Notes under the pieces: generated by a model
The model's database searches: none
Told to the model about the DNA's origin: nothing
What the model saw: only the letters and a program-made list of their open reading frames with translations
Made by a program: the position numbers and the translations under genes
Assembly: GCA_040758355.1 (NCBI GenBank)
Contig: JBFLWF010000004.1
Span: 61,174-125,173 of the forward strand
Source: Nitrospirota bacterium
Lineage (GTDB): Bacteria; Nitrospirota; Thermodesulfovibrionia; Thermodesulfovibrionales; Dissulfurispiraceae
Length of the DNA: 64,000 bases
Reading direction: 5' to 3'
Part shown: positions 1-64,000 of the stretch, in pieces
Position numbering within the stretch: position 1 is the first letter of the stretch
How the letters are laid out: every line of letters starts with the position of its first letter

Positions 1-1
1 G

Positions 2-352
2 GTAATAAGCGGCGTCAACAGGAGCAGGGATGACAACAGATACCCTTATATCCCGATGCATCAATACAGCCTGTATGCTTACTACAAACACCCATCAGGC
101 TTCAAGTTCAAGGTCGATACCTACACATGGGGGAAATATTTTGTGGACAATGCAAACTCCGATACTTATAAAGGATATACATTCCTTACAAATGCCCTTA
201 TCGGATATGAGATGAAGAATTTTGATATAACCTTTGATGTAAACAATGTCTTTGACAAGAGGTATGCCATGGAGGTGACAAAGGAGACAGACTTGAAATA
301 TCGGCCTGGAGCGCCTATGTCAATGATGGGAAGGATAACATATAAATTTTAA
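2..352 (+). CDS. TonB-dependent outer-membrane receptor, C-terminal fragment (5' end outside window)
   Basis: Frame open from window start. Beta-barrel pattern with FDVNNVFDKRY, PGAP and terminal ITYKF. exbB/exbD/tonB follow in the same operon. Confidence 0.9.
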   Translation, partial: VISGVNRSRDDNRYPYIPMHQYSLYAYYKHPSGFKFKVDTYTWGKYFVDNANSDTYKGYTFLTNALIGYEMKNFDITFDVNNVFDKRYAMEVTKETDLKYRPGAPMSMMGRITYKF

Positions 353-363
353 AAAGGGGGATT

Positions 364-393
364 CAGTAAGGGGGACAAAGTCCCCCTTACTGA
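364..393. repeat. GC-rich palindrome CAGTAAGGGGGAC-AAA-GTCCCCCTTACTG (REP-like / RNA hairpin)
   Basis: Perfect 13-bp stem. The same core recurs at 464-490 inside the next CDS. Confidence 0.8.
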
Positions 394-395
394 TT

Positions 396-1430
396 ATGGA
401 AATGCGATTCTTTTTGAGTTTAGTTGTAGTTTTAATTGCAGTGGTCAATTCTGAAGGAAATTTCGGAAGGGGGACAAAGTCCCCCTTCCGTGCAGAGGCT
501 ATGTTCCTCTCCGAAAATCCTCCTGCCGGACATTCAGGCGGCCATAAAGAGCACAGGGGTGGAGAAAGAAGCGATAGGAAAAGCGGGCAAAGAGGCGGCG
601 AACATTCGGAGCACAGGGCTGCGCCCGTAAAAAAGTTTTATCTCAATATTCATGACCTTTCTGACAGCGCAAAGGCTTATGTCCTGCGGCCTGATGGCTC
701 AATAACAGAAGGCAGATTAAGCCATGACGAAGGCGCATGGAGCGTTACATTCGATACAAAACCGATGGACGGCTCGATGGATGGGGTTTTTAATGTCTAT
801 GTAGTGGACAAGCAGGTTTCCGACGGAACGCTCCTTATCAGGGTTGCAAAGATGAATGCAATAAACCATAGCTGCGGATGGGGACATAAGTACAAATTCG
901 ATAAGGAAAGGCAGAGGCCGAAACATCTTGATTCAATACCGCTTGAGATAGTAGGTCATGACCTGTGGAACAGCTACTTTCATACGCAGACAATGTCAGG
1001 CGATAAATTTGTTTTTTCTGTGTTGCATAACGGAAAGCCTGTCAGTGCCTCTGTTAAAGTGCGGACTCAGAGCGGATGGATGAAGATGTTCAAGACCGAT
1101 GACGACGGCAAGGGTTCATTCCAGCTTATAAGGGATTATTACCCTGAAAAGTGGAATGATTTCAAGGCAAGGAAGAGGAGCGGTTTCGTAATCACGGCAG
1201 AGTATGAGGCCGATGAAAAAGGCATGTATGAAGGCAAGAGCTATAACAGGATCAAGCTTGTAACGACCATTCCATGGAGATACCAGCCCCAGCGCAGTGA
1301 ATATACATCTTACGCATATGGTCTGGGAATAGCAGTTGCCTTTGCTATTGCCGGAGGTCTTGCTGTTTATATTCACCGTGAGAGGCGCAAGAGGCCTTAC
1401 AGAGAGGTAAGGTTTAATGAGAAGAATTAG
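396..1430 (+). CDS. Exported, C-terminally membrane-anchored protein with His-rich N-terminus (DUF4198-like, putative metal-binding)
   Basis: Signal peptide, His/Gly-rich stretch, HSCGWGH motif, VLHNGKPV...KTDDDGKGSF segment, C-terminal TM helix plus basic tail. Confidence 0.7.
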   Translation: MEMRFFLSLVVVLIAVVNSEGNFGRGTKSPFRAEAMFLSENPPAGHSGGHKEHRGGERSDRKSGQRGGEHSEHRAAPVKKFYLNIHDLSDSAKAYVLRPDGSITEGRLSHDEGAWSVTFDTKPMDGSMDGVFNVYVVDKQVSDGTLLIRVAKMNAINHSCGWGHKYKFDKERQRPKHLDSIPLEIVGHDLWNSYFHTQTMSGDKFVFSVLHNGKPVSASVKVRTQSGWMKMFKTDDDGKGSFQLIRDYYPEKWNDFKARKRSGFVITAEYEADEKGMYEGKSYNRIKLVTTIPWRYQPQRSEYTSYAYGLGIAVAFAIAGGLAVYIHRERRKRPYREVRFNEKN

Positions 1431-2409
1431 GGAGTTTATCTATAGCGCAGACATAAATCGCTTCAGGATTTACTTCCAAGTATTCGCTTTCGGACTGCTC
1501 ATATACGGAGGCTATCTGGCCATTGATATAAGCACAAACCTCCCGACCTTTGCCTGTCCTTTTGTAGGAAACAGCAGGGGAGGAACCTGCTATCTGTATC
1601 CGCTTCAACATCAGGTCAATATGCCTTTTGCACAGTTTATAGGCGGAAGGGGCATCGCCTTTTTGACAGGGCTTATAACGTTTGTGCTTCTGTTCATGCT
1701 TTTCAACAAGGCGTGGTGCGGGTTTGCATGTCCCCTCGGCACAATTCAGGACTGGATAACAAAGCTGCGGAGCAAGCTCGGCACAAGATACAGCACATAC
1801 CCTGAAGGCACATTTAACGGGCTGAAAAAAATAAAGTATATACTTCTTGCTCTACTCATTCTGTTGACGCTGGGCATGAGCAACGCTGTCCCGGGTATTG
1901 GGAAACTCTCCGAGGACTTCATGACTCCTTACTGTATGCTATGTCCAGGAAGGACAGTGCTTCCGATTTTCAATGGGGACATAAAACAACTCGTTGTGGA
2001 TTTCAGTTCAAAGACAAAGCTTACCCTCACAGCGCTCGGCATGGCCGTTACAGGGACTTTTTTTGTGGGGGCGTTCGTTAAAAAACGCTTTTTCTGTTTT
2101 TTCTGTCCAATGAGCGCACTGCATTACATATTTTCGAAGGCTGGACTTTTGAGACTGATTAAGGACGGCTCAAAGTGTACGAAATGCGGCAACTGCTACA
2201 GGGTCTGCGATGTGGGGATAAAAGAGATAGCGGATGACGTGGTCAGCAAAAACATAGTGAAGGATGACTGCATGATGTGTTTTAAATGCGTTGCAGCTTG
2301 CCCTGAGGAGAAGTGTCTTGATGTGAAATTTTTAGGTTTGCCTGTTTATCGCTCTACAGAGCAGGGCTTTTTCAAAAGAATGGAGGGAAAAGTTAAAAAT
2401 GGAAATTGA
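1417..2409 (+). CDS. Membrane 4Fe-4S-binding protein (NapH/MauN-like polyferredoxin)
   Basis: TM helices, WCGFACPLG and FCFFCPM motifs, two CxxCxxCxxxC motifs. Confidence 0.85.
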   Translation: MRRIREFIYSADINRFRIYFQVFAFGLLIYGGYLAIDISTNLPTFACPFVGNSRGGTCYLYPLQHQVNMPFAQFIGGRGIAFLTGLITFVLLFMLFNKAWCGFACPLGTIQDWITKLRSKLGTRYSTYPEGTFNGLKKIKYILLALLILLTLGMSNAVPGIGKLSEDFMTPYCMLCPGRTVLPIFNGDIKQLVVDFSSKTKLTLTALGMAVTGTFFVGAFVKKRFFCFFCPMSALHYIFSKAGLLRLIKDGSKCTKCGNCYRVCDVGIKEIADDVVSKNIVKDDCMMCFKCVAACPEEKCLDVKFLGLPVYRSTEQGFFKRMEGKVKNGN

Positions 2410-3715
2410 AAGACTCGAAAGAATAAAAAAGACAACTGCGGTTCATCTCGCAATGGAGGCAAAGGATGCCCTGAAAAAGATAACAGAGGATTTCCCGGAT
2501 AATCCTGATGCAATGGAATACTTTTATTCCCTGCTTCATAAGTTTTATACAGATGGCGAGCTTTTTAAAGAGGGGGTTCGTGGGGTAGACAAAGTCTCCA
2601 CCACGCTCATAGGAACGATGTGCATTCAGGTTCCTGAAGAGCTTATCTATGCAGCAGGAGCAAGACCGATAAGATTATGCAGCGGCGCTTACGCATATGA
2701 TCAGACAGGCGCTGAATTCATGCCTGCGAAGTCATGCTCTCTGGTTAAGGCAACACTGGGGATGCTGAATATCAAAAATATGCCTTTCAAGGATTCATTG
2801 AGCGCCATAATAGTCTCTACAACCTGCGACCAGAAGAAAAAGGCGGCGGATATGCTAAAAGAAATGGGCTATAAGACATATACGCTCGAAATGCCTTCGG
2901 TAAAAGATACCGAGGAGGCGCGCTTTTACTGGCAGAACTCGGTAAAGAATTTTGCATCTGCGATTGAGGATATATCCGGAAACAGGATTACAAAAAAAGG
3001 ATTGAACGAAGCAGTGATGAAGACTAACAGGGCAAGGGCTGAATTCAGGAGATTCAATAACTTCAGGAAGAGCGCACATCCGCTTATATACGGAAAAGAC
3101 TCATTTGTTGTAGCCAATGCCTACTTCTTTGACGGCATCGAACAATGGACAGAGGCGCTTGCAAAACTCAACGCCGAACTCGAAGATAGAGACAATAGAG
3201 GGGTATCGGTTGCTAATAGGCATGCGCCGAGGATTTTGTTTACCGGCTCTCCTGCGATATTTCCAAATCTCAAGCTTCCTCTGCTTATAGAGCAGTCGGG
3301 CGGGGTTATCGTTGCCGATGAGGTATGCTCTTCTTCAAGGCTTCTGTATGACTCTGTGAGCTTCGATGAAGGCAATCTCTATGACATGATCCCTGCCATC
3401 GCAGACAGATATTTAAAGCCGTGCACCTGCCCATGTTTTGCGGAAAATGAAGACAGGAAGAGGAAACTGCTCGAAATGGTAAGAGGCTTTAATGTTGACG
3501 GCGTTGTGTATCAGGCATTTTCAGGATGTCATCTATACGAGATGGAGCATAAGTCTGTAGGAAAATTGCTTGAAGCAGAAGGGGTTCCGATGCTCTATAT
3601 AGAGACCGATTACAGCCCTGAAGATACCGGACAGTTGTCCACGAGGATTGAGGCGTTCATGGAGTCTATTAAAAACAGGAAGAGAAGTAAATTGCAAGGA
3701 GGATGTGACAGGTGA
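2399..3715 (+). CDS. 2-hydroxyacyl-CoA dehydratase family Fe-S protein, probably double-cubane-cluster type reductase
   Basis: MCIQVPEELIYAAG, RLC, SCSLVK, TTCDQKKK, EVC, CTCPC, GCHLY and IETDYS...GQLSTRIEAF motifs; single subunit. Confidence 0.85.
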   Translation: MEIERLERIKKTTAVHLAMEAKDALKKITEDFPDNPDAMEYFYSLLHKFYTDGELFKEGVRGVDKVSTTLIGTMCIQVPEELIYAAGARPIRLCSGAYAYDQTGAEFMPAKSCSLVKATLGMLNIKNMPFKDSLSAIIVSTTCDQKKKAADMLKEMGYKTYTLEMPSVKDTEEARFYWQNSVKNFASAIEDISGNRITKKGLNEAVMKTNRARAEFRRFNNFRKSAHPLIYGKDSFVVANAYFFDGIEQWTEALAKLNAELEDRDNRGVSVANRHAPRILFTGSPAIFPNLKLPLLIEQSGGVIVADEVCSSSRLLYDSVSFDEGNLYDMIPAIADRYLKPCTCPCFAENEDRKRKLLEMVRGFNVDGVVYQAFSGCHLYEMEHKSVGKLLEAEGVPMLYIETDYSPEDTGQLSTRIEAFMESIKNRKRSKLQGGCDR

Positions 3716-4527
3716 AATATTTTGCCGGCATTGATATAGGCTCTACAGCAATAAAGATAGTCCTGATAGACGAATCAGGGGACATAGTTGCACACCAGAC
3801 TTCCCCTACAGGCAGCCATTTCCATAAGAACACGCTGGACAGTTTCCATATGCTGCTTGAAAGGACAGGCACAAAAAAAGAAGACGTAGCCTATATCACA
3901 TCCACCGGTTACGGCAGGAAGCTTTTTAAAGAGGCTGATGAGTCCATAAGTGAGATAACCGCAAATGCCGCAGGCGCCAGAATTATCGGAAAAGATTACG
4001 GAGCGGTGCGGACAATCATCAATATAGGAGGACAGGACTCAAAGGTGATACTCATCGATGATGCAGGCCATGTAAAAAACTTTACAATGAATGACAAGTG
4101 TGCCGCAGGCACAGGAAGATTCCTTGAAATGACTGCGAGGAATTTAGGTGTGGAGGTTGATGAACTGGGGACAATGCACCTGAACGCAAAAGATATTCCC
4201 TTAACCATCAACAGCACCTGCACTGTCTTTGCCGAATCAGAGATAATAAGCCTTTTGGCAAACGGACATGAAAGGGAGGAGATTATAGCAGGAGTTCACT
4301 ATTCCATTGCAAGGAGGATAGTGCGCCTTGCAAAGCGGATAGGCATTGAAGACATGGTCTTTTTTGACGGCGGCCCGGCTATGAACAGGGGGCTTGTTGC
4401 AGCCATGGAAGACGAGTTGATGAGAAGTATCATAGTGCCTGAGATACCCCAAATTACCACTGCACTCGGTGCAGCAGTCATTGCCAGAGAAGCTTTTCTT
4501 GCAGAAGGAGAGAAGGTTCATGCATGA
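3712..4527 (+). CDS. ATP-dependent activator/reductase of the CoA-dehydratase type (BadF/BadG/BcrA/BcrD ASKHA ATPase)
   Basis: GIDIGST, TGYGR, IGGQDSK, MNDKCAAGTGRFLE and STCTVFAESE motifs; GTG start overlaps upstream stop. Confidence 0.92.
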   Translation: MKYFAGIDIGSTAIKIVLIDESGDIVAHQTSPTGSHFHKNTLDSFHMLLERTGTKKEDVAYITSTGYGRKLFKEADESISEITANAAGARIIGKDYGAVRTIINIGGQDSKVILIDDAGHVKNFTMNDKCAAGTGRFLEMTARNLGVEVDELGTMHLNAKDIPLTINSTCTVFAESEIISLLANGHEREEIIAGVHYSIARRIVRLAKRIGIEDMVFFDGGPAMNRGLVAAMEDELMRSIIVPEIPQITTALGAAVIAREAFLAEGEKVHA

Positions 4528-5131
4528 TGCAGCAGGTCTGTTTTTATTAGGACTGCTTTACGGGACAACCGTCTGCAGCCTCACATGCCTGCCCTATCTC
4601 GGCCCTTATCTTTTAAGCACCGGCAGGGGATTTACGGACGGCATGAAATCATCGCTTTTGTTTCTGTCAGGAAAACTGATCTGTTATATGTTTATAGGAG
4701 GACTTTCCGCATATCTCGGGAACGTCCTGATGCTTGACAAAAGCATGTCTGCAAAATTGATTATGGGCATAGCAATTATTGCCTTCGGCCTCTCCATCCC
4801 TTTTGTGAGCAGGGGAGAATGTTGCAATAAAAGGCAGGTTATGGGTAAAAACATTTCTCTGTTTCTGGTAGGCATATCTACAAGCCTTATACCATGCCCT
4901 CCGCTTGTTACAATGTTTCTGCTCGCTGCAAAGAACGGCTCTTTAATCTCCGGGATCTCTTATGGCCTGATTTATGGATTGGGATTAACCATTTCTCCGC
5001 TTATTATTGCAGGCGGGGGATTATCTGTAATTTCAAAAATTATCAAGACAGAGGTCAAGGGCTTTGTACCATATCTGCAGGGCATCTCTGTAGTGATGAT
5101 AGTGATAATGGGTGCAAGAATACTTATTTAG
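4520..5131 (+). CDS. Membrane protein, DsbD_2/UreH/TauE-like
   Basis: About 6 TM helices with VCSLTC and PCPP motifs. Start moved to ATG 4520, which overlaps the upstream stop. Confidence 0.75.
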   Translation: MHDAAGLFLLGLLYGTTVCSLTCLPYLGPYLLSTGRGFTDGMKSSLLFLSGKLICYMFIGGLSAYLGNVLMLDKSMSAKLIMGIAIIAFGLSIPFVSRGECCNKRQVMGKNISLFLVGISTSLIPCPPLVTMFLLAAKNGSLISGISYGLIYGLGLTISPLIIAGGGLSVISKIIKTEVKGFVPYLQGISVVMIVIMGARILI

Positions 5132-5147
5132 GAGGTTTGTATAAAAA

Positions 5148-5591
5148 ATGGAATGGCTTAACAGTATAGTCGATTATGGTGTGATAGGGTTTCTGACCCT
5201 ATTGAGCATTGTAGCAATTGCTATAGCAGTTGAACGGCGTCTTGTCTACAAAAACATCAGGCTTGAGGATTTCTCCGACAAAAAGGAACTTGAGCTTGCT
5301 CTTACGAAAAAGCTGCATATAATAGCCACAATCGGCAGCAATGCGCCGTATATTGGTTTGCTCGGAACCGTGTTGGGGATTATGGTCACCTTCTACACTA
5401 TGGGGCAGGAAGGCTTTATGGCAACAGGAAAGATAATGCTGGGCCTTGCCCTTGCATTGAAGGCAACTGCAGTTGGTCTGCTTGTTGCGATACCTGCTGT
5501 TACGATTTACAACTTTCTTTTAAGGAGAGTGAAGGTGCTCATGATGCAGTGGGAGATAAAGTTTGCAAAGGAGGAGGAAAAATCCCAATAA
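5148..5591 (+). CDS. exbB: TonB system energizer ExbB
   Basis: IATIGSNAPYIGLLGTVLGIM and ALKATAVGLLVAIPA motifs. Confidence 0.95.
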   Translation: MEWLNSIVDYGVIGFLTLLSIVAIAIAVERRLVYKNIRLEDFSDKKELELALTKKLHIIATIGSNAPYIGLLGTVLGIMVTFYTMGQEGFMATGKIMLGLALALKATAVGLLVAIPAVTIYNFLLRRVKVLMMQWEIKFAKEEEKSQ

Positions 5592-5695
5592 CCAATCTTC
5601 AAAATAACAAATAAATTCTAAATGTCAAATTCTAATAATCAAACATTTGGAGTTTGGAGTTTATTTGGATTTTGTGATTTGTAGTTTGGGATTTG
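5580..5695. repeat. Imperfect inverted repeat built from degenerate 7-8-mers between exbB and exbD
   Basis: AAATCCCAA...TTGGGATTT ends; A/C-rich left arm and T/G-rich right arm. Confidence 0.6.
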
Positions 5696-5704
5696 TTTTT
5701 AGAT

Positions 5705-6085
5705 ATGGAAGATAAAGAGTTTGATTATATGAATGTCATCCCACTCGTGGATGTGATGCTTGTGCTCCTCACCATCGTGCTTACAACATCCACATTTATA
5801 GCCACAGGGGTTATCCCTGTTGAACTGCCAAAGGCATCAAAGGGCAGCGAGGAGACGTTAAAGACATTGACTATAGAGATAGACAAAAGGGGCGTTATAT
5901 ACCTGAATTCAAGGATTGTGTCAATTAATGATATAAGGGAAAACATGAAGTCAATGGACAAATCCACGCCAATATTAATAAGGGCTGACAGGGATATTGC
6001 CCTTCAGGTCTTTGTAAATGTGCTCGATGTCGTGAAAAACCTCGGATTTAAGAGGGTCAGCCTTCAGACAGAGGAGAGGAGATGA
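5705..6085 (+). CDS. exbD: Biopolymer transporter ExbD
   Basis: MNVIPLVDVMLVLL and IRADRD motifs. Confidence 0.95.
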   Translation: MEDKEFDYMNVIPLVDVMLVLLTIVLTTSTFIATGVIPVELPKASKGSEETLKTLTIEIDKRGVIYLNSRIVSINDIRENMKSMDKSTPILIRADRDIALQVFVNVLDVVKNLGFKRVSLQTEERR

Positions 6086-6789
6086 CCCATCAATCTAAGG
6101 GATTACGGTTCTCCCTTATTCTCCATGCAGTGGTGATTGCATTTATCATCGCTTTCAGCAGCTCCATTGTACCGATAAACAAACCCATTGTTATCGACTT
6201 TAATATAGAGGATTCAGCCGATGCACCAAAAAAAAGCTCAAAGGAACTGCCTGCTCCTAAACCTGCAGTCAGAAGCCAGAAGCCTGAGGTCAAGGAACAG
6301 AAAAAAGAAATAGAAAAACCAGCTCCGGTAGCTGACGTGCATCCCACTCCGATAACAGAGTCTCAGGTGCCGATTCCTTCGGTTCAGCCACGCACCGAGC
6401 AAGTTGTTGCTAAAAATGAAGGACATACCGCTGTATCTTCAAGAACAGACGCTTCTTCTGGCAGTAAAAAAGATACCGATGCAGTTGGAAATTCGGAAGA
6501 GAAGGCGAGGATGAGATATCTCAAGGAGCATTTTGGATATATAAGGGACACAATAATGAAGAATCTCTCTTACCCGCACATGGCAAGGAGGATGGGTTGG
6601 GAAGGCAGGGTGACAGTATCTTTTATTGTCTATGAAAGCGGACATGTGGAGAATATAAAAATATTAGAGAGTTCAGGATTTGGAGTACTTGATAAAAACG
6701 CAATGGAGACCATAAAAAGGGTGTGTCCGCTTCCCAAACCGCCTGTCAGGGCGGAATTGATAATGCCTATAGTGTACAGGTTGGAGTAA
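6082..6789 (+). CDS. tonB: Energy transducer TonB
   Basis: N-terminal TM with SxxxH, Pro/Lys/Glu-rich linker, C-terminal YPHMARRMGWEGRV domain. Confidence 0.93.
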   Translation: MTHQSKGLRFSLILHAVVIAFIIAFSSSIVPINKPIVIDFNIEDSADAPKKSSKELPAPKPAVRSQKPEVKEQKKEIEKPAPVADVHPTPITESQVPIPSVQPRTEQVVAKNEGHTAVSSRTDASSGSKKDTDAVGNSEEKARMRYLKEHFGYIRDTIMKNLSYPHMARRMGWEGRVTVSFIVYESGHVENIKILESSGFGVLDKNAMETIKRVCPLPKPPVRAELIMPIVYRLE

Positions 6790-6808
6790 GGAAATGGTAT
6801 AATTATAA

Positions 6809-8707
6809 ATGACATTCCACAAAAAACTTACGAGACTCGACCTTACTCTAAAGGTCAGTATCTTAATAATCGTAATCGTACTTTCCACAAGCACTGTCCT
6901 GAACCTCGTATTTAGAGATTTTTTCAAGAATTATAGCATGGATGCCGTCTATCAGCATATCGTGTTTTTCTCAAGGACCGAAGGCAGACACTATGGTCAC
7001 CACATCCTTGATGGGAACATCAAGATAATACATAAGCACATACTGGATAACATATTGGCCCATAAAAACATCAATAATATCCACGTATACGACAGAGATG
7101 GCTGCCTGATCGTTGACAGATCTGGTTTAAAAAGAGAGAGACCCACTGATAAATGGATACAGGATTGTCTCAAATCTATGACAACGGTAAATAGGTTTGA
7201 GGGTTATCTTTTCAGGCACTTTGAGCCGATGACAGTTGAGGGGAAGGTAGCAGGCTTCCTGTATATAGAATTTAATGCTGATTTTCTGCTGACTGTACTG
7301 GCAAAGGGTAGAAACTTTTTTATTTATATGACAGGCATCCTAATATTGATTTTCGTATCGATAGGCGTGGTCATTTCAAAGAGGCTGATATCGCCGCTGA
7401 TAGACATTACAGAGGCATCAAAGAGGGTTGCAGAAGGAGATCTTTCTGTATCTGTCCCTGTGAAAGCAAGGGATGAGCGAGGCATCCTGTCCGAAAACTT
7501 CAATCTGATGGTGAATAGACTGAAAGAAGCGCAGGCAGAGATTACAAACTATGCCAGAAATCTTGAGCATGTAGTAGAGCTGCGTACAGAGCGATTGAAT
7601 AGTGCATTAAAGGAATTGCGGGAGGGGAAGGAATTCATTGAGAGGATATTCTCCACTGTCGGTGCATTGATTGTTGTTCTAAATGCAGAGGGAAGGATTG
7701 TTATGTTTAACAGGGAATGCGAGGATGTTACAGGATTCGGAGAGGATGAAGCGAAGGGGAAATATGTCTGGGACTTCCTCCTGCCAGAAAGATTCATCGC
7801 TCCTGTAATGGCGGTGTTTGCTGATCTGACAAACCAGAAATTACCCAATTCCCTTGAAAACCCATGGCTGACAAAAGACGGCAAAGAAAGGAATATACTC
7901 TGGAATAATACAGTTATCCCCGATGAAAATGGACAGATCAGATATGTTATCGGAACAGGCATCGACATCACAGAGAAAAAACTCATGGAAGAATACCTGA
8001 TGGAATCCCAGAGATTGCGGTCAATAGCCACGCTTATAACAGGACTATCGCACAATTTCAATAATATACTCGTTGGCGTGCTTGGTTATGCAGGGCTGTT
8101 AAAGATGAAAATCGCATCTGGCGATATTACTGACGCCGCGAAATATATCAAGATAATCGAGAGCTCTGCGGAAAAGGCATCAGATCTCATAAGACACCTT
8201 ATGCTCTTCTCAAAAAAAGCAGAATACGAGGTAAGAGAGATAAGTCTTAATGATGTTGTTAATGATGTCTTGAAAATAATTGCCCATTCATTTCTTTCAT
8301 CCATCTCCATTAAAACCAACCTTCAGGAAGAACTTTATAAGATTAATGCCGACAGAAATAAGATACAGCAGGTCATCCTGAACATATGTCTCAATGCCAG
8401 GGATGCAATGCCCGAAGGCGGTGTATTAGAGATAGAGATATTCAATGAGGAGGTCTCAGAGGATATATTGCCGGTTAAGAAGGGCAGATATGCTGTCATA
8501 AGGATAAGCGACACAGGATGCGGCATGGATGAGGAGACAAAAGCGAGGATGTACGAGCCTTTCTTTACCACAAAAGGGCTGCTTGAGCACTTAGGCATGG
8601 GGCTTTCAATAGCATACAGCATTATTAAAGACCACAACGGCCATATCAGTGTTGACACCGAAATGGGCAGGGGAACGACCTTTAAAATCTATTTGCCGGC
8701 AGCATAG
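6809..8707 (+). CDS. Membrane sensor histidine kinase (HAMP + PAS/PAC), no adjacent response regulator
   Basis: 2 TM, HAMP, PAS, H-box SHNFNNIL, N-box LNARDAM, DTGCG, FFTTK. Confidence 0.9.
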   Translation: MTFHKKLTRLDLTLKVSILIIVIVLSTSTVLNLVFRDFFKNYSMDAVYQHIVFFSRTEGRHYGHHILDGNIKIIHKHILDNILAHKNINNIHVYDRDGCLIVDRSGLKRERPTDKWIQDCLKSMTTVNRFEGYLFRHFEPMTVEGKVAGFLYIEFNADFLLTVLAKGRNFFIYMTGILILIFVSIGVVISKRLISPLIDITEASKRVAEGDLSVSVPVKARDERGILSENFNLMVNRLKEAQAEITNYARNLEHVVELRTERLNSALKELREGKEFIERIFSTVGALIVVLNAEGRIVMFNRECEDVTGFGEDEAKGKYVWDFLLPERFIAPVMAVFADLTNQKLPNSLENPWLTKDGKERNILWNNTVIPDENGQIRYVIGTGIDITEKKLMEEYLMESQRLRSIATLITGLSHNFNNILVGVLGYAGLLKMKIASGDITDAAKYIKIIESSAEKASDLIRHLMLFSKKAEYEVREISLNDVVNDVLKIIAHSFLSSISIKTNLQEELYKINADRNKIQQVILNICLNARDAMPEGGVLEIEIFNEEVSEDILPVKKGRYAVIRISDTGCGMDEETKARMYEPFFTTKGLLEHLGMGLSIAYSIIKDHNGHISVDTEMGRGTTFKIYLPAA

Positions 8708-8778
8708 ATGGAGGGGCGAGGGGGTGCAAAGAAATAGATATGATGAAATGGCTCGAAATGATACAGCCTTCGGCGCGG

Positions 8779-8794
8779 TGGCATGCGCTTTGCA
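8779..8794 (+). promoter_or_regulatory. sigma54 -24/-12 promoter
   Basis: TGGCATGCGCTTTGCA = GG-N10-GC, about 65 nt upstream of CDS 8860. Confidence 0.6.
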
Positions 8795-8859
8795 ACATAT
8801 ATTAAAATAAATAAAGTTATATGCTGGTTGCGGCATTATTGCCCCAAAATGTAGACTAA

Positions 8860-9291
8860 ATGTCCCTTATGAAACTTTTATATATCGCATTATCGTTGCT
8901 ACTCCTCATATCATGCTCAAGGCAGCCTGTCTATCCGGTGCCTGCCATAGAGGGCACGGATATAGTTATAGATGCAGGGACGCTCGAGCCGGATATCCCA
9001 AAATTCTATACGTATCATTACCGTAATAAGAATATAAACTTCTTTGTTATCAAGATAAACGGTAAAATCCTCTCGTTCCTCGATGCATGTATAAATTGTT
9101 ATCCTGCAAAACTCGGGTACAGGTTTGACAGCGGGTACATAATTTGCAAAAGATGTAGCGTGAGATATTCGGTATCCGAGGTAGAGAAGGGATTTGGCGG
9201 TTGCTTCCCGATTCGTATTTCAGGTCATCTTAAAGGCAGCAAATACCTCATCCCTGTTTCAGTGCTCCAGAGAGAGTCTGGCAAGTTCTGA
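8860..9291 (+). CDS. Lipoprotein with DUF2318-like (membrane iron-sulfur) domain
   Basis: Lipobox LISC; DACINCY, ICKRC and GGCFPI motifs. Confidence 0.8.
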   Translation: MSLMKLLYIALSLLLLISCSRQPVYPVPAIEGTDIVIDAGTLEPDIPKFYTYHYRNKNINFFVIKINGKILSFLDACINCYPAKLGYRFDSGYIICKRCSVRYSVSEVEKGFGGCFPIRISGHLKGSKYLIPVSVLQRESGKF

Positions 9292-9301
9292 ACTGGGAAT
9301 A

Positions 9302-9345
9302 TGTGACTTAAGTTACTGACAGGTGTTTAATGATATGGATAAACT
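9302..9345 (+). promoter_or_regulatory. Crp/Fnr-type box with class-II spacing to a -10 element
   Basis: TGTGA-N6-TTACT (9302-9317), centred 30.5 nt before TAAACT (9340-9345). Same spacing as the box at 10132. Confidence 0.45.
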
Positions 9346-9351
9346 TTCCTT

Positions 9352-9461
9352 GCCCCTCCAAAACCCCTCAATGGCTGGGGCCTGTTTGGCATGAGACCTC
9401 CTTATTAAATACGGGCCCAGAGGGGAGTCGCGGGGGAGATAATTTCTCCCCCACTTTTTTT
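9352..9461 (+). ncRNA. Candidate ~110-nt sRNA with anti-SD loop
   Basis: Promoter-like elements upstream, long stem enclosing ACCTCCTTA (9396-9404), intrinsic terminator at the 3' end. Confidence 0.4.
9432..9461 (+). terminator. Rho-independent terminator
   Basis: GGGGGAGA-TAATT-TCTCCCCC followed by AC and T7. Confidence 0.75.
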
Positions 9462-9505
9462 AGGTTCTTGACGGAAGGCAGCAATAGAACATAAGATAAG
9501 TTATA

Positions 9506-10108
9506 GTGGTCAGGGAGCCTAAAAACTCAACAACTCTAATCAATGAAGTTGTTAATGATCGCAGAAAACTCAGGTCATTAATATCACTCCTGTACGATTC
9601 CGACATAGAAAATCGCTTCATGGCTGCAAAGGCATTAGGGGAAGTAGCCAGAGTCAAGCCCGAATTTATCATCTCCATATGGCGGCGCATCCTTGATGCA
9701 ACCGACGATACCATGAGCTGCTGGGGAGTTGCAGAGGCCCTCGGAGAGATTGCGAGGAACATGCCTGAACTAAGGGGAAAGATCCTTCTTAGATTAAGAA
9801 AATTTCAAAAAGACGAGTCCACCTGTCAGGGATTTATATGGGCAATTTGCAGGATAGGACAGGTGGAGATAGATCGTGTAAAAGAGTTCATGCCTGATTT
9901 GATAAGTTTTCTTGAATCGAGAGAGCCATGTATGTTGGGTCAGGCAATATGGGCACTGGGTGAATTAAGAATAACAGAGGCAATGGATAAGATAAAAACC
10001 TTTCTTAACGACAACAGGCAGACATGGGTTTATAACAACGACTCGGCATGCATAAAGACCGTCGGTCAAATTGCAGAAGAAGCTGTTAGGAAACTAAATA
10101 ATTTTTGA
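9506..10108 (+). CDS. HEAT/PBS-lyase-like repeat protein
   Basis: Repeated AAKALGE, AEALGEI and AIWALGEL helical motifs. Confidence 0.8.
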   Translation: MVREPKNSTTLINEVVNDRRKLRSLISLLYDSDIENRFMAAKALGEVARVKPEFIISIWRRILDATDDTMSCWGVAEALGEIARNMPELRGKILLRLRKFQKDESTCQGFIWAICRIGQVEIDRVKEFMPDLISFLESREPCMLGQAIWALGELRITEAMDKIKTFLNDNRQTWVYNNDSACIKTVGQIAEEAVRKLNNF

Positions 10109-10131
10109 GCTGTATCAGTAATTTTTCCCTA

Positions 10132-10175
10132 TATGATTTACATCATAGCACTGACCTGCCAATCGGCTGTACTCT
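10132..10175 (+). promoter_or_regulatory. Crp/Fnr-family box (about -42) and -10 element
   Basis: Palindrome TATGAT-TTAC-ATCATA (10132-10147), then TACTCT at 10170-10175. Confidence 0.6.
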
Positions 10176-10209
10176 AATAATAGAATCACAAAAAATTTGG
10201 AGGTAAACC

Positions 10210-10656
10210 ATGATTAACGAATGTCCATCATGTTCAACAATTGGAGTAGTACAGGATAGCGCAGAGGCAAGTTATAAGCTCTCGCACTGGCCTATACAGA
10301 TTAAGCTCATAGGAACGGTTGCTCCGTTCCTGAACAATGCAGACCTGCTTGTAGCAGCCGACTGCACAGCCTTTGCAGGCACAGAAGTTTACAGGAACTA
10401 TATGAAGGATAAAAAGGTCCTCATAGGCTGCCCCAAGCTGGACGACGCAATGTTTTATGTGGATAAGTTCACAGAGATATTCAGCAACATTCCTATTCAG
10501 AAGGTCACATGCCTGAGGATGGAGGTTCCGTGCTGCGGCGGGATGACGGCGGTTTTGAAGGAGGCGATAAACAGGTCTGGCAAAAATATACCTCTGACTG
10601 AAACGATCATCGGCGTGAAAGGCGATCTGCTTGGTGAAAGAACGATCATTGAGTAG
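10210..10656 (+). CDS. Small Cys-rich iron-sulfur cluster-binding protein
   Basis: SHWPIQIKL, AADCTAF, IGCPKLDD and MEVPCCGG motifs; GGAGG SD. Confidence 0.8.
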   Translation: MINECPSCSTIGVVQDSAEASYKLSHWPIQIKLIGTVAPFLNNADLLVAADCTAFAGTEVYRNYMKDKKVLIGCPKLDDAMFYVDKFTEIFSNIPIQKVTCLRMEVPCCGGMTAVLKEAINRSGKNIPLTETIIGVKGDLLGERTIIE

Positions 10657-10658
10657 AG

Positions 10659-11048
10659 ATGGCAAAGATCGATGGTAAATGCAGAGAGGTAATGGATAAA
10701 ACAGAATGGGTTGCCATCGTGACCTCTGGTGCCGATGGCCCCAATCTGGTAGCGACATGGGGAGAGTATGTGAGAACCATCGGGATAAAAGATGGTGAAG
10801 TAATTATCATCCCGGCAGGGGCGTACCACAAAACAGAGGAAAATCTAAAAAACAATAATCGTATAGAACTTTTAATTGCCTCAAAACAGGTACAGGGAGC
10901 ATACAGTCGTCTCGGACAGGGTTGTAAAATTTCCGGGAAAGGTGAAATTCAAGTCAAAGGGGAAATAGCCGAGATGGTAAAGGCGAAATTTCCCTGGGCA
11001 AGAGGAGCACTTGTTATAAAAGTGGAAGAAGTTAGAAGCCAGCTCTAA
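10659..11048 (+). CDS. FMN-binding split-barrel protein (pyridoxamine 5'-phosphate oxidase family)
   Basis: VAIVT...PNLVATW, IPAGAYHKTEENL, FPWARGALVI. Confidence 0.85.
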   Translation: MAKIDGKCREVMDKTEWVAIVTSGADGPNLVATWGEYVRTIGIKDGEVIIIPAGAYHKTEENLKNNNRIELLIASKQVQGAYSRLGQGCKISGKGEIQVKGEIAEMVKAKFPWARGALVIKVEEVRSQL

Positions 11049-11053
11049 GACTA

Positions 11054-12661
11054 CTATTTCACCTTTGCAAGTATCTTGATAAATGCCTTCAGAATTTCAG
11101 GGTCGTAGTTCCTTGCCTCTTTTGCGAAGACCGTCAGGGCCTGAAAGGGCGTCATGTTCGCCCTGTAAGGCCTGTTTGTCGTCAGTAGGTCGTATGCATC
11201 GGCAATGGCAGTTATTTTTCCGAAGATCGGTATCTTATCCCCTGACACCCCGTGCGGATACCCCTTGCCTGTGAGTTTTTCGTGATGGTGCAAAACAGCC
11301 GAATACGACTCTATAGGAATGGCTTCATGTTTGCGCAGTATTTTTACGCCCTCGGTTACATGGGTTTTAAATATCTCAAACTCTCTCATGCCCAATCTTC
11401 CCTGCTTGTTCACTATGTCCTCGCTGATGGCGCCATGTCCTATATCATGCAGCAATGCACCGATTCCAAGCTTCTCGATGTTATCCCGGTTAAGACCCAA
11501 TGCAACCCCTGCGCCTATGCTCATTACAGCCACATTGACCGAGTGGATATGGGTGTAATAGTCACCGCTGTTCAGTGAAAAGAGGATATAAACAGAGTCG
11601 TTATTTTCCATGATACAATCGATAATCCGGTTTGCGATTGTAATGGCTGCCTGCATCTTTTCTTTATCTTCAGGGCTTGCAAGGAGTTCGCTTATTACTA
11701 TATTGGCATTTTCTTTCAATATGTGTGTCTTTTTTAGATTATCGGATGCAGAGAATATGGCATGGAGCTTCTTTTGATAAACCGGCATATCGGATTTTTT
11801 TATGAGGATATGTTTTGCTGTATTCAGATTATTTTCATCCACTGTGACTATTTTTTCAGGAGAGGCCTCGATAAGAGGGTCGTATACGAAATCGTTTGCC
11901 GTGAACAGACTGAAATCTATATCCTTCATTTGTAAAAGAACGGTTTTATCCACGGGGTGATAGCTCTTTTTATTGAAGGAATACTCTTTAAATGAGACAA
12001 TGTCCTCCCTATCGAAGACCTTCCTTTTTACCCTGTTCTTTTCGACATAGTCGTCGAGGGAGGATAGTTCGTCGGCCCTTATATAGATTCTGGATATGCC
12101 TTTCTCTTCGAAAAACTCCTGGGCAATGCTGTCGCACGACAGCCCCTCTGCAAATAGATACTTTATCCCTTCTTCATCTCTTGTAAAAATCTCAAATGGG
12201 AACAATGTGCCATCGATGAGTTTGTTCAGGGGTATGTCTGTAAATTTTGTGTCAAAGTTAATCTGGTTTTTCTTCAAGAGTTCCCTTTCCCACTGGAAGA
12301 CGAAGTTTATTATTAATTCCCTTATCTTATCGCTTGTATTGATGAACTTTATGAATGTCTGATAATGGTTGTTTTTTGTTTTTTCAACCCTGAGGACTTC
12401 TCCATAAACCCAGATGGTGATCTTTGACGGCAGGTACAGGGCCATTATCATTTCGAGCATGTCGCCCCTGCTGTATTCCTTTGCGGACTTGAAACTCATG
12501 CCGCCTCCGCTTATATTGACGATGCATGGCTTCAAGTCGCTGAAATCCTCTACCCTTGCAGCCACAGAATCCTTCAGGTGCGGCGGTACGACATTCACTT
12601 TCAACGGTATAAAGGTATCTATTCTGAAATATTCTCTTTTGTAAGTAGCCTTTCCTGCCAT
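11054..12661 (-). CDS. PilZ-domain HD-GYP phosphodiesterase
   Basis: N-terminal KREYFR...NISGGG (PilZ); HSVNV, LLHDIG, HHEK..G.GYP and IADAYD (HD-GYP). Confidence 0.9.
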   Translation of the reverse strand: MAGKATYKREYFRIDTFIPLKVNVVPPHLKDSVAARVEDFSDLKPCIVNISGGGMSFKSAKEYSRGDMLEMIMALYLPSKITIWVYGEVLRVEKTKNNHYQTFIKFINTSDKIRELIINFVFQWERELLKKNQINFDTKFTDIPLNKLIDGTLFPFEIFTRDEEGIKYLFAEGLSCDSIAQEFFEEKGISRIYIRADELSSLDDYVEKNRVKRKVFDREDIVSFKEYSFNKKSYHPVDKTVLLQMKDIDFSLFTANDFVYDPLIEASPEKIVTVDENNLNTAKHILIKKSDMPVYQKKLHAIFSASDNLKKTHILKENANIVISELLASPEDKEKMQAAITIANRIIDCIMENNDSVYILFSLNSGDYYTHIHSVNVAVMSIGAGVALGLNRDNIEKLGIGALLHDIGHGAISEDIVNKQGRLGMREFEIFKTHVTEGVKILRKHEAIPIESYSAVLHHHEKLTGKGYPHGVSGDKIPIFGKITAIADAYDLLTTNRPYRANMTPFQALTVFAKEARNYDPEILKAFIKILAKVK

Positions 12662-12682
12662 TTTTAATTATGACAGTTGGAT

Positions 12683-14065
12683 TTAACTATTTTCCAGCCC
12701 GTATTTTTTCAGTTTTCTCCACAGGGATACCCGGTCTATGCCGAGTATCTGTGCTGCAATAGTCTTATTGCCGCCCACTTCGTTTAACACCCACTGGATG
12801 TAAGCCGTCTCCTGATCCTCGAGGGAGGGAATCTTGCCCTCCTTCTTTCTGAATGTCTTTATGTTCAACTCACGAAGGTCTTCAGGGAGATGGGCAATCT
12901 CTATAACATTTTCTGTAGTGAGGGCGACTCCCCTTTCTATTATATTTTCGAGCTCCCTCACATTGCCGGGAAAGTCATAGTTCATCAATATGGCAATCAC
13001 ATCATGGGAAATTTCCGTGACGTCTTTTTTCATAAGAGCAGCATATTTTTTTAAAAAGTAGTAGCTCAGGAGCGGTATGTCATCCTTCCTTTCGGAAAGG
13101 GGCGAAATATAGAGCGAGACAACATTGAGCCTGAAATAAAGGTCCTGCCTGAATTGTCCGCCCTTTATAGCATCCTGAACATCCCTGTTCGTTGCTGCTA
13201 TGAATCTCACATCCACCTTTATCGGCTTTGTTGCACCGAGCCTCAGCACTTCCCTCTCCTGAATAACCCTCAATAACTTAACCTGCATGGATGGGGGCAT
13301 CTCTGTTATCTCGTCCAAAAACAGCGTCCCGCCGGATGCCATTTCTATCAACCCCTTTTTCATCGTGGTTGCGCCTGTAAATGCACCTTTTTCGTGGCCG
13401 AACAATTCATTGCCGAGGAGTTCTTCTGTGAATGCACCGCAGTTTATTGCAAAGAAAGGCCCCTCCGACCGTTTGCTGTTGAAGTGTATATAGCGTGCAA
13501 AAAGCTCCTTGCCTGTGCCGCTCTCACCGCTTATAAGTACATTGCAGTCTGTCGGCGCAATCTGCCTTGCCGTATCAAGAAGCCTTTGCATATTGGCATC
13601 CTGAGTAATTATTTTTACCTTTCCCTGATATTTTTCTATCTGCTCCCTTAACTGGGCATTTTCCTTTTTGAGCCTTACCTTTTCGCATGCCTCTCTTACG
13701 ACCTTTCTTACCTCGTCAAGTTTGAATGGTTTTGCGATGTAATAGAATGCGCCCTGTTTCATTGCGTTTACTGCCGACTCAAGGGTTGCATAGCCTGTTA
13801 TCATTATTACCTCTGTGTCTGGATAAAGCTCATGGCATCGCTTCAATATCTGCATGCCGTCGACCTTTTCCATCCTTAAATCTGTAAGCACAACATCGAA
13901 CCTCTGCTCATTGAGCAATTTTAAGGCATTCTGTCCGCTCTGCGTTCCGACTACTTCATAGCCCTCCTTTTTCATCACATGTTCGAGATTCTTAAGGGCA
14001 ATCTTTTCGTCATCAACTATTAATATCGTTGTATGGTTTTGCATTGTCATTACTCCTTTACTCAT
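12683..14065 (-). CDS. sigma54-dependent response regulator (NtrC/AtoC family)
   Basis: Receiver domain, GESGTGKE, GAFTGA, Fis-type HTH. True start may be a few codons downstream. Confidence 0.95.
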   Translation of the reverse strand: MSKGVMTMQNHTTILIVDDEKIALKNLEHVMKKEGYEVVGTQSGQNALKLLNEQRFDVVLTDLRMEKVDGMQILKRCHELYPDTEVIMITGYATLESAVNAMKQGAFYYIAKPFKLDEVRKVVREACEKVRLKKENAQLREQIEKYQGKVKIITQDANMQRLLDTARQIAPTDCNVLISGESGTGKELFARYIHFNSKRSEGPFFAINCGAFTEELLGNELFGHEKGAFTGATTMKKGLIEMASGGTLFLDEITEMPPSMQVKLLRVIQEREVLRLGATKPIKVDVRFIAATNRDVQDAIKGGQFRQDLYFRLNVVSLYISPLSERKDDIPLLSYYFLKKYAALMKKDVTEISHDVIAILMNYDFPGNVRELENIIERGVALTTENVIEIAHLPEDLRELNIKTFRKKEGKIPSLEDQETAYIQWVLNEVGGNKTIAAQILGIDRVSLWRKLKKYGLENS

Positions 14066-15550
14066 CTACTCTTTTATCGGCAATCTTATTAAAAACGTCG
14101 TCCCTTTTCCTGCCTCGCTGTCTACAGCAATGCAGCCGTCATGCTCTTCTATGATTTCGTGGACAATGAATAATCCCAATCCAGAACCTTTCCCAACATC
14201 CTTTGTGGTGAAGAATGGGTCGAATACCTTTGACAATAACTCATGTGGTATTCCTTCTCCTGTATCCCTTATCTCGATGTCCACGGTATCCTCTTCGAGA
14301 GTACACTTGCCGCGATACTTGAGATAGTTGTATATCTCTGTTTCGGCCTCTATCTTATCAATTGCCCTCCGCTTCTGCGCCCTGATAGATACGGTTCCCT
14401 CATCGGCAATGGATTCTATTGCGTTTTTTATGAGGTTCAGGAATGCCTGTTGTATTCGCTGTTTATCCGCGAAAATGAAGATGTCATCCAGCATGTCGAT
14501 GCCTATGCTCACCTTTGTTGGAACCTGTCCCTTTACGAACCTGATGGTCTCTTCAAAGAGGGTTCTTAAGGGAATCTTTTCTTTTTTGAACTCCTTATCG
14601 CGCGAGAATTCCAGCAGGGAGCGGACTATATTCCGGGCCCTATCTGTCTGTTCTTCTATCTGCAGCAGGAGATCCTTTTTATATTCCATATGGGCATCTT
14701 CGATTTCCTCTTTAAGTATTTCGCATGATGTGGATATGTTTGACAAAGGATTATTCAGCTCGTGGGCGACTCCTGAAAGGAGTGTTCCGAGGGATGTGAG
14801 TTTTTCCGATTGTACGAGATGCCTCTGCCTCAATTCCAGTTCCCTGAGCATTTTGTTAAAGGCATTGGTGAGTGAAACGATTTCCCTGTCCTTTGATCTT
14901 ATCTGTATGCTCTCGAATTTTCCTTCTGCAATTACTTCCATGCTGTTTTCGAGTTGTTTGAGCGGCCTGACGACCATTCTCGAAAGCACCTGTCCGATGG
15001 CTATGCCTAAAAGCGAGAGGGAGATAATCGAAAAGATGAGGATGCTCTGTGAATTGTACAGCATCGCCTGAAGATTTCTTCTCTCTGCCTTTGATATGTC
15101 TTCGGCTGCTGTTATTATGTCCTTGCCGGTTTTTCTTATTTTACCCTCAAGGATTGTTTTTTGAATGCTGTGCCTTCTGTTTAAGCCGGCATATTCTTCC
15201 ACAAGTTCTTTATATAGTTTAAGATCGTTTTTTAGGGATGATATCTGCTGTGGGCTGGCAATTGTTTCGAAGCCCTCGATATTTTTTTCGAGCAAGTCCT
15301 GTGCTTTTTTTACATACTCGGTGTTTTCGTAATAATCTGCCTCCTGGTTGTACAGAAAGTAATTCTTTTCAAACCTCCTGATCTCCAGCGTTGTGTCGAA
15401 AAATTCCGATATGGCTTCCCCGAACATTATCTTTTTTTCCATGAACCTGAGCTCTATAAATGTGAATATAGACAGGCCGATTATGAGGGCCAGTATGGCG
15501 TAATAACCAAATGTAATCTTCTGTCTTATGCTCGGCTGGTATTTAAACAT
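14066..15550 (-). CDS. HAMP sensor histidine kinase
   Basis: 2 TM, HAMP, GVAHELNNPL, DTGEG, FFTTK, GSGLGL. Confidence 0.95.
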   Translation of the reverse strand: MFKYQPSIRQKITFGYYAILALIIGLSIFTFIELRFMEKKIMFGEAISEFFDTTLEIRRFEKNYFLYNQEADYYENTEYVKKAQDLLEKNIEGFETIASPQQISSLKNDLKLYKELVEEYAGLNRRHSIQKTILEGKIRKTGKDIITAAEDISKAERRNLQAMLYNSQSILIFSIISLSLLGIAIGQVLSRMVVRPLKQLENSMEVIAEGKFESIQIRSKDREIVSLTNAFNKMLRELELRQRHLVQSEKLTSLGTLLSGVAHELNNPLSNISTSCEILKEEIEDAHMEYKKDLLLQIEEQTDRARNIVRSLLEFSRDKEFKKEKIPLRTLFEETIRFVKGQVPTKVSIGIDMLDDIFIFADKQRIQQAFLNLIKNAIESIADEGTVSIRAQKRRAIDKIEAETEIYNYLKYRGKCTLEEDTVDIEIRDTGEGIPHELLSKVFDPFFTTKDVGKGSGLGLFIVHEIIEEHDGCIAVDSEAGKGTTFLIRLPIKE

Positions 15551-15749
15551 GTCTTATTTTAACAGTCCCGTATTGCAAAAAGCAACATGATTCATTTTAG
15601 GTGCAACGGTTGGATTTTTCAGGCGGTATTTAATCCCGATTATTCGCAAATTAAGACGGCCATGCCGGAAGGCAAAGCATTGGAGCGACTTCGGCAGCCC
15701 ATGCGTAACATGGATGTTTAAGCGGGCTGGCGCTGTTTCGGGAGCCACA

Positions 15750-15764
15750 GTTGCAATCTGCAAC
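15750..15764. promoter_or_regulatory. Putative enhancer site for a sigma54 activator
   Basis: Palindrome GTTGCA-ATC-TGCAAC about 80 nt upstream of the -24 box; related copy at 15572-15586. Confidence 0.5.
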
Positions 15765-15839
15765 AAAAGACCGATTTTAGGAAAATCTTGCAACACCAGA
15801 AAACGCAAATAAATCAAATGGTTATAGTGAGTTCTCCAT

Positions 15840-15857
15840 CTGGCACGGAAAATGATA
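15840..15857 (+). promoter_or_regulatory. sigma54 promoter (variant -12)
   Basis: CTGGCACG then GG-N10-GA; upstream of the strong SD of CDS 15897. Confidence 0.55.
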
Positions 15858-15896
15858 TTAGGAAAGGTAAAAATCAACAAAAAGGAGGAGTGAAAG

Positions 15897-16067
15897 ATGA
15901 AGGGTTTAACGGAAAAGCTGGAGAGAATATTCTCGGCGGTAACATTTGCTGAGGCGGGAGAGTCCGAGACCGCAAGACAGACGCTGAAGGAAGAAGTAGA
16001 GGCCGAAAAGCCTGCTGTCAAATCTCAAAAGGGCATTCGGGTTCCGGTAACTGCAACCGAGTCATAA
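15897..16067 (+). CDS. Small 56-aa protein with AVTFAEAGE motif (absent from the ORF track)
   Basis: AAGGAGG SD; MKGLTEKLERIFSAVTFAEAGESETARQ...; motif shared with CDS 16076 and 22076. Confidence 0.75.
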   Translation: MKGLTEKLERIFSAVTFAEAGESETARQTLKEEVEAEKPAVKSQKGIRVPVTATES

Positions 16068-16075
16068 GGCAGGTT

Positions 16076-16546
16076 ATGGCGAAGCTGAGTAAGAAAATCG
16101 AGGACTTGATGTCGGCAGTCTCTTTTGCGGAAGAAGGTGAGTTCGATACTGCAAAGGAGATGTTAAAGGAAGAAAGAAGGGTGCTGTTGGCTGTGAAAAA
16201 AGGGCAGATGGATAAGAAGACATTCAGATATGCCGTAAATGCCTGTAAAAGGATCGGTGCACATCTGGACATCCTTTGCATATCTCCTATAGAGGTCGCA
16301 GACCCTGTCCTTGAGGAATGCCTTTCAGAGATAAAGAGGGAAGGCATAAATTACAGACTGATGTATAAAAACGGCTGCTTAAAACAGGAAATAATCGACT
16401 ACACAAATTCGAAAAAGGGAGTACTCTTTGCCGTCACCGAGTCTTCAGACTATCTGAATGTTGATTGCAGAGGCAAGGGTAAAAAGCTTTCCGAGGCGTG
16501 GCAGAATCTCAAGTGCCCGCTCGTGGTGGTTGCAGGCGGAGTCTAA
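16076..16546 (+). CDS. Hypothetical protein, FAExGE motif plus degenerate USP-like domain
   Basis: AVSFAEEGEFDTAK, RRVLLAV and C-terminal CPLVVV. Confidence 0.75.
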   Translation: MAKLSKKIEDLMSAVSFAEEGEFDTAKEMLKEERRVLLAVKKGQMDKKTFRYAVNACKRIGAHLDILCISPIEVADPVLEECLSEIKREGINYRLMYKNGCLKQEIIDYTNSKKGVLFAVTESSDYLNVDCRGKGKKLSEAWQNLKCPLVVVAGGV

Positions 16547-16631
16547 ATAAGTAATTAAGTAAATGGGTGAATAAGTGATAACTCAATAACTTAATAACTT
16601 AATAACTTAAACATAAGAAGGAGGAAATAAA

Positions 16632-16880
16632 ATGGGGAGTGGTTATGGAAAGAAGAAGCCCATTGGAAAGATGGTAATCATGGGCATTGTTTCGATAGCG
16701 CTGTATACAGCACTGCTGTTGAATCAAGAGACATTTAATAATTATTTCGGGAGAGGCGGCTTATACACCATACTGCCTATAGCAACAGCGTTTATATTCT
16801 CTTTCATACATGGTTCCTTTACAGGTAATTTCTGGACAGTTCTGGGAGTAGAAGCTGCCAAGAAGAAGGAGGTCAAATAG
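16632..16880 (+). CDS. Small two-TM membrane protein
   Basis: GGAGG SD, two hydrophobic helices, FSFIHGSFTGNFW. Confidence 0.75.
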   Translation: MGSGYGKKKPIGKMVIMGIVSIALYTALLLNQETFNNYFGRGGLYTILPIATAFIFSFIHGSFTGNFWTVLGVEAAKKKEVK

Positions 16881-16881
16881 G

Positions 16882-17970
16882 ATGCATGATATTGTTAATG
16901 CAGCGGCTAATTTTATCAACCTCGATATAGTGAATATAACTTACCTGTTTCTGGTAGGTTTTGTCGGTGGTCTTGTAAGCGGGTTTATCGGCTCGGGCGG
17001 TGCATTCGTTCTCACACCTGGCATGATGAGCCTGGGCGTGCCGGGCCTTGTGGCAGTTGCAAGCAATATGTGCCACAAGTTCCCCAAGGCATTGGTCGGC
17101 GCAATCAAGCGCGCAAAGTACGGACAGGTTGATGTAAAACTTGGCATAGTGCTCGGCATCTCTGCCGAGGCCGGCGTTCTTTATGGAGCACATATACAGG
17201 AAAACATTAAGAAGGCATTCGGTGATGCAGGCTCAAACCTGTATGTCAGCGCTGCCTTTGTAGTGATTCTCGCTGTTGTGGGAACATTTGTATTGAGGGA
17301 TGCATGGAAAACCTACAAATCTGGAAGTACTCACGAGGAAGAGAAGGTTACGAAGATTGCAAAATGGGTACAGTCAATTAACATCCCCGGTACGATGGTA
17401 TATTTCAAGAGCCTTAATGCGAGGATTTCGGTGCTGTTCACCATTCCCCTCGGTTTTGCTACAGGCATGCTTGCAGCAACAATCGCAGTGGGAGGCTTCA
17501 TCGGTGTTCCTTCTATGATCTATGTCCTCGGTGCGCCAAGCCTTATGGCATCCGCAACCGAGTTGGTTATTGCCTTTGTAATGGGATTGGGAGGCTCGTT
17601 CAAATATGCAATGCACGGTCTTGTTGACATTCGCCTTGCAATGATCATCCTCGGCGGCTCTCTCTTCGGCATACAGTTGGGCGCAATAGGAACAACATAT
17701 GTAAAGCCCTTCATGATTAAGGTGGTAATGGGCGTTATAATGGTAATAGTCCTCTTCAGCCGTGCATTAATGGTGCCTGTATATATGTCCCAGTTAGGGC
17801 TTATCGGACAATTGGGCGATACCACTGTAAAGGCATTGAAGAGCACAAGCTTTGCCATAATGATATTCGCATTGGCACTCGGTGCATTTATAGTCCTGAA
17901 GGCGATGTGGCAGGGACGCAGAGCAGAAAAATTGTCTGCACAGGAAGTTATCGGACATAGCAAAGTGTAA
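16882..17970 (+). CDS. TauE/SafE (TSUP) family transporter
   Basis: Repeats GLVSGFIGSGGAFVLTP and ATIAVGGFIGVP; multiple TM helices. Confidence 0.9.
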   Translation: MHDIVNAAANFINLDIVNITYLFLVGFVGGLVSGFIGSGGAFVLTPGMMSLGVPGLVAVASNMCHKFPKALVGAIKRAKYGQVDVKLGIVLGISAEAGVLYGAHIQENIKKAFGDAGSNLYVSAAFVVILAVVGTFVLRDAWKTYKSGSTHEEEKVTKIAKWVQSINIPGTMVYFKSLNARISVLFTIPLGFATGMLAATIAVGGFIGVPSMIYVLGAPSLMASATELVIAFVMGLGGSFKYAMHGLVDIRLAMIILGGSLFGIQLGAIGTTYVKPFMIKVVMGVIMVIVLFSRALMVPVYMSQLGLIGQLGDTTVKALKSTSFAIMIFALALGAFIVLKAMWQGRRAEKLSAQEVIGHSKV

Positions 17971-17989
17971 CTATGGGCCGAGTATAGTT

Positions 17990-18844
17990 ATGGGAAGGTA
18001 TAAGAAAATGTTAGTGGCAATTGACGGCTCTGAATCCAGCATGCATGCATTGAAGGAGTCGTTCAAACTTGCCAGAAATGAAAAGAGCTGGATAACTGTT
18101 GTTTCTGTTGTGCCCGAGTATAAAGGCGACCTCGACCTGGTAGCGGTTGGAAATGTTATGGCATCCATGAGAAGACCCTGTGAAGATGCCCTTCATAAGG
18201 CTGAAGAACTGGCAAAGGCCGAAGGCGCATTGATAAAAACCGTGTGTGAAGAAGGCGAGGCATACGAGAGAATTATTGACCTTGCAGAGACAGAAAACTG
18301 CGAGCTGATAATAATGGGAAGAAGGGGATCGAGCCGCCTTGAAAGGGCACTTGTCGGAAGCGTTACTGCAAGGGTCATAGGCTATAGCCAGAGGGATGTC
18401 CTTGTCGTGCCAAAAGATGCCGAAATAGGCTGGAGGAAAATCCTTGTAGCTACAGATGGCTCTAAATACAGCAAGACCGCAATATTGAGGGCAGTGGATT
18501 TTGCATCTGCATATGGAGGGGAGCTTAAAGTTCTCTCCATCGTTGATCTGCCTTCGGAATTTTATGGAGAAGCACCTCAGGCTGTTGAGGATCTGATAAA
18601 AAAGGCAAAGACATATGTTGAAGACGCAGCTAAACAGGCAGAATCAGAAGGGATAAATGTCGAGACATTTGTCAGGGAAGGCGAGGCTTACATGATGATA
18701 CTTGATGTTGCAGAAGACCTCAATGCAGATGCCATAGTAATGGGGTCTCATGGAAGAACAGGATTAAGAAGGCTCCTTATGGGAAGCATTACCGAGAAGG
18801 TCATCGGGTATGCGTCTTGCCCTGTGCTTGTGGTAAAGTCGTAG
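17990..18844 (+). CDS. Universal stress protein, tandem USP domains
   Basis: Two LVAxDGS...MG.RG...GS modules. Confidence 0.93.
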   Translation: MGRYKKMLVAIDGSESSMHALKESFKLARNEKSWITVVSVVPEYKGDLDLVAVGNVMASMRRPCEDALHKAEELAKAEGALIKTVCEEGEAYERIIDLAETENCELIIMGRRGSSRLERALVGSVTARVIGYSQRDVLVVPKDAEIGWRKILVATDGSKYSKTAILRAVDFASAYGGELKVLSIVDLPSEFYGEAPQAVEDLIKKAKTYVEDAAKQAESEGINVETFVREGEAYMMILDVAEDLNADAIVMGSHGRTGLRRLLMGSITEKVIGYASCPVLVVKS

Positions 18845-18850
18845 GGAGGA

Positions 18851-20464
18851 ATGTCGCTCAAGAAAAAAATAGCCCTCGGTTTTTTAATAAGCGCGTTTAT
18901 CATTGCCATCCTCGCAGCATTCGAATACATCAATTTCATCGAGATAAAAAAAGAGATAAGGAACCTTGAGCTTACCGACACAATAAGAAGCAAATCCCTT
19001 CAATTGAGAAGGCACGAGAAGAATTTCTTCCTCTACGGGATGCCGAAAGCTGTTGAGGAGTCAGAGGCTATTCATAAATATCTGAATGAGCTAAATGCCA
19101 TCCTTGACAATAATCTCACAATTGATAAGACGGGCAAACTTTCCTATCTTAAGAAACGAATAAAGGAATATGGCGGAAGGTTCAATAAAATAGAGTCTTC
19201 AGTAAAAGACCTGACAGATGAGTTCGAAAAGATAAAGGACTCTTATGCCAGATACCATAAATTTTTCCCGCTCATAGAATCGACCTTTCTGGAGAGGCCG
19301 CATCAGGCAGCGGAATTTTTAGAGAAGGTTTTTTTATTGCCGCCTAATCACAGGCTTGTTATGGGACCGAGGGAGCTATATTCAGATATACAGATTCTCA
19401 GGAAGGACGGAGAAGACATAATCAATATATCCAAGGATCTGGATAAAGTTGCGAGGGAAAATACAGAAGGCGTTATTCACATGTCTCAGATTGCGATCCT
19501 CATATTTTTCCCGTTGTTTCTTGTTGTAGGGATCGGGATGCTCTTTGTTATAAGCAATAATGTCGTGAACAGATTAAGACTGCTCATAGACTTTGTAGAG
19601 AAAACAGGGAAAGGGGATTACTCCCACATACCTGTTTCGTCCCAGAAGGCGGGGTCTCCAAAAAATCTAAGGATTTTTTGGGGTGAAGGTGACGAGGTTG
19701 GCGTTCTCATTCGAGAATTTAATGACATGGAAAATCAACTGTCTCAGAGGGAAGAGGAGCTGGACAGAAAGAACAAAGAACTGCTCCAGTCCAAGAAGCT
19801 GGCAGCCATAGGAACCCTTGCATCGGGTGTTGCACATGAACTCAATAATCCGCTCAACAATATCTACATCTCTGCCCAGGTACTCGAAAGGGAGGCAAAG
19901 GATGAATGCTCTCCCATGATAAAGGAGACCTTAGACGATATTATCGGTCAGACTTTAAGGGTGAAGCGCATCGTCGGCGACCTCCTCGAATTTGCAAGAG
20001 GTAAAGAACCTCAATCGAGGGAATTTGAACTTAATGAGCTTTTGATGGGGGCATACAAACTCGTAAGCACGACTACAAATACCGAAGGTATTAATTTCGT
20101 GATGGATACCGATCCTGCTGGTGTAATAATAAATGCAGACAATGAACAGATGGAAAGGGTTTTTATTAACTTATTTACCAATGCCGTTGATGCCATGTCT
20201 GGAAAGGGCAGTCTGGACGTGAAGGTCATGAAAGAAGCGGATTCCGTGACAATAAAGGTGTCGGATACCGGAAGAGGCATGCCTGCCGATGCTGTGGAAA
20301 AGATATTTGAGCCGTTTTATACTACAAAGGATAAGGGCACGGGTCTTGGGCTTGCCATTGTCTTTAATATAATCAAAAAACACGGCGGCGATATATCGGT
20401 AGAAAGCGGAGAGGGAAGGGGAACAATTTTCACCATAACATTACCCGAGGAAAGACAGCCATGA
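18851..20464 (+). CDS. HAMP sensor histidine kinase
   Basis: 2 TM, GVAHELNNPL, DTGRG, FYTTK; paralogous to 14066-15550. Confidence 0.95.
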   Translation: MSLKKKIALGFLISAFIIAILAAFEYINFIEIKKEIRNLELTDTIRSKSLQLRRHEKNFFLYGMPKAVEESEAIHKYLNELNAILDNNLTIDKTGKLSYLKKRIKEYGGRFNKIESSVKDLTDEFEKIKDSYARYHKFFPLIESTFLERPHQAAEFLEKVFLLPPNHRLVMGPRELYSDIQILRKDGEDIINISKDLDKVARENTEGVIHMSQIAILIFFPLFLVVGIGMLFVISNNVVNRLRLLIDFVEKTGKGDYSHIPVSSQKAGSPKNLRIFWGEGDEVGVLIREFNDMENQLSQREEELDRKNKELLQSKKLAAIGTLASGVAHELNNPLNNIYISAQVLEREAKDECSPMIKETLDDIIGQTLRVKRIVGDLLEFARGKEPQSREFELNELLMGAYKLVSTTTNTEGINFVMDTDPAGVIINADNEQMERVFINLFTNAVDAMSGKGSLDVKVMKEADSVTIKVSDTGRGMPADAVEKIFEPFYTTKDKGTGLGLAIVFNIIKKHGGDISVESGEGRGTIFTITLPEERQP

Positions 20465-21810
20465 ACTTTAAGATTCTCATTGCAGAGGATGAAGATATAA
20501 CGCTGAAGCATCTTGTCCATACCCTTACAAAAGAAGGATATGAGGTGGCCGGCACAAAGAACGGCTGTGAGGCCATTGAAAAAATGGAGCATGAACATTT
20601 TGATGTGCTCATAACTGACATCAAGATGCCGGAGATGAACGGAATAGAGCTTTTGGAAAATGCAAAGAAAAAGGACTACGAAATAGAGGTCTTAATCGTT
20701 ACAGGTTTCGGCAGCATAGGCTCTGCAGTAGAAGCAATGAAGAAAGGGGCATACGAATACATCACAAAGCCCTTTGATCTGGATGAACTGATCCTCAAGA
20801 TAAAGAATCTATACGAAAGAAAGATGCTGAAAAAAGAGAATGTGGCGTTAAAGGCATTTTTCGGCATGAACAAAAAGGTTTCCATTATCGCAAAGAGCGA
20901 GAGCATGAAGCACATACTTGATGTTATCGAAAGCATCAAGGACTCCGACTGCAATGTCCTCCTAACAGGAGAAAGCGGCGTTGGAAAGAGCCTTCTGGCA
21001 AAGATAATCCATTTTACGAGCAGGAGGCAGAACATGCCATTCCTTTCCATAAACTGCGCCACCCTTACAGAAGAGCTTCTTGCCAGCGAACTGTTTGGAC
21101 ACGAAAGGGGTGCTTTTACAGGTGCGATAAGGACAAAACAGGGACTTGTGGAAATTGCCGATAAAGGCACGCTTTTCCTCGATGAGATTGCAGAGATGGC
21201 AACAAACCTTCAGGCAAAGCTCCTCAAGGTAATAGAAGAGGGAGAATTCTTCAGGGTCGGAGGAACAAGGCCCATAAAGGTGGATGTGAGATTCATAGCA
21301 GCAACAAATCAGAATGTGAGGAGCGCCATATCCGAAGGGAAGTTCAGGGAAGACCTTTACTACAGGCTGAATGTAATGGAGATATTCATTCCGCCCTTAA
21401 GGGACCGCGGGGATGACATCGAGCCGTTGAGCAGCTATTTTCTGCAGAAACATCTACCCAAATCCAGTAAAAAGATAAAAGGCATTTCGAAAGAGGCAAT
21501 GAGCATCCTCAGGCATTACAGTTTTCCTGGCAATGTAAGGGAACTTGAGAATATCATCGAGAGGGCCATAATCCTTGAGAGGAGCACCCTTATTACCCCT
21601 GAAAGCCTTCCCCGGAGCATCGCCATGTTCCAGATAGAAACCATCGAGCCGGGGAAGATTAAGACCATGGACGAAATTAACAGGGAGTATGCGGAAAAGG
21701 TTGTGGAAATGTTCGGAGGCAATAAGTCGAAGGCTGCGGAGGTGCTTGGCATATCGAGGACAAGCCTCTGGAGGGTATTAAAAGAGGAACAGTCCGTTGA
21801 TTCAAACTGA
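20461..21810 (+). CDS. sigma54-dependent response regulator
   Basis: Receiver domain, GESGVGKS, GAFTGA, HTH. Confidence 0.95.
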   Translation: MNFKILIAEDEDITLKHLVHTLTKEGYEVAGTKNGCEAIEKMEHEHFDVLITDIKMPEMNGIELLENAKKKDYEIEVLIVTGFGSIGSAVEAMKKGAYEYITKPFDLDELILKIKNLYERKMLKKENVALKAFFGMNKKVSIIAKSESMKHILDVIESIKDSDCNVLLTGESGVGKSLLAKIIHFTSRRQNMPFLSINCATLTEELLASELFGHERGAFTGAIRTKQGLVEIADKGTLFLDEIAEMATNLQAKLLKVIEEGEFFRVGGTRPIKVDVRFIAATNQNVRSAISEGKFREDLYYRLNVMEIFIPPLRDRGDDIEPLSSYFLQKHLPKSSKKIKGISKEAMSILRHYSFPGNVRELENIIERAIILERSTLITPESLPRSIAMFQIETIEPGKIKTMDEINREYAEKVVEMFGGNKSKAAEVLGISRTSLWRVLKEEQSVDSN

Positions 21811-22023
21811 TCCTCTCAGAGGACACACCAACGATACCTTAAGCCATTCGCAAATTTAAAGTATCTCACACTTTAGTTGTTCCAGATTAAAATAACAATG
21901 TCTATCAGTGTGCAATATTCCATGCCTACTTTTCTATAACAAGCGTTCACTTTTGTTCAAAATTGAAACATCAAAATATCCTCCTGTCTTAAGAATGTTT
22001 TTAAAAAACAAACACTTGCCAGC

Positions 22024-22039
22024 AGGCATGCCTCTTGCC
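22024..22039 (+). promoter_or_regulatory. sigma54 -24/-12 promoter
   Basis: AGGCATGCCTCTTGCC (GG-N10-GC); candidate enhancer GTTCAA-AAT-TGAAAC at 21955-21969. Confidence 0.65.
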
Positions 22040-22075
22040 CTTATTGTTCTTAGATTTCAAATGCAGGAGGTGGCG

Positions 22076-22576
22076 ATGAAGAGAAAACAGCTTTTGTTTG
22101 TCGCCTATCATGACGAGGGTTTTGACGAAGGGCTTTCTTATGCCCTCGACCTTGCAAGGACCATGAACGACACCATTACTGTATTGATGATTTACAAGAG
22201 AAAGGCGATGGAAAGATTTGAAGACATGATGGCAGCGGTTACCTTTGCAGAGGCCAATGAACATAAAACAGCGAGGGAACTGATAAAGGAGGATTATGAG
22301 AGAAACAATGAGGACTATGAAAGAAAGATTGCTGGATTAAAAGAGAGGTGCGCTCAGGCAGGTGTTACAGCAGATGTCAGCTTTGCAGTGATGGATGTAT
22401 TGTCCGCTGTAAGAAATTTCCTCAGGCACTGCACCGGTGTTGACATGGTTCTGTTGAGTCCGGGCATCACGAATGACGGCAGAGTTACGTCAAAGGAATT
22501 GAACAGGCTCGTAAAAATTGCATCAAGGCCTATTGTTACCATGGCCAAACAACCGAAACACGCATATGTTGCTTAA
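22076..22576 (+). CDS. Degenerate USP-like protein with AVTFAEA motif
   Basis: Start moved to ATG 22076 (GGAGG SD, downstream of the sigma54 promoter); MAAVTFAEANEHKTAR. Confidence 0.75.
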   Translation: MKRKQLLFVAYHDEGFDEGLSYALDLARTMNDTITVLMIYKRKAMERFEDMMAAVTFAEANEHKTARELIKEDYERNNEDYERKIAGLKERCAQAGVTADVSFAVMDVLSAVRNFLRHCTGVDMVLLSPGITNDGRVTSKELNRLVKIASRPIVTMAKQPKHAYVA

Positions 22577-22601
22577 GAAAATAAAAAAGGAGGAGTAGTA
22601 A

Positions 22602-23519
22602 ATGTATCTTTATTTGCCGGTGGCTTTGACGAGTATTAACATCTTAATCCCTGTATGTCTCGGCCTTGCTGTAGGCCTGCTTTCAGGACTCTTCGGGGTC
22701 GGAGGCGGTTTTTTGATGACGCCTCTTTTAATAATGTTCGGCATACCTTCAACGGTTGCTGCAGCAACAGACTCAAACCAGATAGTGGCAGCATCCACTT
22801 CAGGTACATATGCACACTGGAAAGTGGGCAATGTGGATTTTAAGATGGGTTTTCATCTGCTTATAGGAGGATTTATCGGAGGCCTCTTAGGAGTTCAGGC
22901 TATAAAAATCTTAAGGGCAATGGGAAATGCGGACTTTGTGATAAAGATGACATATGTATTGATGCTTGGCATTGTCGGCACATACATGTTTATCGAGAGT
23001 TTACAGAGCTTAAAGAAAAAGAAGGCAGAAGAAGAGGAGCCGAAAAGGGAGTCTGGTGTTACCAGATTTCTTAAGTCATTGCCGCTTCAGACGCACTACG
23101 AGAAATCGGGCGTTACCCATTCAGCAATTGTTCCCATTGTCTTTGGAGGCTTTGTTGGAGTCCTTGCAGCAGTTATGGGTGTGGGAGGAGGCTTCTTAAT
23201 GGTTCCTGTAATGGTTTATATCCTCAGAATGCCTATGCATGTTGTTGTGGGCACAAGTCTTTTTCAGATACTGTTTAACTGCATAGAGGTTACGTTCCTT
23301 CAGGCATACACCAATCACAATGTGGATTTTATCCTTGCAGTGCTGCTGCTTTTGGGATCAACAATAGGGGCTCAGGTCGGAGCCGTGTTCGGAAGGAAAC
23401 TAAAGGGCGAACAGTTGAAGATAATTCTTGCAGTGATAGTGCTTGTGGTAACAGTAAAGATAATCTTTGAGATCACATTAACCCCGTCATTATTGCTTGG
23501 ACAGGCAGGAGGACACTAA
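22602..23519 (+). CDS. TauE/SafE (TSUP) family transporter
   Basis: GLFGVGGGFLMTP and MGVGGGFLMVP repeats. Confidence 0.93.
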   Translation: MYLYLPVALTSINILIPVCLGLAVGLLSGLFGVGGGFLMTPLLIMFGIPSTVAAATDSNQIVAASTSGTYAHWKVGNVDFKMGFHLLIGGFIGGLLGVQAIKILRAMGNADFVIKMTYVLMLGIVGTYMFIESLQSLKKKKAEEEEPKRESGVTRFLKSLPLQTHYEKSGVTHSAIVPIVFGGFVGVLAAVMGVGGGFLMVPVMVYILRMPMHVVVGTSLFQILFNCIEVTFLQAYTNHNVDFILAVLLLLGSTIGAQVGAVFGRKLKGEQLKIILAVIVLVVTVKIIFEITLTPSLLLGQAGGH

Positions 23520-24301
23520 TGAATTTTAAATTTCAGATTTCAAATTTCAGATTTTTAATTTTAATTATTTTTTTGTTTTTTGCAGATAAGGCGTCTGCAG
23601 AGCTTACTGCAACTGCAAATCATGACTACATAAAGATAAACTTTTTTTATCATGGAAGCACAGTAAGCGTAAAAGGCATATCGGACCCCGGAGCCGACCT
23701 TGTTATAAAAATAACCTCTCCTGAAGGCCATCAGGCATTGCGCAAAAAGGGAAAGGTGGCAGGTCTCCTCTGGATGAATGTGGGAGAATTGAAATTAGAA
23801 CATGCGCCTAATCTCTATTTTCTGTACAGCACAAAGAACATTGATGATATTTTAAGTCCCGAAGAGAGGGATAAGCATATGCTCGGATACGCTTCCCTAA
23901 ACAGGCATATAGAAATTTCGCCAGTCCAGAGCGAGGAAGAGAAAAACAGATGGTTTAACGAATTTGTGAAATTCAAGGAAAGTTCTAAGCTTTACGGTCT
24001 GTCAACCGGGAAGATATTACTAACAGAAAAGGACGGCAAACAGAATTACTATATCCTGACAGAATGGCCGTACCAGGCGGCTCATGGTAATTATACGGTC
24101 ACCGTCTATGCCGTCAAAGATAAGAGGGTTGTGGAAAAGGCAGAGGCCAATGTGATGGTGGAACAGGTGGGTACGGTAAAGACCCTTGCCAATATGGCCA
24201 AGAACAACGGGGCATTGTACGGCATCATATCTATAGTTGCAGCACTGGGAGCAGGCTTCGGAGTGGGCATGATATTCAGAAAGGGCGGAGGAGCACACTA
24301 A
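23519..24301 (+). CDS. TIGR02186-like exported protein with C-terminal TM (usual TauE partner)
   Basis: Signal peptide, FFYHG, RKKGKVAGLLWMN, C-terminal TM helix. Confidence 0.8.
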   Translation: MNFKFQISNFRFLILIIFLFFADKASAELTATANHDYIKINFFYHGSTVSVKGISDPGADLVIKITSPEGHQALRKKGKVAGLLWMNVGELKLEHAPNLYFLYSTKNIDDILSPEERDKHMLGYASLNRHIEISPVQSEEEKNRWFNEFVKFKESSKLYGLSTGKILLTEKDGKQNYYILTEWPYQAAHGNYTVTVYAVKDKRVVEKAEANVMVEQVGTVKTLANMAKNNGALYGIISIVAALGAGFGVGMIFRKGGGAH

Positions 24302-25158
24302 TGTATAAAAACATATTAGTAGCTTTTGATGGCTCGGAAGTCAGCAGGGCAGCGCTCATAGAATCCTCAAACTGGATAAAGCGGCATGGCGGTAAAGTCA
24401 TCATGGTTCATGCGGTCTATTTTGACGAAGAGGAGTTTAGCCTTGCACCAGAACAGAGGGAAGAGCGTTTTGAACTTGGTAAAAAGGTGTGCTATCAGAC
24501 GAGGGAGACAATCTCATCCGAGTTCGGTATAGAAGTGGAATCCCTCGTATGCGAGGGTGAACCACCTGATGTGATAACTGATATTGCGGCGGGGAAAAAG
24601 GCGGATCTTATCGCTATGGGAACCTATGGCAGAAAGGGATTGAAAAGACTGGTCATGGGGAGTGTGACATCGAAGGTGATCATAAATGCACCCTGCGATG
24701 TCATGGTCGTAAAGAGGCCCTGCAGTGAATGCACAGGTGAGTATGAATCAATCCTTGTACCCTTTGATGGCTCTCAATTCAGCAAAAAGGCCCTTGAGCA
24801 TGCCTGCGAGCTGTCAAGAAAGGATAATGCAGAGATAACCGTTCTGTACGTAATTCCGCGTTATGAGGAAATGGTAGGGTTTTTCAGGACAGAATCCATA
24901 AAGCAAAATCTTTATCAGGAGGCCCAGAAAATCATGGATGAAGCGAAAAAGATTGCCGTTTCCAATGGTGTATCCATAAGTACGACAATTCAGGAAGGGC
25001 AGGCAGCAGAAAAGATTATAGAAACTGCCAATGCTTTAAAGAATGATTTGATGATCATGGGAAGTTACGGGTGGAGGGGGATCAATAAGGTGATTATCGG
25101 TAGTACAACCGAAAGGGTGATAATGAATGCCTCATGCCCAGTGCTGGTTGTGAAATAA
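24301..25158 (+). CDS. Universal stress protein, tandem USP domains
   Basis: Two ILVxFDGS...MGxYG...GS modules. Confidence 0.93.
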   Translation: MYKNILVAFDGSEVSRAALIESSNWIKRHGGKVIMVHAVYFDEEEFSLAPEQREERFELGKKVCYQTRETISSEFGIEVESLVCEGEPPDVITDIAAGKKADLIAMGTYGRKGLKRLVMGSVTSKVIINAPCDVMVVKRPCSECTGEYESILVPFDGSQFSKKALEHACELSRKDNAEITVLYVIPRYEEMVGFFRTESIKQNLYQEAQKIMDEAKKIAVSNGVSISTTIQEGQAAEKIIETANALKNDLMIMGSYGWRGINKVIIGSTTERVIMNASCPVLVVK

Positions 25159-25207
25159 ACAACGAAATGGAGTATTGGAGTAATGGAGTATTGAGAGGTG
25201 ATAGAAG

Positions 25208-25627
25208 ATGAAAGGATATAGAAAGATTTTAATAGCAGTGAATGGCTCAAAGGATGTTCTTAAAGAAGGATTGCAGCTTGCACATGATGAAAAATGCTGG
25301 GTTACTGTTGTGAAGGTTATCCCTCCCTATGATGGAGACCTGAATCTTGTGGGCATTAAGAATATCGAGAATGTGCTGGACGGCGATGGAGCGAAGGCCA
25401 TCTCCGAGATGAAGGATATTGCAAAAAAAGAGGGTGCATTGATAAAGACGAGGCTCGAAAAAGGCGAGATCGATAAAAAGATCGTAGAGGTCGCTGAAGA
25501 CGAGAGATGCGATCTAATCATAATGGGAGCAGACAAGAAGAGCTGGATTAAAAAGATTTTAGGCAATAATGTTGTGGAAAAGGTCATCAATCAGGCCCCC
25601 TGCCCTGTACTGGTGGTAGAGGCATAA
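25208..25627 (+). CDS. Universal stress protein, single domain
   Basis: ILIAVNGS...DLIIMG...APCPVLVV. Confidence 0.9.
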   Translation: MKGYRKILIAVNGSKDVLKEGLQLAHDEKCWVTVVKVIPPYDGDLNLVGIKNIENVLDGDGAKAISEMKDIAKKEGALIKTRLEKGEIDKKIVEVAEDERCDLIIMGADKKSWIKKILGNNVVEKVINQAPCPVLVVEA

Positions 25628-25738
25628 TTCAAAGAGCTTGCACTTGCCAATTGTTTTACTATCCCCAGATGCAGCAACAAAAATAAAAATTTCATAAGGT
25701 GTATAATAGGGTTCAGAACATTCAAAGGGGAGGTAAAT

Positions 25739-25915
25739 ATGTTCGGTCTTGGATTGCCTGAGATGATGGTTGTCCTTGTTATTGCCCTTGTGGTATTTGG
25801 CCCCAGCAAGCTTCCGTCCCTCGGAAAGAGTCTTGGAGAGGCAATAAGAGGGTTCAAGAAAGGGCTTGCGGAAGAGCCATCTGAAGAAAAAAAGAAGATA
25901 GAAGCGAATAATTAG
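25739..25915 (+). CDS. tatA: Twin-arginine translocase TatA/TatE subunit (58 aa, absent from the ORF track)
   Basis: GGAGG SD; MFGLGLPEMMVVLVIALVVFGPSKLPSLGKSLGEAIRGFKK. Confidence 0.93.
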   Translation: MFGLGLPEMMVVLVIALVVFGPSKLPSLGKSLGEAIRGFKKGLAEEPSEEKKKIEANN

Positions 25916-25926
25916 AAACACTCGGC

Positions 25927-26325
25927 ATGTCTGAGATGATCGAAGATAAAAAGTCTTCAAAGGTGCGCAATCGCCGTGTGCACATGGCGAATGAGAGGAC
26001 ATTTCTTGCATGGATAAGGACGAGCATAGGGATAATGGCCTTTGGTTTTGTTGTTGAGAAGTTCGCTTTATTCGTAAAACAGATATCATATCTTTTAGGT
26101 AAAGAAGTCATCCCTCCTCCACGCGGATATTCATCATTCTTCGGAATCTCTCTTGTGGCTCTCGGTGCTTTGATGGGTGTACTCGCATTTATCAGGTATA
26201 AGAAAGTTGAGAAGCAAATAGATAAAGATACATATCAGCCCTCGTTAATACTCGACGTACTGCTCACCATCTCTGTCCTTGCAATCGGGATATTTCTTGT
26301 AATATATCTGATTCATAGTGTTTAA
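25927..26325 (+). CDS. YidH/DUF202 family membrane protein
   Basis: HMANERTFLAWIRTS motif, 3 TM. Confidence 0.9.
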   Translation: MSEMIEDKKSSKVRNRRVHMANERTFLAWIRTSIGIMAFGFVVEKFALFVKQISYLLGKEVIPPPRGYSSFFGISLVALGALMGVLAFIRYKKVEKQIDKDTYQPSLILDVLLTISVLAIGIFLVIYLIHSV

Positions 26326-26392
26326 GACTCCTTTAAAATTTCAGGCAAAAGTTTTATAATACCAAGCCTTTTAAGAGGAGTATAATTTAAAC

Positions 26393-28207
26393 ATGCTCGA
26401 AAAAGAATCGCCCATAAAAGGAATCATAAAATCACTCGGTCTCGTCTTTGGAGACATCGGGACAAGCCCTATTTATACGCTCACTGTTATCTTCCTCCTT
26501 ACAAAGCCTACCCAACAAAATGTGATGGGTGTTCTTTCTCTTATCGTCTGGACACTAATTATACTCGTAACAGTCGAATACGCATGGCTTGCCATGAGCC
26601 TCGGAAAGAAAGGCGAGGGCGGCACTATCGTGCTAAAGGAATTGCTCGTACCTCTGCTTAAGTCAGGCCGGAAGGCGTCATTCGTTGCGCTTCTCTCTTT
26701 CATAGGAATATCTCTTCTTGTCGGTGATGGAGTTATTACACCAGCTATAAGCATACTCAGTGCAGTTGAGGGTTCGCTTCTCATTCCGGGATTTGAGAAG
26801 ACGCCTCAGACGGTGCTCATACTTATAGCTGCCATTATCGCAATCACGCTATTTTCCTTTCAAAGAAAAGGAACGGGTAAGGTGGCAGGGGCCTTCGGTC
26901 CTATAATGGTTATCTGGTTTCTGTCCCTTTCGGTATCCGGTATCATATCTATTCTGCAGGTGCCGTCTGTTGTAAAGGCGGTGAATCCTTACTATGCCTT
27001 TAAGTTTTTTGCTGACAACGGGGTTTCTGGTTATCTTGTCCTTTCGGAGGTTATTCTCTGTGCGACTGGAGGGGAGGCCATGTATGCTGACATGGGACAT
27101 CTGGGAAGAAAGCCTATACTTAAAGCATGGAGCTTTGTTTTTATCGCCCTGTTGACGAACTATTTTGGACAGGGGGCATATATACTGCAGCATCCAGAGG
27201 CAAAGAATATACTTTTCAGTATGGTGTTTCATCAGGCGCCGCTTCTTTATGTTCCTTTTCTTTTATTGAGCATTGTTGCGACTATCATTGCATCTCAGGC
27301 AATGATCAGCGGCATGTTTTCCATAGTATATCAGGGAATAAGTACCCGCATTATGCCCATGTTTAAAGTTGACTACACTTCTGAAGAAATGAGGGCACAG
27401 ATATACATAGGCTCTGTAAACTGGTTTCTCCTTTTAGCAGTGCTGTTTATCATGTTTGAGTTTGGGGAGTCCAGCAAGCTTGCGGCTGCTTATGGCTTTG
27501 CGGTGAACGGAGATATGATCCTTACCGCTTTTTTGATGACATTGATTTTTTTCCTTAGAGGAAAGAGGTTAAATGCCATAATTTCCATGTTTATAATTGT
27601 TGTAGTTCTTTTGTTCTTTGGGGCAAATATTTCAAAGATACCCCACGGCGGCTACTGGTCTATAATACTCGCCTCTATCCCTTTTTTAACAATAATGCTT
27701 TATACCAGAGGGCAGAGACGGCTTTATAAGATGATGAAGTTCATGCCTTTAGAGGAGTTTCTTAATAAGTTTACAAAGGCATATCCCACAATAGCAAAGA
27801 TAAAAGGCACTGCACTTTTTCTTATAAGGGATATTAAGGAGATACCCTTTTATATCACACAGACAATGTTCTATCACGGCATTATATACGAGGACAACAT
27901 ATTTGTATCCATAATCAAGCGAGACGATCCCTTTGGTGTTACCGGATACTTCAAAGAGGACATTACAAAGGGTCTCAGGCTGTTTGAGATTCAGTACGGA
28001 TACATGGAAGTAGTGGATGTTGAGGAGCTATTGAGGGAAGCAGGGATAGATGAAAAGACGATATTCTACGGCATAGAGGACATAACTACAAGAAGTGCTG
28101 TATGGAAGATGTTTTCCATAATAAAGAAAGTAACGCCTGCGTTCGTCCAGTTCTATAAACTCCCATCCCGAAAGCTGCACGGGGTTATTACGAGGGTCGA
28201 GATGTAG
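26393..28207 (+). CDS. kup: KUP/HAK/KT potassium transporter
   Basis: GLVFGDIGTSPIY, GEGG, GDGVITPAIS, TGGEAMYADMGH. Confidence 0.95.
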   Translation: MLEKESPIKGIIKSLGLVFGDIGTSPIYTLTVIFLLTKPTQQNVMGVLSLIVWTLIILVTVEYAWLAMSLGKKGEGGTIVLKELLVPLLKSGRKASFVALLSFIGISLLVGDGVITPAISILSAVEGSLLIPGFEKTPQTVLILIAAIIAITLFSFQRKGTGKVAGAFGPIMVIWFLSLSVSGIISILQVPSVVKAVNPYYAFKFFADNGVSGYLVLSEVILCATGGEAMYADMGHLGRKPILKAWSFVFIALLTNYFGQGAYILQHPEAKNILFSMVFHQAPLLYVPFLLLSIVATIIASQAMISGMFSIVYQGISTRIMPMFKVDYTSEEMRAQIYIGSVNWFLLLAVLFIMFEFGESSKLAAAYGFAVNGDMILTAFLMTLIFFLRGKRLNAIISMFIIVVVLLFFGANISKIPHGGYWSIILASIPFLTIMLYTRGQRRLYKMMKFMPLEEFLNKFTKAYPTIAKIKGTALFLIRDIKEIPFYITQTMFYHGIIYEDNIFVSIIKRDDPFGVTGYFKEDITKGLRLFEIQYGYMEVVDVEELLREAGIDEKTIFYGIEDITTRSAVWKMFSIIKKVTPAFVQFYKLPSRKLHGVITRVEM

Positions 28208-28376
28208 TTAGAAAATTGGAGAAATTAGTCAATAAGTAATTGAGTCATTGAGTCATTGGAAATTTTTAATAACTTAATAACTTATTTACTCAATTTCTAA
28301 TTTCTGCAACTGGGGTTTACTTTTTTTATTGTCTTATGCTACAAAATTAGCGATTGTTAAGAAATTGTAAACCGAT

Positions 28377-28679
28377 ATGACACTTGGCATACTTGTTACT
28401 ACCGACAAATACAGGGATGATGTTGTGGGCATCACAGAGGCAGCAGTTGGCAGGGGACATCGGGTTGTTCTCTTTTTCATGGATGAAGGCTGCCGGTTGA
28501 TAACAGACAGCAGAATTGTTTCCCTCAAAGACAGAGACGGCGTTTCCATGAGTCTCTGTGACTTTAACCGGAAGAAGATGGGGATTTCTGATGAAGAAGT
28601 TCCAGAGGGGATTATCTGCGGAAGCCAGTATGACAATGCGGTTATGAACAGGGAATCGGATAAAGTGATAGTTCTTTAG
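28377..28679 (+). CDS. DsrE/TusD-like sulfur relay protein
   Basis: GHRVVLFFMDEG, conserved-position Cys in SLCD, GSQ...SDKVIVL terminus. Confidence 0.8.
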   Translation: MTLGILVTTDKYRDDVVGITEAAVGRGHRVVLFFMDEGCRLITDSRIVSLKDRDGVSMSLCDFNRKKMGISDEEVPEGIICGSQYDNAVMNRESDKVIVL

Positions 28680-28750
28680 CTGATAGCTGATAGCTGATAG
28701 CTCATAGCTGAAAATAAATAACTATGAGCTATGAGCCATGAGCCATGAGC
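28677..28750. repeat. Inverted heptamer arrays (TAGCTGA)n / (YATGAGC)n
   Basis: Visible tandem 7-mers; arms partly complementary (GCTCATAG / CTATGAGC). Confidence 0.85.
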
Positions 28751-29016
28751 AAAAGAAAATAGCGGTAATTGTGAGGGAAAGACAGTCCGAGGCTTTGCGC
28801 ATGGGCATAGGACTTTCAGTGCTAAATGATGTGGATATATACATATTTGACAGAAAACTTGAAGCATCCGATGATATTTCATTAAACCTCGAAATGATCA
28901 AAGAAATGAGATTGTGCCTCTATACAAATACTGCTTTAAATGAAGGTATAGAGTATATTCCAACAGAAGATATTGCGAAAAGACTTCTAAAATATGATAA
29001 TATTTTGCCGTATTAA
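28738..29016 (+). CDS. DsrF/TusC-like small protein
   Basis: KKIAVIV...SEALRMGIGL...YDNILPY, DsrEFH-fold pattern; operonic with the DsrE-like gene. Confidence 0.6.
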   Translation: MSHEQKKIAVIVRERQSEALRMGIGLSVLNDVDIYIFDRKLEASDDISLNLEMIKEMRLCLYTNTALNEGIEYIPTEDIAKRLLKYDNILPY

Positions 29017-29018
29017 TA

Positions 29019-29186
29019 ATGAAAATACTTCATATATTAAAGACAGAACCCGAAGACAGCGTTAAGAAGATAATCGAAGAACATAGAAAAGGCAATGATG
29101 TGGAAGTCCTTAGCATGAATGAAAATAAAAATTACGACCTGATTGTAGAGTTTATAGAGAAGGCAGACAAGGTCATGGTCTGGTAA
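29019..29186 (+). CDS. DsrH/TusB-like miniprotein (55 aa, absent from the ORF track)
   Basis: MKILHILK...NYDLIVEFIEKADKVMVW*; starts 2 nt after the upstream stop. Confidence 0.75.
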   Translation: MKILHILKTEPEDSVKKIIEEHRKGNDVEVLSMNENKNYDLIVEFIEKADKVMVW

Positions 29187-29228
29187 AACAAGCCTTTGGC
29201 TTGTCAATAAACAATACAGGAGGTTTAA

Positions 29229-30326
29229 ATGGAGGGGATACCACAGGCAAGCATTATGGTCTTGCTCAGCGGTGTGCTGGTAGGCGTTTTGCTCGGTTTT
29301 GTGCTTCAACGCGGCAGGTATTGAATGAACTCAGCGTTCAGAGACGTGATCTTTGTAAACGATATAACATTGCTGAGGGCATGGCTTCTGGCATTGGTAA
29401 TTTCTATTATCGGTGCTAACTTTATTGAGGACATTGGACTTATGGGTGCTGACGGCTTAAGGCGTCAGGCATTTGCCCCTGTTGCAGCCATTGTTGGCGG
29501 CTATATCTTCGGTCTCGGAATAGTGAGGGCAGGCGGATGCGGCAGCGGCGTTCTGTACAAACAGGGTGAAGGGCAATTTGCTGCATTTGTTGCTGCACTC
29601 GGTTTTGGTGCAGGGCTTATAGCGACAATGCATGGCCCGCTTAAGCCTGTAATGAAGTTTTTGAAAAGCTATAAGATGTCTGTAGGTACGGATGCGGATG
29701 GCGAACCAATAATGAGCCCTGCATTATGGGATATATTTGGAGGCGGAAATATCAAGTGGATAGTTATTGCTGTGATTGCAGCGATAATAATTCCCATTGT
29801 GCTTAAGGGCAGGCCGTTTGCAAAAGGACCCAAGAAGGGATGGTCATGGTCATTGGGTGGGTTTATACTCGGATTTGTCGTCATCTTTGCCTGGTGGACA
29901 TCTTACTATTGGGGTGGGCAGGCAAGGGGACTTTCATTCTCCGGCCCGACATCTGATTTCTTTTTATTTACTCTTATTGGAAACAGTCAGGCGCCCTTTG
30001 ACCCGATGTTCAATATCTTCGGCATAGGCATAGCTACATGGAGCGCACTGTATGTTATAGGTGTTCCGATAGGTGCATACATTAGCTCAAGAGGTCTCGG
30101 TGAATTTAAATTAACTGCTCCAAAGGACCCGAGCGAACTGGTGAGGGTATTTACTGGAGGTATTATCATGGGATTCGGCGGCGCAGTTGCGGGTGGCTGA
30201 ACTGTGGGTCATTCCTTGACAGGTATGTCAAGTCTGGCTTTACAGAGCATAGTCGCTACGGTGTTTATAATCCTCGGCAACTGGACAATGACTTACTTCA
30301 TGTTCATAAAGCCGATGAAGGATTAG
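29229..30326 (+). CDS. YeeE/YedE (TsuA-like) sulfur-compound transporter, predicted selenoprotein with two Sec (U32, U324), 365 aa
   Basis: GGAGG SD + ATG 29229. One frame through TGA 29322-29324 (LQRGRY-U-MNSAFRD) and TGA 30198-30200 (AVAGG-U-TVGHSLTG) to TAG 30324-30326. Both TGAs are at family Cys motifs and are followed by hairpins. Confidence 0.88.
29335..29361 (+). promoter_or_regulatory. Candidate bacterial SECIS for U32
   Basis: CGTT-CAGAGA-[CGTGA]-TCTTTG-TA-AACG; apical loop starts 21 nt after UGA and has G at position 2. Confidence 0.6.
30206..30240 (+). promoter_or_regulatory. Candidate bacterial SECIS for U324
   Basis: Perfect stem CTTGACA-[GGTA]-TGTCAAG (30215-30232) on a lower GGGTCA/TGGCTT stem; loop starts 22 nt after UGA. 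Confidence 0.8.
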
Positions 30327-30436
30327 CGGGCAAGAGGGAAGCGGAAATTCCCCTTTGGGAATCGGTTTCCTGTTTTAGGAAAGAGATTTGTTGTTGAAAA
30401 CTTTAAGTTTGTTGTAAAATTAAGCAAATGCATGCA

Positions 30437-30452
30437 TGGCATGTTAATTGCT
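30437..30452 (+). promoter_or_regulatory. sigma54 -24/-12 promoter
   Basis: TGGCATGTTAATTGCT, near consensus, 30 nt upstream of CDS 30483. Confidence 0.8.
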
Positions 30453-30482
30453 AAAATAAATAACGAAAGGAGGTGAAGTTGG

Positions 30483-30707
30483 ATGAAGAAGGTTTTAGCC
30501 CTGATCGTAGCACTGCTCTTCGTATTCGCTGTCTCAACAGTAGCTTTCGCTGCAGAGAAGGCAGACGCCCCTAAGGCTGAGAAGGCAGACAAGAAGGCAG
30601 ACAAGAAGGCAGACAAGAAGGATAAGAAGGACGAGAAGAAAGACGAGAAGAAGGAAGATAAGAAGGACGCAGCACCAAAGAAGAAGAAAGCAATCGAGGG
30701 CTGCTAA
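30483..30707 (+). CDS. Small secreted Lys/Asp/Glu-rich protein ending in IEGC
   Basis: AGGAGGTG SD, signal peptide (AFA-A), ADKK/DEKK repeats, single terminal Cys; own promoter and terminator. Confidence 0.85.
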   Translation: MKKVLALIVALLFVFAVSTVAFAAEKADAPKAEKADKKADKKADKKDKKDEKKDEKKEDKKDAAPKKKKAIEGC

Positions 30708-30722
30708 TTCAGTTAACAATAA

Positions 30723-30757
30723 AGGGTGGAAGCTGAATGCTTCCACCCTATTTTTTT
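30723..30757 (+). terminator. Rho-independent terminator
   Basis: AGGGTGGAAGC-TGAAT-GCTTCCACCCT followed by A and T7. Confidence 0.9.
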
Positions 30758-30771
30758 GACCAAAAAGAAGA

Positions 30772-31518
30772 ATGAGGAACTGGAAAGACAATATTTATTT
30801 CATTCTTGTTGAACCGAAAGAATCGGGCAATATCGGCGCATCTGCAAGGGCGATAAAGAATATGGGGTTTAAAAACCTCTGTCTTGTAAATCCTCCGTCT
30901 GTTATTACCGACGAGGCAAGGTGGCTTGCGTGCAATGCCCTCGATGTCCTGAATTCTGCAGAGATCTTTAACAGCCTTACAGATGCTGTAAAAGACAAGC
31001 CTATTATCGCAGGGACAAGCCGCAGAAAAGGCCGCCGAAGGGGTGTTTTCCTGAATGTTGAGGAAGGAGCTGGACGGCTTCATGACATTGCCCTGAAGAA
31101 TAAAGTGGCTATCTTATTTGGCAGAGAGGATAGAGGGTTATATAACGAAGAAGTTGAAGAATGCGGATTTCTTATCACAATACCAACCAGCAAGGAGCAG
31201 CCTTCATTGAATTTAGCCCAGGCAGTATTGATTGTCGCATATGAGCTTTCAAAATCAGAATACAGCGTTCAGCAGTCAGCAGTCAGCAGTCAGAAATCAA
31301 AGGCTGAAAGACTCTCAAGTCATAATGAACTAACTGCCTTATATTCAAGGATATCGAAAATATTAAAGCTTCTTGAGTATATTCCTAAAGGCGACAGAAA
31401 CCTTGAAAAGAAGATCATGCAGAACCTGAAGCACTTCATAGGAAGGGCGGGGCTCACTGATTGGGAATTAAAAATGCTGCACGGAATATGCTCGCAGATA
31501 GAAAAGAAGATAAAATAA
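30772..31518 (+). CDS. TrmH/TrmJ (SPOUT) RNA methyltransferase
   Basis: ILVEP...GNIGASARAIKNMG, LFGREDRGL, SLNLAQAV. Confidence 0.92.
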   Translation: MRNWKDNIYFILVEPKESGNIGASARAIKNMGFKNLCLVNPPSVITDEARWLACNALDVLNSAEIFNSLTDAVKDKPIIAGTSRRKGRRRGVFLNVEEGAGRLHDIALKNKVAILFGREDRGLYNEEVEECGFLITIPTSKEQPSLNLAQAVLIVAYELSKSEYSVQQSAVSSQKSKAERLSSHNELTALYSRISKILKLLEYIPKGDRNLEKKIMQNLKHFIGRAGLTDWELKMLHGICSQIEKKIK

Positions 31519-31535
31519 AGGTTGCCCAAGTCAGC

Positions 31536-31702
31536 AAAGCAGGCACGGCTACTAAAGCCTTTATCAATGCGATGAGATTATTTTGCTGCCTGTTTATACT
31601 GCTGAATGCAAAGGGTGATGCTGAATTTGCCCTTAAACAGTGGGAGGGCTCGGCTCTGAGGTATCGCTGATAAAGGCTTCTCACCCATGCCTGCTTTTTT
31701 TT
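31536..31702. ncRNA. Candidate ~165-nt rod-shaped structured RNA or MITE-like element
   Basis: Nested inverted repeats AAAGCAGGCA/TGCCTGCTTT, AAGCCTTTATCA/TGATAAAGGCTT, GCGAT/ATCGC and TGTTTA/TAAACA. Confidence 0.4.
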
Positions 31703-31716
31703 CTGCAGGTGTTTCC

Positions 31717-31941
31717 TTATTTCTGCAGTCTCGGTTTTGCCCCTAATTTATACAGGATGTTTGCCATGAGGCAAAAGCCTGTTAGGGCGAATATAATTAA
31801 GTTTACTCCAACAAGCCCTGTTAAAATCAACCAGTACGGGCTGTGGATAGCTGCCAATATAGCGCTGGATAGGGCAAATATGCCTCCTATGAGCCACGTC
31901 AGCCTCTCCAGATACCAGCTATCGGTTTTTGCGATATACAT
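31717..31941 (-). CDS. DUF2892 (YgaP-like) small membrane protein
   Basis: LERLTWLIGG...VGVNLIIFALTGFCLMANILYKLG; start moved to ATG 31941 (GGAGG SD). Confidence 0.85.
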   Translation of the reverse strand: MYIAKTDSWYLERLTWLIGGIFALSSAILAAIHSPYWLILTGLVGVNLIIFALTGFCLMANILYKLGAKPRLQK

Positions 31942-31960
31942 CTTATGCCTCCTGTTTTTG

Positions 31961-34900
31961 TTATTTAGGGATGAAGGACATTGATTTGCTTTTATATACA
32001 TAATAAAGCACAGGAACCATTGTCCTTGAAAGCAGTGTTGCTGCTACTTCTCCTGCCATCAGCGAAATCGCCATTCCCTGGAATATCGGGTCAAATAGTA
32101 TCACCGATGAGCCCACGACAACTGCAGCAGCAGTAAGTAGCATTGGCCTGAACCTTATTATTCCTGCCTGCACAACCGCCTCTTTGAGCGGCACTCCTTC
32201 CGAGAGCTTCAGCTCTATGAAGTCAACGAGTATGATCGAATTCCTTACAACTATTCCTGCTCCTGCTATGAACCCTATCATCGATGTAGCGGTGAAGAAT
32301 GCCCCCATGATGGCATGTCCCGGAAGTATTCCGACAAGCGAAAGAGGAATAGGGGCCATTATCACAAGGGGGATCATGAATGACTTAAACCATCCAACAA
32401 CCATTACATATATCAAGATCATAACCGCTGCGAATGCTATCCCTAAATCCCTGAATACCTCATATGTGATGTGCCATTCTCCGTCCCACTTCATGGAATA
32501 TTTATCCTCAAGCCATGGTTGTATTGCAGAATATTGTTTTAATCCATATCCTTCGGGAAGCTTTAGTTTTTTGATGGCATCCTTCATCTTCAATATGGCA
32601 TACACAGGGCTTTCTTCAGTCCCTGCAACTTCGCCTGTGACATAGACGACCCTCTTCAGGTTTTTTCTGTAGATTGTCTTATCCTCGATGCCTTCTCTGA
32701 CTTTTACAAGCTCGGCAACGGGAACCTGAATTCCTGATTGTGACAGGACCGTTATTTCCCTTAAATCATTTATGCTCGCCCTCTGGGAAATTGGAGTCCT
32801 CAGATGCAGTTCCACCGGCTCTTTATCCTTCTCGATGTGCGCAAGGCCTGCAGAAGCGCCGTTTAAGACCATATGGAGCGTCTGTGCCACTTTTTCCGTG
32901 TCTATTCCATGATATGCAGCCTTTTCTTTATCGACCTCGAATATGAGCTTCTTCTGGTCATCCTCCACATACCAGTCAACATCAACCACTCCTTTTGTGT
33001 CTTCGAAGACGTTTTTAATCTGTTTTGCAATATCAATCTGCCTGTTGAAATCAGGGCCATAAATTTCTGCAACGAGGGTGCTGAGGACAGGCGGGCCAGG
33101 AGGTATTTCTACAACCTTAATTTTTGCATTGTATTTATCACCTATTTTTTTAATCTCTGGCCTCAGCCTTTTTGCAATTTCATGGCTCTGCGCCTTCCTT
33201 TCATCTTTAGGAACAAAGTTCACCTGAATGTCTGCAACATTGCTCCCTGACCGCATAAAATAGTGCCTCACAAGGCCGTTGAAATTAAAAGGCGCTGCTG
33301 TGCCTGCATATACCTGATAGTTTGTGACCTCAGGCACTGTCTTTAGATATTCTCCTATCTCCCTCGATAATGCAGCACTCTTTTCGAGGGTTGTGCCTTC
33401 CGGCATATCGATGATCACCTGAAGCTCGCTCTTGTTGTCGAATGGAAGCATCTTTACAGTGACGAGTTTAAGGGGAACAAGCATGAATGCAGCTCCCAGT
33501 AAAAGCATGACAATGCCTAAAAATAGCGTTCTCTTTTTTCCGTTTTCAAGAAGTCCTCTGAGATTTCTTTCATAAGCTCTGTTAAGAGCAGCAATTATCT
33601 TGTTTTCTTTTTCTTTGCTGACTGCTGACTGCTGACTGCTGACTGCTGACTTGCGGAGCACTATATAGCTCAGCCACGGACTGATGATGAATGCAATGAG
33701 CAATGAAAGGAGCATTGCTGCCGATGCGCCAACCGGGATGGGGCGCATGTAAGGCCCCATCAGCCCTGAGACGAATGCCATTGGAAGGAGAGCTGCAATA
33801 ACCGTAAATGTGGCGAGTATCGTGGGATTGCCCACCTCATCCACGGCAGATACCGCTGTTTCGGTATCGACCTTTCCCATCTTGAAATGGCGGTGTATGT
33901 TTTCCACAACAACAATGGCATCGTCGACAAGGATACCGATAGAAAATATGAGTGCAAAGAGAGTGACCCTGTTTAAGGTATATCCGTACATGTAGTTCAC
34001 GAGTATTGTAAGTGCAAGTGTTACAGGCACTGCCACGCCTACAACTATTGATTCCCTCCAGCCCAGTGCAAGGGCTATGAGGATTGTTACGGAGATGGCG
34101 GCAATGAACATATGCTCGAGGAGTTCATCCGACTTTTCCTTTGCAGTGTCTCCATAGTTTCTCGTGGGTGTTATCTCGATGCCGGATGGTATGACATTGC
34201 CCTTGATTGCCTCTATCTTTTTTAATGCCCTTTCTGCAATGTGTGTGGCGTTTGTGCCTTTCTTTTTTGCTATGGCGATGGTTACTGCTTCATATGTGCC
34301 TGTCCCCGGGGGGTTCGCGGGGGAGATTCCATCTCCCCCGCGTTTAGCAGGGCCAAATCCCATGAATACATAGTTCGCAGGCTCTTCAGGGCCGTCGGTT
34401 ATTTTTGCCACTTCCCTCAGATATACAGGCTTTCCATTGAATACACTCACAACCACATTCCCAACTTCCTGTGCGTCCTTGAGAAATCCGCCTGTCTCAA
34501 CGAGTAATTCTTTATTTGATGAAGGGAATGCACCTGATGGCAGGACAAAGTTTGCCTTCTGGAGAATATCTGTTATCTGTAAAGGAGAGACATTGTATGC
34601 CCTCAGCCGTGAAGGCTCTAAATTTATCCTTACCTGTCTTTTCTGCCCTCCGATTATGTTGAATTCGGCTATATCACTGTCTTTTTTTAATTCATCAGCG
34701 ACCTCAACCGCGACCCTTCTTAATTCATAGCCTGTATACCTGTCGCTCCAGAGGGTGAATGAGAGAATCGGGACATCATCTATGGATTTCGGTTTTACAA
34801 GGGGCTGCGACACTCCATGCGGAATCTTATCGAGATTAGACCATAATTTGTTATAAAGATTGACAAGACTCTTCTCCATATCTTCGCCCACATAAAACCT

Positions 34901-35197
34901 CACAATGGCCATGCTCATGCCCGGCTTTGATATGGAATAGACATACTCAACGCCCTTTATCTCCCAGAGGAGTTTTTCCATGGGTTTTGTAACCCTTTCC
35001 TCAACCTCTTTTGCTGATGCCCCCGGATAGGAGACAAAGACATCTATCATTGGCACTACTATCTGAGGCTCTTCTTCCCTCGGAGTTACTATTACAGCGA
35101 ATACGCCGAGTATGAGTGAAGCTATGACTATGAGTGGCGTGAGCTTTGACTTTATAAATGCCTTTGCAATCTTGCCTGCTGTGCCTATTACTTCCAT
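31961..35197 (-). CDS. RND efflux permease (AcrB/AcrD/AcrF family)
   Basis: [41 protein letters not shown]. Confidence 0.95.
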
Positions 35198-36288
35198 TAT
35201 TTAATGATTCCTCCGTCTACAGCCTTTTCAATCCCATCGACGATTATTTTTTCTCCGCCGCTCAATCCTGATAAAACCTCTATCTGTTCGCCGTATTTCT
35301 TTCCTGCCTTTATCAGGCGGTATGTTATGACTCCTTGTTTATCCACAACATAAACCCCAACAAGCTGTCCCTTTTCGACAATTGCTTTTTGAGGAGCGAG
35401 TATCGACTCTTTTTTGCCTTCGGGGATGAGAACCTTTCCGTAAATTCCTGTTTTTAATGAAGGCATTTTCAGATCAACCTTAATGAGAAATGTCCTTGAC
35501 ATAGGGTCAACTGCAGGGATGATCTCTGATATCCTGCCCTTTGTTTCCTGCCCTATGGAGTCAATGATCACATCAACGGGCATTCCTATTTTAAGTTTTC
35601 CTGAAAGCCTCTCATCAACATTCGCCTCTATCCTGAAATACGAGTTGTCTTCCACGGTTAAAATCGGTATGCCGGGAACAGCCATGCTGCCCAGTTCTAT
35701 TTTTTTCTCTGTTACGACCCCTGATGTGGGTGCAGTTATTCTCGTAAATCCATGATGTACCTGTGCCTCTGCAAGCATTGCCCTTGACTTTTCGTATTCC
35801 ATATCAGCGACCTTTTTCTGGGTCTCTATCTGGTCTATCTCCTGCTGCGAAATGGCCTTTTCGTCATGAAGCTTTTTATATCTCTGGTACGTTATATCCG
35901 ATAAAGACTTATTCTGTTTTGCAGCCTCAACAGCCTTCTCTGCTGCCCTGACCCTTTGTGCGACATCCCTGTCATCTATGGTCATGAGCACCTGTCCGGC
36001 ATGAACTCTGTCGCCTTCTTTCACTTTTACCGATGTAACAGTTCCCATTACCCTGCTTGCTATGACGCTTATAGTCTTTGCCCTGACCGTGCCCGATGTT
36101 TCGTAGTATTCATCGACCTGCACAGGGTGTATTTCTGTCATGGTTACTCCTGTTACTGCCTGCCTCTTTACCTCTGCAGTGCCGGGTTTGACCTTGTCAT
36201 TGCAGCTATGCATCAAAAACAGAGCAGCTAAAAATATTATGGATAAAAGCCCTTTCATGGTAGATATCCTCCAGACTTTATTGTTCAA
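35197..36288 (-). CDS. RND periplasmic adaptor (MFP)
   Basis: Lipoprotein-like N-terminus, lipoyl half-motifs ([16 protein letters not shown]), VDPMSRTF. Confidence 0.95.
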
Positions 36289-37669
36289 TTTTTAAATCCC
36301 TTAGAATTGTCCCGCTTTCATAACTCAGATTGACCACTGCAATCCTGTATTCGTTCTCCTTTGCCACGAGGTTTGCCCTTGCGTGGTCAAGGCTTACCTG
36401 CGCATCCATTAAATCTACAATAGGCGATAATGCATTCTCGTATCTTATTTTCACAAGTCTTTTGCCCTCTTCTGCGGTCTTTAATGCAGCCTTTGACAAT
36501 TCAACATTTTTCCTTGCCTCTTCTGCACCGAGATACGCCTCATAAACCTTGAACGCAACTGCCTTTTTTAGTCCGTTGAGATATTCTTCCGTCTCTGCCG
36601 CTTTATATTTTGCCTTCGACCTTTCATATTCTCTCTTTGTGCCGTCAAACAATTCCCATCGAAGAAACGCCATGAGCTGCCAACTGTCGCCTTCCGAGCC
36701 AAACGGCCTTTTGTGGTCATTGAGCTGGTATGTACCGCCTATGCCTATGGATGGAAGATAGCCCGATTCTGCGATCTTTATGCTGTTTCTGGCATTCTGA
36801 TGCCGGAGTTCGAGGGACTTGATATCCTTTCGTGACAGGGATGCATTGGTGTAATAATCGATGCCCATTGCTGTGAATTCTGGGTTTTCATCGATTGAGT
36901 CAACAGATTCCATGATGCCTAAAAGCAGCCCCAGCGCCCTTTTTGCGACATTGAGATTTTTCTGCGCACTCACGAGCCTTTGCTCTGCATCTGTAACAGA
37001 TGTGGATGCCCTGAGGGTATCGGAATAAAGACCTAAGCCTGCCTTGTATCTCAGTTCGGCTATCCTCAGGTGCTCTTTTGCATCCTCCACAGCCTTTCCT
37101 GCAACCGTAACATGCTCCTTTGCCGTATGAACCATCAGGTATGTCTGAACAACCCTGAAGGTTATTTCTTCCTTCTTCCTTATAAATTCCTCGCCCTTTG
37201 CAGAGAATTCATTTTTCGATATGTCGAGTCCGATATTTGCCTTTCTTACAAATAAAGGCTGTTCAAATGAAAGGGATGTCTGGAAATCGTTTATCGGTTT
37301 TGGGTCATTTAACGATGTTATTGCAAAATCGGACTGTGCAAAGCGTTCCTGATTAAGTTTTGCCATAAAAGAATATGTCGGACTGTTTGTCCTCATGTAT
37401 CTTTCCTCGAATGTTATCTTCGGAAGCAGGAAGCTCCGCGCAACCCCTATATCTTCTTTCTGCGCAGAGAGGGAATTTTTAAAGGCCAGCACCTCATGGT
37501 TGTTCTCAAGTGCGGTTCTGATTGCATCCGGAAGGGAGACCTGTTTTTCAGAAGCAAAGACAACAGAAGGCGATAGGCAATAGGCGATAGGTAATAGAAA
37601 CAGACAAAAAACAAAAACCCTCTGCCAGTAACCTATAGCCCATTGCCTATAGCCTATTGCCTTAAACAT
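36278..37669 (-). CDS. TolC family outer-membrane protein
   Basis: Two OEP repeats; operonic with MFP and RND genes. Confidence 0.93.
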   Translation of the reverse strand: MFKAIGYRQWAIGYWQRVFVFCLFLLPIAYCLSPSVVFASEKQVSLPDAIRTALENNHEVLAFKNSLSAQKEDIGVARSFLLPKITFEERYMRTNSPTYSFMAKLNQERFAQSDFAITSLNDPKPINDFQTSLSFEQPLFVRKANIGLDISKNEFSAKGEEFIRKKEEITFRVVQTYLMVHTAKEHVTVAGKAVEDAKEHLRIAELRYKAGLGLYSDTLRASTSVTDAEQRLVSAQKNLNVAKRALGLLLGIMESVDSIDENPEFTAMGIDYYTNASLSRKDIKSLELRHQNARNSIKIAESGYLPSIGIGGTYQLNDHKRPFGSEGDSWQLMAFLRWELFDGTKREYERSKAKYKAAETEEYLNGLKKAVAFKVYEAYLGAEEARKNVELSKAALKTAEEGKRLVKIRYENALSPIVDLMDAQVSLDHARANLVAKENEYRIAVVNLSYESGTILRDLKIEQ

Positions 37670-38081
37670 AACGCCCTCCGCTTTTCTTTTTCATTTTTTG
37701 CTTCATGAATGCCTTGAATGTCTCCATATCGCATTTACCTGTCCTCTTCTGGAAATCTTCGCATTCCGTCAGAGACTTGATATCCTTCAGTAAAACCCTA
37801 TCATCTTTTAAAAGCTCTTTCAATACTGATAAAACGAGCATGTTTTCTTTGGTGAGATTTTTCTTGATTCTGTAAAACATGAGTTTTCCATCCCTTCTTC
37901 CTGCAAGAAATCCTGCCTTTGCAAGGAGGGAGAGGTTTCTCGATATGAGCGGCTGCGACATATTCAACACGCCCATTATCTGGCATACGCATAACTCCCT
38001 TTTTTCGAGGAGCATGAGTATCCTGAGCCTTGATTCATCGGATAGGAGCTTGAATATTTCCGTGATTTCTTTCATAAACAT
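37662..38081 (-). CDS. ArsR/SmtB family transcriptional regulator
   Basis: FKLLSDESRLRIL...ELCVCQI...SQPLISRNL; extra C-terminal Cys residues. Confidence 0.93.
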   Translation of the reverse strand: MFMKEITEIFKLLSDESRLRILMLLEKRELCVCQIMGVLNMSQPLISRNLSLLAKAGFLAGRRDGKLMFYRIKKNLTKENMLVLSVLKELLKDDRVLLKDIKSLTECEDFQKRTGKCDMETFKAFMKQKMKKKSGGRYV

Positions 38082-38214
38082 ATTTATATATGATTATATG
38101 AAAATTTGTCAAGAAAAAAAATTATTGCATCGCTCAATAAAAAACAAAGCTATTTCAAAATGCATCAATTAAGAAACGGTTGTAAGCCCAAGCATCTAAA
38201 GTTTAAATTTGAAG

Positions 38215-38243
38215 TTGACAATATCAGGCAACAGAAGTAAAAT
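38215..38243 (+). promoter_or_regulatory. sigma70 promoter of the first multiheme cytochrome
   Basis: TTGACA-N17-TAAAAT. Confidence 0.75.
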
Positions 38244-38445
38244 TCTTTAGGAAAATAATGACAGGCAAGGCTTTGTCTGTATTATTCGAGGGGGATAGCA
38301 AAAAATTAAATCGCCTTGGTTGGAAATTAAGTTCCCGATTAGATTCAATATTTGGGAACCGAAACAGGGGGAGGTGATGCATATCGATAAGCCGCACTGG
38401 AGGGGTTCAGTCAAGTAAGTCCAAGAATTTCAAAAAGGAGGGTTT

Positions 38446-39732
38446 ATGAGATTTCTTAAGTTGATTCTGGTTTTGCTTTTCATTGCTGTGCCGCTCGTAG
38501 CGTTTTCAGCAGAAAAGGCAAAGACCATCGACGAACTCGCAAAGATGTACGATGTTTCTTCATGCAAGCAGTGCCATCCAAAGGTTTTTGAAGAATGGGA
38601 GAAGTCCTACCATGCAATATCGCTTGTTGGCTCACCCCGTACCATGGCTACCATAGCAGGTACTGTAAAAGACGGCCTAATGAAGGAATATACAAAGGCC
38701 GGGATTAAGGACATAAAAGATATAAAAGTAGAGCATATGATGATCTGCGCTAAGTGTCATCTCCCGCAATTGAAAGACGCAACAGATGCAGTTGCTCAGG
38801 AAATTGCAAAGGCTGCAATCGACGGTGCTGCTGGCGATGAGGCTGCACAGGCAAAGCTCAAAAAGATTGGGATCAACTGCCTTATCTGCCATAACCAAAA
38901 GGCACTTATCCACAAGTGGACTGACGGCGAGCCAGAAGCCGGTGTTATTTACGGCAACAAAGAAGGCGCCCATGGCGATGCAAAGTTCAAGGCACTAAAA
39001 AAGAGCCCGATAATGAAGGAGTCAATCCTCTGCGGCCAGTGCCACGGTCTTGGCCCGAACTTTGATTTGACAGAACCAACGCAGTGCGCAACTCTTTATG
39101 GAAGCTATCTGCATTCATATGTGCCTTCGGGAGGCTCAAAGACATGTCAGGAATGTCATATGGACAAGGGGCACTATATGCCTGCTTACAGGGATCCTGA
39201 TCAGGCAAAGAAGGCTGTGAGCGTGGATGTAGATGCAATGGGTTATTACTTCCTGCCAAAGGCCGGGGATTCCATTCCAACTGCAAAGGTTACCGTAAAA
39301 ATGGTAAGCAAGGCAGGTCACAGAATCCCTGATGGCTGACCATCCCCTAACAGGCTGGTCCTGGATGTGACCGCTAAGACAAAGGATGGAAAAGAGATAT
39401 TCAATGCATCAAAGATTTATACACCGCAGTCTCCTGCAAAAGGCAGAGGAGACAAGGTGGTTTATGGTCCTCACAGGAAGTCAGGCATGCTTGCTGACAC
39501 AACCCTTCAGCCCGGCAAACCAGTAAAAGAGACCTTCGAGATTAAATTCCCTTACGAAGATGTAGAAAAAGAAGGCAAGAAAGTAAGGGATGTTAAGGCA
39601 AAGGAGATTGATGTAACAGTCAAGCTCTGGCATTTGCCTGCCGGCGGCAACCACAGGGATGATAAGGCTACCCCTGTGAATAAGGCCAAGTACCTATTCT
39701 TTGAAACAACAAAGACAGTTACAGTAAAATAA
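38446..39732 (+). CDS. extKL: Pentaheme c-type selenocytochrome, ExtKL-like, copy 1 (U298, 428 aa)
   Basis: Signal peptide and 5 CxxCH. TGA 39337-39339 in GHRIPDG-U-PSPNRLVLDV reads in frame into ORF 39367-39732. Hairpin CATC..CAGG-[CTGGT]-CCTG-GATG follows the TGA. Confidence 0.88.
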
Positions 39733-39745
39733 CTGTATCAATTAC

Positions 39746-39782
39746 ATATATCCGACCCCGTGATTCACGGGGTCGGATATAT
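39746..39782. terminator. Perfect 17-bp hairpin after cytochrome copy 1 (no U-tract; terminator or stabiliser)
   Basis: ATATATCCGACCCCGTG-ATT-CACGGGGTCGGATATAT. Confidence 0.6.
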
Positions 39783-39796
39783 ATCTTAAATCAGGA

Positions 39797-40111
39797 GTGT
39801 TGTTAATGTTTCGTTTGATCTGTTTGTTGATAGCTGTCTTAATTATTTTTGGCCCTGTTGCCGTGAACGCAGAAACAAAACAGGCAAGGGGGGTCATCAA
39901 TCTTACCGGAGGCGGTCTCTGTCAGAACAGCGCAATAACTATTATGGTAGAAGAAGTTTCCAAGCTTAAGCCAGGAGATATTCTTACCGTAGTAATAGAG
40001 ACAGAGAATAAGCACCTCATTAAAGCTGCCATAGCACTCGAAAAACTCCCGGTTGTTTATGAAGAAATAACCGATATGGATCTAACCCGTTTTATAATCA
40101 AGCTAAAATAA
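39797..40111 (+). CDS. Secreted TusA/SirA-like protein
   Basis: Signal peptide (AVNA-E), then INLTGGGLC...SKLKPGDILTVVIE...RFIIK, a TusA-fold pattern. Confidence 0.6.
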   Translation: MLLMFRLICLLIAVLIIFGPVAVNAETKQARGVINLTGGGLCQNSAITIMVEEVSKLKPGDILTVVIETENKHLIKAAIALEKLPVVYEEITDMDLTRFIIKLK

Positions 40112-40199
40112 ACCAGCCTATTTATAATCACATTCATTTTTTGCAATCCCCCTATTTCTTCAGGTTTTTATTAATAATCTAATATCCTAAACTTTTAAT

Positions 40200-40229
40200 T
40201 TGACAATATCTTATACCTACAAGTAAAAT
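40200..40229 (+). promoter_or_regulatory. sigma70 promoter of the second multiheme cytochrome
   Basis: TTGACA-N18-TAAAAT; shares TTGACAATATC...AAGTAAAAT with the 38215 promoter. Confidence 0.7.
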
Positions 40230-40334
40230 CTGCCCCAAAAGTTTTAATTTTAGAAGCATAGAGGGGTGATGTCTATAGGAAATATGTAATGTGGATAGCA
40301 CTTCATTCTAAAATTCATTAACAGGAGGGGATTT

Positions 40335-41627
40335 ATGCGATTATTGAGATTCATATCAGTCTTACTTTTTATTGTATTGCCGATGACGGTATTCGCAGCT
40401 CATCATGAGGGGATGAAGAAGGCAAAGACGATAGACGAACTCGCTGCGATGTATGATTCATCGAGCTGCAAGACCTGCCATGAGAAGGTTTATCAGGATT
40501 GGGAAAAATCCATCCATTCCCGCTCAATTTTCGGAACAGGAAGGACTGCTGCAACAATTAAGACCACAATCGAAGTTGGATTAAAAGGCTGGGATTATTC
40601 GGGAGTTAAAAAGCCGGAAGATGTGAAAGTGAAACACTTGATGATATGTGCAAAGTGTCACTTGCCTCAGCTTCAGGATGCTGAAGACAGCGTTGCTCAA
40701 GAAATCGTAAAGGCAGTATACGCATATTCTGCTGGAGATGAAAAGGCAGAATCAACACTCAAGAAGCTGAGCATCAACTGCATGGTATGCCATAACCGAA
40801 ATGCAATCATTCATAAATGGGTTGACGGATTCCCTGAAAAGGGCGTTGTTTACGGCTCAAAGGATGGCGCTCATGCAGACACTGCCAATCCAAAGATGAA
40901 GAAGAGCCCTATAATGGGCGAGTCCATTTTATGTGGACAGTGCCATGGCCTCGGTCCTAACTTCGAACTCGAAAATCCTTCACAGTGCGGAACGCTCTAT
41001 GGAAGCTATCTCTGGACATATCAGGCAGAAGGAGGCACAGAGAAGTGTCAGGACTGCCACATGAGAAAGAGCGGTTTGGGACACAATATGCAGAGCTACA
41101 GAGACCCTGGCATGGGCAAGGCTGCTGTGAAGTTCGATGTTGAAGCCTATGGACATTACTGGAGGGACGGTGCAAAGATAGTGCCACAGGCATTTGTTAA
41201 GGTTGAAATGACCAACAAGACCGGTCACACAATTCCGGACGGCTGACCAACCCCGAACAGGCTGGTACTGGAAGTGACCGCAAAGACACCTGATGGAAAA
41301 GAAGTTTTCAAGAAGTCAAAGATATATATGCCTGTACCTCAGCAGCTTGGCCGTGGCGACAGAATGGGCAGAGGCCCATACGAAAAGAGCGGTATGATCC
41401 GCGAGTCAGGCTTGCCTCCACATAAGACCGTAACAGAAAAGTTCGAAATCAACTTTCCGTTTGAGGATGTAAAAGAAGGCGACAAGAGTGTAAGGAAGAT
41501 TCTTGCCCACGATATGACCATTGATATAGAACTCTGGTATCTGCCGTTCGGCGTGAAGGACGAAGGAAACTCCTTCCTCTGGCAGAAGGTCACAAAAGGT
41601 ATAAGCATCAGTAAAACAGGGAAGTAA
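40335..41627 (+). CDS. extKL: Pentaheme c-type selenocytochrome, ExtKL-like, copy 2 (U304, 430 aa)
   Basis: Signal peptide and 5 CxxCH. TGA 41244-41246 in GHTIPDG-U-PTPNRLVLEV reads in frame into ORF 41274-41627, at the same position as in the paralogue. Confidence 0.88.
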
Positions 41628-41633
41628 GAATTC

Positions 41634-41665
41634 ATGCGGGATAGCCTTCGCTATCCCGCATTTTT
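41634..41665 (+). terminator. Terminator hairpin overlapping the rsmA stop
   Basis: ATGCGGGATAGC-CTTC-GCTATCCCGCAT followed by TTTT. Confidence 0.8.
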
Positions 41666-42418
41666 AACCAGATCGGAGAGCCTCGCAAATTCTTCGATGC
41701 TCAATGTCTCTGCCCTTCTGATAGGCTCTATTCCTGCATTAATCAGGATTTCCTTAATATCTTTTGAGATTGGTTTCAACGAATTTGATAGTGTTTTTCT
41801 TCGCTGTGCAAATGCTGTTTTCACTATTCTGAAGAATAACTTTTCATCCGCAACTATTACTTTTGGTTTTTCATATATCTCTATATGTATTACAGCAGAA
41901 TCGACCTTTGGCACGGGTCTGAATGCACCTTTGGGAATAATGAATTTCAATTCTGGTTTGCCATAATACTGAACAGCAATGGAAAGAACACCATAATCTT
42001 TTGTATTGGGCTTTCCAACAATCCTTTGTGCTACTTCTTTTTGGATTGTAAGGGTCATGGATTTAAGATTTTTTCGCGTTTCGATAAGTCTGAATATGAT
42101 GGGTGTGGTTATGTAATAAGGAATATTTGCCACCACCTTGAATGGCTCAAGTTCTTCATAAGGGTATTTGAGTGCATCTCCGTGGATAAGTTCTATGTTA
42201 AATCCCTCAATTTCTTCTTTCAGTTTAGTGTAAAGCTCTAAATCCAATTCAATAGCTATAACCTTTTTTGCGACCCCTGCAAGTATTTTGGTAAGTGTTC
42301 CAAGTCCCGGCCCGATTTCGACAACAGTATCATTATGCGTAATATCGGCAGCCTCAACAATTCTGTGTAAAATCGAGGGGTCAAAAAGAAAGTTCTGTCC
42401 CATGTATTTTTTCGGCAT
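41651..42418 (-). CDS. rsmA: 16S rRNA adenine dimethyltransferase RsmA/KsgA
   Basis: GQNFL, VEIGPGLG, VANIPYYIT, FRPVPKVDS. Confidence 0.97.
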   Translation of the reverse strand: MPKKYMGQNFLFDPSILHRIVEAADITHNDTVVEIGPGLGTLTKILAGVAKKVIAIELDLELYTKLKEEIEGFNIELIHGDALKYPYEELEPFKVVANIPYYITTPIIFRLIETRKNLKSMTLTIQKEVAQRIVGKPNTKDYGVLSIAVQYYGKPELKFIIPKGAFRPVPKVDSAVIHIEIYEKPKVIVADEKLFFRIVKTAFAQRRKTLSNSLKPISKDIKEILINAGIEPIRRAETLSIEEFARLSDLVKNAG

Positions 42419-42460
42419 AGCGAATTACATTTTATCCTGTTTTGTGATATTTTTAAAAGC

Positions 42461-44984
<2,524 letters not shown>

Positions 44985-44986
44985 GG

Positions 44987-45751
44987 TCATTTGATAGCCG
45001 AATACGATTTTACCTTTATCTTTACAATATAATTCTTAAACTCGATTTTTAGCCGCGAATTATACCAGACCGGCTTTGAATTCGAGGGCTGGTTCTGCTG
45101 ATTGATTTCTTCCGTACTTTCATTATTGCTTTTTGCTGGTACGTCATAAAAGATCTTCAACTCTTCTCCATCATTAAGCTCGATGGTCTGCTGTACCGGC
45201 AGCAATGTTTTTTTGCTGATGAGTAATTTCCTGTAAGAGTTTTTTAATTCATATGCGTCTTCTTTTTCCTGCAATGTGTAATCTTTTATATTCCACCAGA
45301 AGAAGCTGTTTTTAAGGCCGTCGATGAGTATTGTGCTTTTGTTTTTGTCCAGTTTCGGCTTGCTCTTGATAATGCCGTTGTCTTCGCTTACTTCGCCTGC
45401 AAGAAAGCCAAGATAATAGAGCCTGAGATTGAGTTTGTCTTCTGAAACATTCAATGATGCATCACCGCTCATTGTGCTGTCGTTTTTCTCATACTCAACT
45501 GATAAAACCGCCTCTATGGATTTGATGTTCTTAAGCTCTGAAAGGGCATTCTCAACGGGAATTCCCTCATAAGAGGGCAATTCCACATGTTTCGGAGCAC
45601 AGGAAACAGTGAACAGTGAACAGTGAACAGTGAACAGCAAGAAAGTAACGAGTAACGAGTAACGAGTAACGAGATTTTTAATTTTTGACAGCTGACAGCT
45701 GACAGCTGACAGCTTACTATATCCTGATATTCTCAATAACCTCTTCCACAT
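44987..45751 (-). CDS. Putative lipoprotein (LolA/LolB-like beta fold possible) with repeat-derived N-terminus
   Basis: Lipobox-like VSC after a hydrophobic stretch; AGGAG SD before ATG 45751 inside the radA 3' end. Confidence 0.7.
   Translation of the reverse strand: MWKRLLRISGYSKLSAVSCQLSKIKNLVTRYSLLVTFLLFTVHCSLFTVSCAPKHVELPSYEGIPVENALSELKNIKSIEAVLSVEYEKNDSTMSGDASLNVSEDKLNLRLYYLGFLAGEVSEDNGIIKSKPKLDKNKSTILIDGLKNSFFWWNIKDYTLQEKEDAYELKNSYRKLLISKKTLLPVQQTIELNDGEELKIFYDVPAKSNNESTEEINQQNQPSNSKPVWYNSRLKIEFKNYIVKIKVKSYSAIK
45605..45713. repeat. Three adjacent heptamer arrays: (AACAGTG)4, (AGTAACG)4, (TGACAGC)4
   Basis: Visible at 45605-45637, 45644-45673 and 45686-45713. Confidence 0.95.
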
Positions 45752-47123
45752 CTTTAACTCCTACGATATGCAGCCCAAAATTATCTTTTAGTCTCTCTGC
45801 GTTGCCTTTAGGGATTATCGCCTTTTTAAAGCCTATCTTTGCAGCCTCTTTGAGCCGTGCATCTCCCTGCGCAACAGCCCTCACTTCACCTGATAATCCA
45901 ACTTCGCCGAAGAGAAATGTTTTTGCATCCATGGGCACTTCCCTGAATGACGATACGATTGCCGAGATTATGCCTATGTCTGCTGCAGGCTCGAGTATTT
46001 TCAAGCCTCCCACGATATTTATGAATACATCCATTCCGCCAAGATGTATTCCTGCCTTTTTTTCGAGGACTGCTATCAATAAATTCACCCTGTTGAAATC
46101 AACTCCCATGCTTGTCCTTCTCGGCATACCGAAGGTTGTTGGAGAGACGAGCGCCTGCAATTCGACCAATAAAGGCCGTGTGCCTTCCATGGTTGCAATC
46201 ACTGTTGAGCCGGATACACCCAATGGCCTTTCTGACATGAACAACTCAGATGGGTTGGTTATCTCTATGAGTCCCTCATCCGTCATTTCAAAGACGCCGA
46301 TCTCATTTGTCGACCCAAATCTGTTTTTAATTGTCCTTAATATGCGATAAGGATGCCCCCTGTCTCCTTCGAAATACAAGACCGTGTCAACTAAATGCTC
46401 CAATACCCTCGGCCCTGCAATTGCCCCTTCCTTGGTTACATGGCCTATGAGGAATACAGGTATCTCCGACCTTTTTGCAAAGAACATGAGCTTTGCTGCA
46501 GACTCTCTGATCTGTCCCACGGAGCCGGGTGCTGATGTGAGTTCTTCTGTATAAATGGTTTGTATGGAGTCGACAACCACTGCCGACGGCCTTAAATCCT
46601 CGGCAGTCCTGATGATATTTTCGACCAGTGTTTCAGGCAGAAGCATAATATTGTCAGAGTCTATGGAAAGACGCTCTGCACGTAATTTTATCTGCTCAGG
46701 AGACTCCTCGCCAGAGACATATAAGACCGTCTTCCGTGTTCCGTGCCCTGTGTCCCGGTGAATATTTTCTGACTGCTGACTGCTGACTGCTGACTGCTGA
46801 CATATCTTTGCTACTGCCTGAAGCAGCAGCGTGGATTTCCCGATGCCCGGGTCGCCGCCTATGAGGATTATTGCACCGTTTACAAGCCCTCCTCCCAATA
46901 CCCTGTCGAATTCATTTATTCCGACGGCGGTTCTCTTTTCCTTGCCTCCAATTATCCTGCTTAATGGCTGAGGCTCGGAGTCTCCAAAGGATTTCAGGGC
47001 CTTTGGACTCTGTTTTTCTTCGGAAAAGCTGTTCCATGCGCCGCAATCAGGGCATTTGCCGAGCCATTTTGGGCTCGCATATCCGCACGCCTGACATTGA
47101 AAAATGGTCTTCATTTTAGACAT
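45717..47123 (-). CDS. radA: DNA repair protein RadA/Sms
   Basis: C4 Zn finger, GDPGIGKST, KNRFG. Confidence 0.97.
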   Translation of the reverse strand: MSKMKTIFQCQACGYASPKWLGKCPDCGAWNSFSEEKQSPKALKSFGDSEPQPLSRIIGGKEKRTAVGINEFDRVLGGGLVNGAIILIGGDPGIGKSTLLLQAVAKICQQSAVSSQQSENIHRDTGHGTRKTVLYVSGEESPEQIKLRAERLSIDSDNIMLLPETLVENIIRTAEDLRPSAVVVDSIQTIYTEELTSAPGSVGQIRESAAKLMFFAKRSEIPVFLIGHVTKEGAIAGPRVLEHLVDTVLYFEGDRGHPYRILRTIKNRFGSTNEIGVFEMTDEGLIEITNPSELFMSERPLGVSGSTVIATMEGTRPLLVELQALVSPTTFGMPRRTSMGVDFNRVNLLIAVLEKKAGIHLGGMDVFINIVGGLKILEPAADIGIISAIVSSFREVPMDAKTFLFGEVGLSGEVRAVAQGDARLKEAAKIGFKKAIIPKGNAERLKDNFGLHIVGVKDVEEVIENIRI

Positions 47124-47916
47124 GTAATAACCTCATACCTTTGCCGATGCTATAGGCATTCTTTATAGCAATATCCACAAACTCCTTCGCCTTTTTGGTC
47201 GCCTCTATAACAGATATGCCCTTTGCGAGGCAGGCAGTTATTGCAGCAGAAAATGCACATCCTGTCCCGTGATATTCGCCTTTTATTTTTTTGCCCCTGA
47301 GACGATGAAATTTTTCTCCGTCATATATTAAATCTAATGTTTCTCCATCGCTTCTGACTTCTGACTTCTGACTTCTGACTTCTTCGAAATGCCCGCCTGT
47401 TATTATTACTGTTTCCGTGCCCAATTTTTTTAATTCCATAGCAGCCCTTTCCATATCCTTTTCATCCATTATGTTTATGCCGGAAATGGCAGTTGCCTCG
47501 TAGATATTGGGTGTTATGACTTTTGCGAGAGGGAATAACTCCTCCTTGAGTGCATCGAGGACGCCGTTTTCCATCAGGCTCGTACCCGTAGATGATATGG
47601 TAACAGGGTCTATGACCAGATTCTCAATCTCATATCCCTTTATAATTTTTGCCACTGCCTTTACAGCATCTATGGAAAAGAGCATCCCCGTCTTAATGGC
47701 ATCGGGTCTAATGTCACTAACGAGAGTATTAAGCTGTTCCTCAAGGAATTTCCCGTCAACTTTCAAAATTGCATTCATCTCATATGTGTTCTGTGCTGTA
47801 AGTGCAGAGACTGCTGAAAGGCCGTAAACGCCGAAGTAGTTGAAAACCCTGATATCTGCCTGCAATCCAGCCCCTCCTGTTGGGTCAGAGCCTGCTATGG
47901 TAAGGGCTGTCTTCAT
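47116..47916 (-). CDS. thiD: Hydroxymethylpyrimidine/phosphomethylpyrimidine kinase
   Basis: LTIAGSDPTGGAGLQAD, TPN, HGTGC; start set at MKTALT. Confidence 0.95.
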   Translation of the reverse strand: MKTALTIAGSDPTGGAGLQADIRVFNYFGVYGLSAVSALTAQNTYEMNAILKVDGKFLEEQLNTLVSDIRPDAIKTGMLFSIDAVKAVAKIIKGYEIENLVIDPVTISSTGTSLMENGVLDALKEELFPLAKVITPNIYEATAISGINIMDEKDMERAAMELKKLGTETVIITGGHFEEVRSQKSEVRSDGETLDLIYDGEKFHRLRGKKIKGEYHGTGCAFSAAITACLAKGISVIEATKKAKEFVDIAIKNAYSIGKGMRLLHV

Positions 47917-48023
47917 GAAATGTATTATATCAGGCATGAGAGAATGTTGACAAATCTATATGATTTCTATTATCTTATTTACTCTTAATTCATCGAATTC
48001 AATAGTTAAGGGAAGGTGTATAG

Positions 48024-48461
48024 ATGAAGACGACGAAGTTTGCAAAAAAGGAAGACATTAATCGTAAATGGTATGTTGTCGATGCAAAAGACCAGATCCT
48101 CGGCAGGTTGAGCTGCCAGATTGCATCATACCTCCGCGGCAAGCATAAGCCTGTATTTACTCCAAATGTGGATACAGGGGATTTTGTGATTGTTGTCAAC
48201 GCCGACAAGGTTAAGGTTACAGGCAAAAAGATGACAGATAAAATGTATTACAGGCATAGCGGCTATATCGGAAGCATAAAGGAAAAGGCGCTTAAGGACA
48301 GGATGAAAGAAGAGCCTGAAAATGTAATAATGGATGCAGTGTGGGGGATGCTCCCGAAGAACAGGCTTGGCAGGGCAATGATCAAGAAATTAAAGGTATA
48401 TCGCGGCCCTGAACACGGCCATGCTGCACAGAAACCAGAATTAGTACAAATTACAAAATAA
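48024..48461 (+). CDS. rplM: 50S ribosomal protein L13
   Basis: RKWYVVDA...LGRL...[15 protein letters not shown]. Confidence 0.99.
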
Positions 48462-48470
48462 GGAGTAAAG

Positions 48471-48863
48471 ATGGCTTCACTACAGTACAACTCAACAGGC
48501 AGAAGAAAGAGGTCAATAGCACGGGTTACACTGGTTCCCGGCAAAGGCAAGATTACCGTAAACAACAGGGAATTCGAAAACTACTTTCCAAGGGAAACTC
48601 TGAGGATGATTATAAGGCAGCCGTTTCAGGTTGCAGGCGTAATCGGCAAATACGATGTGGAAGCCAGTGTTGACGGCGGCGGTTTGAGCGGCCAGGCAGG
48701 CGCATTAAGGCATGGCATTGCAAGGGCATTGGTTACGGTTGATGCTGATCTGAAGTCAAAGCTCAAGAAGGAAGGGCTTCTGACAAGAGACCCGAGAGAG
48801 GTCGAGAGGAAGAAGTACGGATTGAAGGGCGCGAGAAGAAGGTTCCAATTCTCCAAGAGATAA
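48471..48863 (+). CDS. rpsI: 30S ribosomal protein S9
   Basis: TGRRK...[10 protein letters not shown]...QFSKR. Confidence 0.99.
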
Positions 48864-48895
48864 TAGATACGGTTTGCTCATTGTTAATATAACCG

Positions 48896-48926
48896 AAAGC
48901 CCGTTCCCTGAACGGGCTTTGTTTTT
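48896..48926 (+). terminator. Terminator after rplM-rpsI
   Basis: AAAGCCCGTTC-CCT-GAACGGGCTTT followed by GTTTTT. Confidence 0.85.
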
Positions 48927-48939
48927 AGGTGGTGAGACT

Positions 48940-49992
48940 ATGATAAAAGCAGCGATTTGCGGCGGCAGCGGGTATACGGGTGCTGAGCTTTTGCGGATAC
49001 TTTCAGGGCATCCTGAAGTCGAGATAACTGCTGTTACATCTGAAAAATCAGCAGGCAAGAAGGTTACAGACCTTTTTCCGCATCTTCACAAGTATTCTTA
49101 CCTTATTTACGAGCCATTGGACAAAGAAAAAATTCTGAATAAGGCAGATGTATTTTTTATGGCACTGCCTCATGCAGCGTCTCAGGAGGCGGTGGATTAT
49201 TTCTTTAAGAAGGGCAAAAGGGTTATAGACCTCTCTGCCGATTACCGTTTGTCAGATCCGGCAGTTTATGAGGAATGGTATAAGACGCCTCATAATTATG
49301 CTGATACATTAAAAAATGCTGTTTACGGCCTTCCTGAGCTTCATCGTGAGAAGATCAAACAGTCAAGCCTTATTGCAAATCCAGGCTGCTATCCGACAAG
49401 TGCTATTTTAGGATTATACCCTGCGATGAAAGAAGGCATGATCGATATTGAAAATATCATCATAGATTCCAAATCAGGCACATCCGGCGCTGGGAGAAAG
49501 GCTGATGTCGGTTTTTCATATTGCGAAGTGAACGAAGGCTTTAAGGCATATGGAATTGCCGTCCACCGCCATACACCTGAGATAGAGCAGGAATTATCAG
49601 GAATTGCAGGCAAAAAAATGACAATAAACTTTACACCCCATCTTGTTCCAATGGATAGGGGAATTATCTCTACAATGTATGGCCGAATATATGAGAAATC
49701 GCTAAAAAAAGCCGAGACTGCCGAAATAATCTCGGTTTATAATAAATATTATGATGCAGAACCGTTTGTAAACGTCCTCGACGAGGGCATATTCCCGAAT
49801 GCAAAGAATGTACGCGGCAGCAACTATTGCGAGATAGGGCTTAAGGTGAACAAACGCACAAATACACTGATTGTTGTCTCTGCAATAGACAACCTCGTCA
49901 AAGGCGCATCAGGACAGGCCGTGCAGAACATGAATATCATAATGGGCTTCAAAGAAACAACAGCTCTTGAGTCATTGGCGGTGTTTCCATGA
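48940..49992 (+). CDS. argC: N-acetyl-gamma-glutamyl-phosphate reductase
   Basis: [28 protein letters not shown]; start moved to ATG 48940. Confidence 0.97.
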
Positions 49993-51200
49993 AAGCCATG
50001 AAAACCATGGAAAAAGATACAATATTCCAACCCAAAGGTTTTCTTTTTTCTGCTGTTGAGGCGGCTATCAAGAAGCCTGGCAGGAAAGACCTCGCCCTTA
50101 TATTTTCTGAGAGAGAGGCTGTTATTTCAGGCATGTTCACAAAAAACAATGTTAAGGCTGCGCCTGTGAAACTCGATATGAAGCGGATTGAATCAGGCAA
50201 AGGGCAGGCCATTATCGTAAACAGCGGCAATGCCAATGCATGCACCGGCAAACAGGGAATGAAGGATGCTGTAGAGATGGCAGAAATGACTGCTAAAACA
50301 CTCGGCGTGAAGACAGACAGGGTCTATGTCTGTTCAACGGGCGTCATCGGTACACCAATGCCTATGGAACGTATCCGTTCTAAGATCACCGAGCTTGCAG
50401 ATAATCTCGGAAGGAGAACAATCGATGATGTGGCTGCTGCCATTATGACGACGGATACATTCCCAAAGGCAATAAGCAAAGTGATGAAGATTGACGGCAA
50501 GGCAATTACCATTTCGGGCGTATGCAAAGGTGCAGGCATGATATGCCCTAATATGGCGACAATGCTCTGCTTTATCGTGACCGATGCCAATATAGATAAA
50601 TCAGCCCTTGATAAGGCTTTAAAAAATGCCGTACAGAAGTCATTTAACCGGATAACCATTGACGGTGATATGTCAACGAATGATACTGTCCTGATTATGG
50701 CAAACGGCCTGGCCGGCAATGCCTTAATCAGGAGAAAGTCAAAGGAATTCAATAAATTTGCAGATGCGGTTTCCGATATGACATATGAACTGAGCAAGAT
50801 GATCGTAAAAGACGGAGAGGGTGCAACAAAGCTTGTGGAGATAGAAGTGAAAAACGCAAAGAATGAAAGAGATGCTGAAAAAGGCGCCTTTGCTATTGCA
50901 AATTCTTTGCTTGTGAAGACCGCAATATACGGCAATGATGCAAACTGGGGACGGATAATGGCAGCGCTTGGATACTCAGGGATTGCAATTAAAGAGGGAA
51001 TGACCGATATGTTTTTGAATGGGCTTAAAATAGTCTGTAAGGGTATGGGAACTGGCAAGGATAAAGAGGCGAATGAGAAACTGAAAAATAAAGAGATTAA
51101 GATAGTTGTGGACCTTCATCTCCGTAGAGGCGCAGCAAAGGTGCTTACATGCGATTTGACAGAGGATTATGTAAAGATAAATGCGGAGTACAGGACATAA
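49989..51200 (+). CDS. argJ: Bifunctional ornithine acetyltransferase / N-acetylglutamate synthase
   Basis: [38 protein letters not shown]. Confidence 0.97.
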
Positions 51201-51222
51201 AAACAGTGAAGAGTTATGAGTT

Positions 51223-51558
51223 ATGAGAATTTTTGAGTTAAAAAATGAGGCATTGAAATCAGAAAATGGAGAGCATATCCTTGGCTTTAAAGAGACTGGA
51301 AGCCATGCCTGTTATATGATATACGGGATTTTAAAGCCGGGAGAAAAAGGAAGGGTGATAAAGCCCGGAGAGGGACATGAGGAAATTGTTCTTGCGATGA
51401 AGGGCGATATCGCAGTAACGGGACACTATGCAGGAACTTTGAAGGAAGGCTCTGCCCTTCATATTACAGGAGAGCATGAATGCTTTTTGGAGAATAAAGG
51501 CATTTCTGAGGCCATCTATATAATCGCCGGTGGACATTCCGAAGGGAGGCATCACTGA
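51223..51558 (+). CDS. Small cupin-like hypothetical protein
   Basis: GHEEIVLAMKG...GSALHI...YIIAGGH beta-barrel pattern. Confidence 0.7.
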   Translation: MRIFELKNEALKSENGEHILGFKETGSHACYMIYGILKPGEKGRVIKPGEGHEEIVLAMKGDIAVTGHYAGTLKEGSALHITGEHECFLENKGISEAIYIIAGGHSEGRHH

Positions 51559-51697
51559 AAGCTTGCAATAGTTTCCTCTTGATAAAATACCCCTCGGTAA
51601 GCGATTATAAACAAGAGTTAAAAACGGCGCAGACCTTCCTATTTAACCGGATTCTCTGTCAATCGTTTTTGCCTCACAACTTTTTCAAGGGGTTATA

Positions 51698-52816
51698 ATG
51701 GTGTGTTTTGAGTCTGCATTGCCGGAGCTTGTAATTAAAGGTAAAAGAATAAAGGTGCCTATCATTCAAGGCGGGATGGGAGTTGGAGTATCATTGTACC
51801 CACTCGCGAGCGCTGTTGCAAAGGAGGGCGGTCTCGGTATTGTTTCGAGTGCCTGTCTTGACAGGCTTGTTTCAAAGAGAACCGGCAAAAAATACAATTC
51901 ATACGAGGCTGCATACGAGGAGGTTTCCCTCGCAAGGGCAGAAGGCGGTTTTGCCGGCATCAATATAATGGGTGCCCTGGTAAGGGATTACAATGATTCG
52001 GTCAAGGGAGCGCTTGATGCCGGAGCCGATGCCATTATTTCTGGCGCTGGCTTGCCGCTCACCCTTCCTGCTATTCAGCCGCCCAGGGATACCGCCCTTA
52101 TACCTATAGTATCTTCTGCAAGGGCGCTTGAGATAATATGCAAAAAATGGGAGAGATTGGGCTACATGCCTGATGCAGTAGTGCTCGAAGGACCTCTTGC
52201 CGGAGGACATCTTGGATTTAAAATTGACCAGATAGATATCGAACCCAACAAGCTCGAAAACCTTTTGCCTCCGGTTAAAGACATGGCAAAGAAGTACGGA
52301 GATTTTCCTGTCATAGTTGCCGGAGGGATTTACACGTATGATGATATATCAAGATTTATAAAAATGGGGGCTGACGGCGTCCAGATGGGCACCAGATTTC
52401 TCGCTACAGAGGAAAGCAGCGCGTCGGGCGAATATAAGCAGGCTGTGATCGCGGCAAAGGAGGAGGATATTGTAGTTGCACACGATCCGGGCTCGCCGTG
52501 CGGACTCCCGTTCAGGGTGATAAAGCAATCTCCCATGTATGTTTCTGCACTTAAAAGGCTGAGACCTCCCAAATGCGACAAAGGCTATGTGCTTCTCAAG
52601 GATAAAGAAGGCAAGTTTACTATCTGCCCTGCAAAGGAAAGCAATGAGCACCATTTCTGCATCTGCAATGGTCTTCTGAGTTCAGCCGGTTATAACCGTG
52701 ACAAGGAAGAACCGCTTTATACCGTTGGGACAAATGCATCGAGGATTGACAGGATAGTTTCCGTAAAGGCATTGATGGATGAATTAACGGGCAAGGCGCC
52801 GGCTGCAGCTGTCTAA
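51698..52816 (+). CDS. Nitronate monooxygenase / FabK-like flavin oxidoreductase
   Basis: PIIQGGMGVG, EGPLAGGH, VAGGI, GVQMGTRF; Cys-rich C-terminus. Confidence 0.9.
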   Translation: MVCFESALPELVIKGKRIKVPIIQGGMGVGVSLYPLASAVAKEGGLGIVSSACLDRLVSKRTGKKYNSYEAAYEEVSLARAEGGFAGINIMGALVRDYNDSVKGALDAGADAIISGAGLPLTLPAIQPPRDTALIPIVSSARALEIICKKWERLGYMPDAVVLEGPLAGGHLGFKIDQIDIEPNKLENLLPPVKDMAKKYGDFPVIVAGGIYTYDDISRFIKMGADGVQMGTRFLATEESSASGEYKQAVIAAKEEDIVVAHDPGSPCGLPFRVIKQSPMYVSALKRLRPPKCDKGYVLLKDKEGKFTICPAKESNEHHFCICNGLLSSAGYNRDKEEPLYTVGTNASRIDRIVSVKALMDELTGKAPAAAV

Positions 52817-52828
52817 AAAGCAGGAAGC

Positions 52829-54040
52829 CTATTTTGCAACGACTTTAATGAACTTCCTTTTCCCTGCCTTAATCAGGTAATTTCCCCTTTTGAAGCCCTT
52901 TTGATGGTCTGTGATTTTCTGGTCATCAACGCTTACCGCCCCCTGTTTAATCAGCCTCATTGCTTCGCCGGTGCTCGGCGTGATGCCTGACAGTTTCATG
53001 ATCTTTGGAAGCCACATCTCCTTCTCATCCCATTGAAGCTCAAAAACAGGTATTTCATCGGGAACGCCCTTTTCTTTAAAGATATGGTCGAATTCTTCCT
53101 TTGCATGTATTGCCGCTTCTTTGCCCCAATATCTCTCCACAATCTCAATTGCAAGGTTTTCCTTGGCCTTCTTAGGATGGACTTCCCCTGACTTTAACCC
53201 TTCCTTAAGGTTATTGAGTTCTTCAATACTGATATGGCTCAACAATTCATAGTATTTGATCATTAACTCATCGCTAATGGACATTAGTTTGCCATACATA
53301 TCCTTCGGAGATTCCGATATTCCTATATAATTGCCGAGGCTTTTTGACATCTTTTTTACGCCGTCAAGCCCTTCAAGCAATGGCATTATAACCAGAGATT
53401 GTGGCTCCTGACCATATTCCTGTTGCAACTCCCTTCCCATCAAGAGATTGAACCTCTGGTCCGTACCTCCAAGCTCTACATCTATATTGAGCACAACAGA
53501 GTCGTAACCCTGAAGCAGCGGATACATGAATTCGTGTATGCCTATCGGGCTATGGCCTATAAACCTTTGTTTGAAGTCTTCTCGTTCAAGCATTCTTGCA
53601 ACGGTTTGTTTTGCCTGAAGCCTGACTATATCCATAGCAGTCAGGTTCATAAGCCACTCGCTATTGAATTTTATTATTGTCTTTTCTGGAGCGAGGATTT
53701 TAAATATCTGCTCTTTGTATGTTTCTGCGTTTTTAAGCACTTCTTCCCTTGTTAAAGGTTTTCTTGTCTCTGATTTGCCTGTGGGGTCGCCAATCATGCC
53801 TGTGAAATCGCCGATGAGGAAGATGACCTCATGTCCCAGTTCCTGAAACTGCCTCATCTTTTCAAGAAGCACTGTATGTCCTAAGTGGATGTCAGGGGCT
53901 GTTGGATCAAAGCCTGCCTTGATCTTTAAAGGTCGATTTTCCTTGAAGGATTTCTCCAGTTTGTGGAGAAGCTCCTTTTCGAGAAGAATCTCGACAGTGC
54001 CTCTTTTTATTATCTCGAACTGTTTTTCTGGCGAAAGCAT
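52829..54040 (-). CDS. tyrS: Tyrosine--tRNA ligase
   Basis: [19 protein letters not shown]-terminal S4 domain. Confidence 0.98.
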
Positions 54041-54137
54041 AACAAATATGATAAAACAGGCACGGGATTATAGGCAAGGGTAAATCTGCATCCTCTGATG
54101 CCTGCTCATCTTAAAATCGAATGGAACAAAAGGGTTT

Positions 54138-56042
54138 TTATTGCCGCTTTTGCGCATACCCTGACAGCTTCATAGCCTGCTCTATCTCTTCGAGTATAGC
54201 GGGGTCGTCAATTGTCGAAGGTATGGCATATGCTTCCCCATCCGCTATTTTCCTCATGATTCCCCTGAGTATTTTGCCCGAGCGGGTCTTCGGCAGCCGG
54301 GCAACAATACATGTCTCTTTATAACACGCGATGGGGCCTATGGTGTTGCGAACCATACGGACAAGTTCTTTTTTGATCTCGTCATGGTCTTTGGAAACAC
54401 CGGCCTTAAGGACTACAAGACCGAGCGGAAGCTGTCCTTTAAGGCCGTCATACACTCCGATGACAGCGCATTCGGCTACATCCGGATGCGTGGCGACCAC
54501 TTCTTCCATCTCTCCGGTTGAGAGTCTGTGTCCGGCTACATTAATTACATCGTCAACACGCCCCATGATATAGACATAGCCGTCTTCGTCTATGAAACCG
54601 CCGTCGCTGGTGAAATAATATCCCGGAAAAGGAGAAAGATATGACTGGACAAATCTATCGTCCGCATTCCACAGCGTAGGCAATGTGCCGGGCGGTAAGG
54701 GAAGTTTTATGACAACGAGTCCTTCTTGTTTGCTTGCAAGGCATTTGCCGCTGCTGTCGAGTATTCGCACATCAAAGCCCGGTACGGGTTTTGTGGATGA
54801 GCCGGGCTTTACAGGAAAAGGCTCTATACCCATGCAATTTGCCGTAATAGGCCAGCCCGTCTCTGTCTGCCACCAGTGGTCAATGACCGGTTTTTTGAGC
54901 AGGTTGTGAGCCCAGTGATAAGTGTCGGGGTCAAGACGCTCTCCGGCGAGGAATAGATATTTGAAGTCTGAGAGGTCATGCTTTTTCATATATTCTCCGG
55001 AGGGGTCTTCTTTTTTTATGGCCCGGAGGGCTGTAGGAGCGGTGAAGAGAGTTTTAACGCTGTGCTGTGATATTACCCTCCAGAATGCTCCGGGATCGGG
55101 AGTGCCTACAGATTTCCCTTCATAAAGGATCGTGGTGCACCCTGTCAGAAGAGGGCCATAAACTATGTATGAATGTCCTACCACCCATCCTACATCGGAT
55201 GCAGCCCAGTAAACATCTCCGGGTTTTGTGTCGTAGATGTGCTCGAGACTCCAGCGCAGGGCTACAGCGTGGCCTCCGTTGTCTCTAACAACACCTTTGG
55301 GTTTGCCGGTCGTGCCGGAGGTGTAAAGTATGTAAAGCGGATCTGTCGCTTTAACCGGTTCGCAATCAGCAGGCAAGGCACTTTTTAACAGTTCTTCCCA
55401 ATCAATGTCCCTGCCGTCAATTAGGGGCGCTTTTACAAGGCTCCTCTGGTAAATGATGCATTTTTGCGGCTTATGCTCCGCAAGCTCTATGGCTTTGTCC
55501 AGAAGCGGCTTGTATTCAATAAGCCTTTTGACTTCTACAGCGCCGGAGGCTGAAATTACGACTTTCGGCTTAGCGTCGTCTATCCTTATTGCAAGCTCAT
55601 GTGACGCAAAGCCTCCGAATACTACAGAATGCACGGCTCCGAGACGGGCGCAGGCGAGCATTGCCACGACCGCCTGAGGTATCATCGGCATATAGATGAC
55701 AACTGTATCGCCTCTGCCTACGCCGAGGTTTTTCAGTACGCCGGCAAAACGCGCTGTCATATCCCGCAGTTCTTTATAAGTGAATTTTTGTATGGTGTTA
55801 GTCACAGGACTGTCGTATATCAATGCCACCTGATTTGCCCTGCCGCCTTCTACGTGCCTGTCTAAGGCGTTGTAGCAGGTGTTAAGTTCGCCGCCTGAGA
55901 ACCAGCGGTAAAAAGGAGGATTGGTGTCGTCAAGAACTCTGTCCCATTTCTTATACCACGATATCGCTTCTGCGGCCTCCCCCCAGAAGCCTGCCGGATC
56001 GTTTATGCTTTTTTGGAAAAATTCCTCGTACCTTCTCATCAA
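54138..56042 (-). CDS. prpE: Propionyl-CoA synthetase (acetate/propionate--CoA ligase)
   Basis: YTSGTTGKPKGVVRDNGG, DHWWQTETG, PKTRSGKILR. Confidence 0.9.
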   Translation of the reverse strand: MMRRYEEFFQKSINDPAGFWGEAAEAISWYKKWDRVLDDTNPPFYRWFSGGELNTCYNALDRHVEGGRANQVALIYDSPVTNTIQKFTYKELRDMTARFAGVLKNLGVGRGDTVVIYMPMIPQAVVAMLACARLGAVHSVVFGGFASHELAIRIDDAKPKVVISASGAVEVKRLIEYKPLLDKAIELAEHKPQKCIIYQRSLVKAPLIDGRDIDWEELLKSALPADCEPVKATDPLYILYTSGTTGKPKGVVRDNGGHAVALRWSLEHIYDTKPGDVYWAASDVGWVVGHSYIVYGPLLTGCTTILYEGKSVGTPDPGAFWRVISQHSVKTLFTAPTALRAIKKEDPSGEYMKKHDLSDFKYLFLAGERLDPDTYHWAHNLLKKPVIDHWWQTETGWPITANCMGIEPFPVKPGSSTKPVPGFDVRILDSSGKCLASKQEGLVVIKLPLPPGTLPTLWNADDRFVQSYLSPFPGYYFTSDGGFIDEDGYVYIMGRVDDVINVAGHRLSTGEMEEVVATHPDVAECAVIGVYDGLKGQLPLGLVVLKAGVSKDHDEIKKELVRMVRNTIGPIACYKETCIVARLPKTRSGKILRGIMRKIADGEAYAIPSTIDDPAILEEIEQAMKLSGYAQKRQ

Positions 56043-56066
56043 AGCTTTCCTTTGATCGATTTGCTT

Positions 56067-57194
56067 TTATGATTTATTTATCTGCGTGCATTTCACAACA
56101 TCCAGCTTTTGAAATTTCATACAGCCATTACATGATATGCAGTCTGCCTTTTCTTTGCCTTCCTTGAATTTGTTCGGCAGATCAGGCTCCCTGATGAGTG
56201 GCCTGGATATGGAAATAAGATCAGCATCGCTCTTTTGGAGGACATCTTCTGCTACGGATTTTGAGCGGATTCCACCCACAAGGATTACAGGTATGTTTAA
56301 TTCTTTTTTGAATAGTCTCGAATTCTCTCTAAAGTAAGCCTCCTGTTCCGTATTAAGTATATTTGGTTGTGCTGTTTTTGGTGTTGACTCATATATGCCT
56401 CCGCTTACTTCAATGGCGTCTATGCCCATTTCCTCAAGTCTTTTTGCGATGCGGAGGCTTTCTTCAGGAATCAATCCTCCCTCAATAAAATCATCCGCAT
56501 TCATCTTTATCAGAATGGGGTAATTGTCTCCCACCTCTTTTCTCATTGCTTTATAGACTTCTTCCAAGAAATGGAATCTCCTCTCTTCGTCTCCTCCCCA
56601 GTAATCATCCCTTTTGTTGGTATGGGATGAAAGGAATTCGTTTACAAGATAGCCGTGAGCGCCGTGTATCTGTACACCGTCAAATCCTGCATACATGGCT
56701 CTCCGTGCAGCATCTCCGAAGGCTTCAATAACTTCCCATATCTCTTCATTGGCCATTTCTCTCGGCGTGATTTTCGTTGACGGGTCATGGACTTCAGATG
56801 GTGCAATCGGCTGCAGACCTCCGAGCAGAGCAGGGAAGCACTGCCTGCCTCCATGAACAAGCTGAATGACCACTTTTCCGTCATGCTTGTGAATGGCCTC
56901 TGTCAGGCGCTTTAATTTGTCTATATAATAATCGTTATGTATGCATATCATCTGTGGCACAGATCTTCCTGAGGTATGCACCAGAGCATTGCCGGTTATT
57001 ATTAATCCCACGCCGCCTTTTGCGAGTTCTTTATAGAATTCGATGAGGGCATCTGTAACAAAACCGTCCACATCAGCCCTCTTTTCATATGTTGCAGAAC
57101 GGACGAGACGGTTTTTAAGCTCTATCCCTGCTAAATTGTATTGTTCGAATAGCATCGAAACACCTCTCATTGCTTTAATAATATCATTTGTCAT
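56067..57194 (-). CDS. NADH:flavin oxidoreductase (old yellow enzyme family)
   Basis: KNRLVRSATYE, QLVHGGRQ, GFDGVQIHGAHGYL, CISCNGC; true start probably a later Met. Confidence 0.93.
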   Translation of the reverse strand: MTNDIIKAMRGVSMLFEQYNLAGIELKNRLVRSATYEKRADVDGFVTDALIEFYKELAKGGVGLIITGNALVHTSGRSVPQMICIHNDYYIDKLKRLTEAIHKHDGKVVIQLVHGGRQCFPALLGGLQPIAPSEVHDPSTKITPREMANEEIWEVIEAFGDAARRAMYAGFDGVQIHGAHGYLVNEFLSSHTNKRDDYWGGDEERRFHFLEEVYKAMRKEVGDNYPILIKMNADDFIEGGLIPEESLRIAKRLEEMGIDAIEVSGGIYESTPKTAQPNILNTEQEAYFRENSRLFKKELNIPVILVGGIRSKSVAEDVLQKSDADLISISRPLIREPDLPNKFKEGKEKADCISCNGCMKFQKLDVVKCTQINKS

Positions 57195-57540
57195 CTGAGA
57201 TTTTTTGTTCGATAAGATGAGATATTTTATCTTTTAATCCCGGCAATATCTTTTTAGCGGTCTTCCAGACCGTCTCATAATTCACACCAAAATATTCATG
57301 AATTATCTTATCCCTCATTCCGGCCATTTTCTTCCACGGAATAGAAGTGTCCCTGTCTCGTATAGCTTTGGGAAGATTTTTCGTTGCTTCGCCAATAACC
57401 TCAAGACTCCTGATAACCGCATTTGATGCCATTTTGTCGTTCAGGAAGTCCTCATATGTCATCCCTTCAATAAATGACTCAATATCGTTTATTGAAGTCG
57501 CAATGTCAATAAGATAGTCTCTGTATTCTCTTTTCTTCAC
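57184..57540 (-). CDS. HepT-like (DUF86/HEPN) ribonuclease toxin
   Basis: LEVIGEA, PWKKMAGMRDKIIHEYFG (Rx4H). Confidence 0.93.
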   Translation of the reverse strand: MKKREYRDYLIDIATSINDIESFIEGMTYEDFLNDKMASNAVIRSLEVIGEATKNLPKAIRDRDTSIPWKKMAGMRDKIIHEYFGVNYETVWKTAKKILPGLKDKISHLIEQKISDDK

Positions 57541-57830
57541 AGATATACAACTTCCTCCAGGATACGCTTGCCTATATAAGGCTTCAGAGCATCCTTTGTA
57601 ACAAGGTCTACTTTTATCTCCAGTATATCGGAAAGATATTCTTCTAAATCGAGAAATTCAAAAAAGTCAGGGGTCTCTGTATATTCAACGAGGATGTCAA
57701 CATCACTACGTTTTTTTGGCTTTCCTCTTACATATGACCCAAATACTCCTATGGTCTTAACCTTGTATTTCTTTTCAAGGGTATCCCTGTGGGCTGCGAG
57801 AATATTTTTTATTTCATCAAGTTTCTTCAT
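57537..57830 (-). CDS. MntA-like minimal nucleotidyltransferase antitoxin
   Basis: GVFGSYVRG...SDVDILVE...KVDLV. Confidence 0.93.
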   Translation of the reverse strand: MKKLDEIKNILAAHRDTLEKKYKVKTIGVFGSYVRGKPKKRSDVDILVEYTETPDFFEFLDLEEYLSDILEIKVDLVTKDALKPYIGKRILEEVVYL

Positions 57831-57868
57831 ATTTGCCGCTCCTCTGCCTCAAAACCTTTGTTCTAATT

Positions 57869-58102
57869 TTACTTAATTGCGAAAAGTAAAAGCAAAAAAT
57901 CATTAATGATAACCTTTGTCTCCGATGAGGTAAGCGTGTTGCCCTCAAGCGCATTGGATGTGTAGGTCATGCCTATGCGGTAATAGTCTTTGAGTTGTTT
58001 GACGATATGGTCGGGAAAAGGACGATAGCCGTCGAGGACGGATTTGATAGAGTCGATTTTATTGAGGATATCTTCCATTTCTACCATATGTGATTTTTTC
58101 AC
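57869..58102 (-). pseudogene. Truncated Fic-family gene (N-terminal part only)
   Basis: RPFP...YTSNALEGNTLT.SETKVII; ends before any HPFxDGNGR catalytic motif. Confidence 0.8.
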
Positions 58103-58106
58103 AGAC

Positions 58107-59375
58107 CTATGTTATTTCGTCACTTTCAGTAAATTCATCAGTTCTATCTTCTGTACCGAGTTCCAGCATTTTGATTTGAGGCAAGGATGCTCCGATAATT
58201 CCTTGCATATCGCCGTACATGCCGGCGGTATTTATTATTACACGTTCAATCTGTTTTTCCCTTTGTGCCCATATCTTTGTTATAGATCTTTTCTCTTTGT
58301 CTAAGTCCTCTTTCATTGATTTAAAAGTTTCAACAATAGCCTCAACCTTTTGTTTAAATTCAGGCCCTGATAAATAATTGTAAAGAACCTCCATCTTTTC
58401 ATTTTTGCCTACAGCAGAAAGTTTTGTTTGGGATATATGGATAATCTCTGTTCTTAAAACTTCTGCTAAACTTCCAGCCAATGAAAAACCAGTAACCCAC
58501 ACCCCTTCTAATTGCGTAAAAAATTGAATTTCTTTTGGCAATGTCTCAGAAACTATAACAGCGGTTTCTGCTTTGACCTCTCTCTGATCATCTTTAAGTT
58601 TTGAAATCCAACCATCACTCCATGCCTTTGTGCGTTTTGTTTCCCATATTATGGTTCCACAATGCTGTCCATTCCGACTATAAACTTTTTGCAAAATGTC
58701 GGCACCCCTCATTCCCTTTGGCACAGGCTCAATTTCATCAATAGGAAATCTTGTTTTGAGGAGGGCTTCTAAATCCAGTTCCAAAACCTCGCCTTGAGTC
58801 TGCATAGAGCCTTGTTCAGCCTTTCTTTTAAGATCCTCTATTGTCTTAAGCATGTCGCTAATCTTTTTGTCTTTCTCAAGGTCTTTCAGTCTGTGCTGTT
58901 CTGTAAACATCTCAACAGCATTCTGTTTGATCTTCTCTCTTTCTTCATCAAGCCTGCGGGTAATTTCAAGGTCAACATTTTTCTTCTGATCTTCCAATTC
59001 CCTCATCTTTCTTCTGAATTCAAGTTCATTGTTCTGAAACTTTTCAATCTTCTTATCTTTTTCAGAAATCTGCTCCTTCAAGTCTTTCAATTCAACCAGA
59101 ATAGTAGATTCTGCCTCATTCTTGGCTTCTTGTTTTATTTTTTCTCTTTCAGTTTTTAGTTTAACTGCTACTTGCTGAGCAATAGCCTTTTCAGAATCCT
59201 CAACCTGTTTTTTCTTTTCCTCAAGCAACTTCTCACGTTTGGAAAGTTCAAGTTCTTTTTCTTTTGCTTTTTCCTCAACCTCTTGCCAGAGACTTTCTTT
59301 TATCTGGAGGGAAAGTGTTTCGGTCAGTGGTATTTCTTTACCGCAGTGAGGACATTTTATTGTTTGGTCTGACAT
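58107..59375 (-). CDS. DUF2130 family coiled-coil protein
   Basis: N-terminal CPHC, long coiled coil, QGSMQTQGEVLE, GADILQ...IIWETKRTK. Confidence 0.9.
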   Translation of the reverse strand: MSDQTIKCPHCGKEIPLTETLSLQIKESLWQEVEEKAKEKELELSKREKLLEEKKKQVEDSEKAIAQQVAVKLKTEREKIKQEAKNEAESTILVELKDLKEQISEKDKKIEKFQNNELEFRRKMRELEDQKKNVDLEITRRLDEEREKIKQNAVEMFTEQHRLKDLEKDKKISDMLKTIEDLKRKAEQGSMQTQGEVLELDLEALLKTRFPIDEIEPVPKGMRGADILQKVYSRNGQHCGTIIWETKRTKAWSDGWISKLKDDQREVKAETAVIVSETLPKEIQFFTQLEGVWVTGFSLAGSLAEVLRTEIIHISQTKLSAVGKNEKMEVLYNYLSGPEFKQKVEAIVETFKSMKEDLDKEKRSITKIWAQREKQIERVIINTAGMYGDMQGIIGASLPQIKMLELGTEDRTDEFTESDEIT

Positions 59376-59404
59376 GTGATTTATAGCCTCCTAATTAATG
59401 CATA

Positions 59405-60277
59405 TTAAATTCTTTTTTGGGAAGTTTTAAAATTTTCTTCTGATACTAACCCGTAAAGCATATCTGCCAATCTAACAATTCTCTCAACAGGAATCAACCT
59501 TCTAAATCTTCTACGCATCTTCGCATCTTTCTGAGAAATTAAATGTTTTACTATCTGACTAAATTCTTTCCATTGGCTTGTTAATTCATCAGGGATATTA
59601 AAGTCAATAAATTTTAAACCTTCTTGTGATAAGGCACTAACATTTTTAGATAAGACTTTTATGTAGTCCGAATTAACATTGCCAAGTTCATGCAAACACA
59701 TATCGTAATTTTCTAATCTGGTAAGTTTGTATATGAAATTATAGAAATCTATGAATACTTGCTTTCCATTTTCAACCTCATGCAATCGTTGTGTTCGAGG
59801 ATTACGAATGCCAATTTTTTCTTTTTGCAACGATCTGATTTTATCTAATATTTTTTGAGGTTGAAGGTCACTATTTAGTAAAGCCAGTAAATCCTCTTTT
59901 TCTTTGCCTTTAAATTTATATTTCTCGTTATCGAGAAATGGCATCGCCTCCCTAAATGTTGTAAAACTTCTCAGATTTGGAAGTTCTTTTCTGATCTGCT
60001 CTTTATCACTAAAGATTTTTCTAATTCTGTGGCATCTGTTTTGAAATTCTCTTGTTATGTAACTTTTTTTTGCGACATTTTGAGTGCCTTCTGCATTTCC
60101 ATAAACAGACCAAAATAGTCGATGTGGAGCAATATTGTGTTCCTCGATATATTGTTTTAAAATATCACCAATATCCCACATTATTTCAAGAGCCTCTGTC
60201 CCTGAAATAATATTCTTATTCTCCCTATACTTATTGTATAAAGGAGTTATTTGTTGTACTAAAAAACTTATGTTCAT
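59405..60277 (-). CDS. Hypothetical protein; N-terminus resembles DUF1016/YhcG N-terminal domain
   Basis: 290-aa ORF 3 nt after the ATPase stop; MWDIGDIL...SFTTFREAM pattern (judged by eye). Confidence 0.65.
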   Translation of the reverse strand: MNISFLVQQITPLYNKYRENKNIISGTEALEIMWDIGDILKQYIEEHNIAPHRLFWSVYGNAEGTQNVAKKSYITREFQNRCHRIRKIFSDKEQIRKELPNLRSFTTFREAMPFLDNEKYKFKGKEKEDLLALLNSDLQPQKILDKIRSLQKEKIGIRNPRTQRLHEVENGKQVFIDFYNFIYKLTRLENYDMCLHELGNVNSDYIKVLSKNVSALSQEGLKFIDFNIPDELTSQWKEFSQIVKHLISQKDAKMRRRFRRLIPVERIVRLADMLYGLVSEENFKTSQKRI

Positions 60278-60280
60278 AAA

Positions 60281-62053
60281 TCAATTGCTTAAATCCGATA
60301 AGTTTTTCCCGGCCAAGTCTTGAAGCATTGACTCAAACTGGTATACAAAATCTACCAAATCGCTAAAAAGAGATTTATTATACTCAGGCTGCGTTCCCTT
60401 TTTCGTATGAAATTTATCTTTGTAATGAACTGTAATTTCACCCGCCAAATAGGTTATTAGCCTTTGAGTGATTCTTGGCTCTCCTCTTCTTGAAATATCT
60501 ATTCTTTTCTGAAAATCTGGATGTTGTTTAAATATCCTGATCTCTCCGCCGTAAATATTAGAACGCATAGGCTCATTTGTAGCAGAATCGATATCCGGTT
60601 CCCTGTCATCAATCCTGATATTAAAACCGCTTTTTTTCTTTTCTCCGCCTTTAAATTCACTGTCCTCAAAAGGATTGTCGGTCTCTTTGTTTAAAGCATA
60701 TTCTCCCTCGTTACCACCTGGAATATTTCCTGAATTGCCGCCTGCACCTTTCCCTTCACCTTCATTTTCTCCGATTTTCTCAATAGATGATTCTTCATTA
60801 GGATGGTCACCACGGTCTTTTAAACCTACGCCTTCCTCGATGCTTTGCCCTGCACCGCCTTTCTGTAAATTAATTTCATTTCCTGACAGATAATCTGTTC
60901 TATAATTCATGGAGTCTAACCTTGCCAGTTTTGATAGAGCCTGATTTAATCTGTCTTCCAACTCTTGGTAATGTCTCTCCTCCGAGGTTTTGTTAACATC
61001 TTTTACTACATCCAAAATCAACGGTTCTATCTCAATCAGATAGCCAAACAATGCCCTTTTGCGATTGCTATTTTTGAAGTCATCCCGTGCAATTGTTGGT
61101 TCCAAGAAATCGGACAAATCTATATATCCTGTAACATTTGGATGATCCCAAAGTTCGCTTTTATGATTTGATCTGAAACTTTTAATGTCTTTTATTTCAG
61201 CAATTCTTCTCCCCTTACAAATAAATACGGGTCTTTTATTTATTTCCTTGCCTTTTGTAACCTTTATAAAAATACGAATAGGTTTCCCTAATTTTAAATC
61301 AACAGGCTCCGGCACCCTTCCTCTTTTTGTATAACTCAATCTATCTACATCATCTTTATATTCGTCCCCTTCATATTGGTTGTAATCAAATGGCGTACAA
61401 ATATATTCTCTTTTATCGTTAAGTAATGGGCTATTTATATAGCTTAACTTTATGGTAAGATTTTTTCTTCCTAACAGCAGTTCAAAATGTTTTTCTATTT
61501 CGGCCTTTAGTTCTTCAATATCGATATATTTCCAAGTATCTTTTTCAAAGCCTGATAAACATATTTCCGTTCCAGATGTATATCCAAAATTTTTAATTAC
61601 CTTAGGGCTTGGGAAGGAAACATCTTCTTGTTTATCTGCATTAAATTGTTCTTTTTCTATCGGAATATAAAGAGCATCATTTTTTTCAGTTTTAGAAGTT
61701 ATTTCCAGTTCTGAACATGCCGCCATAAACGAATAAATGCCATAGCCGAATTGACCATTAGTTGTGAAGTCAGCTTTTTTGTCAGAATTTCCAATACTTT
61801 GAACGACCTTGGTGAAATTAGTTATGCCAGAACAGTTGTCGGAAATAATGACCTTGCCGTTTCTGTAATTATCTCCGTGGATTGTTAAAGTTATTCCTAT
61901 AGGTTTTGAGTAAGCATTTTGTTGCTCATCATAAAAAGATTCTGCGCTGTCTATAGAATTATCAATATACTCCATAAAAATCCTGTTAACATCTGTATAA
62001 AGACTTGCTACATTTGGAATTAATCTCGGTGATATGTGTAATGGTATCGACAT
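60281..62053 (-). CDS. GHKL (Hsp90/MORC-like) ATPase
   Basis: EYIDNSIDS (N-box), SDNCSGI, GQFGYG, GTEI; Gly/Glu-rich linker and an unknown C-terminal domain. Confidence 0.85.
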   Translation of the reverse strand: MSIPLHISPRLIPNVASLYTDVNRIFMEYIDNSIDSAESFYDEQQNAYSKPIGITLTIHGDNYRNGKVIISDNCSGITNFTKVVQSIGNSDKKADFTTNGQFGYGIYSFMAACSELEITSKTEKNDALYIPIEKEQFNADKQEDVSFPSPKVIKNFGYTSGTEICLSGFEKDTWKYIDIEELKAEIEKHFELLLGRKNLTIKLSYINSPLLNDKREYICTPFDYNQYEGDEYKDDVDRLSYTKRGRVPEPVDLKLGKPIRIFIKVTKGKEINKRPVFICKGRRIAEIKDIKSFRSNHKSELWDHPNVTGYIDLSDFLEPTIARDDFKNSNRKRALFGYLIEIEPLILDVVKDVNKTSEERHYQELEDRLNQALSKLARLDSMNYRTDYLSGNEINLQKGGAGQSIEEGVGLKDRGDHPNEESSIEKIGENEGEGKGAGGNSGNIPGGNEGEYALNKETDNPFEDSEFKGGEKKKSGFNIRIDDREPDIDSATNEPMRSNIYGGEIRIFKQHPDFQKRIDISRRGEPRITQRLITYLAGEITVHYKDKFHTKKGTQPEYNKSLFSDLVDFVYQFESMLQDLAGKNLSDLSN

Positions 62054-62101
62054 GTTCCCTCCCTACAAAAAAATTTCCATCTCCGCAAAAGGCGAATATT
62101 T

Positions 62102-62320
62102 TTAGAGCTTAAACCTCTCCCTTTTCCCTGCCAGAAATTTGGCTTTTGTCAGCTTCAATTGTTTATCAATCTCTGAAAAAATTTTATTTACTTCTTCCTC
62201 TGTATACTCATAGGAGCTTTTATTTGAGCAGTTTCCGAGGATTCTTATTTTTTCGAGGATGTCGTTTGTTCTTTTGGCCGCTATTCTTTTAAATCGCTCA
62301 TGCCTGTTTTCCTGTTCCAT
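62102..62320 (-). CDS. Small basic hypothetical protein (possible regulator)
   Basis: 72 aa, AGGAAGGA SD; RFKRIAAKRTN...LGNCSNKSSYEY. Confidence 0.75.
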   Translation of the reverse strand: MEQENRHERFKRIAAKRTNDILEKIRILGNCSNKSSYEYTEEEVNKIFSEIDKQLKLTKAKFLAGKRERFKL

Positions 62321-62523
62321 ATTCCTTCCTAAATACCAAAATTATGTCTTAATAATAACAGAGCTATTTATAAATGTCAAGTAAATATTTCCATTATTTA
62401 TATAAATAGTATCTTTTGGGCAACTGAGTGTTACGTGAGTGTTGTAAGCATAGATTTTCCTTATTGTCTGGAGCAAAATACTTATAAAACCAAGCAGGAG
62501 AGGTGTGCCATAAGGAGGCGGAC

Positions 62524-62724
62524 ATGAATGTGCAATCTTACAAAGAAAGAATTACCGTAGACCCGGACATAATGCTCGGCAAGCCGATAATTAAAGGGAC
62601 AAGGATAACGGTTGAGCTTATATTAAAAAAGCTTTCGGAAGGTATGTAATTTGAGGATCTATTGGAGGCATATCCACATCTTACGAAGGATGATATTTTG
62701 GCTGCTCTTTCATATTCCGTTTAA
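62524..62724 (+). pseudogene. DUF433 antitoxin-like gene with premature TAA
   Basis: AAGGAGG SD; RITVDPDIMLGKPIIKGTRITVELIL...EGM*(62647-62649)FEDLLEAYPHLTKDDILAALSY. Confidence 0.85.
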
Positions 62725-62775
62725 AAGATCCGGATAAGAGAAATTTTTTAGTCCAACTCGCAGCAAAATGCGATT

Positions 62776-63726
62776 TCATGTTTTCAGCCTTGCTGCCAAT
62801 TTTATTGCCTCGATCATGCTCGATGGATTGGCAATCCCTTTCCATGCAATATCATAGGCTGTGCCATGGTCGGGAGATGTCCTTATTATTGGCAAACCAA
62901 TTGTTACATTAACTGCTTTATCAAAGGCTATCATCTTAAGAGGAATTAGCCCTTGATCATGATACATGCATACAATTATATCAAATTCTCCATTATATGC
63001 CTTGTGGAACATGGTGTCTGCCGGATACGGGCCAGAGGCAGAAATGCCCGATGCCCGTGCTTCATTAACAGCCGGAATAATTTCTTTTATTTCTTCGTCT
63101 CCGAATATGCCTGCCTCTCCGGCGTGTGGATTCAATCCTGCAACAGCAATTTTGGGATTTTCTATGCCCATCATATCGCATGATTTTTTAGCGAGTGTGA
63201 TAGTCTTCAGGACTTTTTCTTTTTTTATTAAATCCGGAACGTTTTTTAGAGCGGTATGTATCGTAACGAGGATAACCTTCAATTTATCGCTGTAAAATAT
63301 CATTGCATAGTCTTTCGTGGTGGTTAATTCTGCCAGCATTTCGGTATGCCCGGGCCATTTAAAACCGGCCATTTTCAGAGATTCCTTTGAAATAGGTGCA
63401 GTCACAATTGCATCCACTTCTTTATCTAAAGCAAGCTCCACAGCCCTTTTTATGTATGCCGCACACGCCCTGCCGCCTTCGGCAGTGGGTTTGCATCTCT
63501 GAAAGTTTCTGTCTTTGATTTCACCGGTATTTATTATTTTGAGGCTATTCAGGTCTACCGGTATGTTCAGTTTCTCAACTGCTTCCTCAAGAACAGCGAT
63601 GTCCCCGATGATAATAGGTTCGCATAATCCCGCGATTTCATGCGACATGATCGCTTTCAAAACTATCTCAGGGCCTATGCCAGCCGGGTCTCCGATGGTT
63701 ATGGCAATTTTTCTGTGGTTGTTCAT
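62776..63726 (-). CDS. pdxA: 4-hydroxythreonine-4-phosphate dehydrogenase
   Basis: GDPAGIGPE, GHTE, GLNPHAGE, MYHDQG, RTSPDHGTA. Confidence 0.97.
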   Translation of the reverse strand: MNNHRKIAITIGDPAGIGPEIVLKAIMSHEIAGLCEPIIIGDIAVLEEAVEKLNIPVDLNSLKIINTGEIKDRNFQRCKPTAEGGRACAAYIKRAVELALDKEVDAIVTAPISKESLKMAGFKWPGHTEMLAELTTTKDYAMIFYSDKLKVILVTIHTALKNVPDLIKKEKVLKTITLAKKSCDMMGIENPKIAVAGLNPHAGEAGIFGDEEIKEIIPAVNEARASGISASGPYPADTMFHKAYNGEFDIIVCMYHDQGLIPLKMIAFDKAVNVTIGLPIIRTSPDHGTAYDIAWKGIANPSSMIEAIKLAARLKT

Positions 63727-64000
63727 GTTATTCTCGATTAAATTCTCTAAAATTTAACATAAGTCTTCAAATCTATGCTAATTATCTTCCTAAATAATCA
63801 TTTAATTTAAAATTTTTATTGAAATCGATAGTAGTTGAAGTCCCATATTAAATGTGATATTGTTTAAATTAAGTTATGGCTCATCGTGGAAGAGAGTGGG
63901 TAAACCGATGGACTTGAAGCGGTATAACATGGCTTCAAATAATGGGGAAAGAGCTTTCAAAGGGGCGAGAAAATCCGTATGATTACCGTATGGGAAAAAA

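Follow-up and report, generated by a model that had tools for sequence, protein, structure and literature searches.

Two sulfane-sulfur modules and an efflux passenger in a Nitrospirota genome, with a double-selenocysteine YeeE and a cysteine-tailed secreted protein

The window analysed here is a stretch of 64,000 nucleotides from contig JBFLWF010000004.1 of a Nitrospirota bacterium (Dissulfurispiraceae; assembly GCA_040758355.1). Within it lies a 13 kb block in which known sulfur gene sets flank an unrelated efflux pump, with an importer and its relay proteins on the left and two polysulfide-reducing cytochromes on the right (Table 1). Both sets are of kinds already known, namely a YTD cluster and MccSep polysulfide reductases; the new elements are an importer that contains a pair of selenocysteines (Sec) and a small secreted protein with a cysteine-tipped tail. 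The gene content given in a preliminary description of this DNA was recovered: a DsrE/F/H-like trio (28377-29186) co-oriented with the double-Sec YeeE, a 74-residue secreted-type peptide ending in Cys behind a sigma54-type -24/-12 site, an ArsR-TolC-MFP-RND-DUF2892 operon (minus strand, 38081-31717) divergent from two Sec cytochromes, and a secreted TusA-like protein. The same holds for its four Sec codons in three genes; these TGAs are not due to chance, because they occupy conserved Cys/Sec sites, recur in relatives and occur in a genome with selA, selB and tRNA-Sec. Signal peptides in the block were assigned by eye.

Table 1. Features of the block (positions in the window)
Feature	Position	Strand	Basis or remarks
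DsrE type II (YTD-cluster DsrE)	28377..28679	+	Model; conserved Cys61; homologue in published YTD alignment
DsrF-like subunit (YTD conserved hypothetical protein)	28738..29016	+	Position; PMC13293266
DsrH-like subunit, 55 aa (YTD conserved hypothetical protein)	29019..29186	+	Conservation; PMC12998232 supplement
YeeE/TsuA-family transporter, Sec32-Cys104-Sec324	29229..30326	+	TGA at 29322 and 30198; PF04143
SECIS-like hairpin for Sec32	29339..29355	+	Codon conservation
SECIS-like hairpin for Sec324	30215..30232	+	Folding energy; compensatory pairs
Sigma54 -24/-12 promoter-like site	30437..30452	+	TGGCA-N-TTGCT spacing
Degenerate ExtJ-family secreted protein	30483..30707	+	Signal peptide; K/D/A linker; KKKKAIEGC-COOH tail
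Intrinsic terminator-like hairpin	30723..30749	+	Terminator scan
TrmJ-type SPOUT methyltransferase	30772..31518	+	TIGR00050; housekeeping flank
TolC-MFP-RND-YgaP(DUF2892) efflux cassette	31717..37669	-	Pfam/NCBIfam families; swappable passenger
ArsR/SmtB repressor	37662..38081	-	NF033788; LCVC motif and two C-terminal Cys; divergent from mccSep
MccSep/ExtKL pentaheme selenoprotein, copy 1	38446..39732	+	TGA at 39337; NF040886, 535 bits (cut-off 250)
Secreted protein of putative TusA/YeeD fold, 104 aa	39797..40111	+	Structure match; mccSep neighbourhood
MccSep/ExtKL pentaheme selenoprotein, copy 2	40335..41627	+	TGA at 41244; NF040886, 592 bits

A structure was predicted for the first subunit of the trio only (pLDDT 95) and matches DsrE from A. 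vinosum (2HY5_A; TM 0.88, E 1.3e-5). Its Cys61 is invariant (16/16) and aligns with DsrE Cys78 (alignment E 0.38), which makes it the likely persulfide site. The DsrF-like gene is conserved beside dsrE and yeeE in relatives; its product matched nothing in Pfam, NCBIfam or the PDB, a PDB profile search included, and its role is suggested by position and by a published cluster (PMC13293266). The 55-residue subunit is also conserved, and in the PMC12998232 supplement, compared by eye, the DsrE, 55-residue and YedE rows are closely similar to the present proteins. An arrangement in which dsrE and two small genes adjoin yeeE, with a DsrE fold, an active Cys and dsrAB in the host genome, is that of the YTD or DsrEFH type II clusters (PMC13293266; PMC12998232; PMC9751629); Dissulfurispira thermophila is entered in this literature as 'YeeE-DsrEFH type II', a cluster without tusA. 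The published criterion is >80 bits on the authors' three HMMs, whereas the assignment here is by synteny, fold, Cys and homology. Unlike clusters with tusA, the stretch 28377-30707 contains none, the seven tusA genes lying elsewhere in the genome, and unlike the cluster as described, YeeE carries two Sec and extJ follows downstream.

The in-frame TGAs of yeeE are codons 32 and 324, and a full-length match to PF04143 (E 1.7e-70) is obtained only with read-through. The three sites align with C22, C91 and C293 of S. thermophila YeeE (full-length alignment, E 5e-48), and Sec occupies the two outer of the three channel-cysteine sites, each followed by a conserved SECIS. Two-TGA yeeE genes were found in 15 of 151 related genomes, and the middle motif is GGCGSG in all those in which it was read. 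The SECIS for Sec32 is supported by codon conservation, its folding energy being no better than in the Cys forms: codons 38-42 are identical in 14/14 aligned double-TGA genes, in which a single codon is kept at just 10 of 160 invariant residues. The mean folding energy of the SECIS for Sec324 is -16.1 kcal/mol in 22 TGA genes compared with -10.2 kcal/mol in 19 Cys genes, and two compensatory pairs occur in seven chosen sequences. The features by which bacterial selenoproteins are recognized, a UGA at a conserved Cys, a SECIS and selA/selB/tRNA-Sec, are thus present together.

The channel relay of three residues is the same as in the YeeE/TsuA thiosulfate transporter (PDB 6LEO; PMC7449682); however, the first and third Cys are replaced by Sec, the partners are DsrEFH II and ExtJ rather than YeeD, and the protein falls under the TsuA equivalog cut-offs (NF052577, 252.5 versus 400 bits; NF041049, 149 versus 645 bits). 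The single Sec of the YeeE selenoprotein in a published catalogue lies in the middle GUxSG motif (PMC13188914), whereas here Sec is at both other sites and Cys is in the middle. Transport by YeeE has so far been modelled with hydrogen bonds only; Sec at both gates argues for covalent thiol/selenol chemistry in the transporter. The D. thermophila YedE row of the YTD alignment begins MNSAFRD. Because this start falls just past the first Sec position, it looks like a truncated annotation, and a marker gene of sulfur disproportionation is probably being analysed in truncated form.

The secreted peptide resembles ExtJ (NF040942; GSU2938), the function of which is unknown according to PMC5877670, in its signal peptide, its GC-COOH end and its position-equivalent orthologues, two of which exceed the family cut-off of 52.5 bits (78 and 70.5 bits). 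The window copy differs in scoring below it (21.9 bits) and in having lost the small beta domain, so that linker and tail remain; the tail also persists despite loss of the entire folded domain in three relatives (G125, G133 and G149). Two phyla retain an [E/Q]GC-COOH tail: of the 28 ExtJ matches in the second, 27 terminate in EGC or QGC, and five are located between a porin-like gene and mccSep, which is the gene order reported for Geobacter (PMC5877670). Across three families, 18 of the 19 genomes with both genes have extJ no more than 5 kb from yeeE; extJ is also found preceding mccSep. Among the best 80 ExtJ loci, the upstream neighbour is yeeE in 24, a psrABC-like operon in ten and a secreted thioredoxin-like gene in 23, the other 23 having none of these redox neighbours; examination of 22 further tail loci showed 14 fusions of the tail to a SoxA/TsdA-type cytochrome that has an additional, invariant Cys. 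An ExtJ profile search of the PDB gave nothing significant (best, ribosomal S1, E 0.016) and atlas searches gave only unnamed clusters under 0.9. In the mostly open-access literature searched, no description was found of the double-Sec YeeE, of ExtJ function or of the GC tail.

The two mccSep products each contain five CxxCH motifs and a single Sec, in PDGUP, as does Geobacter sulfurreducens MccSep/ExtKL, which reduces polysulfide to sulfide (PMC13510729). Copy 2 aligns with PDB entries 9WT8/9WT9 at E 1e-187 and has residues matching the catalytic R83, C239, U325 and K372; the active-site heme-ligating Cys, Arg and Lys are aligned in this copy and the same motifs occur in copy 1. Judged by these residues, both copies are predicted polysulfide reductases. 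Unlike the Geobacter locus, the block has two tandem paralogues (56% identical) with the secreted TusA-fold gene between them, lacks extH, extI and extM-S, and has extJ 7.7 kb off, behind yeeE. The putative TusA-fold protein best matches the YeeE-YeeD fusion entries 8J4C/8K1R (E 6.5e-3, TM 0.73); in this structure search YeeD entries came first and TusA was matched, all at E > 0.001, with PrmA scoring similarly. Neither it nor three relatives matched PF01206 (TusA/YeeD), the window protein matched no Pfam or NCBIfam family at all, and an atlas search returned nothing. Its Cys42 is conserved as Cys or Sec in 9/9 strong matches, with Sec (TGA) in two relatives (G019 and G132), and seven of the nine adjoin mccSep.

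Between the two sets, trmJ is the usual gene 3' of extJ in the family. ArsR is the divergent neighbour of mccSep in five genomes (G000, G116, G086, G019 and L114), has a conserved AT-rich inverted repeat just upstream of its gene and scores 44.5 bits on the model of the persulfide-sensing BigR/SoxR type, below the cut-off of 155. Among genomes holding both genes of the pair, the RND gene is no more than 15 kb from yeeE in 6/54 and from mccSep in 4/36, nearly all of them in the window's own family, where ten of 15 genomes have no match to this RND. A NapH-like gene follows ArsR instead in G086, G019 and L114. Neither the RND operon nor trmJ is a required part; both are passengers whose linkage is almost entirely restricted to one family.

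Synteny in relatives, proposed earlier together with co-occurrence as a check, bore out the dsr-yeeE-extJ linkage and some yeeE-mccSep blocks but not the RND linkage, which is rare. Of 61 genomes, 15 have yeeE and mccSep at most 15 kb apart, and in ten of these the partner of yeeE is a distant MccSep-like gene of the Cys type. The whole gene order is kept in G043 and G116, and also in G054 and G006 with mccSep absent from the contig; the latter, a complete genome of the same genus, keeps the left half and RND without any MccSep match. The idea that the SPOUT gene splits the block into possibly unrelated halves does not hold, because compact dsr-yeeE-extJ-napH-like-arsR-mccSep blocks (G086 and L114) join the halves without trmJ and RND. 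Odds ratios of co-occurrence with yeeE (RND 8.3, mccSep 6.9) fail to discriminate, because RND does as well as the sulfur genes and related genomes are not independent samples. The two halves are separable, with linkage mostly within one family, and the block as a whole is a family-level mosaic made up of two modules for sulfane sulfur plus a passenger.

The best explanation, to which we give about even chances, is that this mosaic combines import and relay with periplasmic reduction and an ExtJ carrier. Polysulfide or sulfane sulfur would cross the inner membrane via Sec324 (outside), Cys104 and Sec32 (inside) of YeeE, and TusA encoded elsewhere would pass it to DsrE Cys61, DsrC and an oxidatively working DsrAB; transfer from TusA through DsrEFH to DsrC has been shown in vitro for cable-bacteria homologues. 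In the periplasm, the two MccSep enzymes would turn polysulfide into sulfide, perhaps assisted by the secreted TusA-fold Cys/Sec protein. A path had been envisaged from outer-membrane or periplasmic polysulfide carriers and reductases through YeeE to the cytoplasm. For the trio, YeeE, the peptide with the Cys tail and the MccSep pair, a role in sulfur trafficking has good support, and for the TusA-fold protein it is probable, but a single pathway over 13 kb is not supported. The block has no outer-membrane polysulfide carrier or porin except TolC, and MccSep consumes polysulfide in the periplasm and therefore represents a branch parallel to YeeE import rather than an upstream step.

The ExtJ-type peptide is the best link between the halves and may carry sulfur between importer and cytochromes. 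The Gly-Cys-COOH end of its basic flexible tail would be persulfidated and would present sulfur to YeeE and the polysulfide reductases in the manner of the SoxY arm. SoxY itself ends in GGCGG. By analogy, the peptide could equally well be or not be a SoxY-like periplasmic sulfane carrier: it recalls SoxYZ with SoxAX, SoxS/DsbA and SoxT (PMC11582611) in the C-terminal Gly-Cys arm on a periplasmic protein and in the associated YeeE-type transporters, periplasmic thioredoxins and SoxA/TsdA-type hemes, but it differs in having no SoxY family match in Pfam or NCBIfam scans, no SoxZ partner and Cys as the last residue, and its tail is found in sulfur reducers and disproportionators. More tentatively, the [E/Q]GC-COOH tail might be a portable sulfane arm of such organisms, a reductive counterpart of SoxY feeding MccSep, Psr-type molybdoenzymes and YeeE, with polysulfide in this lineage split between Sec-dependent periplasmic reduction and the Sec-Cys-Sec transporter leading to reverse Dsr. 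If this is true, elemental-sulfur disproportionation is selenium-dependent. What YeeE transports, and by what it is supplied, are two questions left open in the YTD papers, for both of which ExtJ and the secreted TusA-fold protein offer small candidates that can be tested.

A less probable, though still serious, reading is that the YTD and MccSep modules are uncoupled neighbours that handle sulfur separately and were brought together in one family, and that the GC-COOH tail is a general periplasmic tag for attachment, dimerization, metal binding or modification. Besides the separable halves, the peptide gene is flanked by a sigma54-type promoter and a terminator of its own, the tail also occurs on unrelated proteins without a sulfur link, such as a lipoprotein, and several ExtJ-domain variants, of which some exceed the family cut-off, are tailless or terminate in GY; those with GY adjoin genes for glycosyltransferases and radical SAM proteins, as could be expected of a modification tag. 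However, extJ is in both phyla most commonly preceded or flanked by genes for sulfur or thiol redox chemistry, which belong to four unrelated kinds, and the commonest fusion partner found is the SoxA/TsdA-type heme domain.

It is improbable that the block is a selenium or metalloid island in which YeeE imports selenium, MccSep reduces selenite and the ArsR-controlled RND exports a metalloid. MccSep does reduce selenite in vitro, ExtI/ExtKL were first linked to selenite and tellurite reduction, and relatives of YedE are selenium transporters; the LCVC motif of ArsR we take to be of the metalloid-sensing kind. Nevertheless, MccSep prefers polysulfide sevenfold and is required for S0 respiration, YeeE is far closer to the thiosulfate transporter TsuA (252 bits) than to selenium-type YedE models (83 and 41 bits), a selenium importer that itself requires two Sec would be self-limiting, and the RND linkage is local. 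Least probable is a single co-regulated route leading over all 13 kb from outer membrane to cytoplasm, TolC-MFP-RND-YgaP included, to which the few genomes with the entire order, the conserved Cys of the YgaP-like membrane domain and, in another family, a genome (G005) with RND 12 kb from yeeE lend some colour, but against which stand the scarce RND linkage, the same-family genomes without this RND and its replacement by the NapH-like gene under ArsR.

The strict sigma54 pattern occurs at 30 sites in the genome compared with 2-9 in five shuffles, and such a site precedes 8 of 29 ExtJ-like genes. In one RNA run with 6% of words, a contig (30461-30752) spans the peptide gene from the sigma54 site to the terminator; it was not used as evidence, because contigs cannot show ends or level and there was no DNA control. 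Near the promoters of extJ and of both mccSep genes lies a 13-bp AT-rich palindrome (one exact copy and two with two mismatches each), which is not claimed as a shared operator, because only close relatives keep it. Scans for sigma70 sites and terminators gave counts equal to shuffles (26 versus 24 and 12 versus 12); the two top-scoring sigma70 sites, however, precede the mccSep genes.

The block, which the preliminary description had read as a candidate selenium-dependent sulfur trafficking and respiration neighbourhood, is composed of two known sulfur modules and a passenger, so that this reading is supported in part. All of the elements named in that description were found in the sequence: three small genes, yeeE, a gene for a signal-peptide protein and trmJ lie on the plus strand, arsR-tolC-mfp-rnd-ygaP lies on the minus strand, and two pentaheme cytochromes with one TGA apiece, with an ORF between them, diverge from arsR. 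The genome is 99% complete and encodes selA, selB, tRNA-Sec, dsrAB, four copies of yeeE and seven of tusA, and the Sec codons of yeeE in the block are accompanied by SECIS signals.

Features of the block and of further loci (positions without a prefix are those of the window; G000, genome of the window; other G numbers, other genomes; L numbers, loci examined)
Feature	Location	Strand	Remark
DsrE type II	28377..28679	+	100 aa
Heptanucleotide repeats	28679-28737		GCTGATA, ATGAGCC
DsrF-like	28738..29016	+	92 aa
DsrH-like	29019..29186	+	55 aa
yeeE	29229..30326	+	TGA at codons 32 and 324
ExtJ-family peptide, degenerate	30483..30707	+	74 aa
trmJ (SPOUT methyltransferase)	30772..31518	+	
RND cassette	31717..37669	-	
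arsR	37662..38081	-	
mccSep copy 1	38446..39732	+	
TusA-like ORF	39797..40111	+	104 aa
mccSep copy 2	40335..41627	+	
Second YTD-like locus	G000:C15:35141-44200		L001
Tail cytochrome	G000:C25:29791-30189		L192:7792-8187
Tandem rhodanese genes	G000:C9:58600-61500		
Mixed sulfur gene stretch	G035:C5:33000-45000		L085
NapH/MauN-like ferredoxin	L038:7699-8364, L041:8515-9246, L114:5340-6005, L037:8675-9319		
ABC transporter cassette	L032:16410-19506, L037:10600-13669, L049		
CxC-type short protein	L053:13221-13448, L058-L061		families f2, f3, f11

The left half of the block is a YTD cluster without tusA, because its trio fits the type II DsrEFH reported for this cluster (PMC13293266) and closely similar sequences are contained in the YTD alignments of PMC12998232. 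The first trio protein has a DsrE fold (TM 0.88 to 2HY5_A), and its Cys61, invariant in 16/16 sequences, aligns with the active Cys78 of DsrE at a weak E value. A second YTD-like locus in the same genome contains yeeE, tusA, a histidine kinase, a sigma54 regulator, a secreted rhodanese and an archaemetzincin, and continues with a second DsrEFH-II trio, a secreted 158-aa protein that ends in PPGVGGC and has no family match, yeeE and tusA. In another genome (L085), canonical DsrE/DsrH-family genes, tusA, a Cys-type yeeE, Rieske/cytochrome b, a psrABC-like operon and extJ share one stretch.

The YeeE protein of the window is a new Sec form. Its TGA codons align to C22 and C293 of S. thermophila YeeE, which are reported to lie on the cytoplasmic side and at the periplasmic substrate site, respectively (PMC7449682), and the middle Cys is retained; the protein is therefore Sec-Cys-Sec, whereas the YeeE entry reported from the 2026 selenoprotein catalogue has one Sec, in GUxSG (PMC13188914, PMC9312934). 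A yeeE match was obtained in 96/151 genomes of the order, and a tally over 94 of these, two distant matches being left out, gave two TGA codons in 15, one in 18 and none in 61; TGA was at the periplasmic site in all seven single-TGA genes that were read. A tree of 43 YeeE proteins groups the 14 double-Sec proteins with a single-Sec one in a clade (100/100) whose sister clade is of the Cys type; single-Sec forms also occur on three other branches. Among the 14 double-TGA genes a single codon is kept at just 10 of 160 invariant residues: both TGAs, five consecutive codons after the first, the loop Gly after the second and two others. Stability is higher than in Cys genes for the second hairpin, which also has compensatory pairs (seven chosen sequences), but not for the first. 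A Cys paralogue is also present in 9/15 double-Sec genomes and absent from that of the window. The Dissulfurispira thermophila YedE row in the alignments of PMC12998232 starts with MNSAFRD, as would be expected if translation had ended at the first UGA. In G106, no Sec-type yeeE was found, and GGY is the C-terminus of the peptide at the trmJ position itself.

The peptide behind yeeE, whose gene is flanked by a sigma54-type site and a terminator, has a signal peptide and the C-terminus KKKKAIEGC. The proteins that take this place in relatives contain a small beta domain and score above the ExtJ cut-off, whereas the copies of the window and of three relatives have a charged linker instead of the domain and retain only the signal peptide and tail. 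In Geobacter, extJ is reported between extI and extKL (PMC5877670). The best 80 ExtJ loci were picked by tail pattern from a scan of named genomes, which makes tail conservation among them circular; 24 lie behind yeeE, 10 behind a molybdopterin/4Fe-4S/NrfD operon and 23 behind a secreted thioredoxin-like gene, and 23 have none of these neighbours. A family model search of a second phylum gave ExtJ matches in 25/301 genomes, with an EGC or QGC end in 27/28 proteins; five of the genes are flanked by a porin-like gene and mccSep, and four come after a thioredoxin gene. This partner pattern mirrors that proposed for SoxY with SoxT and SoxS/DsbA (PMC11582611).

The tail is portable. A tail-plus-stop DNA pattern matched 52 times in 34/151 genomes and never in the reversed control. 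Among 22 extra loci that were examined, the product is a secreted monoheme cytochrome of the SoxA/TsdA type in 14; the remainder encode different small cytochromes, a lipoprotein or ExtJ-like domains, or have no assigned product. One of the 14 is in the genome of the window and has the same KKKKAIEGC tail. The invariant Cys86 of these cytochromes lines up with a Cys that serves as heme ligand in the first heme domain of SoxA. A universal carrier role is disfavoured by several ExtJ-domain proteins that have a GY end or no tail at all. The GY-ending proteins (L083, L086, L243, L244 and L057) adjoin genes for a FAD oxidoreductase and a B12 radical SAM protein, often with a second radical SAM protein and a glycosyltransferase, and several with yeeE/tusA/rhodanese; these neighbours are possibly a tail-modifying system.

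Both cytochromes of the right half pass the ExtKL model cut-off. Copy 2 aligns to the solved structure of MccSep from Geobacter sulfurreducens at E 1e-187, its active-site residues being in register, and the same motifs are present in copy 1. MccSep is reported as a periplasmic polysulfide reductase required for S0 respiration, with homologues in Thermodesulfovibrionia (PMC13510729), and this part of the block is already known. The TusA-like ORF has no family match; its model (pLDDT 82) matched YeeD-containing entries first and TusA also, at E values of just 0.007-0.02 and with PrmA scoring alike. The ORF occurs in 10/151 genomes, 7/9 strong matches adjoin mccSep and two of the nine have TGA at Cys42; it may represent a new subfamily of selenoproteins and may assist MccSep. 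Near mccSep in four genomes, a NapH/MauN-like membrane ferredoxin, a candidate electron donor for MccSep, lies behind ArsR or trmJ; its homologues in the genome of the window reach 25-28% only. In three relatives, arsR and mccSep are separated by an ABC transporter cassette that includes a secreted protein.

Synteny was analyzed in the same 151 genomes, with linkage undercounted in draft assemblies. yeeE and extJ lie within 5 kb in 18/19 genomes with both (three families), yeeE and dsrE are linked in 23/81 (six families), and yeeE and mccSep lie within 15 kb in 15/61, five in the own family and 10 in family f4, where the enzyme is a distant Cys-type one. The RND cassette, which had been counted as part of the sulfur neighbourhood, is a passenger, being linked to yeeE in 6/54 genomes and to mccSep in 4/36, every one of the latter in the own family. 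The complete gene order is retained in G043 and G116; G125 is without the RND cassette, and in G086 and L114 neither trmJ nor RND is part of a compact dsr-yeeE-extJ-napH-like-arsR-mccSep block. At least one complete genome of the same genus (G006) can do without MccSep, having the left half and RND but no MccSep match. From these counts and variants, mccSep is accompanied more constantly by ArsR than by the efflux genes, which form a swappable cassette behind ArsR. ArsR scored below the BigR type of sensor, and no link of this pump type to sulfur was found in the literature searched, including passages of PMC7315123. In L051, L069 and eight further f4 genomes, the MccSep-like gene (about 30-34% identity) lies directly behind yeeE, which is an independent yeeE-cytochrome pairing. 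In families f2, f3 and f11 this position is taken by a short protein with a CxC-type motif at its end and no NCBIfam match.

What the block adds to current knowledge is a YeeE of Sec-Cys-Sec form, a portable GC-COOH tail that is a candidate carrier, and a secreted Cys/Sec protein with a putative TusA fold; no description of these three was found in the literature searched (supplements by term only). For homologues, MccSep activity (PMC13510729) and DsrEFH II transfer, in vitro from TusA to DsrE to DsrC (PMC13293266), have been reported. In the block, sulfane sulfur may be transported through Sec-Cys-Sec of YeeE, and the tail of the ExtJ-type peptide may serve as a sulfur carrier. Periplasmic polysulfide would be split between reduction by MccSep and oxidation through YeeE, TusA, DsrEFH, DsrC and DsrAB, a split that is compatible with sulfur disproportionation. 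YTD proteins are reported to be more abundant during disproportionation in Desulfolithobacter (PMC9751629); a term search of the Dissulfuribacter proteome paper (PMC13490349) gave no mention of ExtK, ExtJ or selenocysteine in the text covered.

In the genome of the window, rhodanese genes are also duplicated in tandem. Furthermore, heptanucleotide repeats separate the first two trio genes, and both trmJ and the RND gene contain comparable inserts.

Follow-up and report, generated by a model that had tools for sequence, protein, structure and literature searches.

A YeeE/TsuA-like transporter gene of Nitrospirota with two in-frame TGA codons predicted to encode selenocysteine

The segment 29229-30326 of the window (the whole 64,000-nucleotide stretch of Nitrospirota DNA that was analyzed) very likely codes for a membrane selenoprotein of the YeeE/YedE family with two recoded positions: selenocysteine (Sec) is predicted at the outer and inner pore sites, and Cys is retained between them (U32-C104-U324; U-C-U). 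The recoding of both UGA codons as Sec is predicted with high confidence from sequence comparison, and the substrate and purpose that we infer for the protein are held with moderate confidence.

Reading frame and protein family

The gene and its key codons are arranged as follows.

29229..30326, + strand: yeeE/tsuA-like gene, 365 aa with both TGAs read through (U32-C104-U324), assigned by PF04143, alignment and AF2 model
29218..29223, + strand: Shine-Dalgarno sequence AGGAGG, 5 nt ahead of the ATG at 29229
29322..29324, + strand: TGA codon 32, predicted Sec, after LQRGRY; equivalent to StYeeE C22 at the cytoplasmic pore end
29538..29540, + strand: TGC codon 104, middle relay Cys; equivalent to StYeeE C91, Cys in 103/103 homologues
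30198..30200, + strand: TGA codon 324, predicted Sec, after AVAGG; equivalent to StYeeE C293, the outer thiosulfate-contacting Cys

The original prediction placed an open reading frame of 291 aa between two in-frame TGA codons, with a Shine-Dalgarno sequence and ATG upstream and a 41-aa continuation downstream, and the coordinates agree with this description. The frame between the TGAs spans 29325-30200, is preceded by 31 codons and followed by 41, and closes with TAG at 30324-30326. The first and third sites of the 365-aa protein are found in the motifs RYUMN and GGUTVG, respectively.

The read-through translation covers the PF04143 (YeeE/YedE) profile end to end (profile positions 1-310 of 310, E 1.7e-70, 238.5 bits versus a gathering score of 27), which answers the proposal that it be aligned to this family. 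In the alignment to S. thermophila YeeE (StYeeE; 6LEO, E 5e-48), U32, C104 and U324 are located opposite C22, C91 and C293, as expected from the predicted placement on the YeeE relay. The term relay describes only the geometry of the three residues. An AlphaFold (AF2) model, built from a 69-sequence alignment with Cys in place of Sec, has a pLDDT of 92 and superposes on 6LEO/8K1R at a TM score of 0.83 with 34% identity (Foldseek); a single-sequence fold (pLDDT 43) was useless, and the alignment-based fold was used instead. Among the NCBIfam models, the protein scores below the cut-offs of the TsuA equivalogs (NF052577, 252.5/400; NF041049, 149.2/645) and of the selenium YedE/FdhT models (TIGR04112, 41/200; NF033796, 83/350).

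According to the available portions of the structural reports, the StYeeE residue that touches thiosulfate in the outer cavity is C293; C91 occupies the centre, and C22 lies on the cytoplasmic side beside a cysteine of YeeD, with a C22-C91 disulfide in approximately half of the purified protein (PMC7449682, PMC11073785). The same portions record that the StYeeE C22A mutant complements and the C293A mutant does not, and that C22 of E. coli YeeE is not replaceable by Ser. The U-C-U protein shares the full-length fold and the three relay positions with S. thermophila YeeE/TsuA (6LEO/6LEP/8J4C/8K1R; PMC7449682, PMC11073785) and retains equivalents of StYeeE R28, E101 and E261. However, StYeeE K67 and R215 are replaced with Q80 and Q231, with an Arg 1-2 residues off, and the R98 position is Lys in 33/33 U-C-U genes. 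StYeeE contains Cys at C22 and C293, whereas Sec is predicted at both positions of the U-C-U protein, and the U-C-U gene has no adjoining yeeD or tusA, unlike that of S. thermophila.

Homologues and the all-Cys paralogue

A full-length gene with two TGAs is present in 21 of the 61 genomes searched (host included). The 103 distinct homologous genes comprise 33 U-C-U, 17 C-C-U, 51 C-C-C and 2 partial genes; no other internal stop occurs in any of them, and the middle site is invariably Cys. Wherever a homologue covers them, the two TGA columns hold Cys or TGA and never Trp, which is the Cys/TGA pairing that had been anticipated, with the exception of a distant subfamily that carries Asp at site 3. 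A metagenome scan for the site-1 TGA yielded 37 loci, of which 10 end early and the other 27, covering both sites, are all U-C-U (27/27); 23 of these 27 are unmatched in the earlier homologue set. The segments that annotation drops are under purifying selection, with pN/pS values of 0.21 for the first 31 codons and 0.09 for the last 41. Truncation by standard annotation was correctly foreseen: 58 of the best 120 protein-database matches run from M33 to G323, and the RefSeq protein of cultured Dissulfurispira thermophila (289 aa) equals the frame between the two TGAs of its locus (L180). The named relatives are Nitrospirota, mostly Thermodesulfovibrionales/Dissulfurispiraceae. One U-C-U gene (L134) with Nitrospirota-like neighbours lies on a contig titled Chloroflexota, which may reflect mis-binning or transfer.

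Quick maximum-likelihood (ML) trees place 36 genes (33 U-C-U, 2 C-C-U and 1 C-C-C) in one group, with 19 all-Cys genes as its sister group. The support for the 36-gene group is 96 in the larger tree, which omits the 2 partial genes, and 80 in the smaller tree, which contains 47 of the 101 rows and 4 database proteins and whose outgroup does not form one side of a branch; no order of gains is claimed from either. The C-C-U genes are scattered over several outer branches.

A TGA-free gene of 62-70% identity accompanies the U-C-U gene in nine of the 21 genomes (partial in one). Upstream of 11 of the 17 sister genes with enough flank, a selC*-type tRNA is observed, compared with 0/32 U-C-U, 0/17 C-C-U and 0/31 other C-C-C genes. 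This RNA is tRNA-Sec-like, with a GCA anticodon, an unusually long variable arm and a length of about 125-130 nt, and is missed by ARAGORN (e.g. L124:4855-4980); in the host and sister loci a selenium LysR gene and a palindromic box lie upstream of it. By sequence, the GCA tRNA fits the selC* tRNA-Cys of Thermodesulfovibrio/Nitrospirae as presented in the available part of PMC5389517. The LysR gene and a YedF gene each flank five selC* sister loci, and at L124 both neighbours exceed their cut-offs (selenium LysR NF040786, YedF TIGR03527). The palindromic box precedes 6/17 sister genes and no U-C-U gene, and a genome-wide search for the LysR-like box returned a single clear match, on contig C71 of the host. 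On that contig, the LysR_Se gene and selC* (C71:192-315, − strand; L162) are followed at the contig end by a transposase-like fragment, which we take to be ISL3, and YedF is found near the start of contig C30. An all-Cys yeeE was not found in the host assembly and is either lost or unassembled.

Because the Cys copy is often located behind a selC* tRNA-Cys, at some loci together with LysR or YedF, the gene context suggests that the all-Cys paralogue is a selenium-starvation backup for the U-C-U form. Three sister-clade genes occupy the kup...small protein-trmJ locus that U-C-U genes hold elsewhere, and the two forms therefore seem to be interchangeable. Seventeen columns that are nearly fixed in the U-C-U clade differ in the Cys paralogue, so that the latter may have diverged to some extent and may be no simple backup. 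The pairing of a Sec form with a Cys paralogue is common to the Methanococcus isoform pairs under HrsM (LysR_Se) (PMC11097638, PMC5322559). The sister paralogue locus combines a LysR_Se-family gene in some loci (one above cut-off) with a selC*-type tRNA (PMC5389517). The Methanococcus pairs are soluble redox enzymes, whereas the U-C-U/Cys pair would be a bacterial membrane transporter, with its regulation deduced from gene context.

The two paralogues could instead have separate roles, the all-Cys copy beside selC*, LysR_Se and YedF importing selenium and the U-C-U protein transporting sulfur, or the U-C-U protein could itself handle selenium species. This division would accord with the proposal of YedE, YedF and LysR_Se as selenium-homeostasis genes, with the up-regulation of yedE in selenium-starved Methanococcus and with the 17 clade-specific residues that separate the paralogues. 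It is nonetheless unlikely: both copies score far below the selenium-YedE cut-off (TIGR04112, 41 and 48 versus 200), deletion of yedE in Methanococcus gave no clear selenium-transport phenotype, three Cys copies reside in the U-C-U locus, and an importer of selenium that itself depended on Sec would break down just when it was required. The reading of the Cys copy as a stand-in for a sulfur transporter is preferred.

Within the U-C-U group, Cys is restored at site 1 in two genes (L133 and L107) and at both sites in one (L092). Reversion at site 3 is probably represented by the P0021 cluster (P0021 and P0122-P0127), seven 331-aa proteins that start at M33 and contain Cys324, consistent with a U-C-C form. 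Since reversions are nested in the U-C-U group, either Sec can apparently revert to Cys and neither appears to be indispensable. In a distant U-C-D subfamily (L207-L209 in G253, G105 and G121; 28% identity, three genomes from a single genus), the first site is TGA and the third is Asp; Sec appears to be used there independently at the inner site. The rule that U32 never occurs without U324 was considered and is probably false, given the P0021 cluster and the U-C-D genes L207-209.

Those same genes bear on an improbable reading in which both UGAs encode Sec and U32 serves mainly as a translational checkpoint, so that low selenium leads to a stop after 31 residues rather than to a 323-residue dead protein ending at U324. 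The near-constant pairing of U32 with U324 in the subfamily (33/33 genes and 27/27 metagenome loci) is what such a checkpoint would produce, and the StYeeE mutants, as far as the available portions of the reports go, would also suit it (C22A still complements and C293A fails). Nevertheless, U32 is positioned precisely on a conserved Cys that E. coli YeeE, in the same portions, cannot exchange for Ser at C22; the distant subfamily pairs a site-1 TGA with Asp at the third site; and the seven-member cluster with start M33 and Cys324, known as proteins only, probably has the U-C-C arrangement. A functional Sec at the inner site is therefore favoured over the checkpoint.

Predicted recoding signals and decoding of the UGA codons

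A hairpin follows each TGA.

29335..29361, + strand: SECIS-like hairpin 1, stem 29339-44/29350-55 (6 bp, two G-U), loop CGUGA (DNA CGTGA) 21 nt after the TGA
30215..30232, + strand: SECIS-like hairpin 2, stem 30215-21/30226-32 (perfect 7 bp), loop GGUA (DNA GGTA) at nt 22

The hairpins were judged by the loop-position rule for SECIS elements. The original prediction of a hairpin after each TGA, with loops 21-22 nt downstream, stands in that both are present and conserved in TGA genes, but hairpin 1 by itself is thermodynamically ordinary (z 0.14, equalled by 474/2000 synonymous recodings). Hairpin 2 alone is modestly unusual (z -2.5, equalled by 40/2000), and 6352 of the 99415 genomic TGAs in six frames (~6%) satisfy the same loose hairpin test. 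The comparative data, rather than the single sequence, indicate that neither hairpin is due to chance. A stem of at least 6 bp is found at site 1 in 33/33 TGA genes versus 8/69 Cys genes and at site 3 in 43/50 versus 1/52, compared with 8/103 at the middle Cys. Five successive codons of hairpin 1 (AGA-GAC-GTG-ATC-TTT) are invariant in 33/33 U-C-U genes. Synonymous divergence (pS) drops to 0.17 in stem 1 and 0.30 in stem 2 versus 0.66-0.97 elsewhere in the same genes, with values of 0.90 and 0.72 at the equivalent hairpin codons of the Cys sister clade and 0.97 at matching offsets after C104. Stem exchanges (C-G/T-A and G-C/C-G) are observed among the homologues, which are kin and not independent, and the hairpin 1 stem is partly paired in Cys genes too. 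One gene that is apparently frameshifted after site 3 (L113) was left out of the codon and pair tallies. On this comparison, both hairpins are under RNA-level selection.

The Sec machinery, which had been named as a check, is complete: the host genome (G000, 99% complete) encodes tRNA-Sec (selC), selA, selB and selD, and its selD itself contains a TGA. TGA is used as the terminator in 380 of 1263 open frames of at least 300 codons, and the tRNA-Trp anticodon is CCA; recoding is thus site-specific, and the code is unchanged. The co-occurrence of selA is uninformative because selA is present in 58/60 relatives. Among the 40 metagenome contig matches listed, no TGA change was found at either site; as run X1 may be the source sample, this result is not used as support. 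The machinery and the TGA columns are in line with the original prediction, and nothing that it named as refuting was observed. Two contig pieces came from RNA run X20, one of which is a diverged 49-nt fragment of the yeeE-like gene, and they say nothing on expression. Metagenome runs with a share of <0.2 were excluded from habitat inference.

That a selC*-type suppressor reads the UGAs as Cys, or that they are read as Trp, is very improbable. In the available part of PMC5389517, selC* tRNAs with a UCA anticodon insert Cys at opal codons in some deltaproteobacteria, and a selC*-like gene exists in the host; yet every selC*-like match carries GCA and none UCA, the tRNA-Trp has the CCA anticodon, TGA is in regular use as a stop, and the TGA columns of homologues hold Cys and never Trp. 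It is hardly credible that the TGAs are true stops, whether through decay to a pseudogene, an error of sequencing or a gene split in two with a new start at the ATG directly behind TGA32. The same Met follows Cys in 18/18 sister Cys genes, both TGAs are kept across genes as low as 68% identity, both flanks outside the TGAs are under purifying selection, no start codon opens the final stretch of 41 codons, and a TGA-to-TGA product would lose two of the three relay residues. From the comparison, recoding of both UGAs as Sec is very likely.

A rough TGA scan of the host genome yields other likely selenoproteins. Their putative Sec codons (C3:41978, C13:52449, C29:11909, C17:47896, C22:6204 and C4:45594) occur in FdhA-, SelD-, DsbG-, peroxiredoxin- and TlpA-like motifs (all but SelD assigned by eye) and in an 'IPAUKAC' protein. 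Two neighbouring multi-domain proteins (C9:59395 and 60905, − strand) have a TGA after IFYC-x-G-x-T, each with a hairpin at +22. By eye we take them to be rhodanese-like, and they are candidate selenium-containing sulfur carriers.

Sulfur context, proposed function and relation to known proteins

The yeeE-like gene is flanked by small genes on the same strand.

28377..28679, + strand: DsrE-like small protein of 100 aa with a conserved Cys motif (weak PF02635 match, E 0.022)
28738..29016, + strand: conserved protein of 92 aa, possibly DsrF-like; its matches are Nitrospirota clusters without a name, plus a lead to a DsrE/F cluster at only 0.81
29019..29186, + strand: conserved protein of 55 aa, possibly DsrH-like; no family found
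30483..30707, + strand: small Lys-rich (Lys/Asp-rich) protein whose N-terminus resembles a signal peptide; most frequent neighbour downstream (29/33 U-C-U loci)
30723-30749: terminator-like hairpin

The first upstream protein is likely the DsrE of a type II DsrEFH set. PDB and Atlas searches named none of the three upstream proteins. DsrE-like neighbours occur near 12/33 U-C-U genes (some flanks are short). No family was found for the downstream protein, relatives of which often have a KKKxIEGC-like tail. No tusA lies beside yeeE; the host genome has 7 PF01206 matches, none on contig C4, and contains dsrA. A promoter scan was at chance level (6 versus 5.4). In three metagenome runs, the short intergenic segment 28677-28712 has a very high contig depth when summed, together with numerous loose ends, and looks like a dispersed small repeat.

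The arrangement of yeeE with three small genes, the first DsrE-like, in a dsrA-containing Nitrospirota genome resembles the YTD or yeeE-tusA-dsrEFH type II clusters of sulfate reducers, disproportionators and cable bacteria (PMC13293266, PMC12998232) and SoxT1 (PMC11582611), as far as the available portions of these papers describe them. According to the same portions of the YTD papers, the dsrEFH type II/YTD arrangement is common in Nitrospirota (PMC13293266, PMC12998232); the string 'selen' is absent from the main text of both. The YTD cluster includes tusA, whereas the U-C-U locus does not, and the DsrEFH identity of its small genes is weakly supported. Together, the DsrEFH-like upstream genes and dsrA point to dissimilatory sulfur metabolism.

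Eight kilobases from the yeeE gene, an ExtKL/MccSep-family multihaem cytochrome gene (38446-39732, + strand) is read through a TGA at 39337-39339 (NF040886 above cut-off; hairpin z -2.0). The ExtKL/MccSep family comprises known selenoproteins and includes a polysulfide reductase in Geobacter (PMC13510729). The region 22602-25627, 4-7 kb upstream of yeeE, holds a TauE/SafE sulfite-exporter-family gene (PF01925), a TIGR02186-like gene and two universal-stress-protein-like genes.

The U-C-U protein may be a YeeE/TsuA-like importer of reduced sulfur that uses Sec for capture and release and has a Cys twin as a stand-in, a proposal that we consider reasonably probable as a whole. SelB and tRNA-Sec would decode each UGA via its own SECIS element. 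The protein would import thiosulfate or short polysulfide/sulfane sulfur and feed cytoplasmic sulfur carriers: the substrate would encounter U324 in the outer cavity, be handed on by C104 and leave from U32 on the cytoplasmic side, which is where YeeD/TusA binds in the solved complex. The selenols, being more ionised and nucleophilic (pKa 5.2 versus 8.5 for Cys), would quicken capture and release without new chemistry; faster handling rather than new chemistry is proposed since the clade includes members with Cys restored at one or the other site. Under selenium starvation, the all-Cys sister paralogue would stand in. The middle residue may have been kept as Cys to avoid a U32-U104 diselenide, which is speculation. 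Even for the Cys protein, transport of intact anions by S-H-S hydrogen bonds versus covalent sulfur handling is debated in the available portions of PMC7449682 and PMC11582611. A more specific scheme can be offered only tentatively: a Sec/Cys isoform switch in which a Se-S-Se pore hands over sulfane sulfur covalently as selenenyl-sulfide for dissimilatory metabolism, the all-Cys twin and selC* tRNA-Cys are switched on by the selenium LysR, and the middle Cys avoids a dead-end diselenide.

The prediction of a doubly recoded membrane selenoprotein is supported by the sites, selection and machinery, but Sec at the third site has already been catalogued in half-size proteins. In the available portions of PMC13188914 and PMC9312934, one YeeE/YedE selenoprotein family is listed, with the motif GUxSG and one Sec (WP_012471001.1); it contains 5 proteins from 5 organisms (PMC5029168 supplement). 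The representative sequence (PMC12013277 supplement) is half-size, about 170 aa, and corresponds to the C-terminal half with Sec at the third site, and half-size homologues align their TGA to query residue 324. The catalogued form thus shares the Pfam family and the C293/U324 site with the U-C-U protein; it is half-size with one Sec, whereas the U-C-U form is full length with two and adds the cytoplasmic C22 site. By alignment, U324 is an already catalogued Sec site in a different architecture. Split half-size YeeE pairs (L217-L220 in G023, G027, G031 and G050), in which the third-site TGA of the C-terminal-type half equals the catalogued GUxSG form, share three genomes with U-C-U genes.

Bacterial proteins with two Sec residues are already known as such. 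A two-Sec or C22-site YeeE was not found in the literature and catalogues searched; the entries of Haft & Tolstoy 2025 and BSepDB lie outside that search and could hold one. The new element here is the sister relationship between the U-C-U clade and an all-Cys clade that is present in 9/21 U-C-U genomes and often lies behind a selC*-type tRNA-Cys.

Sec is costly, and its use twice in one membrane protein is rare unless nucleophilicity or redox chemistry matters. The natural C-C-C, C-C-U, U-C-U and probably U-C-C forms, at 60-85% identity, constitute a series for probing the YeeE mechanism, and the U-C-U gene is carried by a cultured strain, Dissulfurispira thermophila. In annotations of the Nitrospirota yeeE genes that serve as markers of sulfur disproportionation or oxidation, the first and last helices are missing, as are two of the three key residues. 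For the selC* tRNA in Nitrospirota, the neighbouring Cys twin suggests a concrete role.

Follow-up and report, generated by a model that had tools for sequence, protein, structure and literature searches.

The closest described relative of the locus is MccSep of Geobacter sulfurreducens, the product of GSU2937-2936 also named ExtKL, a pentaheme selenoenzyme that reduces polysulfide and whose selenocysteine (Sec) was shown by mass spectrometry (Mihara et al. 2026, PMC13510729; PDB 9WT8, 9WT9, 9WTA-C). The Geobacter enzyme does not act on thiosulfate. The same work records the family from Nitrospirota (Thermodesulfovibrionia) and reports that Desulfuromonas acetoxidans has two copies. The words 'paralog' and 'tandem' have no occurrence in the main text of PMC13510729, whose supplementary data may list tandem pairs without comment. 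According to excerpts of PMC5877670, the Geobacter ext cluster encodes the rhodanese ExtH and the 104-aa unknown protein ExtJ beside ExtKL. A second point of reference is the group of TusA, SirA and YeeD (TsuB) sulfur carriers (PF01206; PDB 3LVJ, 3HZ7, 8J4C).

The window, the whole 64,000-nucleotide stretch of Nitrospirota DNA that was analysed, holds two genes of the MccSep/ExtKL family and a small gene between them. The features of the locus are:

37662..38081, reverse strand: ArsR/SmtB regulator, divergent from copy 1
38215..38243, forward strand: promoter-like sequence before copy 1, TTGACA-17-TAAAAT, identified solely by its 11/12 match to the sigma-70 consensus
38446..39732, forward strand: MccSep/ExtKL copy 1, 428 aa through the TGA, predicted Sec298
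39337..39375, forward strand: TGA of copy 1, predicted to be read as Sec (39337-39339), with a SECIS-like hairpin behind it (39353-39375, loop UGGAU)
39746..39782, unstranded: 18-bp inverted repeat without mismatches, located after copy 1 and before the small gene
39806..40111, forward strand: small gene for a protein of 101 aa that has one Cys in its mature part (Cys39, codon 39920-39922), a predicted TusA/SirA fold and an N-terminus resembling a signal peptide
40200..40229, forward strand: promoter-like sequence before copy 2, TTGACA-18-TAAAAT, identified solely by its 11/12 match to the sigma-70 consensus
40335..41627, forward strand: MccSep/ExtKL copy 2, 430 aa through the TGA, predicted Sec304, Geobacter-like subtype
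41244..41282, forward strand: TGA of copy 2, predicted to be read as Sec (41244-41246), with a SECIS-like hairpin weaker than that of copy 1
41634..41661, unstranded: 12-bp perfect inverted repeat followed by a T run

Each of the two long genes very probably encodes a single Sec-containing pentaheme cytochrome of the MccSep/ExtKL family, predicted from its sequence to act in the periplasm as a polysulfide reductase that forms sulfide. A single TGA interrupts each reading frame, at codon 298 in copy 1 and codon 304 in copy 2. The initial annotation had described two diverged ExtKL-like paralogues, and the features that it named are found in both copies: a signal-peptide-like N-terminal stretch, five CxxCH motifs, an extra Cys (QCxTLYGSY) and the sequence GHxIPDG-TGA-PxPNRLVL. 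The copies share 56.6% amino-acid identity over 408 columns. Both exceed the curated cut-off of 250 bits of the NCBIfam ExtKL model NF040886 (534.9 bits for copy 1 and 591.7 bits for copy 2), and their read-through products match the PDB entry of MccSep (9WT8) in alignments that cross the TGA (E 1e-134 and 2e-187, respectively). The association of ExtKL with polysulfide reduction, also part of that annotation, holds by way of MccSep (PMC13510729).

Besides the export signal, the five CxxCH motifs and a SECIS-like hairpin, the copies have in common with the Geobacter enzyme the heme-ligating Cys, Sec in GHxxPDGU and the equivalents of R83 and K372. MccSep R83, H122, C239, U325 and K372 correspond to R65, H105, C214, U298 and K345 in copy 1 and to R70, H109, C218, U304 and K351 in copy 2; the catalytic residues are all kept and identical in the two copies. 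Eleven His columns are conserved, and the equivalents of H122 and C239 would ligate heme 2 in both copies. Export, heme attachment and tetramer formation may proceed as in MccSep. The family is present in 172 of the 301 genomes of the class. In favour of this reading also count dsrAB in the host genome and a Sec-type YeeE gene in the window. The locus encodes no electron donor for the copies.

The locus differs from that of Geobacter in having two subtypes in tandem beside rsmA, in lacking a cluster of the extH/I/M/N/O/P/Q/S type around the copies and in carrying instead the small gene for a predicted exported TusA-fold protein. The earlier description as a tandem pair needs one correction: the copies are separated by a third gene.

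The start codon of the small gene is likely ATG 39806, which lies behind AGGAG, rather than GTG 39797. The predicted model of the protein has the order beta-alpha-beta-alpha-beta-beta, with a mean pLDDT of 79 and values of ∼87-93 over the mature core, and resembles SirA-like proteins in fold, its Cys preceding helix 1. In a fold search with VIA-align, the sole source of the assignment, the model matches YeeD (Z 8.3, rmsd 2.8, 74 aligned residues), a SirA-like protein (Z 8.1, 2.2, 70) and TusA (Z 8.0, 2.8, 74); Trm14 ties at Z 8.1, and a Z near 8 can reflect a common arrangement. In an alignment with the host genome's own TusAs, Cys39 falls on their CP Cys, at an hhalign probability of 2.4% (E 0.019), and the next matches of the small-family profile are canonical TusAs. 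Against the Pfam TusA model (PF01206, threshold 28.6 bits), three distant members reach 17-20 bits (E 6e-4 to 5e-3), while the window's protein and nine close members have no match; among NCBIfam profiles, the best TusA match is E 0.011 in one of 13 members. The protein belongs to no Pfam or NCBIfam family. The ESM Atlas gave no usable match for it, and a PDB sequence search with the family profile found nothing relevant.

The small protein resembles the TusA/SirA/YeeD carriers in predicted fold, mature domain size and position of the single Cys, and differs from them in its N-terminal export signal (TusA and YeeD are cytoplasmic), its lack of CPxP, its place below Pfam detection and an alternation of Cys and Sec. 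The window's protein reads LCQN in place of CPxP; some members have CP or UP, and the Cys is invariant. A hydrophobic N-terminus with K/R is present in 19/19 members. A small or sulfur-transfer protein encoded beside ExtKL is also a feature of Geobacter, where the excerpted account has ExtH and ExtJ in that position. Unlike ExtJ, the small protein does not match the ExtJ model (NF040942), which has a weak match elsewhere in the window (30483-30707).

Judged on its predicted model, the small protein is likely an exported TusA-fold sulfur carrier of the periplasm. Its one Cys, replaced by Sec in relatives, would bear sulfane sulfur destined for the enzyme of the copy-1 type. The weakest step of this scheme is that the protein becomes loaded as a persulfide (as a selenosulfide where Sec is present) and passes its sulfur on to that enzyme; this step is drawn from the predicted fold, the place of the Cys, the export signal and the gene linkage, and is given a little under an even chance. 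That free polysulfide is reduced in vitro by the Geobacter enzyme without a carrier (PMC13510729) speaks against a need for one.

In most loci the small gene lies directly downstream of a copy-1-type MccSep. Ten of the 12 strong genome matches and eight of nine metagenome loci stand immediately after an MccSep gene, and all 12 genomes with strong matches encode MccSep. Conversely, a close member occurs in only 12 of the 172 MccSep-bearing genomes of the class, 5/16 copy-1-like loci have no small-family gene close by, and the members in G176 and G439 lie away from MccSep, so the protein is not an obligatory subunit of the enzyme. The fuller proposal, in which the family is an uncatalogued selenoprotein family that serves one MccSep subtype as its dedicated sulfur shuttle in the periplasm, with MccSep1, carrier and MccSep2 forming a selenium-based sulfur relay, is offered tentatively, as more doubtful than not.

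It is possible, though rather unlikely, that the protein serves sulfur uptake instead, with periplasmic sulfane sulfur passing through a Sec-type YeeE to cytoplasmic TusA/DsrE/Dsr chemistry, as in sulfur disproportionation; the small gene would then adjoin MccSep since both respond to sulfur. YeeD, which is the top fold match, is the partner of YeeE, and a Sec-type YeeE gene and two DsrE-like genes lie inside the window, 8 kb upstream of the MccSep locus (∼2 kb from it in L057). Distant members follow Tat-type exported DsrE-like genes, one of them in a genome without MccSep, and the host genome has dsrAB and a weak dsrD match. Periplasmic sulfurtransferases have been proposed to feed YeeE in excerpts of PMC12142623. 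The close members, however, stand right behind MccSep and not behind YeeE. YeeD acts on the cytoplasmic side of the membrane, which also argues against this role.

The two copies are old paralogues from two subclades, which a quick tree places with SH-aLRT support of 99 and 100. A recent tandem duplication is rejected in view of these separate subclades and the sharing of only 42/95 fourfold third positions. Copy 1 is further than copy 2 from the characterised Geobacter enzyme (453 vs 626 bits) and, unlike that enzyme, has fixed changes beside the active site; in 11/11 members of its clade P64 replaces G69, R344 replaces E350 and S300 replaces T306. Several MccSep copies per genome are common, and both subtypes occur together in G000, G006, G011 and L086. 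In many genomes the corresponding site beside rsmA is occupied by a single subtype.

As to their division of labour, the two old subtypes, kept side by side with separate promoter-like sites, are likely tuned to conditions and not to chemistry. The initial annotation had proposed separate promoters, and each copy does have its own 11/12 site; the two align with each other and are the best of seven sigma-70-like sites found, a number not enriched over the 7.2 in shuffles. The divergent layout of the ArsR/SmtB gene and copy 1 recurs in L055, L057, L086 and L090, and the protein is possibly the regulator of copy 1. In two RNA-library contigs of related strains, coverage is limited to 38259-38563. 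GC-rich hairpins resembling the repeat at 39746..39782 recur at this spot in relatives, as judged by eye, and the repeat may be a terminator or an mRNA-stability element. The repeat at 41634..41661 is likely a terminator shared with the convergent rsmA gene. Neither hairpin appears in the output of an intrinsic-terminator scan.

A difference in substrate, with copy 2 as the polysulfide reductase and copy 1 preferring selenite or another chain length or working oxidatively, has a modest chance at best. The supported subclades, their co-occurrence and the fixed changes beside the R83, U325 and K372 equivalents, which include a Glu-to-Arg swap, would suit it, and MccSep reduces selenite too (PMC13510729). 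The identity of all catalytic residues stands against it, as does the presence of one subtype only at the rsmA site in many genomes, which suggests that the subtypes are interchangeable. In a portion of Data S1 of PMC13510729, moreover, a sequence that resembles copy 1 by eye falls in clade 1 with the Geobacter enzyme.

A mixed tetramer of both copies, with the small protein as a structural or maturation subunit, is quite improbable. The genes are adjacent and the cassette recurs in L084 and L086/L087, and in G006 without the small gene, yet the promoter-like sites are separate, most genomes have one copy, copy 2 is missing from G002 of the same genus although copy 1 and the small gene are present there, and the solved structure shows a homotetramer to which no further chain belongs (PMC13510729).

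Production of the full-length proteins would depend on decoding of UGA as Sec by means of the downstream hairpin, for which the evidence here is sequence and comparative, the mass spectrometry being that of the Geobacter protein. The genome has selA, selB, a Sec-type selD and tRNA-Sec. An open extension after the TGA proves little alone because 31 of the 543 TGA-ended ORFs of at least 200 aa in the genome, taken as a chance control, run on in frame for at least 125 codons. The motif GGT..TG...GT.AC after the TGA occurs only at the two sites among these 543 ORFs; the pattern was drawn up from the same sites, so the count shows only that it is not common. A set of 61 genomes gave 47 matches above the NF040886 cut-off, of which 38 contain a single TGA and no other stop, two have TGA and TAG, seven are stop-free and none has a lone TAA or TAG. 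Two of the stop-free homologues were examined, and both have Cys at the U325 column.

The hairpin was said to be clearer in copy 1, and its folding energy is indeed lower there (-8.4 vs -4.8 kcal/mol). Neither hairpin is more stable than shuffles (z -0.88 for copy 1 and +0.25 for copy 2), and in short folding windows that include the UGA a competing hairpin wins. The case for the hairpin rests on a comparative silent-site test and not on folding energies. Across 35 TGA-type homologues, the third positions of codons +6, +7, +8, +10 and +11 are 91-100% invariant, in keeping with the strong nucleotide conservation reported after the TGA, while 94 other fourfold-degenerate columns have a median conservation of 43% and a maximum of 80%. 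That the TGAs are true stops of split genes or pseudogenes, as the chance run-ons and the individually non-significant hairpins might allow, is scarcely credible given Sec by mass spectrometry at the corresponding Geobacter column (PMC13510729), Cys at that column in natural homologues, no lone TAA or TAG, the silent-site constraint and a downstream half without a signal peptide. Sec read-through at both codons, as first proposed, is upheld by the alignment across the TGA, the complete Sec machinery and this constraint.

The small family displays a similar alternation. TGA occupies the Cys39 column in seven of the 20 distinct members, with a hairpin at one fixed register, and L086/L087 hold the complete three-gene cassette of the window with TGA in all three genes. 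The hosts appear able to decode Sec: G025 and G269 have selA, and for the other TGA forms a TGA-type MccSep is encoded next to them or at another site of the same genome. Every TGA form has 6-7 of the seven stem pairs of the hairpin, compared with 3-5 for the 13 Cys forms, and 94% of cells are paired at the fixed register vs 40-66% when it is slid; covariation is not above shuffles (162/500, n=5). The TGA forms are very likely real selenoproteins. A selenoprotein catalogue of 2026 (PMC13188914, Table 1, 119 families) has no TusA/SirA row, the BSepDB main text names no TusA/SirA, and no report of the family as a TusA/SirA-like selenoprotein or periplasmic protein was found in the openly accessible literature. 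The family is hence a candidate new selenoprotein family. Several representatives among its Sec forms are N-terminally truncated, and gene callers appear to cut these forms, which would make the family easy to miss in catalogues.

The structure, mechanism and genetics of the Sec-type pentaheme cytochrome are already in print, and the new part of the locus is the small gene between the copies. With two natural MccSep subtypes in one cell, substrate and regulation can be compared directly. The small protein is a candidate for the partner that brings polysulfide sulfur to MccSep in the periplasm; if it is a carrier, it would supply the periplasmic sulfur-transfer component left open by the MccSep study (PMC13510729). 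Exported proteins of the TusA fold in which Cys and Sec alternate would constitute a new prokaryotic selenoprotein family.

The two cytochrome genes that the initial annotation read as split by TGA, each with a signal peptide and five CxxCH motifs, are real and were interpreted correctly, in a family already known. With TGA read as selenocysteine (Sec), each is a single ORF interrupted by one TGA and encoding five CxxCH motifs behind an export-type N-terminus:

38446-39732: copy 1, 428 aa, U298
40335-41627: copy 2, 430 aa, U304

The copies share 56.6% identity. Of 543 ORFs in this genome that end in TGA and span at least 200 aa, 31 stay open in frame for at least 125 further codons; since an open frame past TGA is not rare, the case for read-through rests on homology and RNA signal. 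Searched against the ExtKL model of NCBIfam (NF040886, cut-off 250 bits), the read-through proteins score 535 (copy 1) and 592 bits (copy 2), confirming the proposed identity. For both, the alignment to Geobacter sulfurreducens MccSep (PDB 9WT8/9WT9; 453 and 626 bits, respectively) continues through the TGA; in MccSep, R83, H122, C239, U325 and K372 are equivalent to R65, H105, C214, U298 and K345 of copy 1 and R70, H109, C218, U304 and K351 of copy 2. Locus relatives that carry names belong to Nitrospirota/Thermodesulfovibrionales. According to the portions consulted of Mihara et al. 2026 (PMC13510729), MccSep, which has five hemes and one Sec, is a homotetramer located in the periplasm; it is required for sulfur respiration and reduces polysulfide and, less efficiently, selenite, but not thiosulfate, tetrathionate or sulfite; its function uses the H122/C239-ligated heme 2, U325, R83 and K372, and Thermodesulfovibrionia are already named as holding the family. 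The consulted portions of PMC13490349 and PMC12142623 do not mention ExtKL/MccSep.

The genome encodes tRNA-Sec, selA, selB and selD, the last itself with a TGA. Among 47 over-cut-off MccSep matches in 61 genomes, 38 contain one TGA, two TGA plus TAG, and seven no stop. The Sec column holds TGA in 35 and TGC in two of 37 distinct homologues extracted (39 rows minus two truncated duplicates). The hairpin reported 3' of the TGA does fold better in copy 1 (-8.4 versus -4.8 kcal/mol), but neither fold beats shuffles. Across the 35 TGA forms, five fourfold-degenerate third positions within it are invariant at 91-100%, against a median of 43% and a maximum of 80% for 94 other fourfold-degenerate columns, and the motif is lost in both Cys forms. 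This pattern in the alignment reflects selection on the RNA 3' of the TGA, as expected for a SECIS.

The copies fall in separate subclades of a quick tree (SH-aLRT 99 and 100), and the pair is therefore a juxtaposition of old paralogues. Copy 2 groups with Geobacter-like sequences; the copy 1 group has fixed changes beside catalytic residues (P64/G69, S300/T306 and R344/E350, among others). As to separate promoters, each copy has a sigma-70-like site (11/12 consensus match), and the two sites align with each other. MccSep exceeds the cut-off in 172 of 301 class genomes, with at least two matches in 47 of 177 matched rows, counted by eye and not equal to copy numbers. The site adjoining rsmA, convergent with copy 2, is a recurring home of MccSep genes: a genome of the same genus (G002) has copy 1 only, G006 a copy-1-type end and then copy-2 type, G273 and G023 pairs including other subtypes, and L086/L087 the complete three-gene order of this locus. 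L089/L090 retain no more of copy 2 than its final 62 codons, directly 3' of a TTGACA-containing stretch, through deletion or misassembly. The complete genome of G003, same genus, has no MccSep over the cut-off. Tandem pairs thus recur, and either copy is dispensable. Having two subtypes in tandem amounts to a modest variant. The G273 pair (L108:3592-6790) comprises two other subtypes, separated by a small exported gene of another kind. Sec-type MccSep lacking the R83 equivalent occurs at six loci (L030, L031, L033, L035, L052, L053), two also with Gln for K372; judged by these residues, such subtypes are better different-substrate candidates than copy 1 or 2.

No electron-donor genes like extMNOPQS of Geobacter, as described in the consulted part of PMC5877670, flank the MccSep locus. 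Other genes in the window are:

1417-4527, +: 4Fe-4S membrane protein, 2-hydroxyacyl-CoA dehydratase-like subunit and activase-like ATPase (labels by eye), 3' of a TonB-receptor end
28377-28679 and 28738-29016: two DsrE-like genes ahead of YeeE
29325-30326, +: YeeE/YedE sulfur transporter, in-frame TGA at codon 292 (GGU-TVGH), 333 aa by read-through
30483-30707, +: exported 74-aa protein of low complexity (Lys/Asp/Ala), C-terminus KKAIEGC
31717-38081, -: ArsR-TolC-MFP-RND-YgaP-like operon, divergent from copy 1

Sec-type YeeE is a known selenoprotein family, and a strong hairpin (-11.8 kcal/mol) follows its TGA here. The 74-aa protein, kept 3' of YeeE in L067, matches ExtJ weakly (E 1.8e-4, below cut-off) and could be another C-terminal-Cys sulfur carrier. 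The divergent operon also adjoins copy-1-type MccSep in L054 and L066. Outside the window, two tandem exported multi-rhodanese genes, each with an in-frame TGA after YCxGxT, precede an exported protein ending in KAEGC (L106:6623-9533; G000 C9), and an exported octaheme cytochrome precedes an exported protein with the C-terminus KKAAGC and a TusA (L107:6349-8857; G000 C27). Distant exported TusA-like proteins with an NTxGAC motif (L048, L049, L097; G150, G018, G134) are encoded 3' of Tat-type exported DsrE-like genes and 5' of a large-membrane-protein gene, a possible periplasmic DsrE/TusA relay.

Between the copies lies a small gene:

39806-40111: 101 aa, basic hydrophobic N-terminus, one mature Cys (C39)

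It belongs to no Pfam or NCBIfam family and has no match in Atlas. Its family comprises 10 proteins by phmmer, 15 representatives among 1.84 billion and members in 13 of 301 class genomes; a looser cut-off gives 15 of 401 phylum genomes, the weakest being canonical TusAs or noise. Ten of 12 strong genome matches directly follow a co-oriented MccSep gene; of the other two, one is cut off by a contig end and one lies elsewhere. The same order occurs in eight of nine metagenome loci, a set in which some organisms are represented more than once; the ninth begins at the small gene, followed by copy-2 type. The upstream MccSep is copy-1-like in every case. The small gene is present at 10 of 16 copy-1-like loci, a share inflated by four located via the small gene itself, and is absent downstream at all 13 copy-2-type loci; related loci are not independent. 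Each of the 19 members tested carries a single hydrophobic segment, at the N-terminus and accompanied by K/R.

AlphaFold predicts a beta-alpha-beta-alpha-beta-beta fold, which matches YeeD best (Z 8.3, rmsd 2.8, 74 aligned), then Trm14 (Z 8.1), a SirA-like protein (Z 8.1, rmsd 2.2, 70 aligned) and E. coli TusA (Z 8.0, rmsd 2.8, 74 aligned). C39 lines up weakly with the cysteine of the CP motif in the TusAs that this genome encodes (E 0.019, probability 2.4%), and three distant members match Pfam TusA below cut-off. The protein resembles a TusA-fold protein, yet fails formal TusA membership; TusA is described as cytoplasmic in the consulted part of PMC12142623.

The C39 column reads TGA in seven of 20 distinct close members (L039, L046, L070, L085, L086, L089, L095), which fall in two separate parts of the tree; selA is present in G025 and G269. 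A hairpin template taken from L039 (positions 17-23 pairing with 28-34, counted from the codon; tetraloop with G as its second base) forms 6-7 of seven pairs in each of six scored TGA forms and likewise in L095 by eye, against 3-5 in 13 Cys forms including the window's gene; five of the seven TGA forms were fetched after the hairpin had been noticed. Covariation over five rows is not above shuffles (162/500; paired cells 56/500) and is above all slid registers. The 119-family selenoprotein table of PMC13188914 has no TusA/SirA row, and no description of a TusA/SirA-type selenoprotein turned up in the literature listings searched or in the BSepDB main text.

Reading frames, family, residues, Sec machinery and linkage are established by sequence and by comparison with relatives. 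By analogy with MccSep, both copies would be exported and tetrameric, with Sec attacking polysulfide and reduction via heme 2. The small protein may leave the cytoplasm, become persulfidated at C39 and pass this sulfur to copy 1, a step given a little under an even chance. It is less likely that the protein instead delivers sulfur to the Sec-type YeeE (29325-30326) for cytoplasmic Dsr chemistry, a route with which dsrAB and a weak dsrD match in the host are consistent. A tentative proposal, held at rather less than even confidence, is that the small gene founds an uncatalogued exported TusA-fold Cys/Sec family serving as the dedicated periplasmic sulfur shuttle of one MccSep subtype. The addition worth following is this predicted exported TusA-fold Cys/Sec protein.
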